A stretch of DNA of 64,000 bases from Klebsormidium nitens (Eukaryota; Plantae; Klebsormidiophyceae), in contig DF237345.1 of the NCBI GenBank assembly GCA_000708835.1, forward strand, positions 22,221 to 86,220, in the 5' to 3' direction. Made by a program: the position numbers and the translations under genes. Under the pieces are notes generated by a model. That model was not told the DNA's origin, searched no databases, and saw only the letters and a program-made list of their open reading frames with translations. Positions 1 through 64,000 of the stretch are shown in pieces (within the stretch, counting starts at the first letter, position 1; the number at the start of each line of letters is the position of its first letter).

Positions 1-1091
1 CAGCCTGGAGGCTGGTCTGGGGCACTCCCAAGGAGCAGATGGTAATATTGGGAAAGCTGTCAAAATCTGGGACGATCCGTCCGCTTATGAATTACAGACG
101 CCCGTTGATATTGTACCAAATCGAACCAGATCTCCAAAGTTTTACCGCCAGCTGGGATGGTAAATCTGCGTATCCCAGATAGATCCTCATAACCATGTCA
201 ACCCTCCGATTGCTACCGGTCCAGTCATCGAACGGCTGTCATAGGCTCCAGATTTTCTGGACAGGTCTCGGTCGGAACTCCCTCATGACTTTCAATCAGA
301 CCGCGTTATGGGTTGTACCGTAAACCGGTAGCTGGCGCTCGGCAATATCTTGCGTCATATCAAATTTGAATTGCATCATGATTCGTGTCACATGATCGGA
401 TATTTCGTCAGCACTACGATGTTCTCCACCGTCAGATACATCGGACACGTGCCATGAACGGTTTGATTTGCAAAGAGTTTCACCACTCCCGCAACTGACC
501 ATCTGTTCAATAACGGTAATCGGACGTTCCGAAACAGCCGGGCATGGCATTGGTAAGACTAAACATAGCCGGGTAGGTAGACTCTGAGACGGTAGTCTTC
601 CACGGCTCGAATCCGCTGTCCTAAGAGTCGATGCAAGTTTTCAAGACGTGCATGCCAGATGAGCGAGAGTCGAGAGTCGATAGATGGGAACGGCTACGAA
701 CTTCGGATAGCGAATAGCTGGTTGCAACGGTTCAAGAGGAAGTATTGACATCACAATAAACATGAGAACATGAAGCTTGATCGAAGCTAAATGTTGTGTG
801 CTACATCGCAAACCATGAGCTGCATCAGATTCTCCAAGAGCCAAGATTGTGCGAACTTGCTAGCTCAGAAAGTAGTCCAAGGTAGCGTTCGCTCATGCTA
901 CAAACGGCAACATCCCCGTTATAGCCAATCATTAACAAGTTACCGCCTCAAACACAACATTCTTTCTTCTCGAAACTCCCTGTACAGACTTGACTATGCA
1001 CACCGACTATCGTTACGCTCCATTCAAAACACCCATGCTCGTTCATCTACAGATACCTGCTACTAGCCTTCTAAACCCTCCTCAGAGCTAC

Positions 1092-4000
1092 TCACCCTAG
1101 CATTACTTCTAGCGCAGCCTCTTCGTCATCCTCGCCCGCAGACTCATAGTCGCTACCATCCTCCTCCTCCTCATCTAGCGTTCCCTCTCCCTCTGCTTTC
1201 CCATCATGAACTAACGCCTCGGGCGCTCCCTCTGCGCCAGTATCCCCACCCTCCTCTAGTTCGTCGCTTGACTGCCACTCGAAATATTTAAGCGGCTGCT
1301 GGGGCCACTCGAGGAAGAAGTTGTTGTTCACCATGAAGCGGAAGCTCTGGAGGAGGTGGCTCTTGTCCTTCCGAATCTGGGCTCACAAAAAGGACGTGTG
1401 TCAAACGACTGCTTAGACCTCCTGCTCTTGGTTCAAGCGCAGTTTGCGGAGGGATTGATCACATATAAATATCTCGTTCTAATGGCAAGCAGAAACCTGG
1501 CCCCAATTCACCTCTTACATGTTGTGCCATGAAGATGCTTCTGGATTGTTTCCAACTCAACAACTGCGTGATCTGACTAAATGGGATTTGGTGCATCAAC
1601 GGGGCGGACAGTCGCTCCGCAGACAAATCTGTCCTTGCTCAAGCGCATTGGTATTCTGATTTTATGGGCCGAGCGCTGTGCAAGTGACAAATGCTCTGCA
1701 AATATGATGATGTGAAAGACTTTTCGAACTAGGGTACGAAACTTCGTGCCGACTGAGAGGGTTAAAGTATCAACGAGAAAAGCAGCAAAGAAAAAAGGAA
1801 GGAGATACGTCTTGAATGCTTGACTCACCTCCGGCGCCAAGAGTTTCTCGAGCAGAGTCGGTGCTCGTTTTGCCACTTGATTCTGTCGTCGCCGGTCGTT
1901 TCCGGGTCCTCCGGGTCCCTGTCAAAAGCGGATCGGATTAGGACAGGGCGGAAAGTACTGCACAACAGAGTCAAGCTGCAGCCAGCGGGGCCCAAAACCA
2001 TGAGTAGCCGCGTTTGTTGGATATTCAGACTGGCCTACGAAAGGAAAAGTCGCTGCATCGATTGAGGGTTGACGGGAGATGAAGACATAATTGCTGAGCA
2101 GTTTACCGCCAAAACTCCGCTTCCGATCATTCATAAACGTATCATAAACCCGGCATGATAGAAGAGACGTCAACAAAGACGTCCAGAATAACGTCCGAAC
2201 CGCAGCTCGACACTGCCGATAATACATCCGGATTAAGCAAAGGAAGACTGGGCAAACCCTTCACGTCCGACGCGCAGCTCTGCACCCCATCCTCATCTGA
2301 CCAGAAGTCTGAACCCAGCCATACTCTTCTCATCCAAAGGGCCAATCACCAACAATTCATCGCTCAACTCACCCGCTCTCCCCGGGGCGTCCTCTGATGC
2401 AAAAACTGGCACCGCCGCCCCTTCCTACAGTGCCCCTTCAGGAAAAAGAAGCACACCCCGCGCTCGGGGCGCCCCCCCGGGCCCTCCACCGCCTGCCGCT
2501 TCCCCCCGTCGAGCATCGCCGCGGCCTCGGTTTCCGACCCCTCCCCCCGGGGCGTTTCCGGGGGGCCGAATCGCGCAGCATGTGCGGGGGGATCTCCGCG
2601 ACCACGACCCCCAGAGCGCGCTGCTGTTGGAGGATCTCGCGCAGCCGCGCGCGCCGCGCGGCGCCGTCTAGGTCCTCCAGCTCGCCGCGGGCGCGCCGGG
2701 CCGCCGCCTCCTCTGCCTAGACAAAGGGGTTGAAGTTTAAGGGACTTGGCATATGGAGATTCAAGGATTTTTAGTGTAGGGTGTAGGACTTCCTAGTGGT
2801 GTCTCTGAGTGTGGCGAATTGCTACCAGTCAAAAGGTTCGAGAATCGAGACATGTTTCAGTGAGAATGGAACAAGCCCCGGGCAGCCGTTTGCTCTGCCT
2901 AGACAAAGGGTTTGACGTTTCACAAACTCTTGGAGAATAAAGATTTGAGTAGCTTTCAGCATAGTGTCAGGACCTTTTACTGGTGTCTTCAAGGTGTGGC
3001 GAGTTGCCACCAGACGGAAATGAGTGATTTCACCATAGTGTCAGGACCTTTACTGCTGTCTTCACATGTGACGAATGGCCGCCAGACAAAAGATTCCGCT
3101 TGACACATGCTTCGGTGGCTCTAGGCCGGGGAGATACGGAACGAGTCTCCAGGCAAGGTGGGCCGCTGCTGCTCCTGAGCTGACAACGGTCCGAGAGTCG
3201 AGAAGTGCTCCACAGCACAAGCGTCAGGCTTTTAGACCTAAACAACACATCACGTTGCAGTACCAGTAGGTAATCTATTCAGCAACCTCAGAAGGAGACC
3301 CAATCTGCACTCGCTGGGGCACGGATAACCTTGTATTTGCATAAACTTCAAGCTGCCCTGTTCTCCACTCTCTTTTGGGAAATTGGAGGACTGACAAAGA
3401 CAAACAAACACTGGTCAGCGTGCGCAAAGCCCCACCTTTTTCTGGACGTTGCCCTCCGTCGGGTAGTGCTTCCGTCGCTCCTCGCGCCACTTCCTAACGT
3501 CCTCCTCGGTCTCGTTGGCGTTTGCGGTGGCCGCGGCGCGCGCGCGCCCCAGCTTGTTGCCGGCCTGGTGCGCGCTCAGCTTGTGCTCTTTCAGGACCTT
3601 CCCTGGCGGGAAAAGAATAAGAAAGTCAGCCATTGCCGATCAGAAATTCCTAGTCTGTCTTAAGGGGAGGAACAAGGACGAATTGTTGCCTCTTTCTTGG
3701 TGGACGTATGGGCGATTAGCTTGTGCTTTTTCAAGACTTTTCCTGGCAAGCCACCAAAACACAAAGTCTCAGCCACTGTTGCACAGTCGAAGACCCCAAG
3801 TTTCTGCGGATTGTAGGACTTGAAAACTTTCAGTTGTAGGAATCAAGTTGTAGGGAAACGAGGAGTACGGCTTCACTGCGATTGGACAGCTTGAGCTTTT
3901 CCACGACCCTTCTCGGCAAGAAGCTAAAATACAAAGGCTCTGCAATTGTCGAACAGTGGAAGCTTTCAACTTTCTGTCGAATCATGGAAATGGAAAAAAA

Positions 4001-7000
4001 CCTTGCGTCTCCTGTTAGTAGACTGGCAGCCGCTCAGCATTTGCCTCTTGGGATCATGCCTCATACTGCAAATTGCTGTTGAACAAATATTTTTCTGCTT
4101 TAGATTTTAAAATGCGCTTTTGGAAACCTTTGCCGGTGTTGACGATCCTCTGATCACATCAGTAGCCGACCTCAAACGGCCCCAGACACAGTTAACCACT
4201 TGCTGAAAATACAAATCAAGATAGGAACGCTTCGTTCAGACTTTCGAACACTGAGTACACTACTCGAAAAGCCCATTGATCCTCGCACAGTTGCCGCATC
4301 ATCGCATAATCATATAGCACCGCCCTCAGTGAAGAGCTACGCAACTTAACATGCCTTTGCAAACAGTCCAGTGTTTACTTCTTGGGCGGATCGAACGCTC
4401 ACAAGTTTGCGAGCCAGTCACCAAATAAGGCAGGCACTACCCAACTCACCAGACGCTTCAAACCCGCATCCCGGTTCGGAGCACTTCTCGTGCGCCACCA
4501 TGTGCGCGTTGTACCCGTCCTGCCCCGAAAACTCCTTCTCGCACGGGTCGCACCGCAGTGTCGGGCCCTTCCCCGGCCCGCCGTCTTGAACTAGGGGCCT
4601 CTTCACCCCCTGCTGGGGGGGTCGGCCCTGGGCCTGGAAAGCCCCCCGGGGCGTTGGGCCCTGGCCCCGCGGCTGGCCCCCGGGGATCATCCCCGGGCGG
4701 CCGCTTAACCCGGGCGGGTTAACTAAACCCGCCCGAGGGGCCATCCCAAAACCTCCGCCAGTCGGCATCCTGGGCCTGATCCCAACACCGCCGCTAGCTT
4801 GGCTGCTGTGAAGGTTTACTTGGGTTGGGGGTTGGTTAGGAAAGCTGGCTCCTGCGTGGCCCTGCATAACCCCCTGGTTGGGGCCGGCTTGCTGACCCAT
4901 AACCTGCCCCGGTTGCACTTGGGGCGTTCCACCAAGTTGAGGCTGGAAGCCCGGCCGCGCCTGCTGCACAAAGAATGGCGCCTGTCCGCCCATCTGCGCC
5001 TGTCCAAAACTCTGACCCTGTCCAAAACCCTGGTTTTGGATTTGCCCCTGTCCGAAACCCTGACCTTGTGTGAAACCCTGGCCTTGACCCTGCCCTTGCC
5101 CGAACGCTTGCCCTTGTCCAAACCCGGATGCTTGCGCCAAACCCTGGCCCGGAATGCCAGCTTGCCCCTGCCCATTTGTCCCCCCCTGACCGAAGGCCTG
5201 ATTCTCTCCGAAAACTTGGCCCTGTCCGAAACTTTGGACTGGTCCAAAACCCTGCCCACCGCTCGTTTGCTGCTGCGCACCCGACTTGCCAGGGATCCCT
5301 CCCTGAAACTGTTGACCCACCAGCCCGGTAACCCCAACCTGCCCCGGAGCGTTTTGACCCAATGCCAGCTGGCGGGTCCCCATTGGCTGGCCCCCGAAAG
5401 CCTGCTGCGTCTGCGCCGGAAAAGGCTGCATTTGCGGCGGAAGGTTTGGAGCGGGGGAGGCGATGAGAGGCTGCGGCTGTCCTTGGGGGGGGCGTGCGGC
5501 AGGGCTTGGCAGCTGGGCCGGCTGACCCCCCTGTTGGGAGCGTCTCTGCTTATCCTCCTCCAGTTTCCTGAGGGCGGCCAACTGTTGGAGTGGGGTAAGG
5601 GAGGTGTTCTGCAGGAAAATCGAAGCAGATTAGTCACTGCCGGCCGGCCCGGCTTCGTTCGACTTCTGAACTCAAGCGGTGCCAACACTCCGCAAATTAG
5701 TGATCGTCAACAACACAAAAACGTAGAACCCTTTCCATGCTGCAAAAATTTTCCTAAGTCCCACCACGATCGCTCCAAAACCTGGAGAAAGCACAAGGTA
5801 GCACCTAGAAAGAGCAGCTTACCCAAAACTGCTATTTCTTTGAAAGAGTTCTTCAAGAGCACAATCTAGGCCACTGAATCGAACCTATGTTTCTTCATTA
5901 CAGCACTTGGCAAAGTGAAGCCATCAGCGCAAGAACTCGAACTTGACTGTAAAAGGACCAAAGCAGGAAAGAAACAAAGGAAGAAAGCCTGTAAGAAGAC
6001 ACATGGCATAGTTCCACCACAGCGCAACAATCGCCAAGCACCACATACCTGCTTCGTGGGGCTTTGCAGCATGGTTGGCTGCGCCTTTTGCCGCCCCTGC
6101 TGGCTCCTCTTCTCCTGGAGCTCTTTCTCCTGCTGCGCCAAGATCGCCATTGCCTGCTGCCGCCTCCTCTCCGCGTCACTCTGCGCCGGCGGGACCCCAA
6201 AGCCCCCACTCCCAAACTGCTGCTGCCCTGACCCCGAATTTTGAGGCGTCATCTGCGGCTGGCTCCCAAAAGCCGGGACGCCAAACTGCTGCTGCCCGGA
6301 CCCCTGGTTTTGAAGCCCCTGGGGCGCCGCTTGTGCCTGGCTCACAAAGCTTGGGGCTGCAAACTGTCGCTGGCCCGCCGCTTGGTTTTGGAACCCCTGC
6401 GCGCCTTGCTGCTGGAAGGCGGTTGGCAGGGCGGAGAACTGCTGTTGGAAGGGGCTCTGATTCGCCTGCTGCTGTTGGAGAAGCTGGTTGAACTGGGCGC
6501 CAGGTTGGGGACTGGGTTGCTGGAAACCAGGATTGATTATCTGGGCGCCCAGTTGCATCTGGGGCTGGTGCAGCTGTCCCGAGGGCAGAGCCTGCGGTTG
6601 GTTCATCTGGCCCGCCAACAGCTGTTGCTGGAACTGCGCATGGGGGTTTGGACTGGGCTGCGTGAATTGGGCCTGGGAATTTGGACTGGGTTGTCGGAAT
6701 TGAGGTTGGTTAGTGCTCCCTTGTTGCAGCTGACCCGATTGGACACCGAATTGCTGCTGAGCCTGCCCCTGCTGCATGAACTGACCTTGGTTGGCTTGGG
6801 CAGGAAAGTTTGGCTGCTGATTCTGACCCCTCTGCATGGCCTGCTGACCGCGTCCAGACGCTTGCTGGGGGTTTACAGCTGTCGCCAAACCCTGCTGCGG
6901 GTTTGGTTGACCCTGACCACTTTGCTGAACACCGAACGCTTTCTGACCCTCATGCGTGCCCGTTTTCTCCGTTGCTTTGAGCACGTTCGCGCCTATTGTT

Positions 7001-10000
7001 CCAGGCTGTTGCGGCGACACGTGGGGCAGGTCTGCGCTAACCGCAGGACCCGACTTCCGCTCAAACATGGCATACGGGTTCGGGAATGCCGCTTGTGCCT
7101 GCGCCGTCAATTGCTGAACCTGCGCCCCCGGTTGTTGCCCAGGCCCTGTCTGCGTTTCTCCCTCGCGTGCGGGGGTCTCTCCGGCTGGGACATTTCCCCC
7201 AAATGACGGTTGAATTTCCGGCTTATCTTCAGCCTTCACAGCCATTGACCGAGGGGCCTGCATCCCAAATGCCCACCTTGATGCCTCAGGCATGTTTCTA
7301 ACAATGGCCTCGCCCCCCTGATGTGCGCTCTCGGCCTGCAGGGGTTGATTGACAGCTGCCGGCTGCCCACTAACAGCTGGCGACGGTCTGCTAACAGCTG
7401 GCGACTGCCGACTGACAACTGGCGGAGCACTCCCTACCTGCTGTAGCACCTTCTCCCCAAACTCCACAAACTTGTGCAGGCCTTCGAGCTCCGACGCACT
7501 TAGCAAAGGTATCTTGGGAGACGCATCCGCTCTCGAAAACTTGGGTTTCTTTGGCTGCGCTTGAGCACTCTCTGACTGCCCATAAGTGTTTCCTGGCCGC
7601 CCGTAAGTGCTCCCCTGCTGTCCCTGAGCGCCCCCTGCCCCCGATGGCCCATAAGTGCTCCCCTGCGGCCCCTGAGTGCCCCCCGGCTGCCCATAAGTGC
7701 TCCCCTGCTCACCAGAAGCGGCCCCCGGCTGCCCATGTGTTGCTCCCGCCTGCCCATAAGCAGTCGCTGGGTGCCCATACGCCCCCCCGGGCTGCTCCCG
7801 AGCAACCTCCAACTGCTGATGAGTCGGCTTCCCCCCAGAGGGCCCTGCAGATGACCCACCACCAAACTGCTGAGCCTGCGGTCCTGCGTAACCCCCCTGG
7901 AACCGTGCCTGTCCCCCGTTTCCCCCCGAGCTCAAACCTCCTTGCGGCACGCGAGGAGAGTACCCCGGAGGATGTGCAGGCGAAAGCGGCGACTCGGGTT
8001 GTACGAACTTCCCGCCTCTTTGCTCTCGCTGGCCAGACGGAGGATTGGATTGCTGCCAGGACTGCACCCCACTTTGCTGAGCGGACCCCTGCCCATAACT
8101 CTGCACAGGTATTGACTGCTGGGGATTGGAGGCACCATAAGACTGACTGGTCATCTGTCCAGTTGGTTGAGGACCAAGCGCTCTGCTCGACTGCGCCCCT
8201 GCGTGCGCTACAGACTGCCCACCAAACTGCCCGCCAGGCTGGCCCCCCCTCTGCGGCAAACTTTGCCCCCCACCTTGAAAAGTCTGGGCTCCAGTCTGCT
8301 CGTTGTACTGCGCTTCTCTTCCCCCAGCTTGCCCCACAGCTTGTCCCGCCCCTTGCCCCCCCAGCTGCTCGGTGGTTGGACCACCCAAACGTCCACTACC
8401 GGTCGACTGCCCGCTGGACTGCTGCCCAAATGCTCCTCCTTGAGCTTGACTTGGCTGTCCCGCTGATTGGCCACCCAAGCCCGACAGCCACGCAAACTGC
8501 CCACTGGACTGTCCTGCCGCCTGCCCACTCGACTGCCCGCCATATCGCCCACCAAACTGCGCACCAGACTGGCCCCCAGACTGGCCCCCTTGTTGCCCGC
8601 TCCTTTGCATCCCAGGCTGCGCCCCCGCTTGGGCGCCCCCACTACTTTGTGTTTGCCCCCCGAAGTGGCCGTAATGGCCAGCCGTCGGCCCACCAGACTG
8701 CCCAACTGAAGCCCCGCCGCTCTGTGAGCCCAGCTGCGCCCCCACAGAGGACTGAGTCGCACTCTGCAGGTTCTGCTGACCCCCCGCTTGCCCCTTCAAT
8801 TGCGACCCGCCAAAAGGCACTCCTTGTTGCCGCCGTTCAGTCCCAAATGACTGGTCCCCAGTTCTCACTTGCCGACCCGAGTTGTCACTAGCTTGGCCAA
8901 CTCCTTGGCCCCAGGCTTGCCCCCCCCACTGCCCGTTGGATTGCGCCCCTGACTGCCCAACAACCTGCCCACCTCTGCTCCCCATCTGAGGAAATTGGCC
9001 AGTCGACTGGTTGGTGCTCTGTCCCACTGCCCCAACGCCCGCCTGCCCGCCAGACTGTCCTCCCATTCCGCCAGCTGGCTGCACAAAAATCTGTCCAGCG
9101 TTGGACTGCCCTCCAAACTGACCCCCAGTCTGCCCACGGGCCTGCCCTCCAAACTGCGCACCGATCTGGCCCCCAAACTGGCCACTAGCCTGGCCCTCGA
9201 ACAGGCCGCCGGATTGGCCCGCCAGCTGTCCCCCAGTGTGCGCAGTGGGCTGCGCTCCTGAGGGCTCGGTCGGCTTGCTTGACGCCTGCGGCGGGCTCCA
9301 ATCAGGAGTCCACGGGGGGAGGTCATTCTGCGCCGCAGCTGCATTCCCCTGCCCTTTGGCTGGTTGCGACTGAGGGTTCGGCACGGCGTTAGACGGTTGG
9401 CCTGACTGCGGGTTGTAAAGTTCGTACACAGACTGCCCACTTGGCCGGTTCACAGGGACGGGAGCGCTCTGACTTTGCTGACGGGCCTGAGGATTCTGGA
9501 AAGTGGTGGGGTTCTGAAAGCTTTGGGGAGTTTGAAAGCTTTGAGGATTTTGAGAAGTCCGAGGGTTCTGAACAGTGCCGAAGCCGGGAGCTTGCTGAGT
9601 TGGGCCCGGTTGCTGCCCTTGTTGACCAGACTGGGATTGTGTCGCATAGGGAGGGGCGAACACTGCCTGTTTGGAGGCGTCTTGAGAGGAAGGAGCGACT
9701 GAGCCTCCGTAGCCCGGGAAGCTTTTGTAGACGGGCTGGGCAGCCCCTTGCTGGCTCTGGTTTTGCATTGTCGAGCTTGGCTGGGTGCCTGCAATGTAGC
9801 GAAATCCCACTTCGGAAAATGTACTCAAAGAAGCGGGGAATGATGGTAGTGCAGGGAGAGTGCTAGAATCATAGACACACGTTTGTGCGTGCTTAGGAGT
9901 TGCTTGAACATAGGTAGATGATACACCAACGGGCAAGCGCGAGAGCGGCTAGGATCAGAAGGTGATGCGCCGGATCTGGAAGCAAAAACAGAGTGCACGC

Positions 10001-10137
10001 AGTAACAAGTTCGCACGAGAGTTCCTCCAAGAATTCAACCGCAGTTCAGCAACATCTAGCACTGGAACGCCAACAAGGAACGTACCTTGATATGGTTGAT
10101 TCCATTGCTGCTGCGGAAACCCAGCGGAATTGTACAT
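1092..10137 (-). CDS. NUFIP1: NUFIP1/Rsa1-like box C/D snoRNP assembly factor with C2H2 and CCCH zinc fingers and a ~1600-aa Gly/Gln-rich N-terminal extension (~1945 aa)
   Basis: Exons inferred from GT-AG sites and phase: 10137-10086, 9788-6049, 5608-4450, 3602-3436, 2716-2373, 1918-1829, 1376-1092. Motifs seen: CDPCEKEFSGQDGYNAHMVAH-EKCSEPGCGFEASGKVLKEHKLSAH (C2H2 pair), EEDVRKWREERRKHYPT (NUFIP1 core), LREILQQQRALGVVVAEIPPHML, CFFFLKGHCRKGRRCQFLH (CCCH) and LLEKLLAPEIRKDKSHLLQSFRFMVNNNFF (NUFIP C-terminus). Exon 5 needs one extra base near 2543-2565 to stay in frame. Confidence 0.85.
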
Positions 10138-11316
10138 CTGGCCGTAAGCAGCACTCTGCTGCCCCTGCGACACGGAAGAAGGATACTCTTCCACAACAGG
10201 ATCTCAGACAATCAATGGAAGTATGGACGTCTCAACTGCAAGGCCCTCATCAGGAGGAATGGAAATGCAACCTGAAGAAATTGCAAAAACCGAAAGTGGA
10301 CATCAAGAAACAACCACCAAATGCAGCAGAATTCATCTCTCTACTACTCAAACTGTTCAGCTTATTGTTAAGTAGCACCACCAGTTCAGAAAGGACTCTC
10401 TTGTTGGTTGCGGATTCATAGCAGGCGCTCTGATTGTTATCTGACATCCCAACCATTGACAAATCTATTCCAACCCGTTTTAAGGAAAGCCCTATTCAAC
10501 ACTTCTGCCCATCTTAACTACTCGCAGGGCCCTTCGGACAAACAACATGCAGCTCACAGGAGCACCGACTTCTGCAGAAGCATCGAAAGAAAGATTGCAC
10601 AACAACCATTACCAAAATTTGAAGAAACTACATGCACCCACGCAACTTGAGAAACTCACCGCCGGATTGTTGAACGGCTGCATTGTTGACGAGTTTCAAA
10701 GCCTCATTACACCCCACAACTGAAACAACCAAAACCTTAGTAGGCTCTCAGAACAGCCTTTGGCCCTCCTACTGAGCTCTCTCTACCAGTGCAAATTCGC
10801 TCCCATACGCCTCTCGCAACTTATGCAAAAAGGAACGTTTGTTGCTGCACAATGTTCAAAGCGCTTTCAAGGAATGCCACCACCTCAATCCAGGACTCCA
10901 CAATTTTGCAGGCGGTGAGGCCGAGGCCTCATGTACACAGCACGCAGCCACATCCCTCCGATGTGCGCGCCGGCCAGCATGCGCAGAATACTCAAGACCT
11001 GCGATATGCACGGCCAATCTTTCTGCGCGGGGCATTCTCGTGCTCGCGCGGGCGCTTGTCATTGTGCCCTGGAGGCTGGACCTCATGGAAGGTGAGCGGT
11101 GCAGATTAGGGTTCCACCTTCCAACACAAATTGGAAGTAAATAGTAGCTGGCGCATGCTGCCCCAGACCAAGGATACCCTCAACTTCAAGTTTCAATGGC
11201 TGCTCAGCGAAGGCGCCATTTAGGAACACCCCTGATGGTTCGCTAACAGGGCCTCACGAGGACCCCTTGTTGGCCTCCTCGCAGCCCCCCTGGCGTGCAC
11301 CCCCTCGCTCCTCAAA

Positions 11317-14300
11317 ATGGAGCCCAAGAGCGTCATCGACGGGCTGGGGGAAGAGATCACTGCGATCGTGACACCTGTCTCCATCTGCATGCTGGTGGTG
11401 GTCTGTCTGGTGCACGGGCTGACCCCCCACGGGTCAGACAGTGGTGTGTCCCCTTTCATCGCCACCTCATTCTACCACGAAAAGAGCACCGACTCGGCAG
11501 AGACAAAGCTGGGGGGGGCGCTCCTGAACGCGCTCATTTTCATCGTGGCGGTGGCAGCAATCACGTTCGTGCTCGTGGCGCTGTTCTACTTCCGGTGCAC
11601 TAAGGTGGGCGCCTGAATTTGAAGGTTTTTAATGCCCGTGGCTAACATGCCGACTTCCTAAACCTTGAACATAGTTCAATATCATCTATGGCATCAAAAA
11701 GTCCTGCGTCTTGCAGCTGATCAGGTGGCCTCTGCGGACTGGCATGAAATCTAGCAAGATGGTGGAAAGTAAAGGAGCTGGAGCTGCTCTTCTTTCGATG
11801 TGGTGGCTACTGGCTCTTACAACTTTCAAGATTGGACAATGGACAATGCAGTCTTCTGTTGTTCTTCCGAGCCTGCGGCACTACTGCCTGACCCTGTCAA
11901 CATTGGCATTTTTGAAGTCGTTGAGATTGTCAGAAATTGTGTACCAATTCTGGCACACACATTGCTCATTGAATGCAATCGACATCGGACGGCGTCCTCT
12001 TTCTCCATAGTGGGCGAATGGAGAGGAAGACGGTTCGTTTCAGGTTATGAACTTGCCAGATACAAAACATCCTGGGCTTTGAGGCACTCGCCACAGCCCC
12101 ATTCCGTATCTGCCTTCTGTGAACCCTCTTTGCACCGATCGCATTGCCACCCTCACAGAAGCTCAATCATAACTCACTTGTCCACAGGTCATCTGGGGCT
12201 ACATGGGCTTCTCCGGCTTCACGATCCTGGCCCTCCTCGGCGGCATCCTCGGGATCCAGATCATCCAGGCCGCGAGCATCCCTCTCGACATCATCACCTT
12301 CTCAATCGTCCTCTGGAACTTCTCAGTTGTGGGCGTTCTGGCCGTCTTCTTCTGGAAGATGCCCATCTTCCTGAAACAGGGTTACCTCGTGTTTATCGGC
12401 GCCGTGGTTGCGTTCTGGTTTACGAAGCTCCCGGAATGGACCACCTGGACTGTACTAGCTGCGATGGCGCTCTACGACCTGGCCGCGGTGCTGGCGCCCG
12501 GGGGCCCACTCAAGGTAAGGGGTTAAGAAAGTTCACTTGGTGAAATGGGGCTTGGAGTGTCGAACTTCTGGTTTTGAACTAAAGAGTTGAACCTCAGCTT
12601 TCCAGGAGCTTCTGGTTTTGAACCAAAGAGTTTAAGCTCAGCTTTCGCGGGGTTTGCTTTGATGAAGATCAGAAAGTCAGCTTTTAGTGACTATGACTTA
12701 CAATCTGCGCATTGTGCGCGGCTTTCAAGTGGAGCATTGTTGTGAATACAGTCTCTGGGTCTGTGGGGTTCCATCCGAAAGTTGATGTTTGGGCTTCTCA
12801 GATTCCAGCTTGAGGCCAGTTAGAATGCAGAGTAATCATGGCGCCTGAAACGTGCTTTCGAAAATCTTTTCTTTGAGATGCCAGTGGTCTGTGGGTTGAC
12901 GCAGTTATTGGTGGAGATGTCCATCGAGAGGGATGAGGACATCCCCGCATTGATCTACGAGGCGCGGCCCACGTCGCTCTCCCGGGGGGAGGCCATGACG
13001 GGCCGAGGCCGGCAGAACGAGTCAGTAAGTCTCGTCTTGCTGGGCTTTGGTATTCACTTTGTTTGGAGTAAAGAAAGATTGGAATAGTGGAGACGCGAAG
13101 AGTAAGTGGAAACCAGTGTGAAACGAAAGACGAGACATGTTGTTTGGAAGAGTATATTCGAGGGAAGGGATTGTGAGCCAAGTCTACAAGCTTTGATGTT
13201 CTTGTGCAAACAGTTCTAATCACAGATTGTGGAATCACCCCAAGCCTTCCTGAATGTAGGTGGTTTATTCTCTTGCTTTGTATTGCTTTCAATAGATCAA
13301 CGCCACATTGCGCATGATCCTTAATCTAGGTTTCTACCTAGCTTGCGTACACAGGGGATTGATTTGGAAGCAACACGGGGGCACTTGATACTGATTCGTG
13401 ATAGATGACTAACACCGAACGATCTGCCTGCAGGAAGCCGCGCCTGGCAGGCGACGGCGGCAACAACGCTCTGGAGGTGCGGACGATGGCATAGAGGTGA
13501 GCACTTTCTTAACCACGTACGAGGAGGCTCTTTCCAGCAAGTTTTCTAAAAGTAGCTTGGCATCTGGTTTGGTTTGCTGAACTAGGGAGATTGCCTTTTG
13601 GAGATAGGTTACAGTCTCAGTTCCAGGGAGTATGAGCGGATTAATGGTGCTTTATGTTGGGAGATCGAGTTGCCGTTGCATCGAAAAGAGACCTCAAAGG
13701 AAGGTAGCCATGCATGGCCGAGCTTGGATCGAGCTGTCACAGGTCCCGTTCATTGCCCCGTTCAGAAGATTATGACGCGTCCCTTGTCTGCAAGCATTGG
13801 ATGTTCTACCTATTACAAGAGAGTCACTTTTTCATCCCTTCTTGCTGGCCTGGCGATGTGTCCGTCTCTGACTGCCGCTCTTTGACCTGCGAGTTGTTTG
13901 CGTGGACATAAAGAGTGCGGCATAAGCCCGCTTTCAATGCGAAACAAGCACCACCCATGTGCCACCCTCTTCCCTCCGTTGCTAACAGAGTCTTGCTTTC
14001 TCGACGTTGAATAGAGGCTTGGCTGTTAGGCAGCCGTCTGACGTCCCTTTCTGTTTCTTCAGCAGCTAGCTGTTGCCACGCGAGACTCTGGAGCGAGCGA
14101 CCCTAGACCTAGCTCGTCTTCAGCGAATGGCGCGCAATTGTCAAGCACATCAAACAACAACAGGGCAGCAGGCTCTGGAAGTCAAGGCTTGTTAGCGGAG
14201 ACGAACGCCCCAGAGAGCCAGGAACTAACACGGTTAGGGGCAGGTACGTCGTCAAGTCGCGGGCAGGTTAGGGCAGAACAGTCCGCGGTTAGTGGGCGGT

Positions 14301-15729
14301 TAAGAGGCAGACGAACGGGATCCGAACGGACGGCTAACGAGGGTTTACCCGGGTCAGGGAGCCAAGGAGAGATTGATGAGGGGGAGAGTGCACCGCTGGT
14401 GGGGGGGACGCAGAGAGGGGGCGCGGAGGGGGGGGAAGAGGAGGCCCGAAGCAGCGGAGAAGGGGAAGATGGGCTGGGGTATGATGAAGAGGAGTGGGGC
14501 TTGCCGGATGCGATAAAGGTGAGGTCCTTGGGTTTTTGTTTCCGGAGAACTGGTTGCGCGCCATGAAGCCACGATGTCAAATGCAGTGTCGAAACATACC
14601 TGCGGGGTCGGAAAAGTCATTTTCAATAAGCTCCTCGGGCGTTTGTTTCCGGTCAAGTGGTTATGCCCCATGAAGCCACGATGTCGTGTTGCAGGTTTAG
14701 AGAACATATCGCGGGGCCGAAACGGGTTACTTTCGAGCCGGATGTGGCTTTCTTGCTGTGGCGTCCGGGCGGGACAGGGCGGTAGTCGAAATCTCGTTTA
14801 CAAAAGTGTGTTGAGACCTATAGTGGTTTGCCCAGTTTCACCAAGCGCTGGAGCCACAGTTTCGTTTGTCGTATACCTGTCACTGCGCAATCAGCGGTTT
14901 CCAACGACTTCCCGCATGCTCGATCTGGAGCGTTTCGGCCCTCAGCGTCGAAGAAACTCATTCACCTGCCAATGACACCCCCCCGAATCCCGCCCGTCGC
15001 CACAACCTCGCCCAGCTCCAGAGTTGATTGACTTGCGGCCCAGCCTGTGAAGTCGCCGTCCAGGCAATGTGGCAACTTCCGTACCTTCCTTGGGCTCTTG
15101 CTGACGTCATGCTGGCGTCATCCCCGCAGCTGGGCCTGGGCGACTTCATTTTCTACAGTCTCCTGGTGGGCCGAGCCGCGATGTACGACCTGATGACCGT
15201 GTACGCGTGCTACCTGGCGATCATAGCCGGGCTCGGTGAGGCATAGCTTATCGGCCCAAGCCATATGAGTCGATTGCAATCATAAGAACAACGTATGAGG
15301 GAACACGAAGGTAGTGCACACTTCACCGTCTCCAACAGGATTGAGGATCCTTGGAGAGTTATTGATATGCCAACCTCCCAGGGGTCAAGAAACCACCTCT
15401 TACTATATCTGCCCGCACAGCTTGCGTAAGGTCCTTTGAATGACCGTACATACTCTGAGGCCACTTTCGCACGTTCTGGAACTGGATTGCATCTCCACGG
15501 GAGGCCGCATCTAAAACCTACTTCTTTAACCACCCGTTTCTGCCACGTCAATCTAAACTACTCTTCTTGCTGCACTGCAGGGGCGACCCTGGTGCTGCTA
15601 GCTGTGTACCGGCATGCTTTGCCAGCTCTGCCCATCTCGGTGGCCCTAGGAATGGTGTTCTACTTCATGACACGGATTGTGGTGGAGCCGCTCGTTGTTG
15701 GACTCGCCACGAACCTCCTATTCTTTTAG
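11317..15729 (+). CDS. PSEN: Presenilin (gamma-secretase catalytic subunit, GxGD aspartyl protease)
   Basis: Exons 11317-11604, 12188-12514, 12905-13024, 13434-13496, 14063-14518, 15130-15235, 15581-15729 join in phase. Catalytic ALYDLAAVL and KLGLGDFIFYS motifs, the PALP motif and a plant-type N-terminus (SVIDGLGEEITAIVTPVSICM) are present. Confidence 0.95.
12563..12647. repeat. Two ~44-bp tandem copies in a presenilin intron
   Basis: acttctggttttgaactaaagagttgaacctcagcttt is followed by gcttctggttttgaaccaaagagtttaagctcagcttt. Confidence 0.75.
14530..14750. repeat. Two diverged ~110-bp tandem copies in a presenilin intron
   Basis: gtttttgtttccgg...ccatgaagccacgatgtc...gcag recurs at ~14532 and ~14641. 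Confidence 0.7.
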
Positions 15730-16653
15730 CAGTCAACAAAAGAAAGACCTAGGATCTGCTAACACATGATGCTCGACTGCTTGAATCAGTGAGGTCTGTT
15801 CCCTGTCTGTGATAGTACGTTAAATTTACTAGGCGGTCGGGTTCGAGGTTGCTCAATGAACAGTCTGCGGAAGAGGTACAGGAGTAATGCTCAGGGGCGA
15901 AGAAAGTGCTACCACCTCATGCTATGAGTGACCCGACAGTCATAGAGCTGTTCGAGAGCTTGATGGTCGTTGCGTTTGCAGTCTTCGAACGCACATTATG
16001 TCCGTATATGTCCAGATCATATGGCCCCACCCAGCACGGCCATGTAGGTAAACCTCTATCGACCTGCAAATTAACTAATTGTACGTCGACTCAGATCGAT
16101 TCGCTGACCGCACCGTTGTCCAATGTCAGCAGAGGCAGCTCTCTGGCTATAAGCGCGGATCGATGATCGAGTTCATTGCTTGCATGAACTGGCTCGGGGG
16201 CCGTGCAGCTATCATATAGAATCTATCATATGTGACGTAAGCCAGCCTGCTGATCCAGGCCCACCAGCCCATCATTGCATCTAGCTACGTACCGTGTCTG
16301 CACACGTGCATATGCGGCATGTGGTTCGTGGGCGGTGCACAGTGACCGTCTGGTGCCAGCCCGCCGTGCCATGACGACGGTCATGCACGTGCACATATGT
16401 CATTGGAATATATGCGCGGCTGAGCGCAATTGAGCTGGTTGGCCATAGCGTACTAAATATTGGCGGAGCGGCCGCATCGTATTCATTCGTCTATGCCGGC
16501 GGCACATCCCAAGGTACTGCAAACCTTTCCAGATTCAATGCAATCTAACTCTAGCTCGCAGCTTCGATGCGAACTTGCAAGTTGCGCCCCGGACCTTATT
16601 AAGATACAAGTAAATGACTCATAACATAATCAACACTGCCAACATGGTAATAG

Positions 16654-19600
16654 TCATGTCCTTGTTTGCTCGAAACCGTCAGCAAGGTCCCGTGACCCCT
16701 CTACCGGCCGTTGGTTGTCCGGCGACAACTCGAGGCCGCCCGGTTCCAGCGCCCGGCCGTCCAACTTATTCCCCCAACTCGTAAGTGGCGTTACGTTGAT
16801 GCCAAAGAATCCTACTGTTACAAGAGCGCCTCCAACAAGAAGCAGAACGCTCGGGCTGTTCCTGTTGATGAATATATCGGCGACGATCGCGATCGGCGTC
16901 TGAAAGGCGAGGCCGACGGTGGCGGCGGTCGGGGTTGTGAGGACCACTGCTCGGGCCCAGAGGTAGTCACTGAGGACGTTGTCGAGCAGACCTATGCGTC
17001 AAGGAAATACTCATGTGGTTTAGGTAAGAAAATTGATAGGTAGGATAGTAGTAGTTCTCCAGGAGAAATCAATCCTAAAACCTAGACTGACAAATGGTCT
17101 CCAGCCTAACCCCCAGACTAACCCCTCCCGTTCCCCGGGCCATGACCATATCCCACCTAAGACTATCTTACCTTAAACCATAGACCAACGCGTCAAGGAA
17201 CACCATATCGTTCTGGAAGGCCTACGCGTTTCATGGGTCTGTGATGCGCGTTTCATCGTTTTGTGAGACGAGCGTCGCTTCTGCACGCTCCCGCGCATAA
17301 GGGAACCAGCACTCTGGCTGGCCCCACCCTGAGCGGAAGCACCGGTAACTCAAGAGTTCTAAAAATCATCTGCGAAACCTCCTTACCCTCGATCGCCTGA
17401 GTGCGCAGGGCAAGACATAGGGGACGAGCAGGGGGATGCAAAGAAAAAGGAATGGAAGAGCATATGGTGTGGCGAAATTTGTAAGAATTTGGATGCTGCC
17501 GCGACCTTGGTAATTGTTGAGAGCACCACACCGCCATTGTGATTGCCGCCGAAACTTCTGATACCGAACCGTATCGAGGAGGATCAGAACGCCCGGTAGA
17601 GCAAGTACCCAAACCAATGACACAACCTCAGATTTGTGTATCGGTACACAACTTCGGCGAATCTCGTTCCGATCAACTGACAAATTTTGCCGCTTTTCTC
17701 TGCACTTTTCACAGCCCTTCTACTTAAGCTTCTTCATACGAGAAGAGTCTCCGACGGGGGCTCGACTCTCAAAATATGCCATCGAGACTCTACAGCGAGG
17801 GACTCACCTTTCGCGATAATTAGCCCGAACTGCCTCCCCCCCATCTTGCGCACCCGCTCCACCCCGGTGACGTGCAACCCCAGCAGGATCGGCCACAGCA
17901 GGAGCGCGCCGAACAGCCCCACAAACCCAAAAACCAGAGCGGTGGAAACTTTCTGTTCCGGAACCGCCTCCCCCTCCTCCTCTTCACTCCGTTCGTCCGG
18001 CAGTTCTTTCCTCAACATGGTGGTGTAAGTTGCGTATAACAGCGCGGAAAGGAGAACCAGCGCGTCTCCAAGGATTGGGTTAGGGGCGCGGTTACGGGAT
18101 TGGGGGTCCGGGGCAGAGTCTGCGACGCTGACTAAGGCGGTACCCCCCATGACGCAGCCGATCATGGCGAGCTTGAAGAAGGTGAAGGGTTCCTTGAGCC
18201 AGACGACCGAGATGATGAAGGTGAAGAGAGAGGAGCAGCTGCTGAGGATCGTGTTGGACTGCAGGACGAGGGAGGAGGGCGAAACATTGGCAGTCAATCA
18301 TATACGAACACTCGAAATGGACGAGAAACGGGTCGACAGAGGAAGAAGCAGGTGACCAGGATTAGTTTAAGGCTACAGGAAGGGAGGGGGCGGGGACAGA
18401 TCTTATAGCGAGGCTTACAAGCGCAATGCACCGAGGGGGACACCCTTTAATCAAGTGGACGATTGCACGGCTTGGATGGCCTTGTGCTAACAAGGAAGAA
18501 ACTTAGTGACAGGCAGCAATGGAATTCAGGGGAAGGGCTGACGACGATACACATTCAAAGAGCTCAAGCCAACTTCTTAGCAGCCTTGCTCACCGTGACT
18601 GTCGTTAAAATGAGCGACAGGTTGAACGTGTACTGCCCCATGAACCAAAGCGGCGCAATCACCAGCCCGATGCGCGCCGCCCGCTTGTGCTCCTCGCAAT
18701 ACCCCCCTCCCTGCTGGTGCTGCATGCCCGGATGCCACAGATGCTCGCTCATGTCCACCTCGGAATACCCCCCCAGATCCTCCTCCGAAAACACGTCGCT
18801 GGCGAGCCGGTGGGGGCTCGGCAGAGGCATTCGATGACCCTCGGGACCCCCCCCATCTGACGTATCAATCCAGAGGCCCTGTTCGGGGGTGCTCGGAAGC
18901 GCCGGGGGCCTGTGAGCGTGGCTCAGGCTGTGGCGTCGGTCCTCGACAGGGCCTTCTGGAGGGGAAAAGTCGACCGCCCGAAAACCGGAAGCGCCCGGGG
19001 AACGGGGGCTTGCGCGTCCCCCTGGAAGAGAAACTGCGGAGACGAGGTGGTGGTGCAAAGGGCGCAGGTCGGGGGACATGCCCTGTCTCTTGGGGGACGC
19101 TCCGTGCTTTGGGGGGGAGGCTCCAGTCGGAGGCAGATCAGGTGATTGCGCCACCCCGCGTGTCGTAATCCTTGGCAGATTCTGATGTCCTGAAGAATGG
19201 GAACTGTGACCCTCCGAAAGGGGCGCACCGTGCCCCCCCCCCGGCATCGCTGCATTATGGACACCCCCATTTTGAAGGCTGTCATTGTCTGCTGGCTCGA
19301 GATCTGGTTCGGACCTCCCCGGGCTTGCCAAGCCAATCACTGTGTACGAGACGGGCAGGCTCTTCCGCCGCCACAGCTCAAAGTGCCAGTTGGGTTTCTT
19401 CTGCCCCCCCACCTCGCGCTGCGGGGAGGTCGGGAGCTGCAGGGCTCTCCGAGCGAGGCGCCTTTTGAGGAAGGATTGGCAGCCGCGTGTGGCTTCCGTC
19501 AGGGGGATGTACAGGATAAAGAGTGAATTGCAAATGTAGGTCAAGAGGAACGGCGTGGTCCCGGCCGCTTCGACGGCTTGGACAACGAAGCTGGCGACCA

Positions 19601-19676
19601 CCCAGATGAGCGCGACGGCCGTGACAAAAGACATACCGAGGGCCCACCGGCCCTGGGGCCCTAGAGACGAACCCAT
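16654..19676 (-). CDS. EamA/drug-metabolite transporter family protein (SLC35F5/THI74-like)
   Basis: Exons 19676-18594, 18258-17808, 16991-16654 join in phase. Hydrophobic segments LIWVVASFVVQ, PFLLTYICNSLFILYIP, APLWFMGQYTFNLSL, SNTILSSCSSLFTF, GDALVLLSALLYATYT and GLLDNVLSDYLWARAVVLTTP are typical of this family. Confidence 0.9.
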
Positions 19677-20534
19677 AGCACCCCGCCCTCAACCCAGACC
19701 TCAACACCCAGAGCAGACAAGACTGTACTGTTAACCTGAAGCAGGATTGGTCAAGGGAAACCAGGTCTCCTCAAGATTGTGATTAGAGGGAGCCAGGAGC
19801 TCCTGGCTCAGGGTTGCAAGTTACCCGTCTCTCATTGACAGTTGCTCTTCCAGAATTCTGGTCAGTGCAGACTTCGATTGGACCTTTCAACCAGCGGAGG
19901 AAGCGCCTTAGCGGCACCGTGGCTGGACTACCAGTAAGATCCTCTTTGCATGACTTTCTTTAGGGCACCACTGTCGTATAGGGCAAGTCTAAGAATGAAG
20001 CCAGCAAACCCGCTAGCATTTGCGAAGAAGACTTGCATCTCCGCACGTGAGCACTGCATTGTCCACCCCAGCATTCATCTGCTGCAGACCTTCAAAGCTC
20101 CTCGATTCAGCTGACAGGATTGTGATTACTCAATTTACTGATGCGCCTTTGCCTCAACAAACATTAAGTAGGATGTCGTCGCCAATGCTGGCAGTGGTCA
20201 GAAATCAGCTACCTAGCTAGAATTTCTAGCACTGGCAGAATCAAAGCGAATTGAAAAATGGGGTAGGAAATGGTATAGGTTTTACCCCCTTTCCGTAATT
20301 CCATCTTTGTAGGGGGTCTCGATGCGTGCGAAATCGAGCCCCTCGTTGCCTGCTTTAGAACTGCTTTGCCCTCTTGCTAGATAGGTAGCTGTAGCACGGT
20401 AGCTCTCATGCAGGCCCTCTTCACTTCAAGAGTCAGCAGGGATTCAGCTCCATTGTTGCTGCGCAGGATTGTGATCTGCGTTCAGGAAGGAATATCTCAA
20501 GGATCAATTCATTTTACGGGCCTTCTTGGGCAGC

Positions 20535-23500
20535 ATGTCTGCGGAGGCCCTCCTCACCGGGGTGGGCGAGGTTTCTGATGAGGCGCCACTGCTGTTCTCA
20601 TCACGCCGGTCGCCTGTCCTGAGCCAGAATGGCATCGTCTCCTCATCCCAGCCCCTCGCGACTGCTGCCGGGCTCAGAATTCTGCAGAAGGTGAGAGTGG
20701 TTGACGTTAACGTACACCTCGAGTGACTTCTTCTCTGTATAGTACATGATTAATTTGCCCCTTCCTTACTGTGCGAGCTCAGAGGGAGCTTCGGAGCACG
20801 GGATAAAGTACGCAGTGCATCAATCAAAGCTCAACACTCAACGGTGTCACAGATTGTTGATGAATCACAATTTGCCCTCATAGAAATAGACACAGAGAGT
20901 TATGACGTCTCTTGCTTGGTGATGAAGCTATGATGAAGTTGCTCATACTGCACAATGGAAGATCAATTTGGATGGTCACTTCCTTCTAAATAGTCCCTTC
21001 CTTTTGATATAGCTGTTGTGCTGTAGTACCACCCCAGTCAGAAGGAGGTATGCTGGGAAAAGTGCATGTAGGCTCCATACCTCACTGTTGTGCTTTCGTC
21101 CAAGTCAACGGTCTCCCCAATTGAGCACTGGTCTGCACACTTACAGCACTTGATTCAACCTGCAAGCACCTCTCTTTTGACTATCTGTTGGCCCTGTTGT
21201 GTTTGTAGGGAGGGAATGCTGCGGATGCCGCAGTCGCGGTGGCTGCCTGCCTGAATGTTACTGAGCCCTGCTCCACTGGTAAGCCTGATCAGAATTTTGA
21301 GACAGCCTTGGTCTAGCTTGCCTGAGCCTTTTCACATATCTACTATGCATCGCATGCCTCCTCATCTGCAATGCTCCTTTCAAGCAGTGCCTCTTCTCAA
21401 TTTGGAATAAAACGGACACTTCTCATCAACTGCAAGTGCAAAGATCAGAAGTTGGCGACACGAGGAGGATCATAACAGACTCTTTGTTGGGTATTCTTTA
21501 CATCTTGTTTGAGTACAAGGGGATATTCTCCTCCACGTCATCATCACCCTTCAATGTGGAGTTCTAATTTCTTGAGAAGTTCACAGTGTCGATCTCAGCT
21601 CTTCTGCATCAATGGCCCCAATTGCAACTTGTCCCTTCTCATCCTGCAGGCATTGGGGGAGACGCCTTTGCGCTCTTCTACGATGCAGCCAAGAGGACCG
21701 TAAGCTGCGTCCAGGGAAATGGCCGTAGCCCCTCTGGCCTCACCCAGGACCTGATACAAGAGCGGGGAATCAGAGACGCCCTCCCAGTCTATAGCGGATT
21801 GACCGTCACTGTGAGTGTGTTTGTCTCGCCTGAAGGCGACCGATCCAGGTGCTGTAGCTGGTCAGTATGTCTCATTTTTTTTTTAACGGATTAATGTGAA
21901 ACATACCGACCAGGTCGCACTGCTCATCGGCCCCCTAACCTCGAGAGAGACAGTTGATCAGAGAAGAGTGAAATCCGTATCCAGCTTACTCAGAAAGCGC
22001 AATTCCCAAGCTCCTCGTTTGGATTGATTGACAGGGGTTTGGCTCAATCTGCTCAACGTCTGAAGGCCATCGCCGCTTGGTTGAATCTGTGTTGTGGAAC
22101 GGGTTCGCCTCCATATTCCACAGCTTCATCTCAACTTGTAAAGCCCTAAACTGCTCCATCTGTTCTAGCTCACAATCCAAGCTTGGGTCCAGAAAGCCTC
22201 CCAGCCCCTTCTCAGACGACAAGCGAAGGACCAATCTCAATTCAGATCCCTGGTGCTGCCGCCGCCTGGGCTGACATCATCGAGCGGTTCGGCACGCTCC
22301 CGCTGTCCGAAGTCCTCGCCCCCGCCATCGAGCTCGCTGAAAAGGGCTACCCAGTGTCTCCTATCACCGCCTCCCATTGGGCCCGAGGCGTGGATCAGCT
22401 GCAGCAGGGGGGTCCGCACGCAGGGGACATGCTGATTGACGGGCGAGCCCCCCGCGCAGGAGAGATCATCAAGATGCCCAAGCTCGGAAAGTGAGGGGCA
22501 ACGTCTGGTGCAGAGCCGTTCTGTGTTTTTTTGTTGAGGTGGGGGAGTTCTGAAAGTTGGGCGCGAGAAGGCAGAGCTTGAAGAGTGAGGGAGGGAACCT
22601 CGAACTTCGCGGCTCACACCACGTGGTGCAGTCTCAGCAGTCTTCGGGGTCACTGCCACTTGTGGGTTTTCTTATAATCTTGTTCTTTGTTTATTTGGGT
22701 ACCCATGCAAGTTTAATCCGTGATCGTATCCAAACGTTTCTATTCTAAACAAGATACTTGAGCACTCATGGAGATTTTGATTTTTGACTATCAAAAATAG
22801 GCAATCTTTCCTTCTAAGCTCGTGAGCCCCGTCGTTTGCTGCAGCACTTTTCGACTGTTGGCCGAGCACGGCAAGAAGGGTTTCTACGAGGGGGCTGTTG
22901 CGGAGGCAATCGTCAAGGCCGTAAACTCGAAAGGCGGAGTCTCTACGCTCCAGGATCTCAAGGAGCACACAACTGCATTCCCCGAGCCGATCCACACCAC
23001 CTATAAGTGAGACTTCCTTCCAGTCCTTGTGCAGGTGCGAATTGTTGCGTTCATTCTTCGTGTCAGAAGAAAGATGAAGAAGGGGACAGTTTTTGCTTTT
23101 CGTTTGCTGGTTATCATACACAAACGGAGACCCGTCGATCCTCTGACGGGATTCGTTTCCCAACATCTATATTTAAAGACGAACGGCTGTACGCGTTTCG
23201 TGTATGAACGCTACTTTATCTATACGGCCTGGACACCGTAACGCCTCGGAACAAATCCTTTCTAACCAGAATTCTTCGAACTGCGGAGGCGCACAGCATC
23301 GCAAGGCGACTTGGGAGTGCTTCTTTCAGTCTCACATGTGCGGGCTGTTTTGCAGGGGCGTTCAGGTTTGGGAAGTCCCCCCTCCGACGCACGGGCTAGC
23401 GGCTCTGATAGCGCTGAACATTCTGGAAGGTAAGCGCTCTCTTTCTGGGCTCAGGCTACTCCATAGACAATGTTCTGACTAAGCGCTGAATGTCGACTCC

Positions 23501-26500
23501 ATTCTTCGTCGTTTCGTGCCTCTGGCTATGGTAAGTTTCATAATCGAGGGTCGAACCGGGCGGTCGAGAATGGTGCTAAAATTTTGTCGGAGACTGCTAG
23601 CGGCCTTGTCGACTGCTTGCGGCCTTCTGGAGCGCATGGGCGCCCAGAATGCCGGCCGCATTTTCGGTCACACGCTGTACAGTAGACTCTTCTCCGTCCC
23701 AAGCGTTTCCAGCTCTTTGGCGATCAAACAAGGGCTTATGCAGGTCAGCAGGGGGCTCATGTCCCACAGGGGCCCGTGGCATCCCCCCCAGATCGGTTCG
23801 TCTGCAAGTGCACGACGTGCTTTCAGAGGTACACGTTTCCGGACTCGAGCAAGGGCAAGTATGTGCGCTGCCAAAAGTGCCGGGGGGCATTCATGCCAAT
23901 GGAGGAGACGCCCAATGGCGGCGCGCCAGGGCCGCGCACAGCAGGTGAGAGCGGTCAATCGAACGTCGATCACCCTCCACTTCTCAAAAAGGGAAATTTT
24001 GACTCTGTTAGGAGTGGGGCGGTCCAGTATCAGAACTTCGGGATTTACCTTATGAGAGTCAAGTGCCAATCGACTTTTGTTGGAGGTTTGGAGTAAGGGC
24101 TGCTAAACTTGCTTGAAAAGTGCGGGCCTCATGAATTAAGGTGTATTTGGTAGTGGTGCGCTGCATTTTTAGTCCCTCGGTAAGCGCGTTCGACTCAGGG
24201 GCTCTCTTCACGGGTTCAGAGCCTCATGCTTCTTGGAGTTCGTCGTTAAAAGCGTGTCGCTTGTAGACAGGGCCTTTGGGCAAAATCCGCTTTACGTTCT
24301 TGTCGATCATGGCACTGGTACATTCTGGTATTGTGAATCGTGGTACCGATTCTTTTGATATGTTGGCACCCAAAGCCCGACCTTACGCGGATTTTGGTCA
24401 AGGAACAAATTGCAAGTGCCCTCTCCAACTTCGACAATCCAAGAGCTGTCCCCCAATCCGCTGTTCTTGACGCTCACAAGTTCTATACCCGTAAGCTGTC
24501 CCCCGCATTGCATCTTGATATTGAGAGTGCTTCCCCGCAACCCCTGTCGGTACAGCCGCGCCCCGAGCTGCTCCCCCGTCTTTTCCTGCAGCACCTGCGC
24601 CCGCTCCCGCTCCGACCCAGCCTCCAGTCGTCCGGCCGGCGCCGCCTCAGCCTCAGCCTCAGGGTCAGGCTCAAGCTCACGCTCATAGGGTGTTCGCACT
24701 GTAGTTTCTGAAATTGAAGAAAGTGACCACCCGAGCCTGATCGGGCTCGGTTTTGACCGGTACCGTTCGCAATGGATACCGTTGCGGCCGAGCACCGTCG
24801 CCTCGATCATGGTCTTCGGGCCCGAGAGAATTGAGCCCAAGCCTGATCGGTTTGGATGTCGACTCGATTCAAAATCGATCAGGCTTGGGCTCGAGATGTC
24901 CGAACCGAGCCCGATCGGGCTCGGTTTTGACCGAAAATTGCCAAGTGCGAATACCCCATCAGCCCCAGGCTCAGCATGCTTAAGACCAGAAAGTTATTAC
25001 CAGAGTTCAGGGCCAGCTGCCACACTGACGGTTTCTCGACCCCCAGCCTTTCTGGTTGACGCCGGCCCTACAGCCATCCCGCCGAAACTTGTTCCTTGTA
25101 GGTCTGGAATACTTTCAGAGGTCCAATATGTGTCGCCCTTTCCCGCCTGTGCAGCCCAGGGCGGCGGCACATTGTTGGGCGACCATTCGTCGGTGCAGCA
25201 CTACCACGTGTTGATCGAGGCCATGCGGCTCGCGTTCGCGGACTCGCTCGCATACATCGCCGACCCGCTCGTTGTGCACTGCCCCATCCAAGAACTGCTT
25301 TCAAAGGTGGATCACTCGACTCGCGCTAAGACTTTCGGTTAAGATTGACTAGGTTCTCCCTGGGGGTGTTGGAAAGAGGGTAATCTTGCACACGAAGCTT
25401 ACGCTATCCAGCTTCCCGGCAGTTCTACAGCTTCTCCCCAAGCAACCTGCCAGTTTTAGTGTCGACTAATGTAGACTGTTTTCAGTCGGCAGCAGACTGA
25501 ATAGCTTAGACTAATATTCTCAGTAAAACTGGCTGGATGGTCGGGAGAAGCTGTAAATTGGGAGGCGCGTGCGAGTCAGCTCCCTGCCGTCTCAAGCTAA
25601 GACCCTTGTCGCAACAATGAGAAAAGGGAGTGTTTTGAAAAAAAAGGGAAGGCACAGAAGATGTTGAGCAACACAAGCTTAGTCGTCTCTTTTGGCGGTC
25701 TCTTTTGCTCACCAATTTTCCCCTCTTTCGCCCTAATCCTCAACGATCAGTCAATCTTCCATAAACATGGGACCTTCCATCTGGCTCTCTTAGAGAATGC
25801 ACCACCATTGAATCCTTTCACCTCAGCGTAGGATGCGTTTTTCCTTTTTCGATGTTTCGGAAGCAGCTCATACTGCCTGGTAAACTTGTTTCAAAAGCCA
25901 AGATCGTTGAGACATCAAGTGCGCGGAACTTTTGATTGTCTTGTGTTGACATCGTAGATAACAGCGTTCGAAGTTTGAAGCCGCCGTCTGAGCGGATAGA
26001 GGCGAGAAGCTATGTGACACTGACAGTTCCATATTCTCAGCAGGTGTATGTTTCTTTACCGTCATTATGCCTCGATCAACAAGGTAGGTCTCGATCAACT
26101 GCCGTTCCGTTCAACCAAGTTCTCCGTGTCTCGCAGGAGCACGGAAAGGAGCGCGCGGCCCTCATCGACCTTGAAAAAGCGATCCACGTCACGCCCAGCA
26201 TCCAGGGCGGAGGCTCGGACACCGTTTACTTTTGCGTTGTCGACGGGAAGGGGAACGCCTGCAGTATGATTAACAGGTGAGAATCGGCACACCTCCTTTT
26301 GAGGTCCGCCAGCATCCTCTCGTATCTCCCAGCAAACTCACCTTGGATAAGACAAGGGATCTGTGCACACTAGCCCGAGTTTCTGAGTCACCTTGAGAAG
26401 CAATGACACTTCAAAAATAGATAGCTTTAGGAATAGTAAGATCACCAGCCTGGGACGGGTAGGGTTAGTTTGGGGTTTAGGGTGGGTCCGGGTGCGGAGC

Positions 26501-29120
26501 AGGTACTTTATAGGTCAGGCTTCTACTTTTTTCGATTCGAGCTTAGAATTCCTGAAGCTTATTAGTCCTAAAGTGTCAAGACGTCTGGTCGGGGCCTTCC
26601 CGGCCTTCTCAAGGTCTGTCAGCGACCAAGTGGGACTTCGGTGTAGCGGAGACCCCGGTTACCTTTTCGGATACCGATCAAAAAGGAGCTTACAGACGGA
26701 GCTTCTGGTCTGTGCTGCAGTAACTTCATGGGTTTCGGGACGGGCATCATTCCGGAAGGCTGCGGCTTCTCGTTACAAGTGAGCCAGCACATGTTGCTAT
26801 CCCTTCCACTCAAGCCCGCAGTACGTCTTTGTGCCGCATGGCCGCGGATGGCCCTGGATCGCCCACCCCGCAATCAATCTGACGCCTGTAGACTTTTGTA
26901 CCGTCGTCACCTCAGACTCAACAGGTCAGAAAAGCAAGAAAGCATTCCACAGAACAGAGGTCGATGTCTGTTTGCATCCGGCGAAATGTTATGCTCGAGC
27001 ACAACCCTAAGGCTCCAACCTTGCAAAGCTGTTTTCTCCCCATCATCCCAACCTCCAAGGTTCTTCAAATGGTACCGAGGCCGAGGTTACCGCTTGAATT
27101 TAGACCTTTATGGACCTGAACCTGCGCCCGAGCAAATGTATGTCAATAGTTCAAAACTAACTTGTTTGCTCCTAAGAGCCGCGGATATGGTTTCAGTATT
27201 TAACGGCAATCCAACGGTACTCCAACGGTACCTCATCGCATCAGCTCTTGTGAGCGGCCGATTCTGAAGCTACTGATAGATCGACTTGAGAATCCTGGAA
27301 CATAAACGTGAGCATCTACAAGCCCGATGGCCCCTTGATCGTCTTCTTCAGGTTGCAGCTCCAAATCCAACCCTTGCCTAGCGCAACCCTAACCCCACAG
27401 CGTCCCACGACCTATACCACACGAAGTACTTACCCCGCAGTCTCAGAAAGAAAGCTTAAAACCCTCTTCAACTTGAAAGCCAGCCCTTTTCTTTTCACAA
27501 ACGCGGCCACGGCTCTCGCGCATCGGCTCTTTGACCCGCATCTCGATCACATACCGAGCGTCAAAACACATCAAGTGAATGCTGAGTAAGCCGAAAAGCG
27601 ACTCTTACGCAACGTTTCCCGTCTCAGAATCGCGGATACGGCTTCAGCCTCGACCCCGCGCACCCCAACTGCATCGGCCCGCGCAAGCGGCCGTACCACA
27701 CGATTATTCCGGGGCTCGCGACCTACGCCCCGGAAGACGGGGACGAGTCACACGCGGGCGACCTGTTCGGACCGTTCGGCGTGATGGGCGGCTTCATGCA
27801 GCCGCAGGGGCACCTGCAGGTGATTGTGAACCTGCTGGACCACGGGATGGATCCCCAGGTGAGCTTCCGTGCTGGTTTCCGCCCGTTCCGTTCTTCGTTC
27901 CGGCCTTTTCTCTTGAGGCTTGCAGCGGAAGCTGGCAGCCCCAGGGGCACTTGCAGGTGGTCGCGAACCTGCTGGACCACGGGATGGATCCCCAGGTGAG
28001 CGAGTCGCCCGCGATTTCAATTCCGTGCTTGTCTCCCTCCATTCAGCATTGAACACGCCTTGCAAAGAGAGTGGTTCGTAGAAAGGGCTCCAGCTTTCGC
28101 CCACTTGACACGTTCCGGTCAGAATTCCAATTATGGCGGAGCAAACCGGCGAACCCCGGTCCAATAGGCCTGGATTCAGAGGAGCGACCACTCCGTGCTG
28201 CCGCAGGCTGCGCTGGACGCCCCACGCTTCTGCATCTCGGGCCTCCCCGGCGTGCGCCACTCGGCGGAGCTCATCGCCAACAGCCAGTGCTACCTCGAGG
28301 ACCAGCCCGGCGCGCACGAGAAGGCCGCCAAGCTGCGGGCGATGGGCCACGAGGTCAGCCGCTGAGGTCATCCTGCTCAGAGATGACGTCACCCGATTGA
28401 TTCCGTCCGGCCTCTGTGACGTCGTCCAATATCATTGCTGAGGTTCAGCTAAAAGAGGTCCGCTATAGGCACTGAGAGCGGCGCCATTGCTTTTGAATTG
28501 GAATTGTCGCTTCTTTCTCATATCGCCCCTGCTTTCTGCTTTCAGATCAAGGTCCTGAGCAGCCACGATCGGGCGAGCTTTGGACGAGGCCAGGTAAGGG
28601 CGCTGGCCCGTGATTTGCCTTGCCGGAAACCGAGAACAAAAAGGATAACTAGCATGGACAGCTTACAGAAGAAATACAGGGAGAAAGGGCGAGGGTGCGA
28701 CGCTCTGCATGCAGCTTTCTCCCAACCCACTTATTTGGCGGCGGTGCTGATTGATTATGGAGTGGAAAAGGATTTCCAGGTGTCAGAAAACCACTTTTCT
28801 GAATGGTCCGCTAGCGTGACCGGCTTATCGCAAGGTTAGGGCTTCTCCTTGCAAGCCTTCTGGCAGGCGGTAAAGAGCTTCTTGGACGGGGGAGGGGCTC
28901 AACGAACTTCGAGGAGAGAATCCTTTTAAATCATTCAAAAGGCACATGCGCTGCTCGTCAGGGGTTGCATTGGCTACACTGACCGTGTGGAGGTGATCAG
29001 ATGTAAGAAACGGATCTCAGACATTGCATCTCCTCGCAGATTATTGTCCGAGACCGGAAAACGGGGGTTCTTTGGGCGGGTTCGGATCCACGAGCGGACG
29101 GGTGTGCCATGGGTTGGTGA
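20535..29120 (+). CDS. GGT: Gamma-glutamyltranspeptidase / glutathione hydrolase proenzyme (YwrD-like Ntn-hydrolase), 13 exons
   Basis: Spliced motifs in order: [113 protein letters not shown] (autocatalytic Thr), [45 protein letters not shown]. First exon 20535-20690; last exon 29040-29120. Confidence 0.95.
23528..24704 (+). CDS. Candidate nested gene: small CxxC-x17-CxxC zinc-ribbon protein with a Pro/Gln-rich tail (~97 aa), inside GGT intron 23430-25154
   Basis: ATG|gtaagt at 23528-23530, cacag|GGG at 23770, exon to 23944 |gtgaga, ttttcctgcag| at 24592 and TAG at 24702-24704 join in phase. Product: [96 protein letters not shown]. Confidence 0.65.
24731..24933. repeat. Palindrome/hairpin element in GGT intron
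   Basis: A 29-bp direct repeat at 24731-24759 and 24905-24933 contains the palindrome ccgagcccgatcgggctcgg (perfect in the second copy). Between the copies is a perfect 17-bp inverted repeat (24833-24849 / 24876-24892). Confidence 0.85.
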
Positions 29121-30616
29121 CGTGTTTTCGAAGACCGGGTATCCTTTCTCTTCGTTTGTGCTTGCGTCGTTTGTACTGACTACCTATGCTGAAGCAGATA
29201 GGATCACTGTGGTAGTAATGGACAGGAAAAACAGAACCGCCACAAAAAGCATAGGAAATACTGCTGATACTGTGGGCTGCGCAGATATTGTGTCCGCGAC
29301 GGCTTGTGAGCGTTCATGGTCCGTGAAAATCGTATATGTTATAGACCGCATGACGGGCGGCCGGGAGACTGTGGCATGGTTTTCATGCATCCAATTCTGC
29401 ACATGTCTGCCAGGGGGCATTGAGCCGTGAGGGTGCTAACCAGTCATGCAGGCAGTATGAATCATACTAAGCTAGATGCCGTCACTACAAGGTATGTTCA
29501 AGATTCTTCCAAAGCGGGAATGACGTCGGAGTTGGTCTTCATGGGTCACTGAGTGACGCACATGCACGTACGTAGTATGCCAGGCGGCACTGCGCCCACT
29601 CAACGTAAGTTCAGTGCATATGTTGCGATGATAGTACCTAGACGCGGGCCGGATCCTGGGCCATGGTTTGACGTCAAATTTCTGCGAGCTTAAGTTAGGC
29701 GGTTCATCATGTATATACCGTAGTTGCATGGTTGGACGTGATGCCTGTGTACGACGCATATACCGGTACAGCCTGCAGTAGCATGCAGCTGAGCGATCAA
29801 TCAATCATAAACAACAATGCGCTGATGGGAGGAAACGCGGCCATGCAGAGGACTTAATACCGTACCAAGCCATCAATCTCATCAATTTAATTGTTGTAGG
29901 GATCAGAACATCTGGGGACCGTGACTTATGCAGAGATACAACGACTTTTAGTTGCCAGTCGGCCTGCAGGCCGGGGTCAGCAAAATCACTGGGCATCGCT
30001 ACAATTGTAAAAAATTGCAATTCCTCAATAATTATCCGACCCCGTGTCCACAACTTCAGCTTGCCAGTGTATTTCGCAAGCAATCCATGGCCTCGGCTTT
30101 GCTAAGACTCTGATCCTTACTGAAAACTGGTCGATCAACAACGCCAGATCGAGTGGCTTATTGGCTGATTCAAACCTGCAAACCTGTCTTAGGCTGGACC
30201 AGATCAAGCTCAGCTTAACTCGCTCCAACAGCTACGTACCTCTAACGAAGTTCAAAGGAATAAAGTCATTAGGATTCTATGTGACTGGGTGCTCTGAAGA
30301 TTCGCCCGTCGCAACGCGAGTGAACATGGGCCCTCCAATATGCCTGGTCCAAGTTCATCGAGCCAACCTCCGGGAGCTTCAAAGCTTCAATTCAGAGTCT
30401 CAAAATAAAGATAAAGGAACGTTTGGGGTAGGCCATCAACTTCTATAACCTCAATCCCGGAACCGTGGGATGGAAGTCCTTGAAGTAGGCCATAGAACTT
30501 CAGAATACATATCGGCTTCAGAAGCTCAGAACATTATTTTGTATTTATGAATAATCTGGCCATACGCAGCTCATCAGCTGGAGTCTGCGGACTAGCACAC
30601 CGCTTTTCTCAGAAGC

Positions 30617-33600
30617 TTAAAACAGATGGAACTCCTTGGGGAAGGCCAGGATGGAGCCGTCGGCAGCGGGGCTGAGGTCAACGCCCAAACCGGAAACGAC
30701 GTATCCGTCCACCCCGCGGTACTTTCCGGTTCCGCCAACGATGGCGATCTCCGTAACCTGCAGCAGACGGAAAACAACGATTAGGATCATCTCTTGCTCT
30801 TGAAAAGACTCGGATCTGGTGGAAAGTGACTCTTGAGTCCAACGTGATTTGCACCCGGCTGTCAAGTTCGGTTTTGACTGCGACCCCTAGGGAAATGTCT
30901 GATCGCCCATGTACGTTTTTTGAATAGGATCACAAAGATATTATGAGCGCCGTTTTCCACGGTCGAACGCAGCTTCGACTCCCTGCAGCTGACGCTCAGA
31001 ACCCGTCTGAAATGGACGCTTTTGCTGGTCACCCCCTGTCAAACTCCATCAATAAAATCCTGACACTATTTCGGAAACGCGAGCTTGATAACGTTGTTTG
31101 CACTAGATGAAGGATCCGGGGGACGAATGGGGTTTGCAATTTGGGGTTAAGGTGGACGCGCCGGGTGGGGAGTATTCTGTGTCACGAATTCGATGAGGGT
31201 GCCCGGTGCTTTGGTGTGTGAGTGCGCAAGCAAGAGCAAACTTTATTATTATGAGGCTTTTGACCTGATAGGGCGGTCACATATGAACATTTTCGGGGTG
31301 CACCGTCCCCCAGCTAGGGACCGAATTTCTGTCCTTTCAGGGACCGTAAATTACCGGTGATTTCGTCCCGCAAAATTTTAACCCAGCATTCTGGGGGACG
31401 GTGCGCTCCTCATAAGGGACGCCGGTAAAACTACTACGGGACGGTTGGCACCCACTCCTCGGACAGTCTGTGTCGCCGTATATTTCGAGAAGCTTTAAGT
31501 TGTCGCATGATGCGTCCTTGAGTGAAATCTGACCAAAGCCGATTCTTGAGGACCATATTGCGCTCCCTCAGGGAACACTCGCCACTTCCCCGAGAACTCA
31601 TACGTGACCGCCCCATGAGGAGATCAAGACTATTTAACCCTCCTCTGACCGAAGGGAATGAAGCCTCACCGGCCTAAATAAACGAGGTCCCGGGCGAGTT
31701 TTCTTACCACGGTAGCTGCGGTGCCGAGGGTGTTGATCGCGTCTACCGGGCCCTTGATCTCCTCGGTGGTGAAGTAGAAAGTGGTGGAAGCAGTCAGATA
31801 GTCGACGCCGTCCGCCGCGAAAAACGTGGTATCGCTCTCGACGTATGTGCCCACCACGGTCTTGAGGTCGGACGCCAGAATAGGGCCCCTGCAACAAATT
31901 TCACAGGAGGGTTTTGGCTGCTAACCAAGCTCATCACCTGACCGGGCGCGCTGTAACTTCGTCTGGTTACTGGACATCATTAACCAGATTTTAACCAGCC
32001 CAGAACCAGCCAAGAACCACCCATGGTGAAGGCGGAAAGCTCGTGCACGTGTGAATGGCACAAGGGGGTACGTTGAGGGACTGAAGAATGTCGGGGCGAG
32101 TAGATCATCTGGTGGTGTAATTGTCCCGACTCACATGCAGGGCCAACGAGCAACGCACACTTGCTACAGTGTACCTGCCAGGCAATGAAAACAAGCCAGG
32201 CGACTCGAACAACGGTTTTCTAACCGAGAGGCGCGGGCACGAAACACGGAGGCGAGATTTGACAGATTCGCGGTCTGCAGTCATAACGTGCTTTCTTATA
32301 ACGAAGGTGATATACGGCTCAGGAACGGTCATGTTTGGGGTTGCGGGGATAGCGACTTTGACCAGCTTGTTGATCATGATCTGCATTGGCCAGGTTTCCC
32401 GATGCGGATCACTTTCAAATTGCCTGTATTTCCATTTGGTCTGCCTGTGCAAAACTATCATTACACAAGTTCCGGCAGGCAGACGTCGAGTGAGACTACT
32501 CAGAACTCGGTTGTGAGTAGTTGACTCGTTAGATCCTACTGCTCAAAGTGAGATCAGATTGTTGAAGACTGACAGCTTATACGATCACGGGAATGTCTAC
32601 CTTACCTAGTCGTCCGTCACAAGTGGGCTTCCATTTCAAGACCACAAATCGAGCTGGAGTTTCAGTGCTAATGACGAGATCGTAGAAGCTGCCGAAAGCT
32701 TTCGAGGCCGATCCGTTTGCGGACGGCCGGACGAGACTCTGACGGACTGCCACGTCGTGGCTCTTCTTCAATACGTAGGACAGCGCAGTCTACTACTAGG
32801 TTCGACTGTAGTTTGCTTCCGCACAAACAGCTAGTAGAAGCCGTGGTTTGTGGCTCCCGATTGCAGCTGTGATGTTGACGTCAGCCTGACGGATGCTCAC
32901 TTGTAAAGGCAGATGTCGCCGAAGGCAAAGCCGCCCCCGGGGGCCGCCGCCTGGTCAGCGCAGTTCGTCTCGGGGTTGCTGAAGTCGAACACGATGTACA
33001 CCGTGCCCAGCTGCACGGGAAAAGCAAGTATCAACGAGGCTGGTTAGCCTTGGGTTACCAGCACTGCACCAGCGGCCTGGTCGCTTCAAGCATTATGTAT
33101 GCGTTTTGAAGCCCTTTTTAGGTCATTAGCGGGTTGATACGCAGTATCTTAGGTCCGAACCGCGAGGGAAGTTGGGGGCTTACGAACTCCGGCCAAGGAC
33201 AGGTTCCTCGTTTTCCAAGGATTGACTGAAGCAAGTACGGCCGAGAATCAGCACCCACTCTGCTCTTCCCAAGTCTTTTCTTCCTTGGCACCATCTGCTT
33301 CAGCGAAGCTTCGAGTAATATGCCACCGTTTAGTAGTGGATGGTTGAAGTGAGTGGCATCTTAGACACTCAACTGGTCGCAAAATGCATACGGCACTAAC
33401 AGAGAACAGACCAATGCGTGAGATGAAAAGGTTGGCGCGCACTGGTCAGCTCTTTTCTAGTTGGGCGAGAAACACCGTTTACCAAACCTGGTTAGAGGCT
33501 CGTCCAGTGCCCTTCTACTCAATAGAACGTGGTTAAACCCTGGTTGAATGCCCCGTGACCAAGCTTGGTTAAGAGCGACAGAAGATTGGGTTTGCACTTA

Positions 33601-35380
33601 CTGGTCCCGACGTGGTTGGGGCAGGTGTGGTTGCGTTGGTGGTTGGCGCCGGAGTCAATGTCGCTGGCGGGGGGGTGCCTGCGCAGGTGGCGGTGACCCC
33701 CCCCTCGCCGGTGCTGGGGCCACAGGCCCCGGGGCAGCAGATGCTGGCATTGCCGGGGGCGTTGTAGCAGGGGTTGGGGGCGGCGGGGGTGCAATCTGGG
33801 GGGCAGAAGAGAAGGTATTTTTGGAGGGATTTTGGAAAGAATAAGAAAGGGAATGTGGGATGGAGGAGAGAAGGAAATGGCAGATGGCGTAGAGATGCAA
33901 AGAAAGAAAGGTTTAGGACTTTTACAGGTTTTGTGAGGGAATGAAGTTGAGGAGAGAATGCGAATAGAAGGAAGAAAGATTTGCAGCTTTTGGAGGGTTT
34001 GTCCGGGCAAAGAAGGCGGGCAGCTCTGGGGCGAAGAATGATGAGACGATCTGGACACTGGCCCTGCTAAATGCAGGCAGAGAAAGAGGACAGTGAGATG
34101 GGGACCAATCTTGATAATTGGCGTGCGAACCCCCCGCGAACCCGCCACATTACCTCCCCACTTCTGACTCTCCGTAGAAGCCCCCACAACTTAAGTTAGG
34201 ACTCGCACAGAGCCGGCTCCAGACAAACTCCCAAAGTATAATGCCGGGACGCAGGACTGTTCAACACAATGCCATTGCAATGTCTTGCCACTAAGTTTTG
34301 GCAGTCCTACCCGCCCTGCTTTGTGAATCCCCCCAGTTCATAGTGCATTGCCTACCTTGCATGATGACAACTTTCAGGTTTTGACAGGAGAGCTTCAAAA
34401 TTATGCAAATCTACTTTGGTGCATTATGCAGGCAAGACCTTCCCGCGAGATACACCTTCATAGCTCCTCCGTAATTCAACACAAATCTTAAAACTCTTGC
34501 AAACTGATTCTACTCGATCTCGCTGCATTGTGTGTCCCTCCTTATGCGATAGCAGCAGCCTCCTTGCATGGATTTAATGGCTTGAAAACTTGGTTGTGAC
34601 AATGCAACACTTCAAAGCATCAATTATGACGTCTATCTGTATTGACAACACCCTCAGAAGTATTGGAGCTCTGATTATGAATGTACTGTCGTGCTCAATG
34701 CAGAAAGAAAAAGATTGCAGACAGATATTTACAAAAGTGTTCTCCCCTCTCACTTTACCAGCCATACTCACGCCCAGATCCAGATCAGTTCACCAAAAGG
34801 AACCCATCTCTTACACGCATAAGAGGGAGTTACCCCCACCCCCAGATCTCCCAAGCTGCTGTGCATATCTGGAGCATTGGTGCCCTCCATTATACACTCA
34901 TTGAGCTCCACAAAAAGGCATATCAGAACATGCACACGCACACAACAAAAGCTGCGGCAAGGATTCTCGTGGGCTTCTGGGCACATTTGCTTTCAAAGCC
35001 GGAAAAGGCTTTTCATGATCACAAGGGACAGGGCCTCAGAATCTGAATGAAGAGGTCATGCTCATGAGATGTGGAGCTTCGCCTGCGATGAGCCCAAGTA
35101 TCTCTCAAACTCGTCCAATGCTCGTTTAATAACGTGTTCAAATGAAGTCCAGACTCTGGGCAGTCTGGCTGTGTGTCTGCCCTAATATCTGTGTCCAGAC
35201 CTGTTCAACGTTATTCAAAGCCCTGTTCGGACCCCAACAAGGTTTGGACAGGTTTTGGACACCTGTTGGAAATGCTTTCTCACAGTACTGCGATCAGCAT
35301 CGCTCACCTGCGTTGGCAGCAGACAAGAAGCTGGCCAGGATGACCACGGCGCCAACCGCAAGGAGCGAAGCGCCCTTCAT
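30617..35380 (-). CDS. Secreted protein: signal peptide, Cys-rich module, Pro/Thr linker and dirigent/allene-oxide-cyclase-like beta-barrel (232 aa)
   Basis: Exons 35380-35308, 33795-33602, 33010-32901, 31888-31708, 30757-30617 join in phase (699 nt). Seen: signal peptide MKGASLLAVGAVVILASFLSAANA; module CTPAAPNPC..ICCPGAC..C; linker TPAPTTNATTPAPTT; barrel motifs FGDICLYKGPILASDLKTVVG, TTFYF and EIAIVGGTGKYRGVDGYV. Confidence 0.8.
31269..31615. mobile_element. MITE-like non-autonomous DNA element (~350 bp) in the last intron of the dirigent-like gene
   Basis: Terminal inverted repeats tagggcggtcacatatga (31269-31286) and tcatacgtgaccgcccca (31598-31615) differ at 2 positions and are flanked by TGA on both sides. 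There is an internal perfect 14-bp inverted repeat (31300-31313 / 31391-31404) and no credible internal ORF. Confidence 0.7.
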
Positions 35381-37960
35381 TTTGTCAGTGGAGTCTGGAA
35401 TTGGTCGTAGAAGTGTTGTGGGGGGGCTTGGCTGCAACCTGCGCCTGGCAGCGGATGCGAAAGACGAGAGAGCTCTGTGGTCCTGTAAAAGGAATTTGCG
35501 TTCTGCTAGAGTACTTGAAGGGAAGGCCCCTTTTGTAGTCGCGAATTCGATCTGTTCAAGTCGTCTTGAAGAGCTCTGTGTGAAGATAATGCAGCTGCTG
35601 GGAACGATGCACAATGCAGTTCCGAACCTGATTAAGCCCGCTCATCAGTATTATCACAACAGTAGTATCACTTCACAGGATAGGTAGGTTTCCTGACTGA
35701 CACTGCTGCAAAAGCCTAGGGGTGTCAGAGAAAATGTCTTAATCGAATTAAATGGCTCCGTTTGCGGCACGTGCAAGCAAGTGCACTGAGGAATCTTGTC
35801 CTACCACGTTTCCATGTGATCTTGCATATGTACGTGCCTTCAAGACTGGCGCCGAATGTACTCTTCTCAAACGCCGTAGCCACATGTGGGCCTGACTCAG
35901 CCGCCTGACCGAATTCAGGTACCTACCATGATGCGACGCTGGTTTGCACCAGTTCTTTGCACCCCGGTTGCAGTTGTGAATCTGTGGCTACGAACAAGGA
36001 CGTACAGTACCTACCGGTAGGTCCTATAGCCGTTCAATGCCTAGTGCGAGGTTGTGGCTAAACCTGAAGAATTAATACCGGTAGGTCCTATCCTGACAGT
36101 GACCCGAAAGGACGATATTCGGCAGGCACGTCGAGACTCCGATCCGGTGTGAATCGGTATGCAAAAGGGACAAATGAGTCACAAAGCGAAGTCGAGCGGG
36201 CCTCGAGGCTCGGATGACTGAGATTAGAGATTCAGAAGAACTCTACCGGTAGAAGACTAAAGTCTAAAGTCAACGTGTGTCAGAGACTTGGCGAAAGGAT
36301 CACGCGTGCCATATGCGGCGCAGCGCGCTGCTGTCGTACGAGTGCGGAACTCGAGAAAGTTGGTACGGGCACAGTCGCCGCGAAACCGACCAAGTACTAC
36401 GGGCAGAATTTTCGAGGATCGAGTGTACGGGCGTAGTACGGCACCACCATAAGCTATGAGAGGATCGGGGACGACTGGTCAGTAGTAAGTACGGTGGCAC
36501 GCCGCAGAAGACTCGGTCGATCATAGCTAGTCGAAGTTTGATTCATTGACGAAGGCTCATTCAGGGCTGAGCATATACCATATGCGCATTACGTATGGAC
36601 TTCGTCTCGTCACTCCCAGCCCTCCTAATCTCCTAAGTGGGACTTTGAGGTCTGCCAGGTGGATCGGTCGGCCAGAATGTGATCCGTTGCGCACCAATAT
36701 ATATATAGGCTCCGCGCGCGGGCCGCCTTTCTCTCTTTCTATTCAATTAACGGGTCCGCAATCACGGACAAGACCCCTCGCGCCCCATTGGCTCCTCGGT
36801 GGGGGTCGTGACTCGTACCTCCATATTCCGTTTAACCTTCGAATTCGACGAGGACGATCGACGAAGGCAGAGACCGTTGTTTCCTTCAAAAAGTACCTGC
36901 TTCAAAGAAGCCCACTGTGCCGGTTGTTCTATAAAGCTCCAGATATATACGAGTCCGCCACATCGATCAGTGCAACTCCAAATTGGATGCCTCCAGAAAA
37001 CGAAGCTCCTCAAGGCATTCATATCAACGGTGGCTTGAAGGCAAGAATTTGACTATGGCGAAGAATCATGAGCTCACCCGGTATCCAGGCACCGAGATGC
37101 GCACCAGATTTGTTGACTCCTTGAAGGCGTGGGCACGCGCATGAGCGTCTGGGCCAGTGCCAACCAAAGAAGCGAAACTCAGACTTGATTGCGGCTTGTT
37201 CGTGACTCGAAGGGCGCTCAATTTGACGCACTGACGCAGATCACAGTTCGACTGCTCTTGCCACTCGTCGGTCGAAGTTGACTCACTGACCTACTTTTTT
37301 TCGAGAAGGACGCTACGCGCCTTTGCAGCAATCAGGAACGAGCAGAGCATATGTTCGACAATTCGGCCTAAAGATTCTCTCCCGGCCTTCAATCATCGGT
37401 TATCTACTTGTTTGCATTCTGGCACTGCTCGCAAGTCAGACAAAGCCGAGCGGAAAGGAGTAAAAGGTCTCCGTTTAACGAAACGATGAAGTCTGCGACG
37501 GGACTGCCACGTCACAAGTTCTCGTCACCTTGTTACTAATTGTCGTCCCGAGTGCCGTACTTTTCGATCAGTCGCTCTTGAAGGCTCCGACCTCTCTCTT
37601 GGCTCGACCTCCATGAGATGCCGGTTATCCATTGGACTGCCAGTTGACGTCAGCGACTGTAGTCAACCGCTTATCTTAGAAGGTAAAAAGCTTTTTCTTG
37701 AGGAGACAAAGCATGGGCGCTGCATGGAAACGTCTGACTTTTGACAAGCTCAGGACAAACGAATCTACTGAACCCTGTCGATACGTTTGAAGACCTCTAC
37801 CGCCCTATGAGTTTTGAAGGACCTCGCTTTGACGTTTCCGCCGGGGTAAAAGACGTTGGCAATGGCAACATACCAAATTCGCTCACCAGACTCGGACTAG
37901 TACTAGTAGTGCCAAGAGCCTTAGCGGCGCTTTTGGACCCCGCCTTACGTCAAACCGGAA

Positions 37961-39139
37961 TTAGGAATAGTCTTGGCTCCAAAAAAGGCACCAGCAAGCT
38001 CGGTGCGTATACTCGATGATGACCTTTCGCGCGCCAGCTGGCTTTGACGTTTTTTTCGAAAGTTTGTACCGTCGCCGATGAAGGGACATTCTGACGACGG
38101 CCGCATAACATTGACAGACAGATGCAAGCGCACGGATGCCCGTACTGGGCAGCACTAGCGCATGCTCGTTATCAGTGTCCTTTAATCAGCTGGGGAATGC
38201 GGGGCTCATCTCCTGACCGAGAAACTTAGTAAGCGGAATCTCACGGCCGCCGCTGGTGACGGCCTTCTGCAAATGGGTCTGATATTGCTGTAATGCGGGT
38301 GACATTCTGAGGTCGGAAAGCAAAGGCAGGAGGTATGAAAACGATGTCACACGCAAGAATTCGAAGGCACGCAGCCACACTTTCAAGGCGTGTCGTGATC
38401 CTGTCAGGCTAAGGTTCTTGAATTAGTGGCCGAACTTACGCACGTTGATACAAAGCAAGACACGAGGATTGAAACAAGGGGGAACGCAATCAACGGGACG
38501 AAAGCGCGTCGGTAGGTGGCTGTTGATTCGAGCAGCCAGCAACGGTTGATGAAACGAACCGGCTCGAAAACTCGCAGGAACCAGAAAAAGGCGACCTTTT
38601 GGATAGCCGTGTGATTTAGTCTTCATGAAAGGCGACTTCACGCTCAGAAACGCTCGCTCAAGGAGACAAGTGCACAGCTTTTCATGTTCGCATCTGAGGA
38701 ATTCCCGCTGCCTGAGTGGACTCCTCTGAAAATTTTGTCCCTCCTGAGTCATCTCCGAAAGGCTACAAACAAGCAGTACACGAGACTCTATAACCAAACA
38801 GTACACGAAAGAGGACCATACTAGCATCCAGCTTACCTTGAAGATTTGGACAGATTGGATGAGATTGCTCGTGAACGGTTTGTCTCACCGTTCTTGTCAT
38901 CTTAACAATCTCTTGAACGCGATCTTGGAGTTGTCCTTAGTCGTTCTGGTGGGCAACATAAGCTCCGCCGCGAATCCGAAACAGCCGGGGAACAGCGGCG
39001 GGTCGGGCCCCTCGGCTGCATGGTTGCGGCGTCTCTGTGTCGCGCTTTGAAAGATGGTTCTCCAATCTTCTGGATAAGCAGCGGGGGAGTATGAGGATGG
39101 GGACTCCAAACGAAGACAAGCATCCAGCAAAAACTTCAA
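37961..39139 (-). pseudogene. Stop-interrupted relic reading frame of unknown family (possible decayed transposon or viral gene)
   Basis: Four ORF-track entries (39139-38897, 38827-38423, 38386-38186, 38155-37961) share one frame. Together they give ~390 codons broken by only a few TGA/TAA stops, with no GC-rich exon or splice signature. No family motif was recognised. Confidence 0.35.
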
Positions 39140-40629
39140 AATTGCATACCGAATGTGTAAAGGTTTTCAAGATCTTGTTACATTGAGAACGGCCGACCGG
39201 ATCCAAGACAGCTCAAGCCCCGCTCTCGATCTCAGTGTCCACTTCTGCAACTGTTGAGTACATTTGATAGCTTACTGACGGATTGGATTAACTCGAGGCT
39301 TCAATCAGAAGGAAAATCTGGGTCAAGTTTTGACTCTCATAAGGTCTCCTGAATCGCTTGAAGTACCAGCAAGATGAAGACAACGTCCGTTCTGCATGGT
39401 AAGGGCAGACGAAGCACCGCGGCGGGGCAAGCGCTATGCATCTCGCTAGGAGCGAGCCTCGAGATTGTGGGCGCAACAGATAGAGGTGGTGACGTTCAGT
39501 ACTTCTCCTCATCTCCTCAGAGCACTTGTAACATGAGTAATACAAGATGGCTAATACCGCTGGAGTCAGCTACGAGTCAGCTAGGAGCAACGCCTATCTA
39601 TAATATTTTAACATCTACGACTCACAGGCAACAGCTTACGCTCAAGAGGTTGGCAGACTAATGTAGTTCCTTTACACTAAACCACCAAAGCAGTTGCTTA
39701 GATATAGCACTATCATCCTTTCCAGCCCTTTCAAAACTGCGATGTTGTCAGCTCATCTCACCTCACCATGACGTCCTGCTGAGATCATCACAAGGTGGGG
39801 TCAAACTGCGGACTCCAACTTCAGTACAGCCGCCAGCCCTGTACTGCCACCCCAGCTGGCAGTACTGTCATATACAGAGAGCAGGTCGGATCTAGAGAGA
39901 GCTGACAGGACACAAAGACAGCAGCGTGTGTAGCATATTCTAGACATTGGAGCCCATCTTGCAACCAGATTCCCCTTGAAGGTGTTATCAAGAAAGGCTG
40001 GGCCGGGCCCGGACACTCTTCCGGCCGGTCATCTTTGTTTTGATGGGTCTCACTGGCAGGAAGGGAAATTTTCTGAGCTGAGCGAGGAAGGTGGCGCCAA
40101 GGTAGCTCTAAGGAGAAGCCTGGCCACCACGGAGGGATGCAATGCTGACGTGACCTGCAACTGGCAATTGTCGGCATCTGAAGCTGCTTTAGGAAGCCAA
40201 CAGAGCTGAGGGGACATGCATGGAAAATCCTGCAGCTACAAGAGCTGACTTGGTGCTGCGACATTTCTCCTTGCTGTTCCATGATTGACAGCGTATTTGA
40301 GCAGGGGTTGCCACGTTTTAGCAAGTTCGACACACGGGTTATGCAAAGAATTTGGGTTAGTTGAAACTGATTCATCGTAGGAAAAGAAAACCGGTCATTC
40401 TGGGCCACTTCATTAGTGGCGTGACTCGCCCGGGGTATGTCCTGGAGCCCCGCTCGGTAGACGGTTTGTATACCAACTCCGTCCGCTCAGTCTCCCTCCA
40501 GCGCACTCCCCCGCACTTCGTGGCCGCAGCTCAGGTTCAGAAGTCAAGCAGTTGAACTGGTGGTAGATCCTCATATTCTAGGGTTCAAGGGGACCACAAG
40601 AGGCAGCTGTGGCGCAGGATCTCTCGAGC

Positions 40630-43600
40630 ATGGCGCCACAGAAGGACTACTTGGTTGAGGTGGTCTTCACCCTCCCAGGAGAAGCCCAGCTCATCCGCAT
40701 CTCCGGGAAGGACCGCACCCCCATCGCCTCCGGCCTCTTCAGCATCGTCCGCTTCGTCCCCTTCCCTGCACCCCCGAACGGCGCCGCCCTCTACTGCGCA
40801 GAAGTGCACACAACCAGGGTTTACTTCTCGCAGACCCCGGGATCTTGTGTGCACACCTCTCCCAGACACTATGCTTTCGCTGACAACGAAAACTGGTTAG
40901 GGCTGAGCCTGCCGGAGGGAATTGGTGTCAAGGAGATTAAGCATTTAGAAGAGTTGCTGGCTGAGCATGCAGGCTTGGAAAATGTAGGCGCTGGGAGGCC
41001 GCCGGGGTCGCCATCGGGGGGCGTTCGCACTGGGGAGGTGGGGGAGGGGCAGGTGGTGCGAATAGGCCCCACCGGGCAGCTGAGCTTTGAGACGTTGTCG
41101 GCTGCTGCAAGCCCCTACGTGAAAGAGCTTCAGAAGCAGGTGAGTAAACCAGGATCTGCTTTAGAACTTTGCATGCACTGGCATGTTTCAAACAAACCAC
41201 TTTGATAGCTAAGTGTTTGAAACTGCCCTCCACTCAACAACAATTCACATAAGCCTGTCCCAGATTTAGGGAGTCGATGCAAGGGTGGCCGGGAACTTCA
41301 AAGGTTCTGGGGCCTGTCTAGAAAGCCCTCCACTGCCTTACCACCGCTGCTCACATTCTGCGCTGCAATCAATCTAGGCCCCTTGTCCTGGTCTGTCTTC
41401 ATTGCCCTGATCAGAGTTGGTTATCAAGTCTGCGAGTTGCATGCGGGAACCTGGCAACCTTCCGTCATGTTTCAAAGCTCGCTGTCATTGCAGCGCCGGA
41501 AGCGGAGACAAATATATTTTAGTGACTTTTGGATTTTTTTTGTGCGCCCAAGGCAACGCTACTCCAGAAAGACATTCCGCTTCCTGCTGAAGTCTTACCA
41601 CCTTATGCCAGTCACACCTACTGTTAGAGAGTAGCCACTGCTTAGAAGTTCTAATCTTGCAGATCTTGAGCCTGTTTTGCCCTCTGCCCATAGGCTATCG
41701 TCCTGGCAGCTGTCGCTGGCCCTCACGTTGAGCGAGCGGCCCCACACGTTGCCCAGGGGATTGAGAAAGGGTCCGATGTGTTGGCGCAAGCGATTATCTA
41801 TGGAGCTGAGAAGTGCAGCTCGGGACTCGCTGCTGGGGGGGAGTTTGTCAGCCAAAAGGTGGCCCCCGCCGAGAAACCCGCGGAGGTAACGGAGGAGGAT
41901 CGGCTCAAAGCGCAGCGGATCCGGCAAGTGACGGGGGTTGCGGCCAAAGGTGAGATGGTCTTGGCTTGTCGATCTGGCTCTTGCCTGGTTCGAAAAGTTT
42001 GAGCATCAATTCTTGACCTGGGATGTCAAGTTGTAGTTATGCACATCACATATTGTCCTGATTCCAACATAAAGCGATTAGATTGACCTCCTCATAGAGT
42101 TGTAGGTGACTTGGAGAAAGGGGAATCGCTTCCGAGCATCCCTTGTGTATCTCACCAGACTGCGCCTGTCTAGGGGGACCAAACTCAACAGCGATTCAAA
42201 CCAACGCGTTGAGACATGTAAAGGTGCACATCGCCCAGAATGCGGAAGGCCACAATTCTCGGCAAGTTTTTCGCCCGCTTTCAATCCTCGGCAAATATTG
42301 GCAGTGTCAAAAGCGTTCGCTAGTGCCCCACTCAAGTTCCAACCTTTGCAGTACCTACGGGCATTTCCAGTACACCTCAACAGCAGACTTGCGAAATGGA
42401 CACTGATCTGCCAACCGGCATGAAGTGACTGTATCTTAATCACAAACCAACCACCCCCGCAGTTTCCAAGGGCGTCGCAGATGGGGTCGTGGCCTTCGCT
42501 ACGAGTGTCGCGGGCGCTGTCTCAGGGGCGGTGGGGTCAACCGAAACCGGAAAGCGGGTCAAGGAGTCGAAGTCGGGCCTGAAAGATGTCGCAGCAGCGT
42601 CGCTCGGAGCGTTCGGAAAAGTATATGTTGCGCTCGAAACTGGGACCAAGCGCGTTTTTCAGGAGGCGGGTGTGGTCACTACGGGATATGTGCGACATAG
42701 GTGAGCGTACTTTCATGCACATATCGGGTTGCGGAAACGAAGTTTGGGCACTTGTTTTTCTACATTTACATGGGTTCGTCCAGGTGATGAAAGAATGCTC
42801 GTTTGATTCTGTTTGGACCCTCTTCTAATTCTGCTATCTCCGTCACTGGGCTTTGGGCTTTCATCTGAAATTCAGCAGCTATCCACGTTTCCCTTGCCCT
42901 TATGTGTTTTTCCTCTCAACTGCTCGGACGCCCCAAGCAAATGCGGTTCTCCTAACGAGGAGGGAATTCGTAAGTATTCACCATTTTCAGCGCCTAACCC
43001 GTTCTGGTTAGCGTAATCATTCGCCCGATGACACCTCGCCATACAGAGACGGCACTTGATTCTGATCGACGCAGTCAACAGTGGACAACAAGAACCCAGT
43101 GCTGGGACGGGTAGGCTAATATAGGGGATTAGGGTGGGTGCCAAGGTGCCTGCGTAATCTTCCGCGTACTTTTTTTCGAGGTCGAGCCTTCTTGATACTG
43201 AGCTTATTTCACTGGATAAAGGAGTACATATCGTTGCAGACATGGGCACGAGGCCGGTGCTCTGGCGGCGGAGTATGTGGAGGTCGCCGGCAACGTGGCC
43301 GCCAGCGGTTACGCCCTTAACCAGGTCGGGGTCAGGACAGTTGTCGAAACCACGGCTCATGTCACAGGTGAGCGCTAACGCTCTTAACCAGCTTCGTCGG
43401 AGTCAGGATGGCCCGTTATGTTGCGGCGAGCTTGCAACGAGCGTTTCTGACTCCGACTAGTTTTAATCTTGGTTTGGTTGTCGAAGCGACTGCCGATGCT
43501 GCAAGTCGGTGCCTCTGTTTTCACAAGGTCGGCTTCAGAAGGCTTGCACAAACGACGGGCAAGGTAATGATCAATCCGTGCAAATGCTTGTTACGGTCGG

Positions 43601-44341
43601 ATGCGGCCAGGATTACATCCCAATGGGGAGCAGGCGTTGTGCGGCTGGTTGGCTGGATATTTTCGACGACGGTGCAGAAATCCCAGCGACTCGCCTTTTT
43701 TGGTCATACCCCGATGGCGGGCACCTTTGAAGATTACAGCGATAATACACGTTCGAGACATTGTCGTCACATCCATCAGCGTTGACGAAATGCCGGATTA
43801 TGAAGCTTTTGAGACCTGGCTCTTGTCAGGCTCCTCGTTGTCGTCAGACAAGGTTCTTGTAAGCTCTTCGGTGGCACTGAGACGAGGCCGGCCGCTGTTG
43901 TCGTATAAGATAAGGGGTTACCCGTTCAGCTGCAAGCAGAAGCTCTGGACGAGCTCGTAGCAAACTTCCGCCAATGCTGCCCTTTTTCCATCTGAGTCGC
44001 AATCTAAAGAGAACCGACCCCGACCCTGAAGCAATCTGGATACAGACGTCCCTAGTCCAAATTCGGTCTGAAAGTGCGTTCGGATTCACTTTTTCGGTCA
44101 GCTCGTGCATTCGCTAGGGGAACTTGGTAACAACCTTCTGAAAGATCGATAAGGCGGAATCGTTGTTGTGCTTGTACACTTTCTTTTGTCGTTCTTGGCT
44201 GTCTGGACTGGATGAGTGACTTTTTATTTTCTTGCAGTGACGGACCTCACTCGGCAGGCGCCAGAGAGGGTCGGACGCATCGAGGGCCCTGCCCAAAACG
44301 GGCAAGCGAGGGGAGACGCACGAAACAGGTTAGGAAACTAG
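40630..44341 (+). CDS. Senescence/spartin-associated domain protein (ERD7-like)
   Basis: Exons ~40630-41139, 41694-41949, 42463-42699, ~43230-43367, 44239-44341. Senescence-domain signatures: VAQGIEKGSDVLAQAIIYGAEKCSSGLAAGGEFVSQKVAP, RIRQVTGVAAKVSKGVADGV, AASLGAFGKVYVALETGTKRVF and TTGYVRHRYGHEAG. Confidence 0.8.
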
Positions 44342-45546
44342 GTCACAATTTGTTCTTAAATACATCGGCGCAGTCAAGCAAAGTGAAATCGGTATTTATG
44401 CTACAGAATCCAATACTGACCATTCCAAACAACAGAATTGAGAGCTACTTTAAGCAAATGCTATAACTCGATTAGCCATTAGTATCCATGTAAAAGTCTG
44501 TCAAGCTCGAGGATGCATGCAGCAACATACACGGTCACAATTTGCGTTCAAACCAGGGCCGCATTTGATCGTCATTAATCATCCTGGATAGGTGACCTAA
44601 GCGCTTTGAAACGTACTTTCCGGTCCGCGTGTTGAGAAACAGATGACTGAGATTGGCCGATCGGCCGATCGGCCGAGTAGCTGCACGACTGTACATAGCA
44701 CACACATATCGGTTGCAAGCAGTCGGACGAATAAATGCCATCCTCCATGTGCTCTTGCCTCTCGATCCATGAGATCGGTCGGATAAGCGATGCTATAGCG
44801 GACTCGCCTTTGAATGAGGCTCATTCAAAGATCTTCTTGAAGAGCTTTCGATCACCAGCAACCCTCAGTCACTAGTTCGCACGTGCGGGCTGCCCAATGA
44901 GCCACGTAGTGTGTCTATCATGGTGGCTCTCGATTGTTCCATGGGGCAGACACCGCCAGCTAGAATTTTAGTAAGTTGTACCAATGTGTGCCAGGAGCCT
45001 CGCTATATAAACAAGTCTTGCAAGGGAACGGCTGCATGATGCGTGCATCCGACAATCCATGGAGCGGGCACATGGGCTAGTTAGTGTTTAAGTGGCTTGT
45101 ATCATGCATGTCAAAGATCGAAGAATATTGAACGGAGCTCGAATTGTTGTCCAAAAGCCAATCTATTTCCGGAGTGTGCAGCTCGCCGTTTGAATTAGTG
45201 ACAGGCTGGGTTTAGGACGCAAAATTACCAGCGGGATACCTCTGCAGTGCAGATGCTAGTACGATTGGGCATGCATGATTCATGCCAGATCGAGACTCTG
45301 AAGTTGTTACAGACATAGGTCCAACCGCGCGCGTTTTCATTTCCCTACGTACTCCACCAGATTTGCATCACATACCAGCTCCAATGCAAATTCCCAACTC
45401 CGCCTCTTGCTGCAGACTGAGCACGTCCCCTCTCTCCTTTCTTCCAGAAGTTATTAGCGTTCTTTACGGCCTGATCTGAATACGCTCCTCACTGCCGTAC
45501 CTCTTACCAAAGCCAAATCCTTTTCCTGGGCATGTAATCGTCAACC

Positions 45547-47572
45547 TTAAGGCGTATCCTGGCTTTGGCCCCCGACCTGCGTCGGCGCATGCTCCGGCTC
45601 GCCCTCCCCCATTCCCGACGCCTCTCTGTGGCCACGTAGCGCAGGGTCCTCGTGCATGGGCGGGAACTCCTTGTTGGGGGATCCCTCTCCGCTGAACCGG
45701 TCGCCCGCTCGGGGGTCGTTTTGCCCGATGGGCGCCCCCCACTTGGTCTGCTCCCCGAGGCCCTCGCCGCCGCCGCGCCGCTCGCCCAGCTTGTCCACGC
45801 TGCGAAGTGAACGTAAATGGAGGTTGAGAATTAGTATTTGCAGAAGTCAAGCACGCTGCAATCCGGGATGGACGAAGTCCGAATTCGGCTCCGCAAAGAT
45901 TGGGTCATGAGTGGTAAGCCGTTTGCGACTGAGCCGAAGCCGCGAAGTCAGTGGCAGGGGATAAGAAAGTGGGATATTTCGAAAGCCTTCAAAAAATTTC
46001 GAAGTTGCTGAAGGTAACATTGAAGGATAGGCTTCACATACGGATGTTGATTGACGGTTTTCTTACTCGTTGAGGAGCTGCTCAAAATGCTTTCTACAAA
46101 GCCTGACGAACATGAGTAGGCCAAATGAATTGTCTAGTCGATCGATTCTCGATTCCTTGAAAGTCGGTGCTCAGACGGGAAAGAATCACAGCACAAAGAA
46201 AAGGATTGCGTCGAAGAGTGCAAGCAAGCAGATCTGGAGAGACCCTTGTCGACTGCCACCCTAATACGACGGGTAAGAGCAGCCGCAAACCATTAGTGAA
46301 CAAGGAAACGGCAACCTCTCTCAAGTGACGGCCTCGGCCTTCGAATGTCCACCACTACTTGCAGGTTTCTCTAACACTCAAGCGTTCTAAGCAAATGTGG
46401 GACGAAGCTGACGAGCACGATTCCCTGAGAGGACTCAGCACAAGCCAATTCTCGACGGCCTTTAAGGCACATGCGTTTCAGGATAAAACGGCTTGCATCC
46501 ATCCGGTAGCTTCCTCTGGTCCATATCACGGGCAATCTCGACATCCACAACAAACCCCGCAGTCAAACCACACTGTGTGTCCCACCCGCATCGGGCCCCA
46601 ACCCGCCACCCAAATCAGGTCCCAAAGCCGCACGCAAACCGGCTCCCGAACTCAAACCGGCTCCCAAACTCAAACGCAACGCACAGCCAATCCCACACCT
46701 CAACCGGGCCCTAACCCGTGCCAAAACTCCTAACAATATCCTCACCTTTCGTGGAGCTGCTCCTCGTTCAGCTCCCGGCCCGGCCGTTCCGGAGCACCGC
46801 CGTCCCCTTGGGGAGGCTGCTGCACCCACTCGCCGCCGTCCTGTTGCCGTGCCACGTCAGCAGCCTTGAGCTCCTTGATTGCACGCAGGTCCAGACTGCC
46901 CGGGTCGAACATCCCTGGGCGGGAGGTGATCTCCGGGATAGTCGTGCCGAGGGCCTCGGGGCGGAGGTTGTCCTGTCGGGGGACGGAGAGGGTTAGTTAA
47001 GGGTAGAGAAGGTTAGTTAATCAGTGGAAGACAAAGAGAATGGACGCTACGAGATGAAATCTTTGCCGTCAAAGCTTGATCGTCAAGCCCGAGGACGTGG
47101 CCAAAAATCAGCGACGGACAATTTTCTCATGACAATCGCTGCAGATTGCGTTGTTTTTTCTAATCTGGAAAGTAACAGAAACGCTTTGCCGACAAACGGG
47201 TATGACGATGGAAGATCCAAGAACCTCAGGATAAACAACGATACAGGTACCTTGACTCCGCCAGTATTAATTGATGCCGACGAAAGATCCAAGAACTTCG
47301 GGATAGACAACGCAACAGGTATTTCGTCTCCGCCAGTATAATCGGCGTCAAACAAAGAGCAATGCCAATATTTGTCCGATGGCAATTTTCGTCACTTGCC
47401 ACGATTGGTGGGCATCAGGACCTTGGAAGACAAGCATTTCTCATCACCCAATATAAGTTTCTTTCCAATGGCTCCTCACCTGTGGGAGCGTCTCGGCTCG
47501 TGTCTTGTCCCCAAGGCCAGGCTCGCGGGGCATCCAGTTGGCCTTCTCCTGTTTCTCTGCCTGGCTGGCCAT
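45547..47572 (-). CDS. Small hydrophilic, probably disordered protein (190 aa; LEA/stress-protein-like composition)
   Basis: Exons 47572-47480, 46972-46746, 45799-45547 have strong gtgagg donors and YAG acceptors and join in phase (573 nt): MASQAEKQEKANWMPREPGLGDKTRAETLPQ-DNLRPEALGTTIPEITSRPGMFDPG...QSQDTP. Rich in G/E/P/Q/R, with no Cys and no hydrophobic segment. Confidence 0.7.
47205..47345. repeat. Two diverged tandem copies of a ~69-bp unit in an intron
   Basis: gatggaagatccaagaacctcaggataaacaac...ctccgccagtatta is followed by gacgaaagatccaagaacttcgggatagacaac...ctccgccagtataa. Confidence 0.7.
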
Positions 47573-48071
47573 GTTCTCTTTCTCGTTCTCCTGCGCTCGG
47601 GACAGCCCAAGCTCTGACACATGCTGTGCGTGCGACTTAACTTCCTGTTGCAGGAGGTTGAAAAGCTTCGGAAAAATGGAATTGTGGAGGTTGGCAACGG
47701 CAATTGTTGAGATGATTTTGTGGACGGATAGATTTGGAGAGTGTCTAATAAGCTCCGCATGGAAGTGTCCGTTGTGTGATGCAAATAGTGACAAAATGAA
47801 TAACCAGGACGATACCCGAAGTTGCTTCTGAGGGACTACAGTACCTATGAATGTTGGGCACCTTGTCCAACATACTTAGATCACAACAGTTGACAGCATG
47901 AGGAGATCAAAAGGTTCATGAATGTGAGTCGGCATCATGTACCACTTCAAACAGCTTTGACAATAGAAAAAAACCTGATGCATTCCGAGAAATGCACACC
48001 CAAAGCTTGATCTCTAAGACGCGAGGTTTGTTTTGTCGCTTATGTGTTGAAAGGCTGGACAAAGCGCAATC

Positions 48072-48505
48072 TTACAAAAGCGGGCTGGTGCTGGATGTAG
48101 GCTCAAACAAAACTTCCTCAAACGTAGCCGTCCGAAAGTCACAAACCTTCTCATCTATCAGTATTTTAGAATTAGAGTCCCAAAGCTCAACAAAGCCCGG
48201 ACGGGATTTTTTTCTTTGAAATTGATGACTACGTCTGTGATCTCTAAAGAAGATGGGCAGAAGATCGTACCACGGGATGACGCACATATTTGATTCTGTG
48301 AAACTGTCTTCATCTGTGTCAACTTTGAGGATAATGTGATCATAGATGAGAGCAGGCTTTGTTGGAGCAGCAGAAAGCATGGATCTTACGAGTTTCTCAT
48401 AAAGGGAGCAACACTGTATTTTATGGAGGCCTATTATGGGTGCTGTAACTTTGTACTTGTAGCTTATGACTTCAACATGATCAAATGCTGATTTCACTGA
48501 TATGT
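48072..48505 (-). other. Isolated AT-rich 141-aa open frame after a ttgcag acceptor; hypothetical exon or relic
   Basis: ORF 48497-48072 extends to an attgcag acceptor-like site near 48519-48524. No partner exons or recognisable domain were found. Confidence 0.2.
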
Positions 48506-51420
48506 GGCTGAACCTGCAATAAAACTTTGAGTTGAGATATTACCGAGGTCCCCTGATGATGTGCGCAGATTCTAAATTCCAAGTACCAAGCTGTAGCAGA
48601 CCTTTTCACTAGTCAAGGAAAGTGGTCCTAATAAAGGTGCAGATACGAGTTTCCAAACTCTTTCTGGACAGGTTTCTTGTGACAATCCCAACCGCCCAAA
48701 CAAGAAAGGGCTGAAGCAGACACTATCCTAAATATCACATCAATACTTGCCGTACGCAAGTTTGTAATTCAGTCCTAGATTCTTTCAGCTTGCGTAAGCA
48801 TTTCCAGTGCTTAACGTACTGCATGCAAGTGCATGCGAGGCTGCTATTTGTCTATTCACAAAACCAGCTCAAACGTACAATATCACCACTTGCTCCTCAC
48901 CTCTGATTGGTCAACAACAACTCCCCGGTTCGCAGAGACGCCGCTTGCTGCGCGGATCAGCTGAGCATATTGAGACCACTTTCCTCCCTCCTGGGATAAA
49001 ACCGTCTGGCTCGCCGGTGCGCCAGCTGGCAAAGCCAATTGGCTGTGTAGGGAGCTGAAAAGCTGTCGCAGGCGCGGCGTAAAGGAAGCCATGGTGGATT
49101 CTGACGGAGCTTCCCTGAATGCAAAGCCACCTATAGTACAAACCAACAATCTTGTCGTGCTGCCACTTTGCAGCACGAAATCAAAGAGATTTAGCCAGGC
49201 GTGCTTTTGCTGTGAATTGGCCGAGAATGTTGACATCAGAAGTAAGACTACCTACCATGCACACTGCATACAGTGCTTTTGTCACTGTGCACCATGCATG
49301 CAGTGCAAGTACATATGTGCATCATTAAGCTGTCGCGCGCCGCGCGCCGCGGCCGGCCCGCGGCAATCCCCAGCCAGGGTTTCAGGGTTTTCCGGAACTA
49401 CGGTTACTACGAAACTAGGTACCTATGATACAGGTACCTGGTACGGTACCTTCTTAGGTACCGTGTTCACGTCAGCCTGTCAGGATCCCGTGAGGACGGT
49501 ACCGGCCGGTACATATTCTTGTCGGAAAATTGCGGGCGAGACGGCTTCCTTTCGGGGGCTTGTGAGACTCCTGAATGTGACCCCCTGAAAGAAATTTAAA
49601 CTCCGTTCTGATCTTGTCGGCTCTGTTATTGGCCGTCCGATCGTATCCTACGGCTCTATCGTTTTGCAAAATCGGGCGATCCTGTGGCCGCCACTCATTC
49701 TTTGTGTGCACATTGTTTGTGATATTCACACGCACGCGGTTCCGAACGCCCTTTGTTGTCAAAAGAAATTGATGTAACAGTGGATAGAGGGTGCTCTGTA
49801 CGTTACGCTTTAATGATTCGATAGAGGAGGAAGAAGATGCGGCCGTGACGAAAGTTACTGTCGCGCGGAGGTAATTGAAAGCTCGCCCTCTTCCATTTAT
49901 GAGGAGCATTTACGAGGGAGAAGGAGCTGGCGCCCAGTATTAAATTGCCAGGATCTCGCCTACTTCCAAGGTGGAAAGAGAAGGAGCTCCTCCTTGCTTA
50001 ACCCTTCTGTGGAGCATCGACTCTGGGGCTTCTTCTACGTATCATCTCCTTGCTTGCCGAGCTGGCTGAACTGTGTGCCAGCTAATTTACACCTAATTTA
50101 GTCAAGAATTGGGGTTGCATTTTGGGAGGCGCGACGGCCGTCGTGGGGACTGTGTACACTCAAGCTGAGAAAATCCAATGGGTCGATTATTGAACACTTA
50201 GCCGAGGAAAGAAAAGGATCAATAACCATGTCTCCTGCCGGAATACGTCGGTGATGAATGGTTGCTCGATACACTGACTGGTTTATGAGATGATTTCTGA
50301 ACCGCCAGCGACAGTGGCAGGGGTCTCCAACCTAGCGGGGATGGAGAAAGTGAATGAGGTAGGTCGTTTAATTTCCGTTCCTAATCAAAGCATTTTTCGC
50401 GGCTGTTTCCTTGGTGCTACATCACAAAATAGGTTTCTGTTGCACCACACAGAATTGCATTATGCGCCAAATGCAGATGCATCAAGGGAGAACTCCTTGT
50501 CAAAATTTGCACCCATTATAAAGTGAGCTAGGCAGTCTGTTAGTTGGGGCACTGATCTTCTGAGCTCCAAGCGAGGATTGGGGCCAAGCTTTCAAAGATC
50601 TAGAAGTGGCAGAGTCCCAGAAATTTGTGCTGTTTGATTGGTTGTGAATCTAATGGTTGCTGGATCAGCAGCCTCAGATTGTGTTGCAACGTTTTCTGGC
50701 CGAAACAGACACTTGTCATTAACTCCATCACAGCATGCTCAGACGTTTGACAGGTGTTGCTGGGTAATAGCTGGGTAATCTAAACGATTGTCACGGGCAA
50801 CTTGTGAAGAACTCTACCGGATGCTCACGTTTTTTATCAGCCATTGCTTGGCTTTTCACTCAACTTTCCTCGTTTCCAGCATGCACTTTTCCTCCCTCTA
50901 AGAATGCGGTATTTGTTAAAGCCCTTTTTTAGATAAAGCCCTTATGAAAAGACCCACCAATGAAACTGATTGGTGGGCTTTCTAGTTTTTTTTGCAATAT
51001 GCAAACACAGCCGGAGCATATGAATTGATCAAGCCAGGTAGTCCGAACCAAGCAAAAGAGCCTTTTGTTAGATTACCTTATGTTATGTAACAGCTTTGAT
51101 CTCAGCAGCTGTTCATCGTGAGACTCCACATGGTAAATATTTGCCTCTAAAGGAGGATACATTACCTGCAAAACTGCGAGGGGACTTCTCAACCTGTCTT
51201 TTCACTAGGACAAAGCTAAGCTACCAAAAGTAGAACGGATCCACTTCTCACACGTTGTGTCTTTCAAGAGTGGGAGCTCAGAACACAGATTGTCACCTAC
51301 AAGTGCCGCGGTGGGTCAGGGGCTTCTCTGTCTAGCGAGCGTTAGTTCCTTAGTCCTCTTTTTGCGCGTGCAGGCCAGGTTACCATCTGTGTTTGACAGG
51401 TAATGTTTAATATTTGGACA

Positions 51421-54400
51421 ATGCAAGGTCGCGATGTAAGCAGATTTTCACCTCAATAAAGTCGTTCTCAACAATACTTGGTCTGTGATTAAGTAGTGAC
51501 TGAACAAATGCATTCAGACTGTTTCCCCACCCCCTTCCACAGGCAGAGTGCACATCACTGGGTCACCTCTTACCATCCTTACTATTAGAGATCGTCCTTC
51601 TGCTTCAATCCCCGCCCCTTCCTGAAGGTTAACACAGACTGTCCGTGGGGCTCGTCTAGTGCCCTGTAAAGTACACATCTCACTCCTCGTTTTTAACATC
51701 AGGGACTTTTCGGTAGTGGGGGGGAGCCCAATGGGAAGAAGGCGCGGTTGTCGCTCGACCGCAAGGAAGGGGGGGTGGAAGCGAGCAGCTCCGGAGGGGG
51801 GGCCTCCGCTGACCCTGCCAGGGACACCGGGGCAAGCGAGGGCAATTCAGGGGGGAAGATGCAGGAAGATGATGGCAAGCGGAAGCGCTACCACCGGCAC
51901 TCATTGCACCAGATCGAGGAGCTGGAGAGGTGAGGCGTGGGTTGAACAAACCAAGCCGGGTTACCAACGTTTGAAGTCGTCTGGCCAAATCAGAAACTAC
52001 GTTTTCTTTTGTGGAGTGATCACTATCGTGGAGCTTACAGACTGGAGCGCTTGGTGCATCATGTGACACACGAGCTTGCAGACACAAAGTAACAACATCC
52101 ACCAATCAGAGGTCGACATGTTCGCTCCTGTTCTGGATGCGGAATGATAACACGTACGCTCGAATTCATTGATTCCTCAGGTAACTTGAACGCTGGGTTG
52201 ATTGAAACTCCTCTTGGTGGAAGAGTCCAGGTATTAGCACCAGGGGGTGTTAACCTCTCCCAAAGCGGAAGTTAAGAGTCACTTGAGAAGCAGCTTAAAC
52301 ACATTGGGCTGCTTGGTCTTCCGCCGCTGACCACTTTGATTTTCTTACGACCAGTCTACAAGCTGGAATTGATGACAAATGGAAGAACCTTCATGTCTGA
52401 GAAGAAGTGATTACTCTTCTCAGGGCTTTCCGGGAGAATCCGCACCCCAACGAGGAGGAGCGAGCCTCGCTCAGCCAGCGGTTGAGTCTGGAGCCCCGCC
52501 AAATTAAGGTAAGGCACCGGTTACCAAGTCTCTTAATGTGGCGCCCAATCCAAGGGTCATCGTTTGTCATTCAAGAAGCCACGGACAAGCCATTTTGAAT
52601 ACACGGGGCTCCTAGTTCATCGCTTGAGGATCAAACGATACACTGAAAACTTGGAAAAACCATGTCAAGATGCACAAAACTTCCCCGAGGTTCTAAGAGA
52701 ATTCAGTCACCGCGTTTACGACGAACTTGAAAGTTGCCCCTGCTTTGTACAGTTTGGTTTCGGGATCGGCGCACGAGGTCTCGAGCAAGTCGCACAACAT
52801 CCACGTCGAAGGCCTCTGCTCGAATCTCACCCTGTCTTTAGCTTCTCAAGACTCTCCCCTTGCTATGTACGGCTTTGGTTCCAGAAACAATGCACGCAGG
52901 TCTGTAGTCTAGAGGCGTACATCGGTGTTGAAGTTGAAAGTCTCCCCCCGCTATGTGCAGTTTTGGTTCCAGAACCGGCGGACGCAGGTCAAGTCGCAGA
53001 GCGAGCGCAACGAGAACCAGGTGCTCCGCGCCGAGAAGGACCGGCTGATCAAGGAGAACCTGTACCTGCGCGAGTCGCTGCGGGTCGCGCAGGTGCACGC
53101 ACTGCAGGCCGTCAAGGGGGGGACCGACGCCGAGCGCCAGCTGCAGCTTGAGAACAAGCGCCTCAAGGCCGAGGTGAGGGGGGAGGATTGGAGGTTGCTA
53201 ATACTTCCCGTTTTTGCGCTCTGCTATCATATGAGTACTGGGATTCGCCGTTTTTGTAGGATATGGGGGGGGTGGTGGAGAGGGAGACTTTCTTCGGAGC
53301 GGCCACTGACTCTAAGCGCCGGTTGCAGCGCGAAGACAAGCGCCTCAAGGCCGAGGTGATGGGGGATGCATTCAAGGTCGCTTCCTTGGGGGGGAGGGAA
53401 GAGATCGGTTTTTGTGGGAACCGATGCTGAGCGCCAGCTGCTTCATGAAAACAAGGCCGAGTTGAGGGGGGCTTCTTATAGGTTGCATCTGGATGGGGGG
53501 AGGGCGCGAGTGTCTTTCGGGGGAGGACCGATGCTGAGAGCTGGCTGTAGCTCGAGACGAAGTGCCAAGGAGGGCTGTTGATAGCTTGAAATCGAGGAAG
53601 AGGGGAGAGGGAGATAACGGATTTGAGGGGGGACCGATGCTGAGCGCTAGCGGCAGCCTCGAGATCAAGCCCCTCGGAGCCGCCTCGAGAGGGGAGCGAA
53701 TGTGCGGTTCTTGTGGGGGTTTAATGTTTTGAGAACAAGGAGTGAGATTGCTGTGGGACCAACCCCACGAGCTTGCGGCAGCTCAAGCAGGAGCGCCTCA
53801 AAGCAGAGCAGAATTTCGGGGTTTTTGAAGCGTTTTCGGAGGGGCAAACTACTTTTCTAATATGGGAAATGGACTCAGGGACGGGAAGTAGAAAGGAGAG
53901 GGGCAACGTTGGAGAAAACCTTTCCCTTGACCGCTTTGGCTAGAACCAGGTCGCCTGTCCTTTCCTTGTTCTGCTTGGAGACCTGCGATCCGTTGGGAGC
54001 CGCCAGAAGTGGTCCACGAGGCCGAGAAAGAAGGAGCATTCAACCCTCAAATTGTAGAAACCTTCGGTGATTGAAAGTCTTTCATCATGTCATTCTTAGA
54101 CTCCGCCTCAGCCCCTGAACTTCCAAGCACGGAGGCGCTAAGCTTGAACGGCTAGATCGTGTCGCTGACCTGGGCTCGACCCTTCCTGTCCCCAGAAGTT
54201 AAATCCCTCGACGTGCAAAATCCAGGACCGTTCAAATACAAATTTAATTCAACTTGTTCCACCCCCTTCCCCTGCAGGTCGAGCACTTAACCCAGCTCGT
54301 AACTCGCTCCCTCGGGCAGCCCCCGCCCCCCGCCGGCTCCCTCGGCACCAGCCTCTCCCTCGGTCTCGGCCTTAACCCAAACGCCGAACCCTCCCTTAAC

Positions 54401-57400
54401 CTCTCCGTCGCCCCCTCCGCGTCCGTCCCAACCCTAAACCTCACCCCCGTGGAGCGGCAACTAGTATGTGACCTCGCGGTCGCCGCGTATGAGGAGCTCA
54501 AGAGTGTGGCGCTGGGGGGATCCCCCCTGTGGGAGCAGACGCCGGGCGGGCGCGACGTGCTGAACCAGGACGAGTACGCGAAGCGGCACCCGGCGAGCGC
54601 GACGGGGGGCCCCGTGGGGAGCAACGTGGAGGCGACACGCGCAGAGGGCGTCGTCATGTCGGGCGCGGCCTCGATCCTGGAGAGCTTCATGAACGTGGTG
54701 AGGGGGGGGCTTGTTTTGCTAGAATCTGTTTTAGTCTCGAGATCCGGGGCTAACCCAAGTTTTTGGGACGGGTCACAATCCTATCGAGCAACATAAACGT
54801 AGCGAGGGAGAGGGCTTGGCTTGCTTGGGCTTCTGATATCGTTTTGGTCTCAAGGTTCCAAAGACGGGTCGCGATCCTGGAAAGCTTCATGACGTGGTGA
54901 GGGGAGGGGTATGATCTGCTTAGGTTTCTGAAATCGTTTTCGGTCTTAAGGTTCCGGGGCCAACCCATTGTTTCAAGACGGGTCGCGATCCTGGAGAGCT
55001 TCATGAACGTGGTGAGGGGGAGGGGTTCTGTTTTTGCGTTTTCAAAAGCGGATTAGTCGTGAGACTCCCTGGCCAACCGACTGGCTGAGCAGTCAAAAAG
55101 GCACAGGGAGGGTTTGGAGTACCAAGGGCTTGCAGAACTTCGTAATAAAGCCGGTTTGTTGGACGAGCTCAATCTTAGGACTTCGCATAACACCAGTTCT
55201 TGAACGTTCCAAAAGTGCCGTTAGTTTTGTTGGTTACTGAATCTCACCCTGGAGGCGGTCGATTGAAGCAGTGCAGGACTAATGGATGCACCACTACCCG
55301 ACGATGCGTTTTTGTCGCCGGCCTTTCGACGTGCTCAGTACCCGAGATGATCTACATTCCAAAGTTGTGAAACTCTCGCTACTTTCAAACCTCATTCTTG
55401 AAAGTCTTTCTGGCATGTCGTACAGGATCAATGGATGGATCAATACCCTACAATCGTGTCGAAGGCCGGCCTCTTCGACGTCCTCTCCACGGGCGGCCCC
55501 GACGGCAGCCGCGACCGCGCGCTGCAGCTCATGTTCGCCGAGACGCACGCCCTCTCGCCTCTAGTTCCCACACGCGGCGTCAACTTCCTGCGCTACTGCT
55601 GCAAGATCGCCGAGGGGATGTGGGTCGCCGTCGATTCGAGCGTGGATGGGCTGCGGGACTTCGCGAGGAAGGGCGACGTGAGTGTGTTCACACTGGGCTA
55701 GGAGAGTTGCAAGGAAGGGACTGATGACGTGTCGATTGGGCTCTGATGCTGTGCGAACACCGACCAGAGAACTCCACGCATGACAAATAGACGTCGAGGG
55801 GTCACACTCGTTCTTAATCACTGCTTTTGAAAGAAGACGTGGGGGCGTTTACGTCGGTCCGATACTGCAGTTGAAAAGAGACACGAAAACGTACGGAAAC
55901 GTTCAGGACGTTCGAAAATCTACGCCAATCTACGGAAAACCAAAAAGAGCATCAAGTGTCGAGTGCGTCCAAACTCTCGAACGACGGTTCACCGGGGTCG
56001 TTGGAAAGCTTTACCTGACGGCCTGAAACAGAGAGTGTTCGAAGCAAGAGCGGGGTTCGGTCAGAGTGATCTTTTGCGACAACGGACAACGTGTGCCGAC
56101 TGTCGGTCCGTTCGCAAAGGTTTGCTTCTGTTCGTTGGTCTGTTCGATGGATCGTATAACCCCAGAATTCTTCCACCGATTTTCCTCCGGAATGTGCCTC
56201 CGCTGCGTCATTTTCCACCGAGAAGGATCTTTTTCTCAGCAAACGCTTTCTTCGTCTGCTTCCTCCTTACTTTGGCCCGCCACGCTGCCCCTCGATGCAC
56301 AACCTAATCCCCACTCCTTTCCGCCCCAGATCCGCTGCCGGCGGCGGCCCTCCGGCCTGGTCATCAAGGACGCCGGTAACGGTTGCTCGACCGTTACCGT
56401 CGTCGAACACTCGGTGGTGGAGCAGCACGCGCTGCCCAAGGAGTACGAGACGATGGCGCAGTCGGGGGCGCTCTTCGGCGCGACGCGGTGGCTCGCGGTG
56501 ATCCAGCACCAGGCGACGCGCCTCGCGGCCACCACGCAGGCGGGCACGCAGGACAGCCCCGTCATGACGATCGACGGGCGGAGGTACACGCGGGGACGTT
56601 GTTTGGTTTCGTCCTAAGATGGGCTTAGAAGTTGAATGTCGAGGAGGATACCTTCTCTGTTTTGTTGAACAGCCAAGTCTCGACGTTGAAACCCGAGTTG
56701 GGCACGCATGAAAGCCCCGTCATGACGATCGATGGGCGGAGGTACGCGCTGGGACGTCGTTTTCATTTTTTTTATGTAATATGGGCTTCGAGGTTGCATT
56801 TTGAGCATTAGACTTCCGGCATTCGCTTTTTCAGCGAAGCCTCGACATAGGAACCTGAATCGGGCACGCACGACAGCCCCGTCATGACGATCGCCGGGCG
56901 GAGGTACGCGCCAGGACGTCAGTTTTGCTTTGTCGCTAAACGGGCTTCGAGAGACCCAGGTAAAGAGGTTTCGTTGTGGGCGGGATACGAGCGGGATCGC
57001 CGTTGTCTTTTGTCAGAAAATTGGGTCGAGATTGGACCCCTCGTAGAATATGCCCGATCTGGGCGGATGTACGAAACGGGACGTCATTTCAGTTGTGTCA
57101 ATGAAGTGGGCTTTAGAACTGGAGCCCGAAAGAAATACTTTTGAGCTGGACGTCTTCTCTGCTCGTCACCAACCAAGGCTTGTAAATGGAGCCGGGGTTT
57201 GGATTTGAGGCAAGGTCATGAGCAGGGTTTGAGCAGGGTTTGGAGCAAAGCATGATGGCGGCATCGTTCGTTTGACAGAGGACCTAAATTCGTAAGGGAA
57301 TGTGTGTCCGTCTAATTCTTCCATATTACCACTCTGGTAGTGAAAGAGAGGTATGGATTGAGAAACTTGACGGAATGGATTGGAGCTACGAGCCGCGAGC

Positions 57401-59459
57401 CCCTTGATGCATTGCCGGGCAGTGGTGCTTCTGGTCACGTGGCCTGTGCCTTCTCTCGGACTGGGGCTCCGGACAATCTGGCTCTCTAATAGAATGCAAT
57501 TGCCCGTTCGTTTCGAAAATGTCTGTCGGACACGAGAAAACAAACTGGTCCGTCGCTTTGAAAACGTCGATCGCATAAAAGAGTCCAAACTGTTCCGAAA
57601 CTTCTCCCCCTGTTTTCCAGGACGCTGTTCAAGCTGGCCAAGCGCATGGTGACCAACTTCTGCATCGGCGCGAGCGGCGCGCCCCACCCTAGTTGGACCC
57701 CGATCAGCTACTCGGGCCCCGAGGGCTCCGCCACTCTGCGCATTCAGGCGCGCAAGAACACCAACAACCCGGGGGAGCCCACCGGGATCATCCTCAGCGC
57801 GAGCAGCTCCTTCTACCTGGACTCATCTCCGCAGCAGGTGTTCACCTTTCTGACCAATCAGCGGCTGCGGCAGCAGGTGGGTGCTTGCCTCTAAGGTTCG
57901 AGAGAGTCCGCTTGGGAATGCGGTCCTTCCTTCGGGACTCGCTCTACTTGGCCGTCCTTGTCTCTGGATCTGTTTCCCGTCTGCCGTGTCTGAACCACGC
58001 TTTGTGAATTCTGATGGGCTTTTGACATCCGAATAGCTCACTGAACGTTGACGTTTTGGCCGGCCAGCGGCAAATCCAGCAGGTGGGACCTGCCCGGGGC
58101 TGGCACTTTCTTCGAAACGACCCTTCACGTCGTCTTTCTCCTTTCAAAGCGCCGTTGAGGGCTTCTTTGTAAAGTGACTCCCCGTCGTGAGTCCTTGGAA
58201 GCCGCTGAAATACTGAGGCGTGCTCTCAGACTCATTGGATGGCATCATTATTCCGTTGCAGTGGGACATTCTGTCGAACGGCGGCCTGGTGGAGCAAGTC
58301 GCGCAACTGAGCAAGGGGCAAACCCCGGGCAATGCCCTCTCCCTCTTCAAAGCCGAGGTGAGCGCTCTCGTGCTTGCTGCTTCTGCGTTTTGGGTGCCTT
58401 TGGTTCAGTCGGACGGTCACTGCGGATCATCAGGAGCTTGAGCGTGCCGTACAAGGCTCAGGCTCCGAACCGAAGCAAGTATCGGGCAAGGTTTCAGGGT
58501 ACGAAAGAGCGTTGTCAGGAGCCCGCAGATTCTGAGACAGGCCGCCCAAGCGGTAGCGTTGCTCATTTTACATCGTCTTAGTTGATCGTTCCAAACCCCT
58601 GAACCTGGTGTTCCCGCCTCTAGCAGCGTGCGCATCCCAAAAGTAGACGCCGACTGTGTGGTACAATTCCCCTAACGTTGGCCGCTTCGACTGGGACTAG
58701 TAATTCACCCCCTTTCGGGTCCGTTCTGCAGCCCTCTGGAGCGCTCAGACCACGACATGCTTGTGTTCTGAAATCACACCAGCCGCTTATGGCTCCGTGT
58801 ACTGGAGCATCAGTTTTTCCCCACCCCTTGATGCTTGGGGCGTCAGATTACGGTGACATTGACTGCTTCTGACCTCGTTCGCAAGAGCGCCAACAAACCC
58901 CCTCTTTTTCCGGTGGTTTTGCAGCCACCCGGGAGCAAGCAAAACAACATGCTCATCCTCCATCTAACACTGTTCTTATCCACTTATCCAATTTTATCAA
59001 CCACGGCGCCTGATTGACCCCTCCTCTTTTCGGTGCCTTCTGCAGCCCCCCGTGAGCGGCCAGAACAACATGCTCATTCTCCAGGAGTCCGTCTGCGACC
59101 CCTTCGGCTGCATGCTCGTCTACGCCCCCGTCGACACCCCCGCGGTGCAACTCGTCATCGCGGGCGGCGACCCCGACAACGTGGCGCTCCTCCCGTCCGG
59201 CTTCTCCATCTTTCCGGACGGCAACCCCGCGCTAGAACACGCGCTCGGGCTCGACAGCGCGCTCCTTGCGGGGGTGGGCGGGGAGAAGGAGACGAAGGGA
59301 TCCCTCACCACGATCTCGTTCCAGATCCTGGTCAGCACGAGCGAGGACTCGCAGCTGACGAAGGACAGTATCGATACCGTCAGCACGCTCGTGTGGGCGA
59401 CGCTGAACCGGATAAAGAGCGCGCTGAGCGTGAACCACGGGGTGCCACTCGTGACTTAG
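51421..59459 (+). CDS. Class IV homeodomain-leucine zipper (HD-ZIP IV) transcription factor with START and SAD domains
   Basis: Exons 51421-51435 (tentative start), 51703-51929, 52424-52508, 52961-53173, 54278-54697, 55426-55677, 56330-56583, 57621-57876, 58262-58357, 59046-59459. Homeodomain RKRYHRHSLHQIEELERAFRENPHP...LEPRQIKFWFQNRRTQVK; START motifs VEATRAEGVV, LSPLVPTRGVNFLRYC, CRRRPSGLVIKD; SAD motifs WDILSNGG, MLILQES, LVYAPVD, LLPSGFSIFPDG, GSLTTISFQIL. Confidence 0.95.
53295..53815 (+). repeat. Array of ~5 decaying copies of the HD-ZIP IV exon 3' end and donor site
   Basis: The real junction gggaccgacgccgagcgccagctgcagcttgagaacaagcgcctcaaggccgag|gtgagggg (donor 53174) recurs in degraded form at ~53300, ~53416, ~53523, ~53628 and ~53753. 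Confidence 0.85.
56690..57090 (+). repeat. Three copies (~160-bp period) of the HD-ZIP IV exon end and donor site
   Basis: The real junction gggcacgcaggacagccccgtcatgacgatcgacgggcggag|gtacac (donor 56584) is repeated with GT at 56742, 56904 and 57069. Confidence 0.9.
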
Positions 59460-60883
59460 CGGGGCGCGAGGAGGAACCGTGACGTGTGGGGACTGGCGTT
59501 TGATGAGAAGGATTCCAGATTGACTTGTACGTCGATGTCGAGTGTCGTGCAATGTAGATTAGCGTAATGTTGGAGAGAAGGTGAAGGGATGTGAAGGGGT
59601 TTCTGGAGTCGGCCCACCTGTTGTGTCAGTGCCTTTCGGCCCTCTAGTTAATAGACTTCTGTGAAAGTCGTTGGGCTGCCGCACTGCCCCTGGCTTGTTT
59701 CATGCATTAAGGTCGCCCAGTTCCCCGCCCCAGCTGGTACTTAGCATTGAAAGAATGTAATAAGTGACATAATAGTGAAACTTCAATTTCACACTTTTTC
59801 TAGGGGTGTGGTTTTTTCTGCAAGGTATATCAGCTTTGATACAAATCATCGTTTAACCCGTGCATGGGTTGCCGCGTGGTTTCACTGAGTGACTAGATTC
59901 CAAAGTTGGGCTTGTTGGTTATTTTCTGCCTCGGACACTTGGGCTTCCCATGGACATGTTGCATGCATGCTCTTGGCGCGTACATGGAGTCGAGGTGTCC
60001 GATAGCTTGGCTAGAGCTGAAACTTGTTGAAGTTCCACTGAAGTAGAGCTACCGCCATTGCATGGTGGTACTGCATGTATGATAGCAATGATCATGTGCA
60101 TTATGCAGCATGAGCATCCATGAATATGCATGCTGGCATCAGCTGCATGCACTCCTTCTAATAAATTAACTCTGAAGCTGCCTTCAATGGTGCATATGTC
60201 CGGCCTATTGAAGCGCCCGAGCCTAGCGCATGATCTGGCCCATAGAGCCGCGCCATGCATATACCCGGGCAGATCGCGGCACACGCCATGTACATAAAAC
60301 TGGAACAATCAAAACAAATGCAATGCAAAGCCGCGGCAACTTGGCCCGCTACTGAACGCGTGAAATCCAGGTATTCTCGGGTCAATCACAGCTGCATATG
60401 CATGAGTATATATTAGAGCCCTGGCTATAAGGTTGGTCATGGTGACAATTGGAAGGCGTCAAGACCAATAGTACGTGGTCGCTCACCACATCACTTAAGC
60501 TGGCCTCCCGGCACTGGCATGCATAGGCGGGAGAGCCTGAGGCCAGCGCGTGTCACCAAACTGGTTCCATACATGGAGTTCCAAGCGCCAGGACCAGAGG
60601 GCGGGCTGTATCATGCCATCAATTCTCATATCATGGCCGGGCTAGGAGATTGAAGCGTTTGACATCTCTAAGGATGGCCAATGCAATCGTAAAACGTATA
60701 GTTACACTTGCAAGCCAAAATCCAACAACTTGTGATATGATGTGCTCTGAAGGGCACACCACCCACTGCACTTGACGTCCCGTAAGCTGCCTAATAACAA
60801 TGTGATTTCGAAACGATTAGAGTCACTCCCAAAGCTCAGAGAAACCCTATATACACCCAGAAGTTCTCTCGTGGAATTGATCG

Positions 60884-62819
60884 TCATGTATTTACAGGCG
60901 GTATCGCCTCAGACTCGGAGACCAGCTGCAACAACACCTTCGCCGCAGGCTCCCTTACACGCATCTCTTTCAAAGCCTCTGATGTCAGCAGCGCATCCAG
61001 GCCCGGCACGTCCTGAAGACCGAGGAGCATGCCAATTTCCCTTGCTGCCTGGTGCTCCTTTCCTGAGCCAGCCAGAAACCCGGCTAGTCTTGGAAGACTC
61101 TCTGGCGTTTCCACAAACTCGTCCCACCAGGTCGACGCGTCGTAAAGGTACATGTCCACGCGGCGGAACTCAAGTCGTACAAGTCTCTCTATGAAGCCAG
61201 GAACGTCCGCAAGATTAACACCGATTGGGAGGGGGAGACTGCACAGTGCCCTGAATGCCTCCATATGTGTGTCGGCACTAGGGTGGTGAAGAAAGATGCC
61301 CATCAATGCCCAGAAAAGATTCGGCACCTTGCTGATTGCGTCTTTCTGAGCGCCGTTTGCAGCATACATCAACAGACTCCCCAACAAACCCACCGCCTTG
61401 CTTTGGACTTCGTGGCTCTCGCTCTGAGCAAGCTGCACTATCTTAACCAACACATCTGGTCCTAACTCAAAGATGGTTATGCACTGTTCCCCCGAGTCCA
61501 AAGCGTCCAGCGCACAAATCTGAGTCTGCTCCCTTTCGCTGTTGAGAAGGGCCCCTAGGTGCCTTGCAGCTTCATCAGACTGGTCACCTGTTAGCCTACT
61601 CTCGACCTGACCATAACACATCAATTCTGCTGCCATTTCCTGTAGTAGAGCATGAGAGCTCCCCAGGAGCTTTACTAAGCTCTCTGTGCAGCCAGGCACG
61701 TTGAGCAATCGATGGTCCACTTCCCCGTTCTCCATCATGTGACCAAACAGCTGGATCAAGCTCGCCAAAGCATTCGCAAGCTCAGCCAGATCCTCGTTGC
61801 TGAGTTCCCCAAGGAGCTTCTCAAGGGCCTTTCTGTCGCAGTCCTTTTGTGGAGGGAGCACCTCTTTCATGAGCCTAGGCAGCCCAACACCGCGCACCCA
61901 GGCTATAGCACCAGCCCTCACACCCGGCTCAGGAAGTCCAACATTGTTGCTGACTGGGAGCTTAGTAGCGGGGCAGCTCATATTCCTCTGCAACCAGAAC
62001 TCAATGCCCTTGCGATGGTACGGGATCCCAGTCTCGAGGACGAGAGGGTCCAAGAGCAATGCACCCGTAAGAGGACAGCAGAGCCTCTCAGGTGGAGCGA
62101 TCCCGTGTGGGAAGACTCGCCCAACTCCCAACCCCAAGAGGAAATCAGCTGCTTCTTTAACACGGGTTGACTCTTCATGTCCTATTCTCCCCCATACATC
62201 GACCCCACACCCCTGCCAAACAGCAGGCAGACCGTCAGCTCCTTTGGAGAAGGCGTTGGCGCCCGGCTCATCAACCCACTCCACGAACTCTGCCACCTCC
62301 GCTTGACTCTCTGACAACCGACTCCATGATAAACATGCAGACCTCCTCAGTCTCCTCCAAATCAAGGAGCACGGCCCCTTCAGGAATGGCATCTGTTGCC
62401 CGCTCGTCCACGCACAGTGGAGAAGTGTCCTGCAGGCGTCTCCTCAGGTTCTTCAGCGGCATCCGATGCTCCCGGGGAATCGACTCGATGAGCTCCCCAT
62501 CTCCCAGGCAAAGGCAGATGCGCCCGTTAGAATCCAGAATCTCGTCTCCAAGTCGAGCATACGAAATGACCTTCGCCACCAGATTCTTCCTAGTACTGCA
62601 CTTCTGCAACGTCTTATACACCTGCACAAAGAGTTCAAGCAGCCCTTTCAGCTGCTTTTGTGCAGTTGGCTTGCTTTCTTCAAGGAACTGGCTCAAAAAC
62701 TCCAGCCTGCTCACCAGCTCCTCTGCCTTGCCTTTGTGAAACGCTAGACCCCCCCTCAAGTCCCTGATTGCACCCAAAGAATCCCTGCAAGCTGCAAGGA
62801 GCACCTCTGCAGACGCCAT
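60884..62819 (-). CDS. Plant U-box/ARM-repeat E3 ligase-like protein with an N-terminal helical-bundle domain; one frame discontinuity near 62271-62392
   Basis: ORF 62819-62271 encodes a helical N-terminal domain (AEELVSRLEFL...LQKCSTRK...DEILDSNGRI). Overlapping ORF 62392-60884 encodes a U-box (PPERLCCPLTGALLLDPLVLETGIPYHRKGIEFWLQRNMSCPAT) followed by ARM-like repeats. The two ORFs are in different frames. Confidence 0.75.
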
Positions 62820-62884
62820 GCTTCCTTCCGCCCCCGTCCTTGCAATTGTCTCAAATCCTCCTTAATTCAACTCAAACCTCTACA

Positions 62885-63290
62885 CTAGGCCGTCCGAATT
62901 ATATTTCCGGTTTCCTGTCCACCCCCTCCGGGGCTGGGTCGGTCGGTCGGAAGAATATAATAAATATTCCTCAGAGGATGGTAAGGGTTATTTTGGCGGA
63001 TATCAGCGTTACCGCTCTCGTTTGACTTCCATAAGGCCTCTACCGGTACGCACCATGCGTTTTCCCTAGCGTTGGTAGTGAACCTGGACGTTACACCGGG
63101 GTACAAACCTTTCAGAGTATCCATGTTGACTGATTGCGTCTAATTGTCAAACCAAATTCCCGTTTTCGGATGACAAATATCGGTTTTGACTTCCATAGTT
63201 TCAGAATATTTTATCAGCCGACTCGGTTATTCCTCAGAATTTGGGTCCGTCGGGGACAGGAAACCGCCAATCAAATTCGGACGGCCCTAG
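62885..63290. mobile_element. MITE-like element (~405 bp) immediately upstream of the U-box gene
   Basis: Imperfect ~36-bp terminal inverted repeats: ctaggccgtccgaatt-atatttc-cggtttcctgtcc (62885-62920) versus ggacaggaaaccg-ccaatca-aattcggacggccctag (63254-63290). The interior is AT-richer with no credible ORF. Confidence 0.75.
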
Positions 63291-63431
63291 GTACACGTGC
63301 TAAACTTTAGCTACCTACATCGTCGTCAGCTGAGCGTTTGGGTGACATTGACACTGCAGCTTTAGTCAGGCAGCTGTAGAACTGCGGTACGTAAAACATG
63401 AACCGTCTACCAACACACCCTCACATAGTCC

Positions 63432-63700
63432 TACACACTTTCTCAGGCTTTGGGGAAGGTCGGCGAGGGCCCGGCCCATGCCGCTGCGCTTTCAAAGAAG
63501 TGTGAATTATCGAAAGATACATATGGCAAGCTGCTTTTGGAAGAACCAGAAGAACTGCTTGGGAGGTACACACTTTCTCAGGCTTTGGGGAAGGTCGGCG
63601 AGGGCCCGGCCCATGCCGCTGCGCTTTTAAAGAAGTGTGAATTATCGAAAGATACCTATGGCAAGCTGCTTTTGGAAGAACCAGAAGAACTGCTTGGGAG
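63432..63700 (+). repeat. Near-perfect 135-bp (45-codon) tandem duplication
   Basis: Copies start at 63432 and 63567 (tacacactttctcaggctttggggaagg...). Each reads in frame as YTLSQALGKVGEGPAHAAAL(S/L)KKCELSKDTYGKLLLEEPEELLGR. Confidence 0.9.
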
Positions 63701-64000
63701 ATATAGAAGGCCGCCGCTGTAACGCTGTACACTGTACAGGTTGGTCTGGCATCTGCACTTGGGCGCCGTATACCGTAGGTAGTCGATGGCGCGCGCTGAG
63801 CACTCCGATTCAGATTACCCCGGTGAGTCTGACGTCACTGTATGACACTGCCAGATCACAACGCACACGTTTACGGTTTCGGCACTGACTGTTGACACCT
63901 TGTACCTACTGTAGTCTGTGGTCTGTACCTAATACCTACCGGTAGGTACCGTACCTACGTTTTTTTTTTTTTTTTGGGGTTGACCGTCTGGCACATGCAA

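Follow-up and report, generated by a model that had tools for sequence, protein, structure and literature searches.

The long intron of a gamma-glutamyl transpeptidase (GGT) gene in the window (the whole 64,000-nucleotide stretch of Klebsormidium nitens DNA that was analysed) carries a zinc-ribbon exon which, judged by its homologues and its substitution pattern, is a genuine coding exon under purifying selection. The best reading of this exon, and a moderately probable one, is that it belongs to a nested gene, small and unannotated, on the same strand within the GGT intron. The one clearly conserved part of this gene would be a stretch of about 58 codons, a single exon for one MJ0042/ZitP-type zinc ribbon, which a disordered Pro/Ala-rich tail would follow in the product. 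The sequence-only reading of this DNA had proposed a nested zinc-ribbon gene of three exons. Its core stands, in that the conserved exon occurs outside GGT in relatives, but the exact exon set is a candidate only, as several combinations of start and acceptor fit. This set is not established because the first exon would consist of an ATG only, the tail is of low complexity with a microsatellite in it, and the exon was found in no database protein of the length ranges searched.

Table 1. Positions of the host, nested and rival features within the window.
Feature	Positions	Strand	Remarks
GGT exon 5' of the host intron	23356-23429	+	Ends in phase 1; donor GTAAGC follows; last base is the first base of the split codon
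Candidate start ATG (23528-23530) with consensus donor GTAAGT (23531-23536)	23528-23536	+	
Rival GGT cassette, 201 nt = 67 codons	23744-23944	+	From phase arithmetic; would keep the GGT frame from 23429 to 25155
Zinc-ribbon coding exon	23770-23944	+	Conserved core 23773-23940
CxxC-x16-CxxC zinc knuckle pair (CTTC ... CQKC)	23809-23880	+	
Donor GTGAGA, phase 1	23945-23950	+	Coincides with the end of cross-species conservation
Candidate tail exon, uncertain	24592-24704	+	Strong acceptor CCTGCAG, of the local TGCAG type; stop 24702-24704
MITE-like palindromic element	24731-24924	.	27-nt inverted ends, central 24-nt hairpin
GGT exon 3' of the host intron	25155-25306	+	Aligned to 2nlz 293-330

The host GGT gene and its long intron

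In an alignment to 2nlz, a GGT-like chain of solved structure, the GGT exon upstream of the intron matches residues 261-283. It joins the downstream exon in phase 1 and contiguously against this chain, as had been claimed earlier, and on this alignment the GGT gene is complete without the zinc-ribbon exon. The host intron (23430-25154) is 1725 nt long, and the five neighbouring GGT introns are 2-5 times shorter. It encloses the entire nested model (23528-24704), whose candidate ATG is separated from the GGT donor by 98 nt, in agreement with the distance of about 100 nt first given. Acceptors of the TGCAG type are the local norm among GGT introns, and the donor that closes the zinc-ribbon exon has the same hexamer as two donors of GGT, those at 23007 and 26277. 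The MITE-like palindrome begins 27 nt past the proposed stop codon and adds to the length of the intron. An Rfam scan of 23000-25600 yielded far-sub-threshold microRNA-precursor matches to this palindrome and nothing else.

The zinc-ribbon exon is conserved as coding sequence

The sequence-only reading had asked, among other things, for a conserved homologue, and two were found, both from eukaryotic contigs. P0001 (65% identity, E 9e-14) and P0005 (55% identity, E 1.3e-7) are the only close matches of the exon peptide among 1.84 billion cluster representatives. When the whole window and the intron were compared by tblastx with loci L001 of one relative and L002 and L003 of the other, the exon was the sole part to align between the three genomes. 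The tblastx score reached 80 bits in the coding frame, against 52 and 49 bits in the other forward frames and 58 bits in the best reverse frame. Pairwise dN/dS values for the three genomes range from 0.24 to 0.37, with dS of 0.85-1.4, and the overall dN/dS is about 0.3. The window's own branch has the shortest dN of the three (dN 0.054, dS 0.39, dN/dS about 0.14). Moreover, GC3 is 0.78-0.82 in the exon and 0.74 in the GGT exons, as compared with an overall GC of 0.48-0.51 in introns, and the window copy retains its open frame and all 19 of the 19 invariant residues.

Pairs of CxxC motifs do arise at random, and translation of the window in six frames shows two more CxxC-x12..22-CxxC strings. 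A chance ORF with a chance cysteine pattern nevertheless has hardly any credibility here: it was rejected in view of the significant homologues, the constrained substitutions, the coding-like GC3 and the confident fold prediction described below.

The window's exons were searched singly, and several length ranges were covered. No closer paralogue was found in the protein library of 1.84 billion representatives. A word-indexed protein search with the exon peptide, among candidates of 36-115 aa, returned no protein containing the exon, and one with residues 195-260 of P0001, among candidates of 149-474 aa, returned P0001 itself only. An alignment search led by a 573-aa bacterial multi-ribbon sequence, with candidates of 315-1003 aa, returned only bacterial relatives of that sequence and no exon-bearing protein; this is a weak negative, as scoring was confined to the 8000 candidates with the most words in common and an exon-bearing GGT possibly lay outside them. 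JGI metagenome contigs scanned with the three-genome alignment gave 113 pattern matches, of which 0 were confirmed. Finally, Pfam searches of the relatives' flanking ORFs and of the window's opposite-strand and other-frame ORFs gave nothing useful.

The exon encodes a predicted MJ0042-type zinc ribbon

The four knuckle cysteines are invariant across the three genomes. Two CxxC knuckles had been recognized from the outset, but their spacer, first counted as 17 residues, is of 16. The likeness to MJ0042 ribbons suggested at the same time is supported by profile and fold comparison but not by direct HMM searches, all of which stayed below their cutoffs: 19.2 bits against 20.9 for TIGR02098, 16.7 against 30.3 (E 0.007) for PF13717 (Pfam Zn_ribbon_4) and 10.5 against 29.3 for PF13719 (Zn_ribbon_5). 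The relative P0005 likewise scored 17.2 with PF13717 (cutoff 30.3). Using hhalign, the three-genome profile matched the bacterial protein P0010 with a probability of 96.3% (E 1.8e-9), and phmmer E-values to P0010, P0011 and P0007 ranged from 1.7e-7 to 7e-6. As whole proteins these three are above Pfam cutoffs, with P0010 passing that of Zn_ribbon_4. The AlphaFold2 model of the exon peptide has a pLDDT of about 90 over residues 11-40, which cover the knuckle core. In Foldseek, 2nb9, the zinc finger of ZitP, ranked first with a probability of 0.96 and a TM of 0.52-0.58 but with an E-value of 0.23; for so tiny a domain significance is inherently low. Of the solved structures, 7zok, the zinc ribbon of GltJ/AgmX, was the closest in sequence (E 0.15). 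On the basis of the profiles and the modelled fold, we place the exon peptide in the bacterial MJ0042 / Zn_ribbon_4-5 group as a predicted zinc ribbon.

Like the MJ0042-type ribbons of ZitP (2nb9) and GltJ/AgmX (7zok), the algal ribbon has a length of about 35-40 residues and a pair of CxxC knuckles, and the pattern RF.C..C...Y ... K..VRC.KC...F is common to both. Unlike the bacterial examples, the algal unit is eukaryotic (streptophyte), intron-split and a single copy, and neither a transmembrane domain nor any other seems to follow the ribbon. The characterised ribbons of ZitP and GltJ are protein-docking modules: that of ZitP binds PopZ, and that of GltJ binds its own linker and recruits MglB (PMC5182065, PMC11135422). 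By analogy, the algal ribbon would be a small protein-protein docking module and not a DNA binder. Its putative target must differ, PopZ, MglA and MglB being bacterial partners. ESM Atlas searches gave scores of 0.87-0.90 to planctomycete/verrucomicrobial and to zinc-ribbon clusters, which are leads only.

The exon lies away from GGT in relatives

At L001, no GGT exons were found in the 1.1 kb that precede the exon or in the 7.8 kb that follow it. In the other relative none were found within 4.1 kb upstream (L002) or about 1.5 kb downstream (L003). At L002 the stop codon of an LST8 gene precedes the exon by about 1.45 kb, and the exon comes with an in-frame ATG of its own; as far as the sequence allows one to judge, the exon is part of a stand-alone gene in at least one relative. 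Its location away from GGT in the relatives indicates a unit independent of GGT and thus favours the nested gene. The reading as an ancestral GGT exon was rejected.

The exon could also serve as an alternative exon of GGT itself, which we hold to be decidedly unlikely. In one form, a 201-nt cassette would add 67 residues with the zinc ribbon to a surface loop of the large subunit; in the other, the exon joined to 24592-24704 would give a truncated GGT N-terminal fragment followed by the zinc ribbon and the tail. The cassette would be in register, the upstream GGT exon ending in phase 1, the acceptor at 23743/23744 being in phase and the donor after 23944 of phase 1, with no stop between them, but such phase agreement alone has roughly a 1 in 3 chance. 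The donor is strong and the acceptor TATGCAG/GT has the locally normal TGCAG core; however, the pyrimidine tract of this acceptor (0.37) is the poorest of all candidates, the region being purine-rich. The 201-nt version would keep the GGT frame, as do other cassette exons that add a domain, but unlike these the exon occurs in relatives at places outside GGT, which is itself complete and contiguous without it. Since the relatives' copies lie away from any GGT exon, the conserved function cannot depend on GGT. No exon-bearing protein of 315-1003 aa was found, in a search whose candidate selection was not guaranteed to include one. Finally, the weak similarity to L001 upstream of the exon (p 0.035), unless due to chance, would put the exon start upstream of 23744.

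A further alternative is that the window contains a fragment of a zinc-ribbon gene, once complete or still complete elsewhere, which was moved by rearrangement or transposon capture and is no longer expressed as protein. In the tblastx comparison with L001-L003, the window was syntenic with neither of the two relatives. Extra downstream coding exons seem to be present at their loci, and the phases at L003 fit a coiled-coil exon at 3973; because such C-terminal exons may have no counterpart in the window, the window copy could be truncated. The MITE-like palindrome just downstream, the dubious start and tail, and the absence of the exon from database proteins in the searched length ranges are also compatible with a stranded fragment. 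These observations are opposed by the short non-synonymous branch of the window copy, by its intact frame and invariant residues with coding-like GC3, by the strong splice signals found exactly at the exon edges and by the lack of a closer paralogue in the protein library. We consider loss of expression after such a move unlikely, while giving it some weight.

Start, splice sites and tail of the nested model

The sites and the stop of the three-exon ORF are as the sequence-only reading had them. Its length of 97 aa is not, as 3+175+113 nt make 291 nt, i.e. 97 codons including the stop, and hence 96 residues. The first exon of this model is the ATG codon alone, followed by a strong donor. The + strand of the window contains a single ATGGTRAGT, at 23528, and its expectation within the 340 nt upstream of the zinc-ribbon exon is about 0.002. 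Two ATGs further upstream, at 23470 and 23490, would interfere with any leader longer than 35 nt, and the ATG at 23490 also yields an in-frame model via a weak acceptor at 23733. Six phase-0 acceptors are compatible with an ATG-only first exon. The one used in the model, CCCACAG/G at 23769/23770, was read directly from the sequence. Alternative 5' ends of the zinc-ribbon exon are located at 23704 and 23713 (both of phase 0 and compatible with the ATG-only exon), at 23733 (fitting the ATG at 23490 only) and at 23744 (phase 1, fitting GGT).

The start structure is not conserved between the relatives: L003 has an ATG within the exon, and the 198 codons in frame at L001 do not include one. At the place matching the window donor 23945, L003 carries a phase-1 donor, GTAAGG. 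A canonical phase-1 donor was not found after the exon at L001, whose record name contains '2x', which may denote low coverage, so that sequence errors are possible. No multi-exon model was obtained that is consistent for all three genomes.

The Pro/Ala/Gln tail starts at the acceptor TTTTCCTGCAG/C at 24591/24592 and is open as far as its stop codon; two bases complete the split codon and 36 residues follow. With a GC3 of 0.58, the tail exon is unlike coding sequence. It is of low complexity and contains a hexamer microsatellite, (GCCTCA)x5, at 24644-24673, and all three forward frames are open over 24594-24688. No homology of the tail exon to the relatives' downstream exons was detected by tblastx against L001-L003.

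A probable small gene nested in GGT

In the nested gene that we favour, transcription would begin within the GGT unit, and a very short leader would end at the ATG at 23528 with its donor at 23531. Splicing would then use one of the phase-0 acceptors in the range 23704-23770, and a second splice would join 23944 to 24592. The nested transcript would terminate ahead of the GGT exon at 25155, and the intronic transcription and 3'-end formation may compete with full-length GGT transcription. As in other host/nested gene pairs, the whole unit is contained in one long host intron, but unlike typical pairs the unit is tiny and its start codon follows so shortly after the host donor. The earlier statement that same-strand nesting is rare was too strong: mammalian nested genes prefer long introns, both orientations are common and their frequencies are 'broadly similar' (PMC11694760). 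The expression of nested genes is also able to shift host polyadenylation (PMC11694760).

There is a slim chance that the exon has a dual role, as the core of an independent small protein and as a switch acting on GGT. Such a switch would use the in-frame acceptor 23744 to put the docking zinc ribbon into GGT; alternatively, intronic polyadenylation past 24704 would shorten GGT transcripts. If this were true, the level or the form in which this glutathione-degrading enzyme occurs would depend directly on how the nested unit is expressed.

Nested genes and small zinc-ribbon proteins are both well known; the find is fairly ordinary in kind and current ideas are not overturned. If expressed, the nested unit would be a protein-coding gene apparently missing from the annotation of the alga, as judged from proteins of 36-115 and 149-474 aa and, less certainly, of 315-1003 aa. 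To our knowledge, all studies of the ZitP/GltJ-like module concern bacterial proteins of polarity and motility. Expression of the unit would place such a ribbon in a small and lineage-restricted family of streptophyte algal proteins. It would also offer a compact same-strand host/nested case in an early-diverging relative of land plants, in which promoter placement and competition with the host would be measurable.

Homology and constraint of the zinc-ribbon exon

The exon at 23770-23944, within an intron of the gamma-glutamyl transpeptidase (GGT) gene, is, by sequence comparison, genuinely coding and under constraint, and encodes a predicted MJ0042 / ZitP-type zinc ribbon. A search with the exon peptide yielded two significant close homologues; all searches were made exon by exon. 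With the 66 residues encoded by 23746-23943 as query, HMMER, run in full against 1.84 billion cluster representatives, returned 38 matches, two of them close: P0001 (65% identity to the exon peptide, E 9.1e-14) and P0005 (55%, E 1.3e-7). Each is an ORF called in prokaryotic style on sequence that looks eukaryotic, the source being an ENA metagenome contig (L001) in one case and two overlapping contigs (L002/L003) from Logan assemblies of two SRA runs in the other. No further relative was found in JGI metagenome contigs, and no database protein containing the exon was found at 36-115 aa or 149-474 aa, nor, with less certainty, at 315-1003 aa.

The exon is the sole stretch that aligns between the window and the relatives' contigs, or among these contigs themselves. 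In tblastx the correct frame scored 80 bits, compared to 52 and 49 for the other forward frames and 58 for the best reverse-strand frame. The dS values of 0.85-1.4 are near or at saturation, with dN of 0.2-0.5. When the distances were split among the three taxa, the window's own branch (dN 0.054 vs dS 0.39) was the shortest non-synonymous one; it was shorter than that of L001 in 93% of bootstrap replicates and than that of L003 in 99.9%. The three sequences share 19 invariant positions, all four cysteines among them. GC3 is 0.78-0.82 in the exon versus 0.74 in the GGT exons, and the overall GC of the surrounding introns is 0.48-0.51. A long-dead pseudogene or a chance ORF does not fit the homologues, the dN/dS figures, the invariant residues and GC3, and we regard a chance ORF as extremely improbable. 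That the window carries an unexpressed stray copy of the exon seems rather unlikely.

Relationship to known zinc ribbons

The likeness to MJ0042 ribbons that had been proposed was supported by profile, structure and solved-chain comparisons, but not by the family HMM cutoffs. The TIGR02098 (MJ0042_CXXC) model scored 19.2 bits on the exon, just under the cutoff of 20.9, and Pfam Zn_ribbon_4 gave an E value of 0.007, short of its cutoff. The other 36 HMMER matches are mostly bacterial in appearance and many contain several such ribbons; P0007, P0010 and P0011 score above the Pfam cutoff of Zn_ribbon_4 or Zn_ribbon_5. When the three eukaryotic sequences were combined into a profile, it aligned to the bacterial family member P0010 with a probability of 96.3%. 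AlphaFold2, run on the three-sequence alignment, gave a pLDDT of ~90 for residues 11-40, and the top Foldseek match in the PDB was the ZitP zinc finger 2nb9 (probability 0.96, TM 0.52-0.58, rmsd 2.2 Å over 40 columns, E 0.23). The closest sequence match among solved chains was the GltJ/AgmX zinc ribbon 7zok (E 0.15). We place the exon among divergent relatives of the MJ0042 / Zn_ribbon_4-5 group that lie under the family thresholds, and do not count it as a passing member. The two-knuckle cysteine pattern is present, with a spacer of 16 residues (CTTC-x16-CQKC) and not 17 as first read.

Loci of the relatives

GGT exons are absent from 1.1 kb 5′ and 7.8 kb 3′ of the exon in L001, and from 4.1 kb 5′ and 1.5 kb 3′ in L002/L003. 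L001 carries an aldo-keto reductase on the opposite strand. The upstream gene in L002 is LST8, with its last exon and stop ~1.45 kb before the zinc-ribbon exon; the 3′ exons of this LST8-like WD40 gene occupy L002 1411-2640 (= L003 to about 990), on the same strand as the zinc-ribbon exon. The window contains no LST8, and the neighbourhood of the zinc-ribbon gene therefore differs in all three genomes. As to synteny, the exon itself is conserved in the relatives, but there is no shared neighbourhood.

In the L002/L003 genome the exon has an in-frame ATG of its own, 35 codons ahead of DRF. A phase-1 GTAAGG donor is found in L003 at the position matching the donor at 23945, with a strong acceptor ~390 nt further on that opens an exon rich in Ala and Pro, open in phase 1; by phase, a coiled-coil exon at 3973 would also fit. 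A comparable exon, rich in Pro/Ala/Gln and likewise open in phase 1, occurs in L001. The relatives may have further C-terminal exons, so the copy in the window may be shortened. Downstream of the zinc-ribbon exon, L001 2070-2315 is an 81-codon ORF (…RCYTIQYKPHESRKKNGEVDREKLTPAQAVAAVAMYDKAV…) that matches no Pfam family and lacks a counterpart in both the window and L003; it may be a C-terminal exon of L001's gene or a separate gene.

Since the exon lies outside GGT in the relatives, the zinc-ribbon unit is a separate gene in one or more of them, and the role for which it is conserved cannot hinge on GGT. Such independence favours the nested-gene reading, and we give a slight preference to an independent gene in the GGT intron, in some exon configuration. 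The exact exon set is less certain.

The host gene and its intron

By sequence, the host gene encodes an enzyme of the GGT type. In 2nlz, a GGT-like chain of solved structure, residues 261-283 aligned with the exon that ends at 23429 (…LNILE, phase 1) and residues 293-330 with the exon starting at 25155; as had been stated, GGT is therefore complete across the intron with nothing added. This intron measures 1725 nt, compared to 435, 354, 349, 830 and 444 nt for its five neighbours.

Alternatively, the zinc-ribbon exon could be a GGT cassette or alternative terminal exon, alone or alongside a nested gene. An acceptor TATGCAG ending at 23743 would create a 201-nt exon, with the GGT phase open on both sides, and insert 67 residues after …LNILE, ahead of the next helix. 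However, such a phase match has by itself a chance of ~1 in 3, no other candidate acceptor has a tract as rich in purines (0.37), and the relatives' exon lives outside GGT. We consider a role within GGT unlikely.

A palindromic element resembling a miniature inverted-repeat transposable element (MITE) lies at 24731-24924, its start 27 nt past the proposed stop codon of the nested gene. Its inverted ends, 27 nt each, are 89% complementary, and a 24-nt hairpin (24833-24892) occupies the centre. No second copy was found in the window, and Rfam gave just microRNA-precursor matches to the hairpin, far below threshold. A 67-nt GGT-exon piece (…QPQGHLQV…) occurs as a tandem pair (27798-27864 and 27935-28001; 137 nt apart, 93% identical), each copy closed by the same GTGAGC donor; these could be a duplicated exon or a mutually exclusive exon pair. 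A 370-codon ORF on the - strand (18564-19676), opposite in direction to GGT and shortly before it, has hydrophobic N- and C-termini with a long stretch rich in Pro and Ser between them; it may represent a single exon of a gene for a membrane transporter.

The three-exon model of the proposed nested gene

Features of the proposed nested gene (window positions)
Feature	Position	Strand	Signal or remark
Start codon ATG	23528-23530	+	GTAAGT donor directly 3′
Acceptor before zinc-ribbon exon	last base 23769	+	CCCACAG
Zinc-ribbon exon	23770-23944	+	58-residue peptide; GTGAGA donor directly 3′ (at 23945)
Acceptor of tail exon	last base 24591	+	TTTTCCTGCAG; strong
Tail exon, stop codon TAG	24702-24704 (stop)	+	Pro/Ala/Gln stretch, then stop; frame open

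All splice sites, the ATG and the Pro/Ala/Gln tail of the sequence-only reading are present; its length of 97 aa is corrected to 96 residues, the 291 nt being 97 codons including the stop. Local splice signals also fit the nested-gene reading. The donor hexamer of the zinc-ribbon exon is that of the GGT donors at 23007 and 26277, and the tail-exon acceptor (CCTGCAG) is of the local TGCAG type. ATGGTRAGT occurs once on the + strand of the 64 kb, exactly at 23528, against a chance expectation, estimated post hoc, of ~0.002 in the 340 nt 5′ of the exon.

Within the nested-gene reading, this exact three-exon model is less likely than not. Six phase-0 acceptors would join the ATG to the ribbon frame (23686, 23704, 23713, 23749, 23752 and 23770), the best pyrimidine tract being that of 23713. 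Ahead of the ribbon, the window and L001 are weakly similar in frame (score 37 vs shuffle mean 26.7 ± 4.8, p 0.035), which hints at an exon start near 23704-23713 rather than 23770. Two ATGs precede the proposed start, at 23470 (a two-codon ORF) and 23490; the latter gives an alternative in-frame model with the same donor and a weak acceptor at 23733. Use of the ATG at 23528 needs a leader of at most 35 nt or leaky scanning. The tail exon has a GC3 of 0.58 and does not significantly resemble the exons downstream in the relatives. Across 24594-24688 it is open in all three forward frames, which at 24644-24673 are kept open by a hexamer microsatellite, (GCCTCA)x5.

Known context

Same-strand nesting had been called rare. 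In mammals, host/nested pairs are common and occur in both orientations at 'broadly similar' frequencies (PMC11694760), so that same-strand nesting is not exceptional in itself. Mammalian nested genes prefer long introns, and host polyadenylation can shift with nested-gene expression (PMC11694760). The ZitP ribbon binds PopZ (PMC5182065), and the GltJ ribbon binds its own linker and recruits MglB (PMC11135422); these two characterised domains are protein-docking modules (PMC5182065, PMC11135422). Our best guess is that the exon product is a putative small docking module for some partner. Small zinc-ribbon proteins and nested genes are each already well documented.
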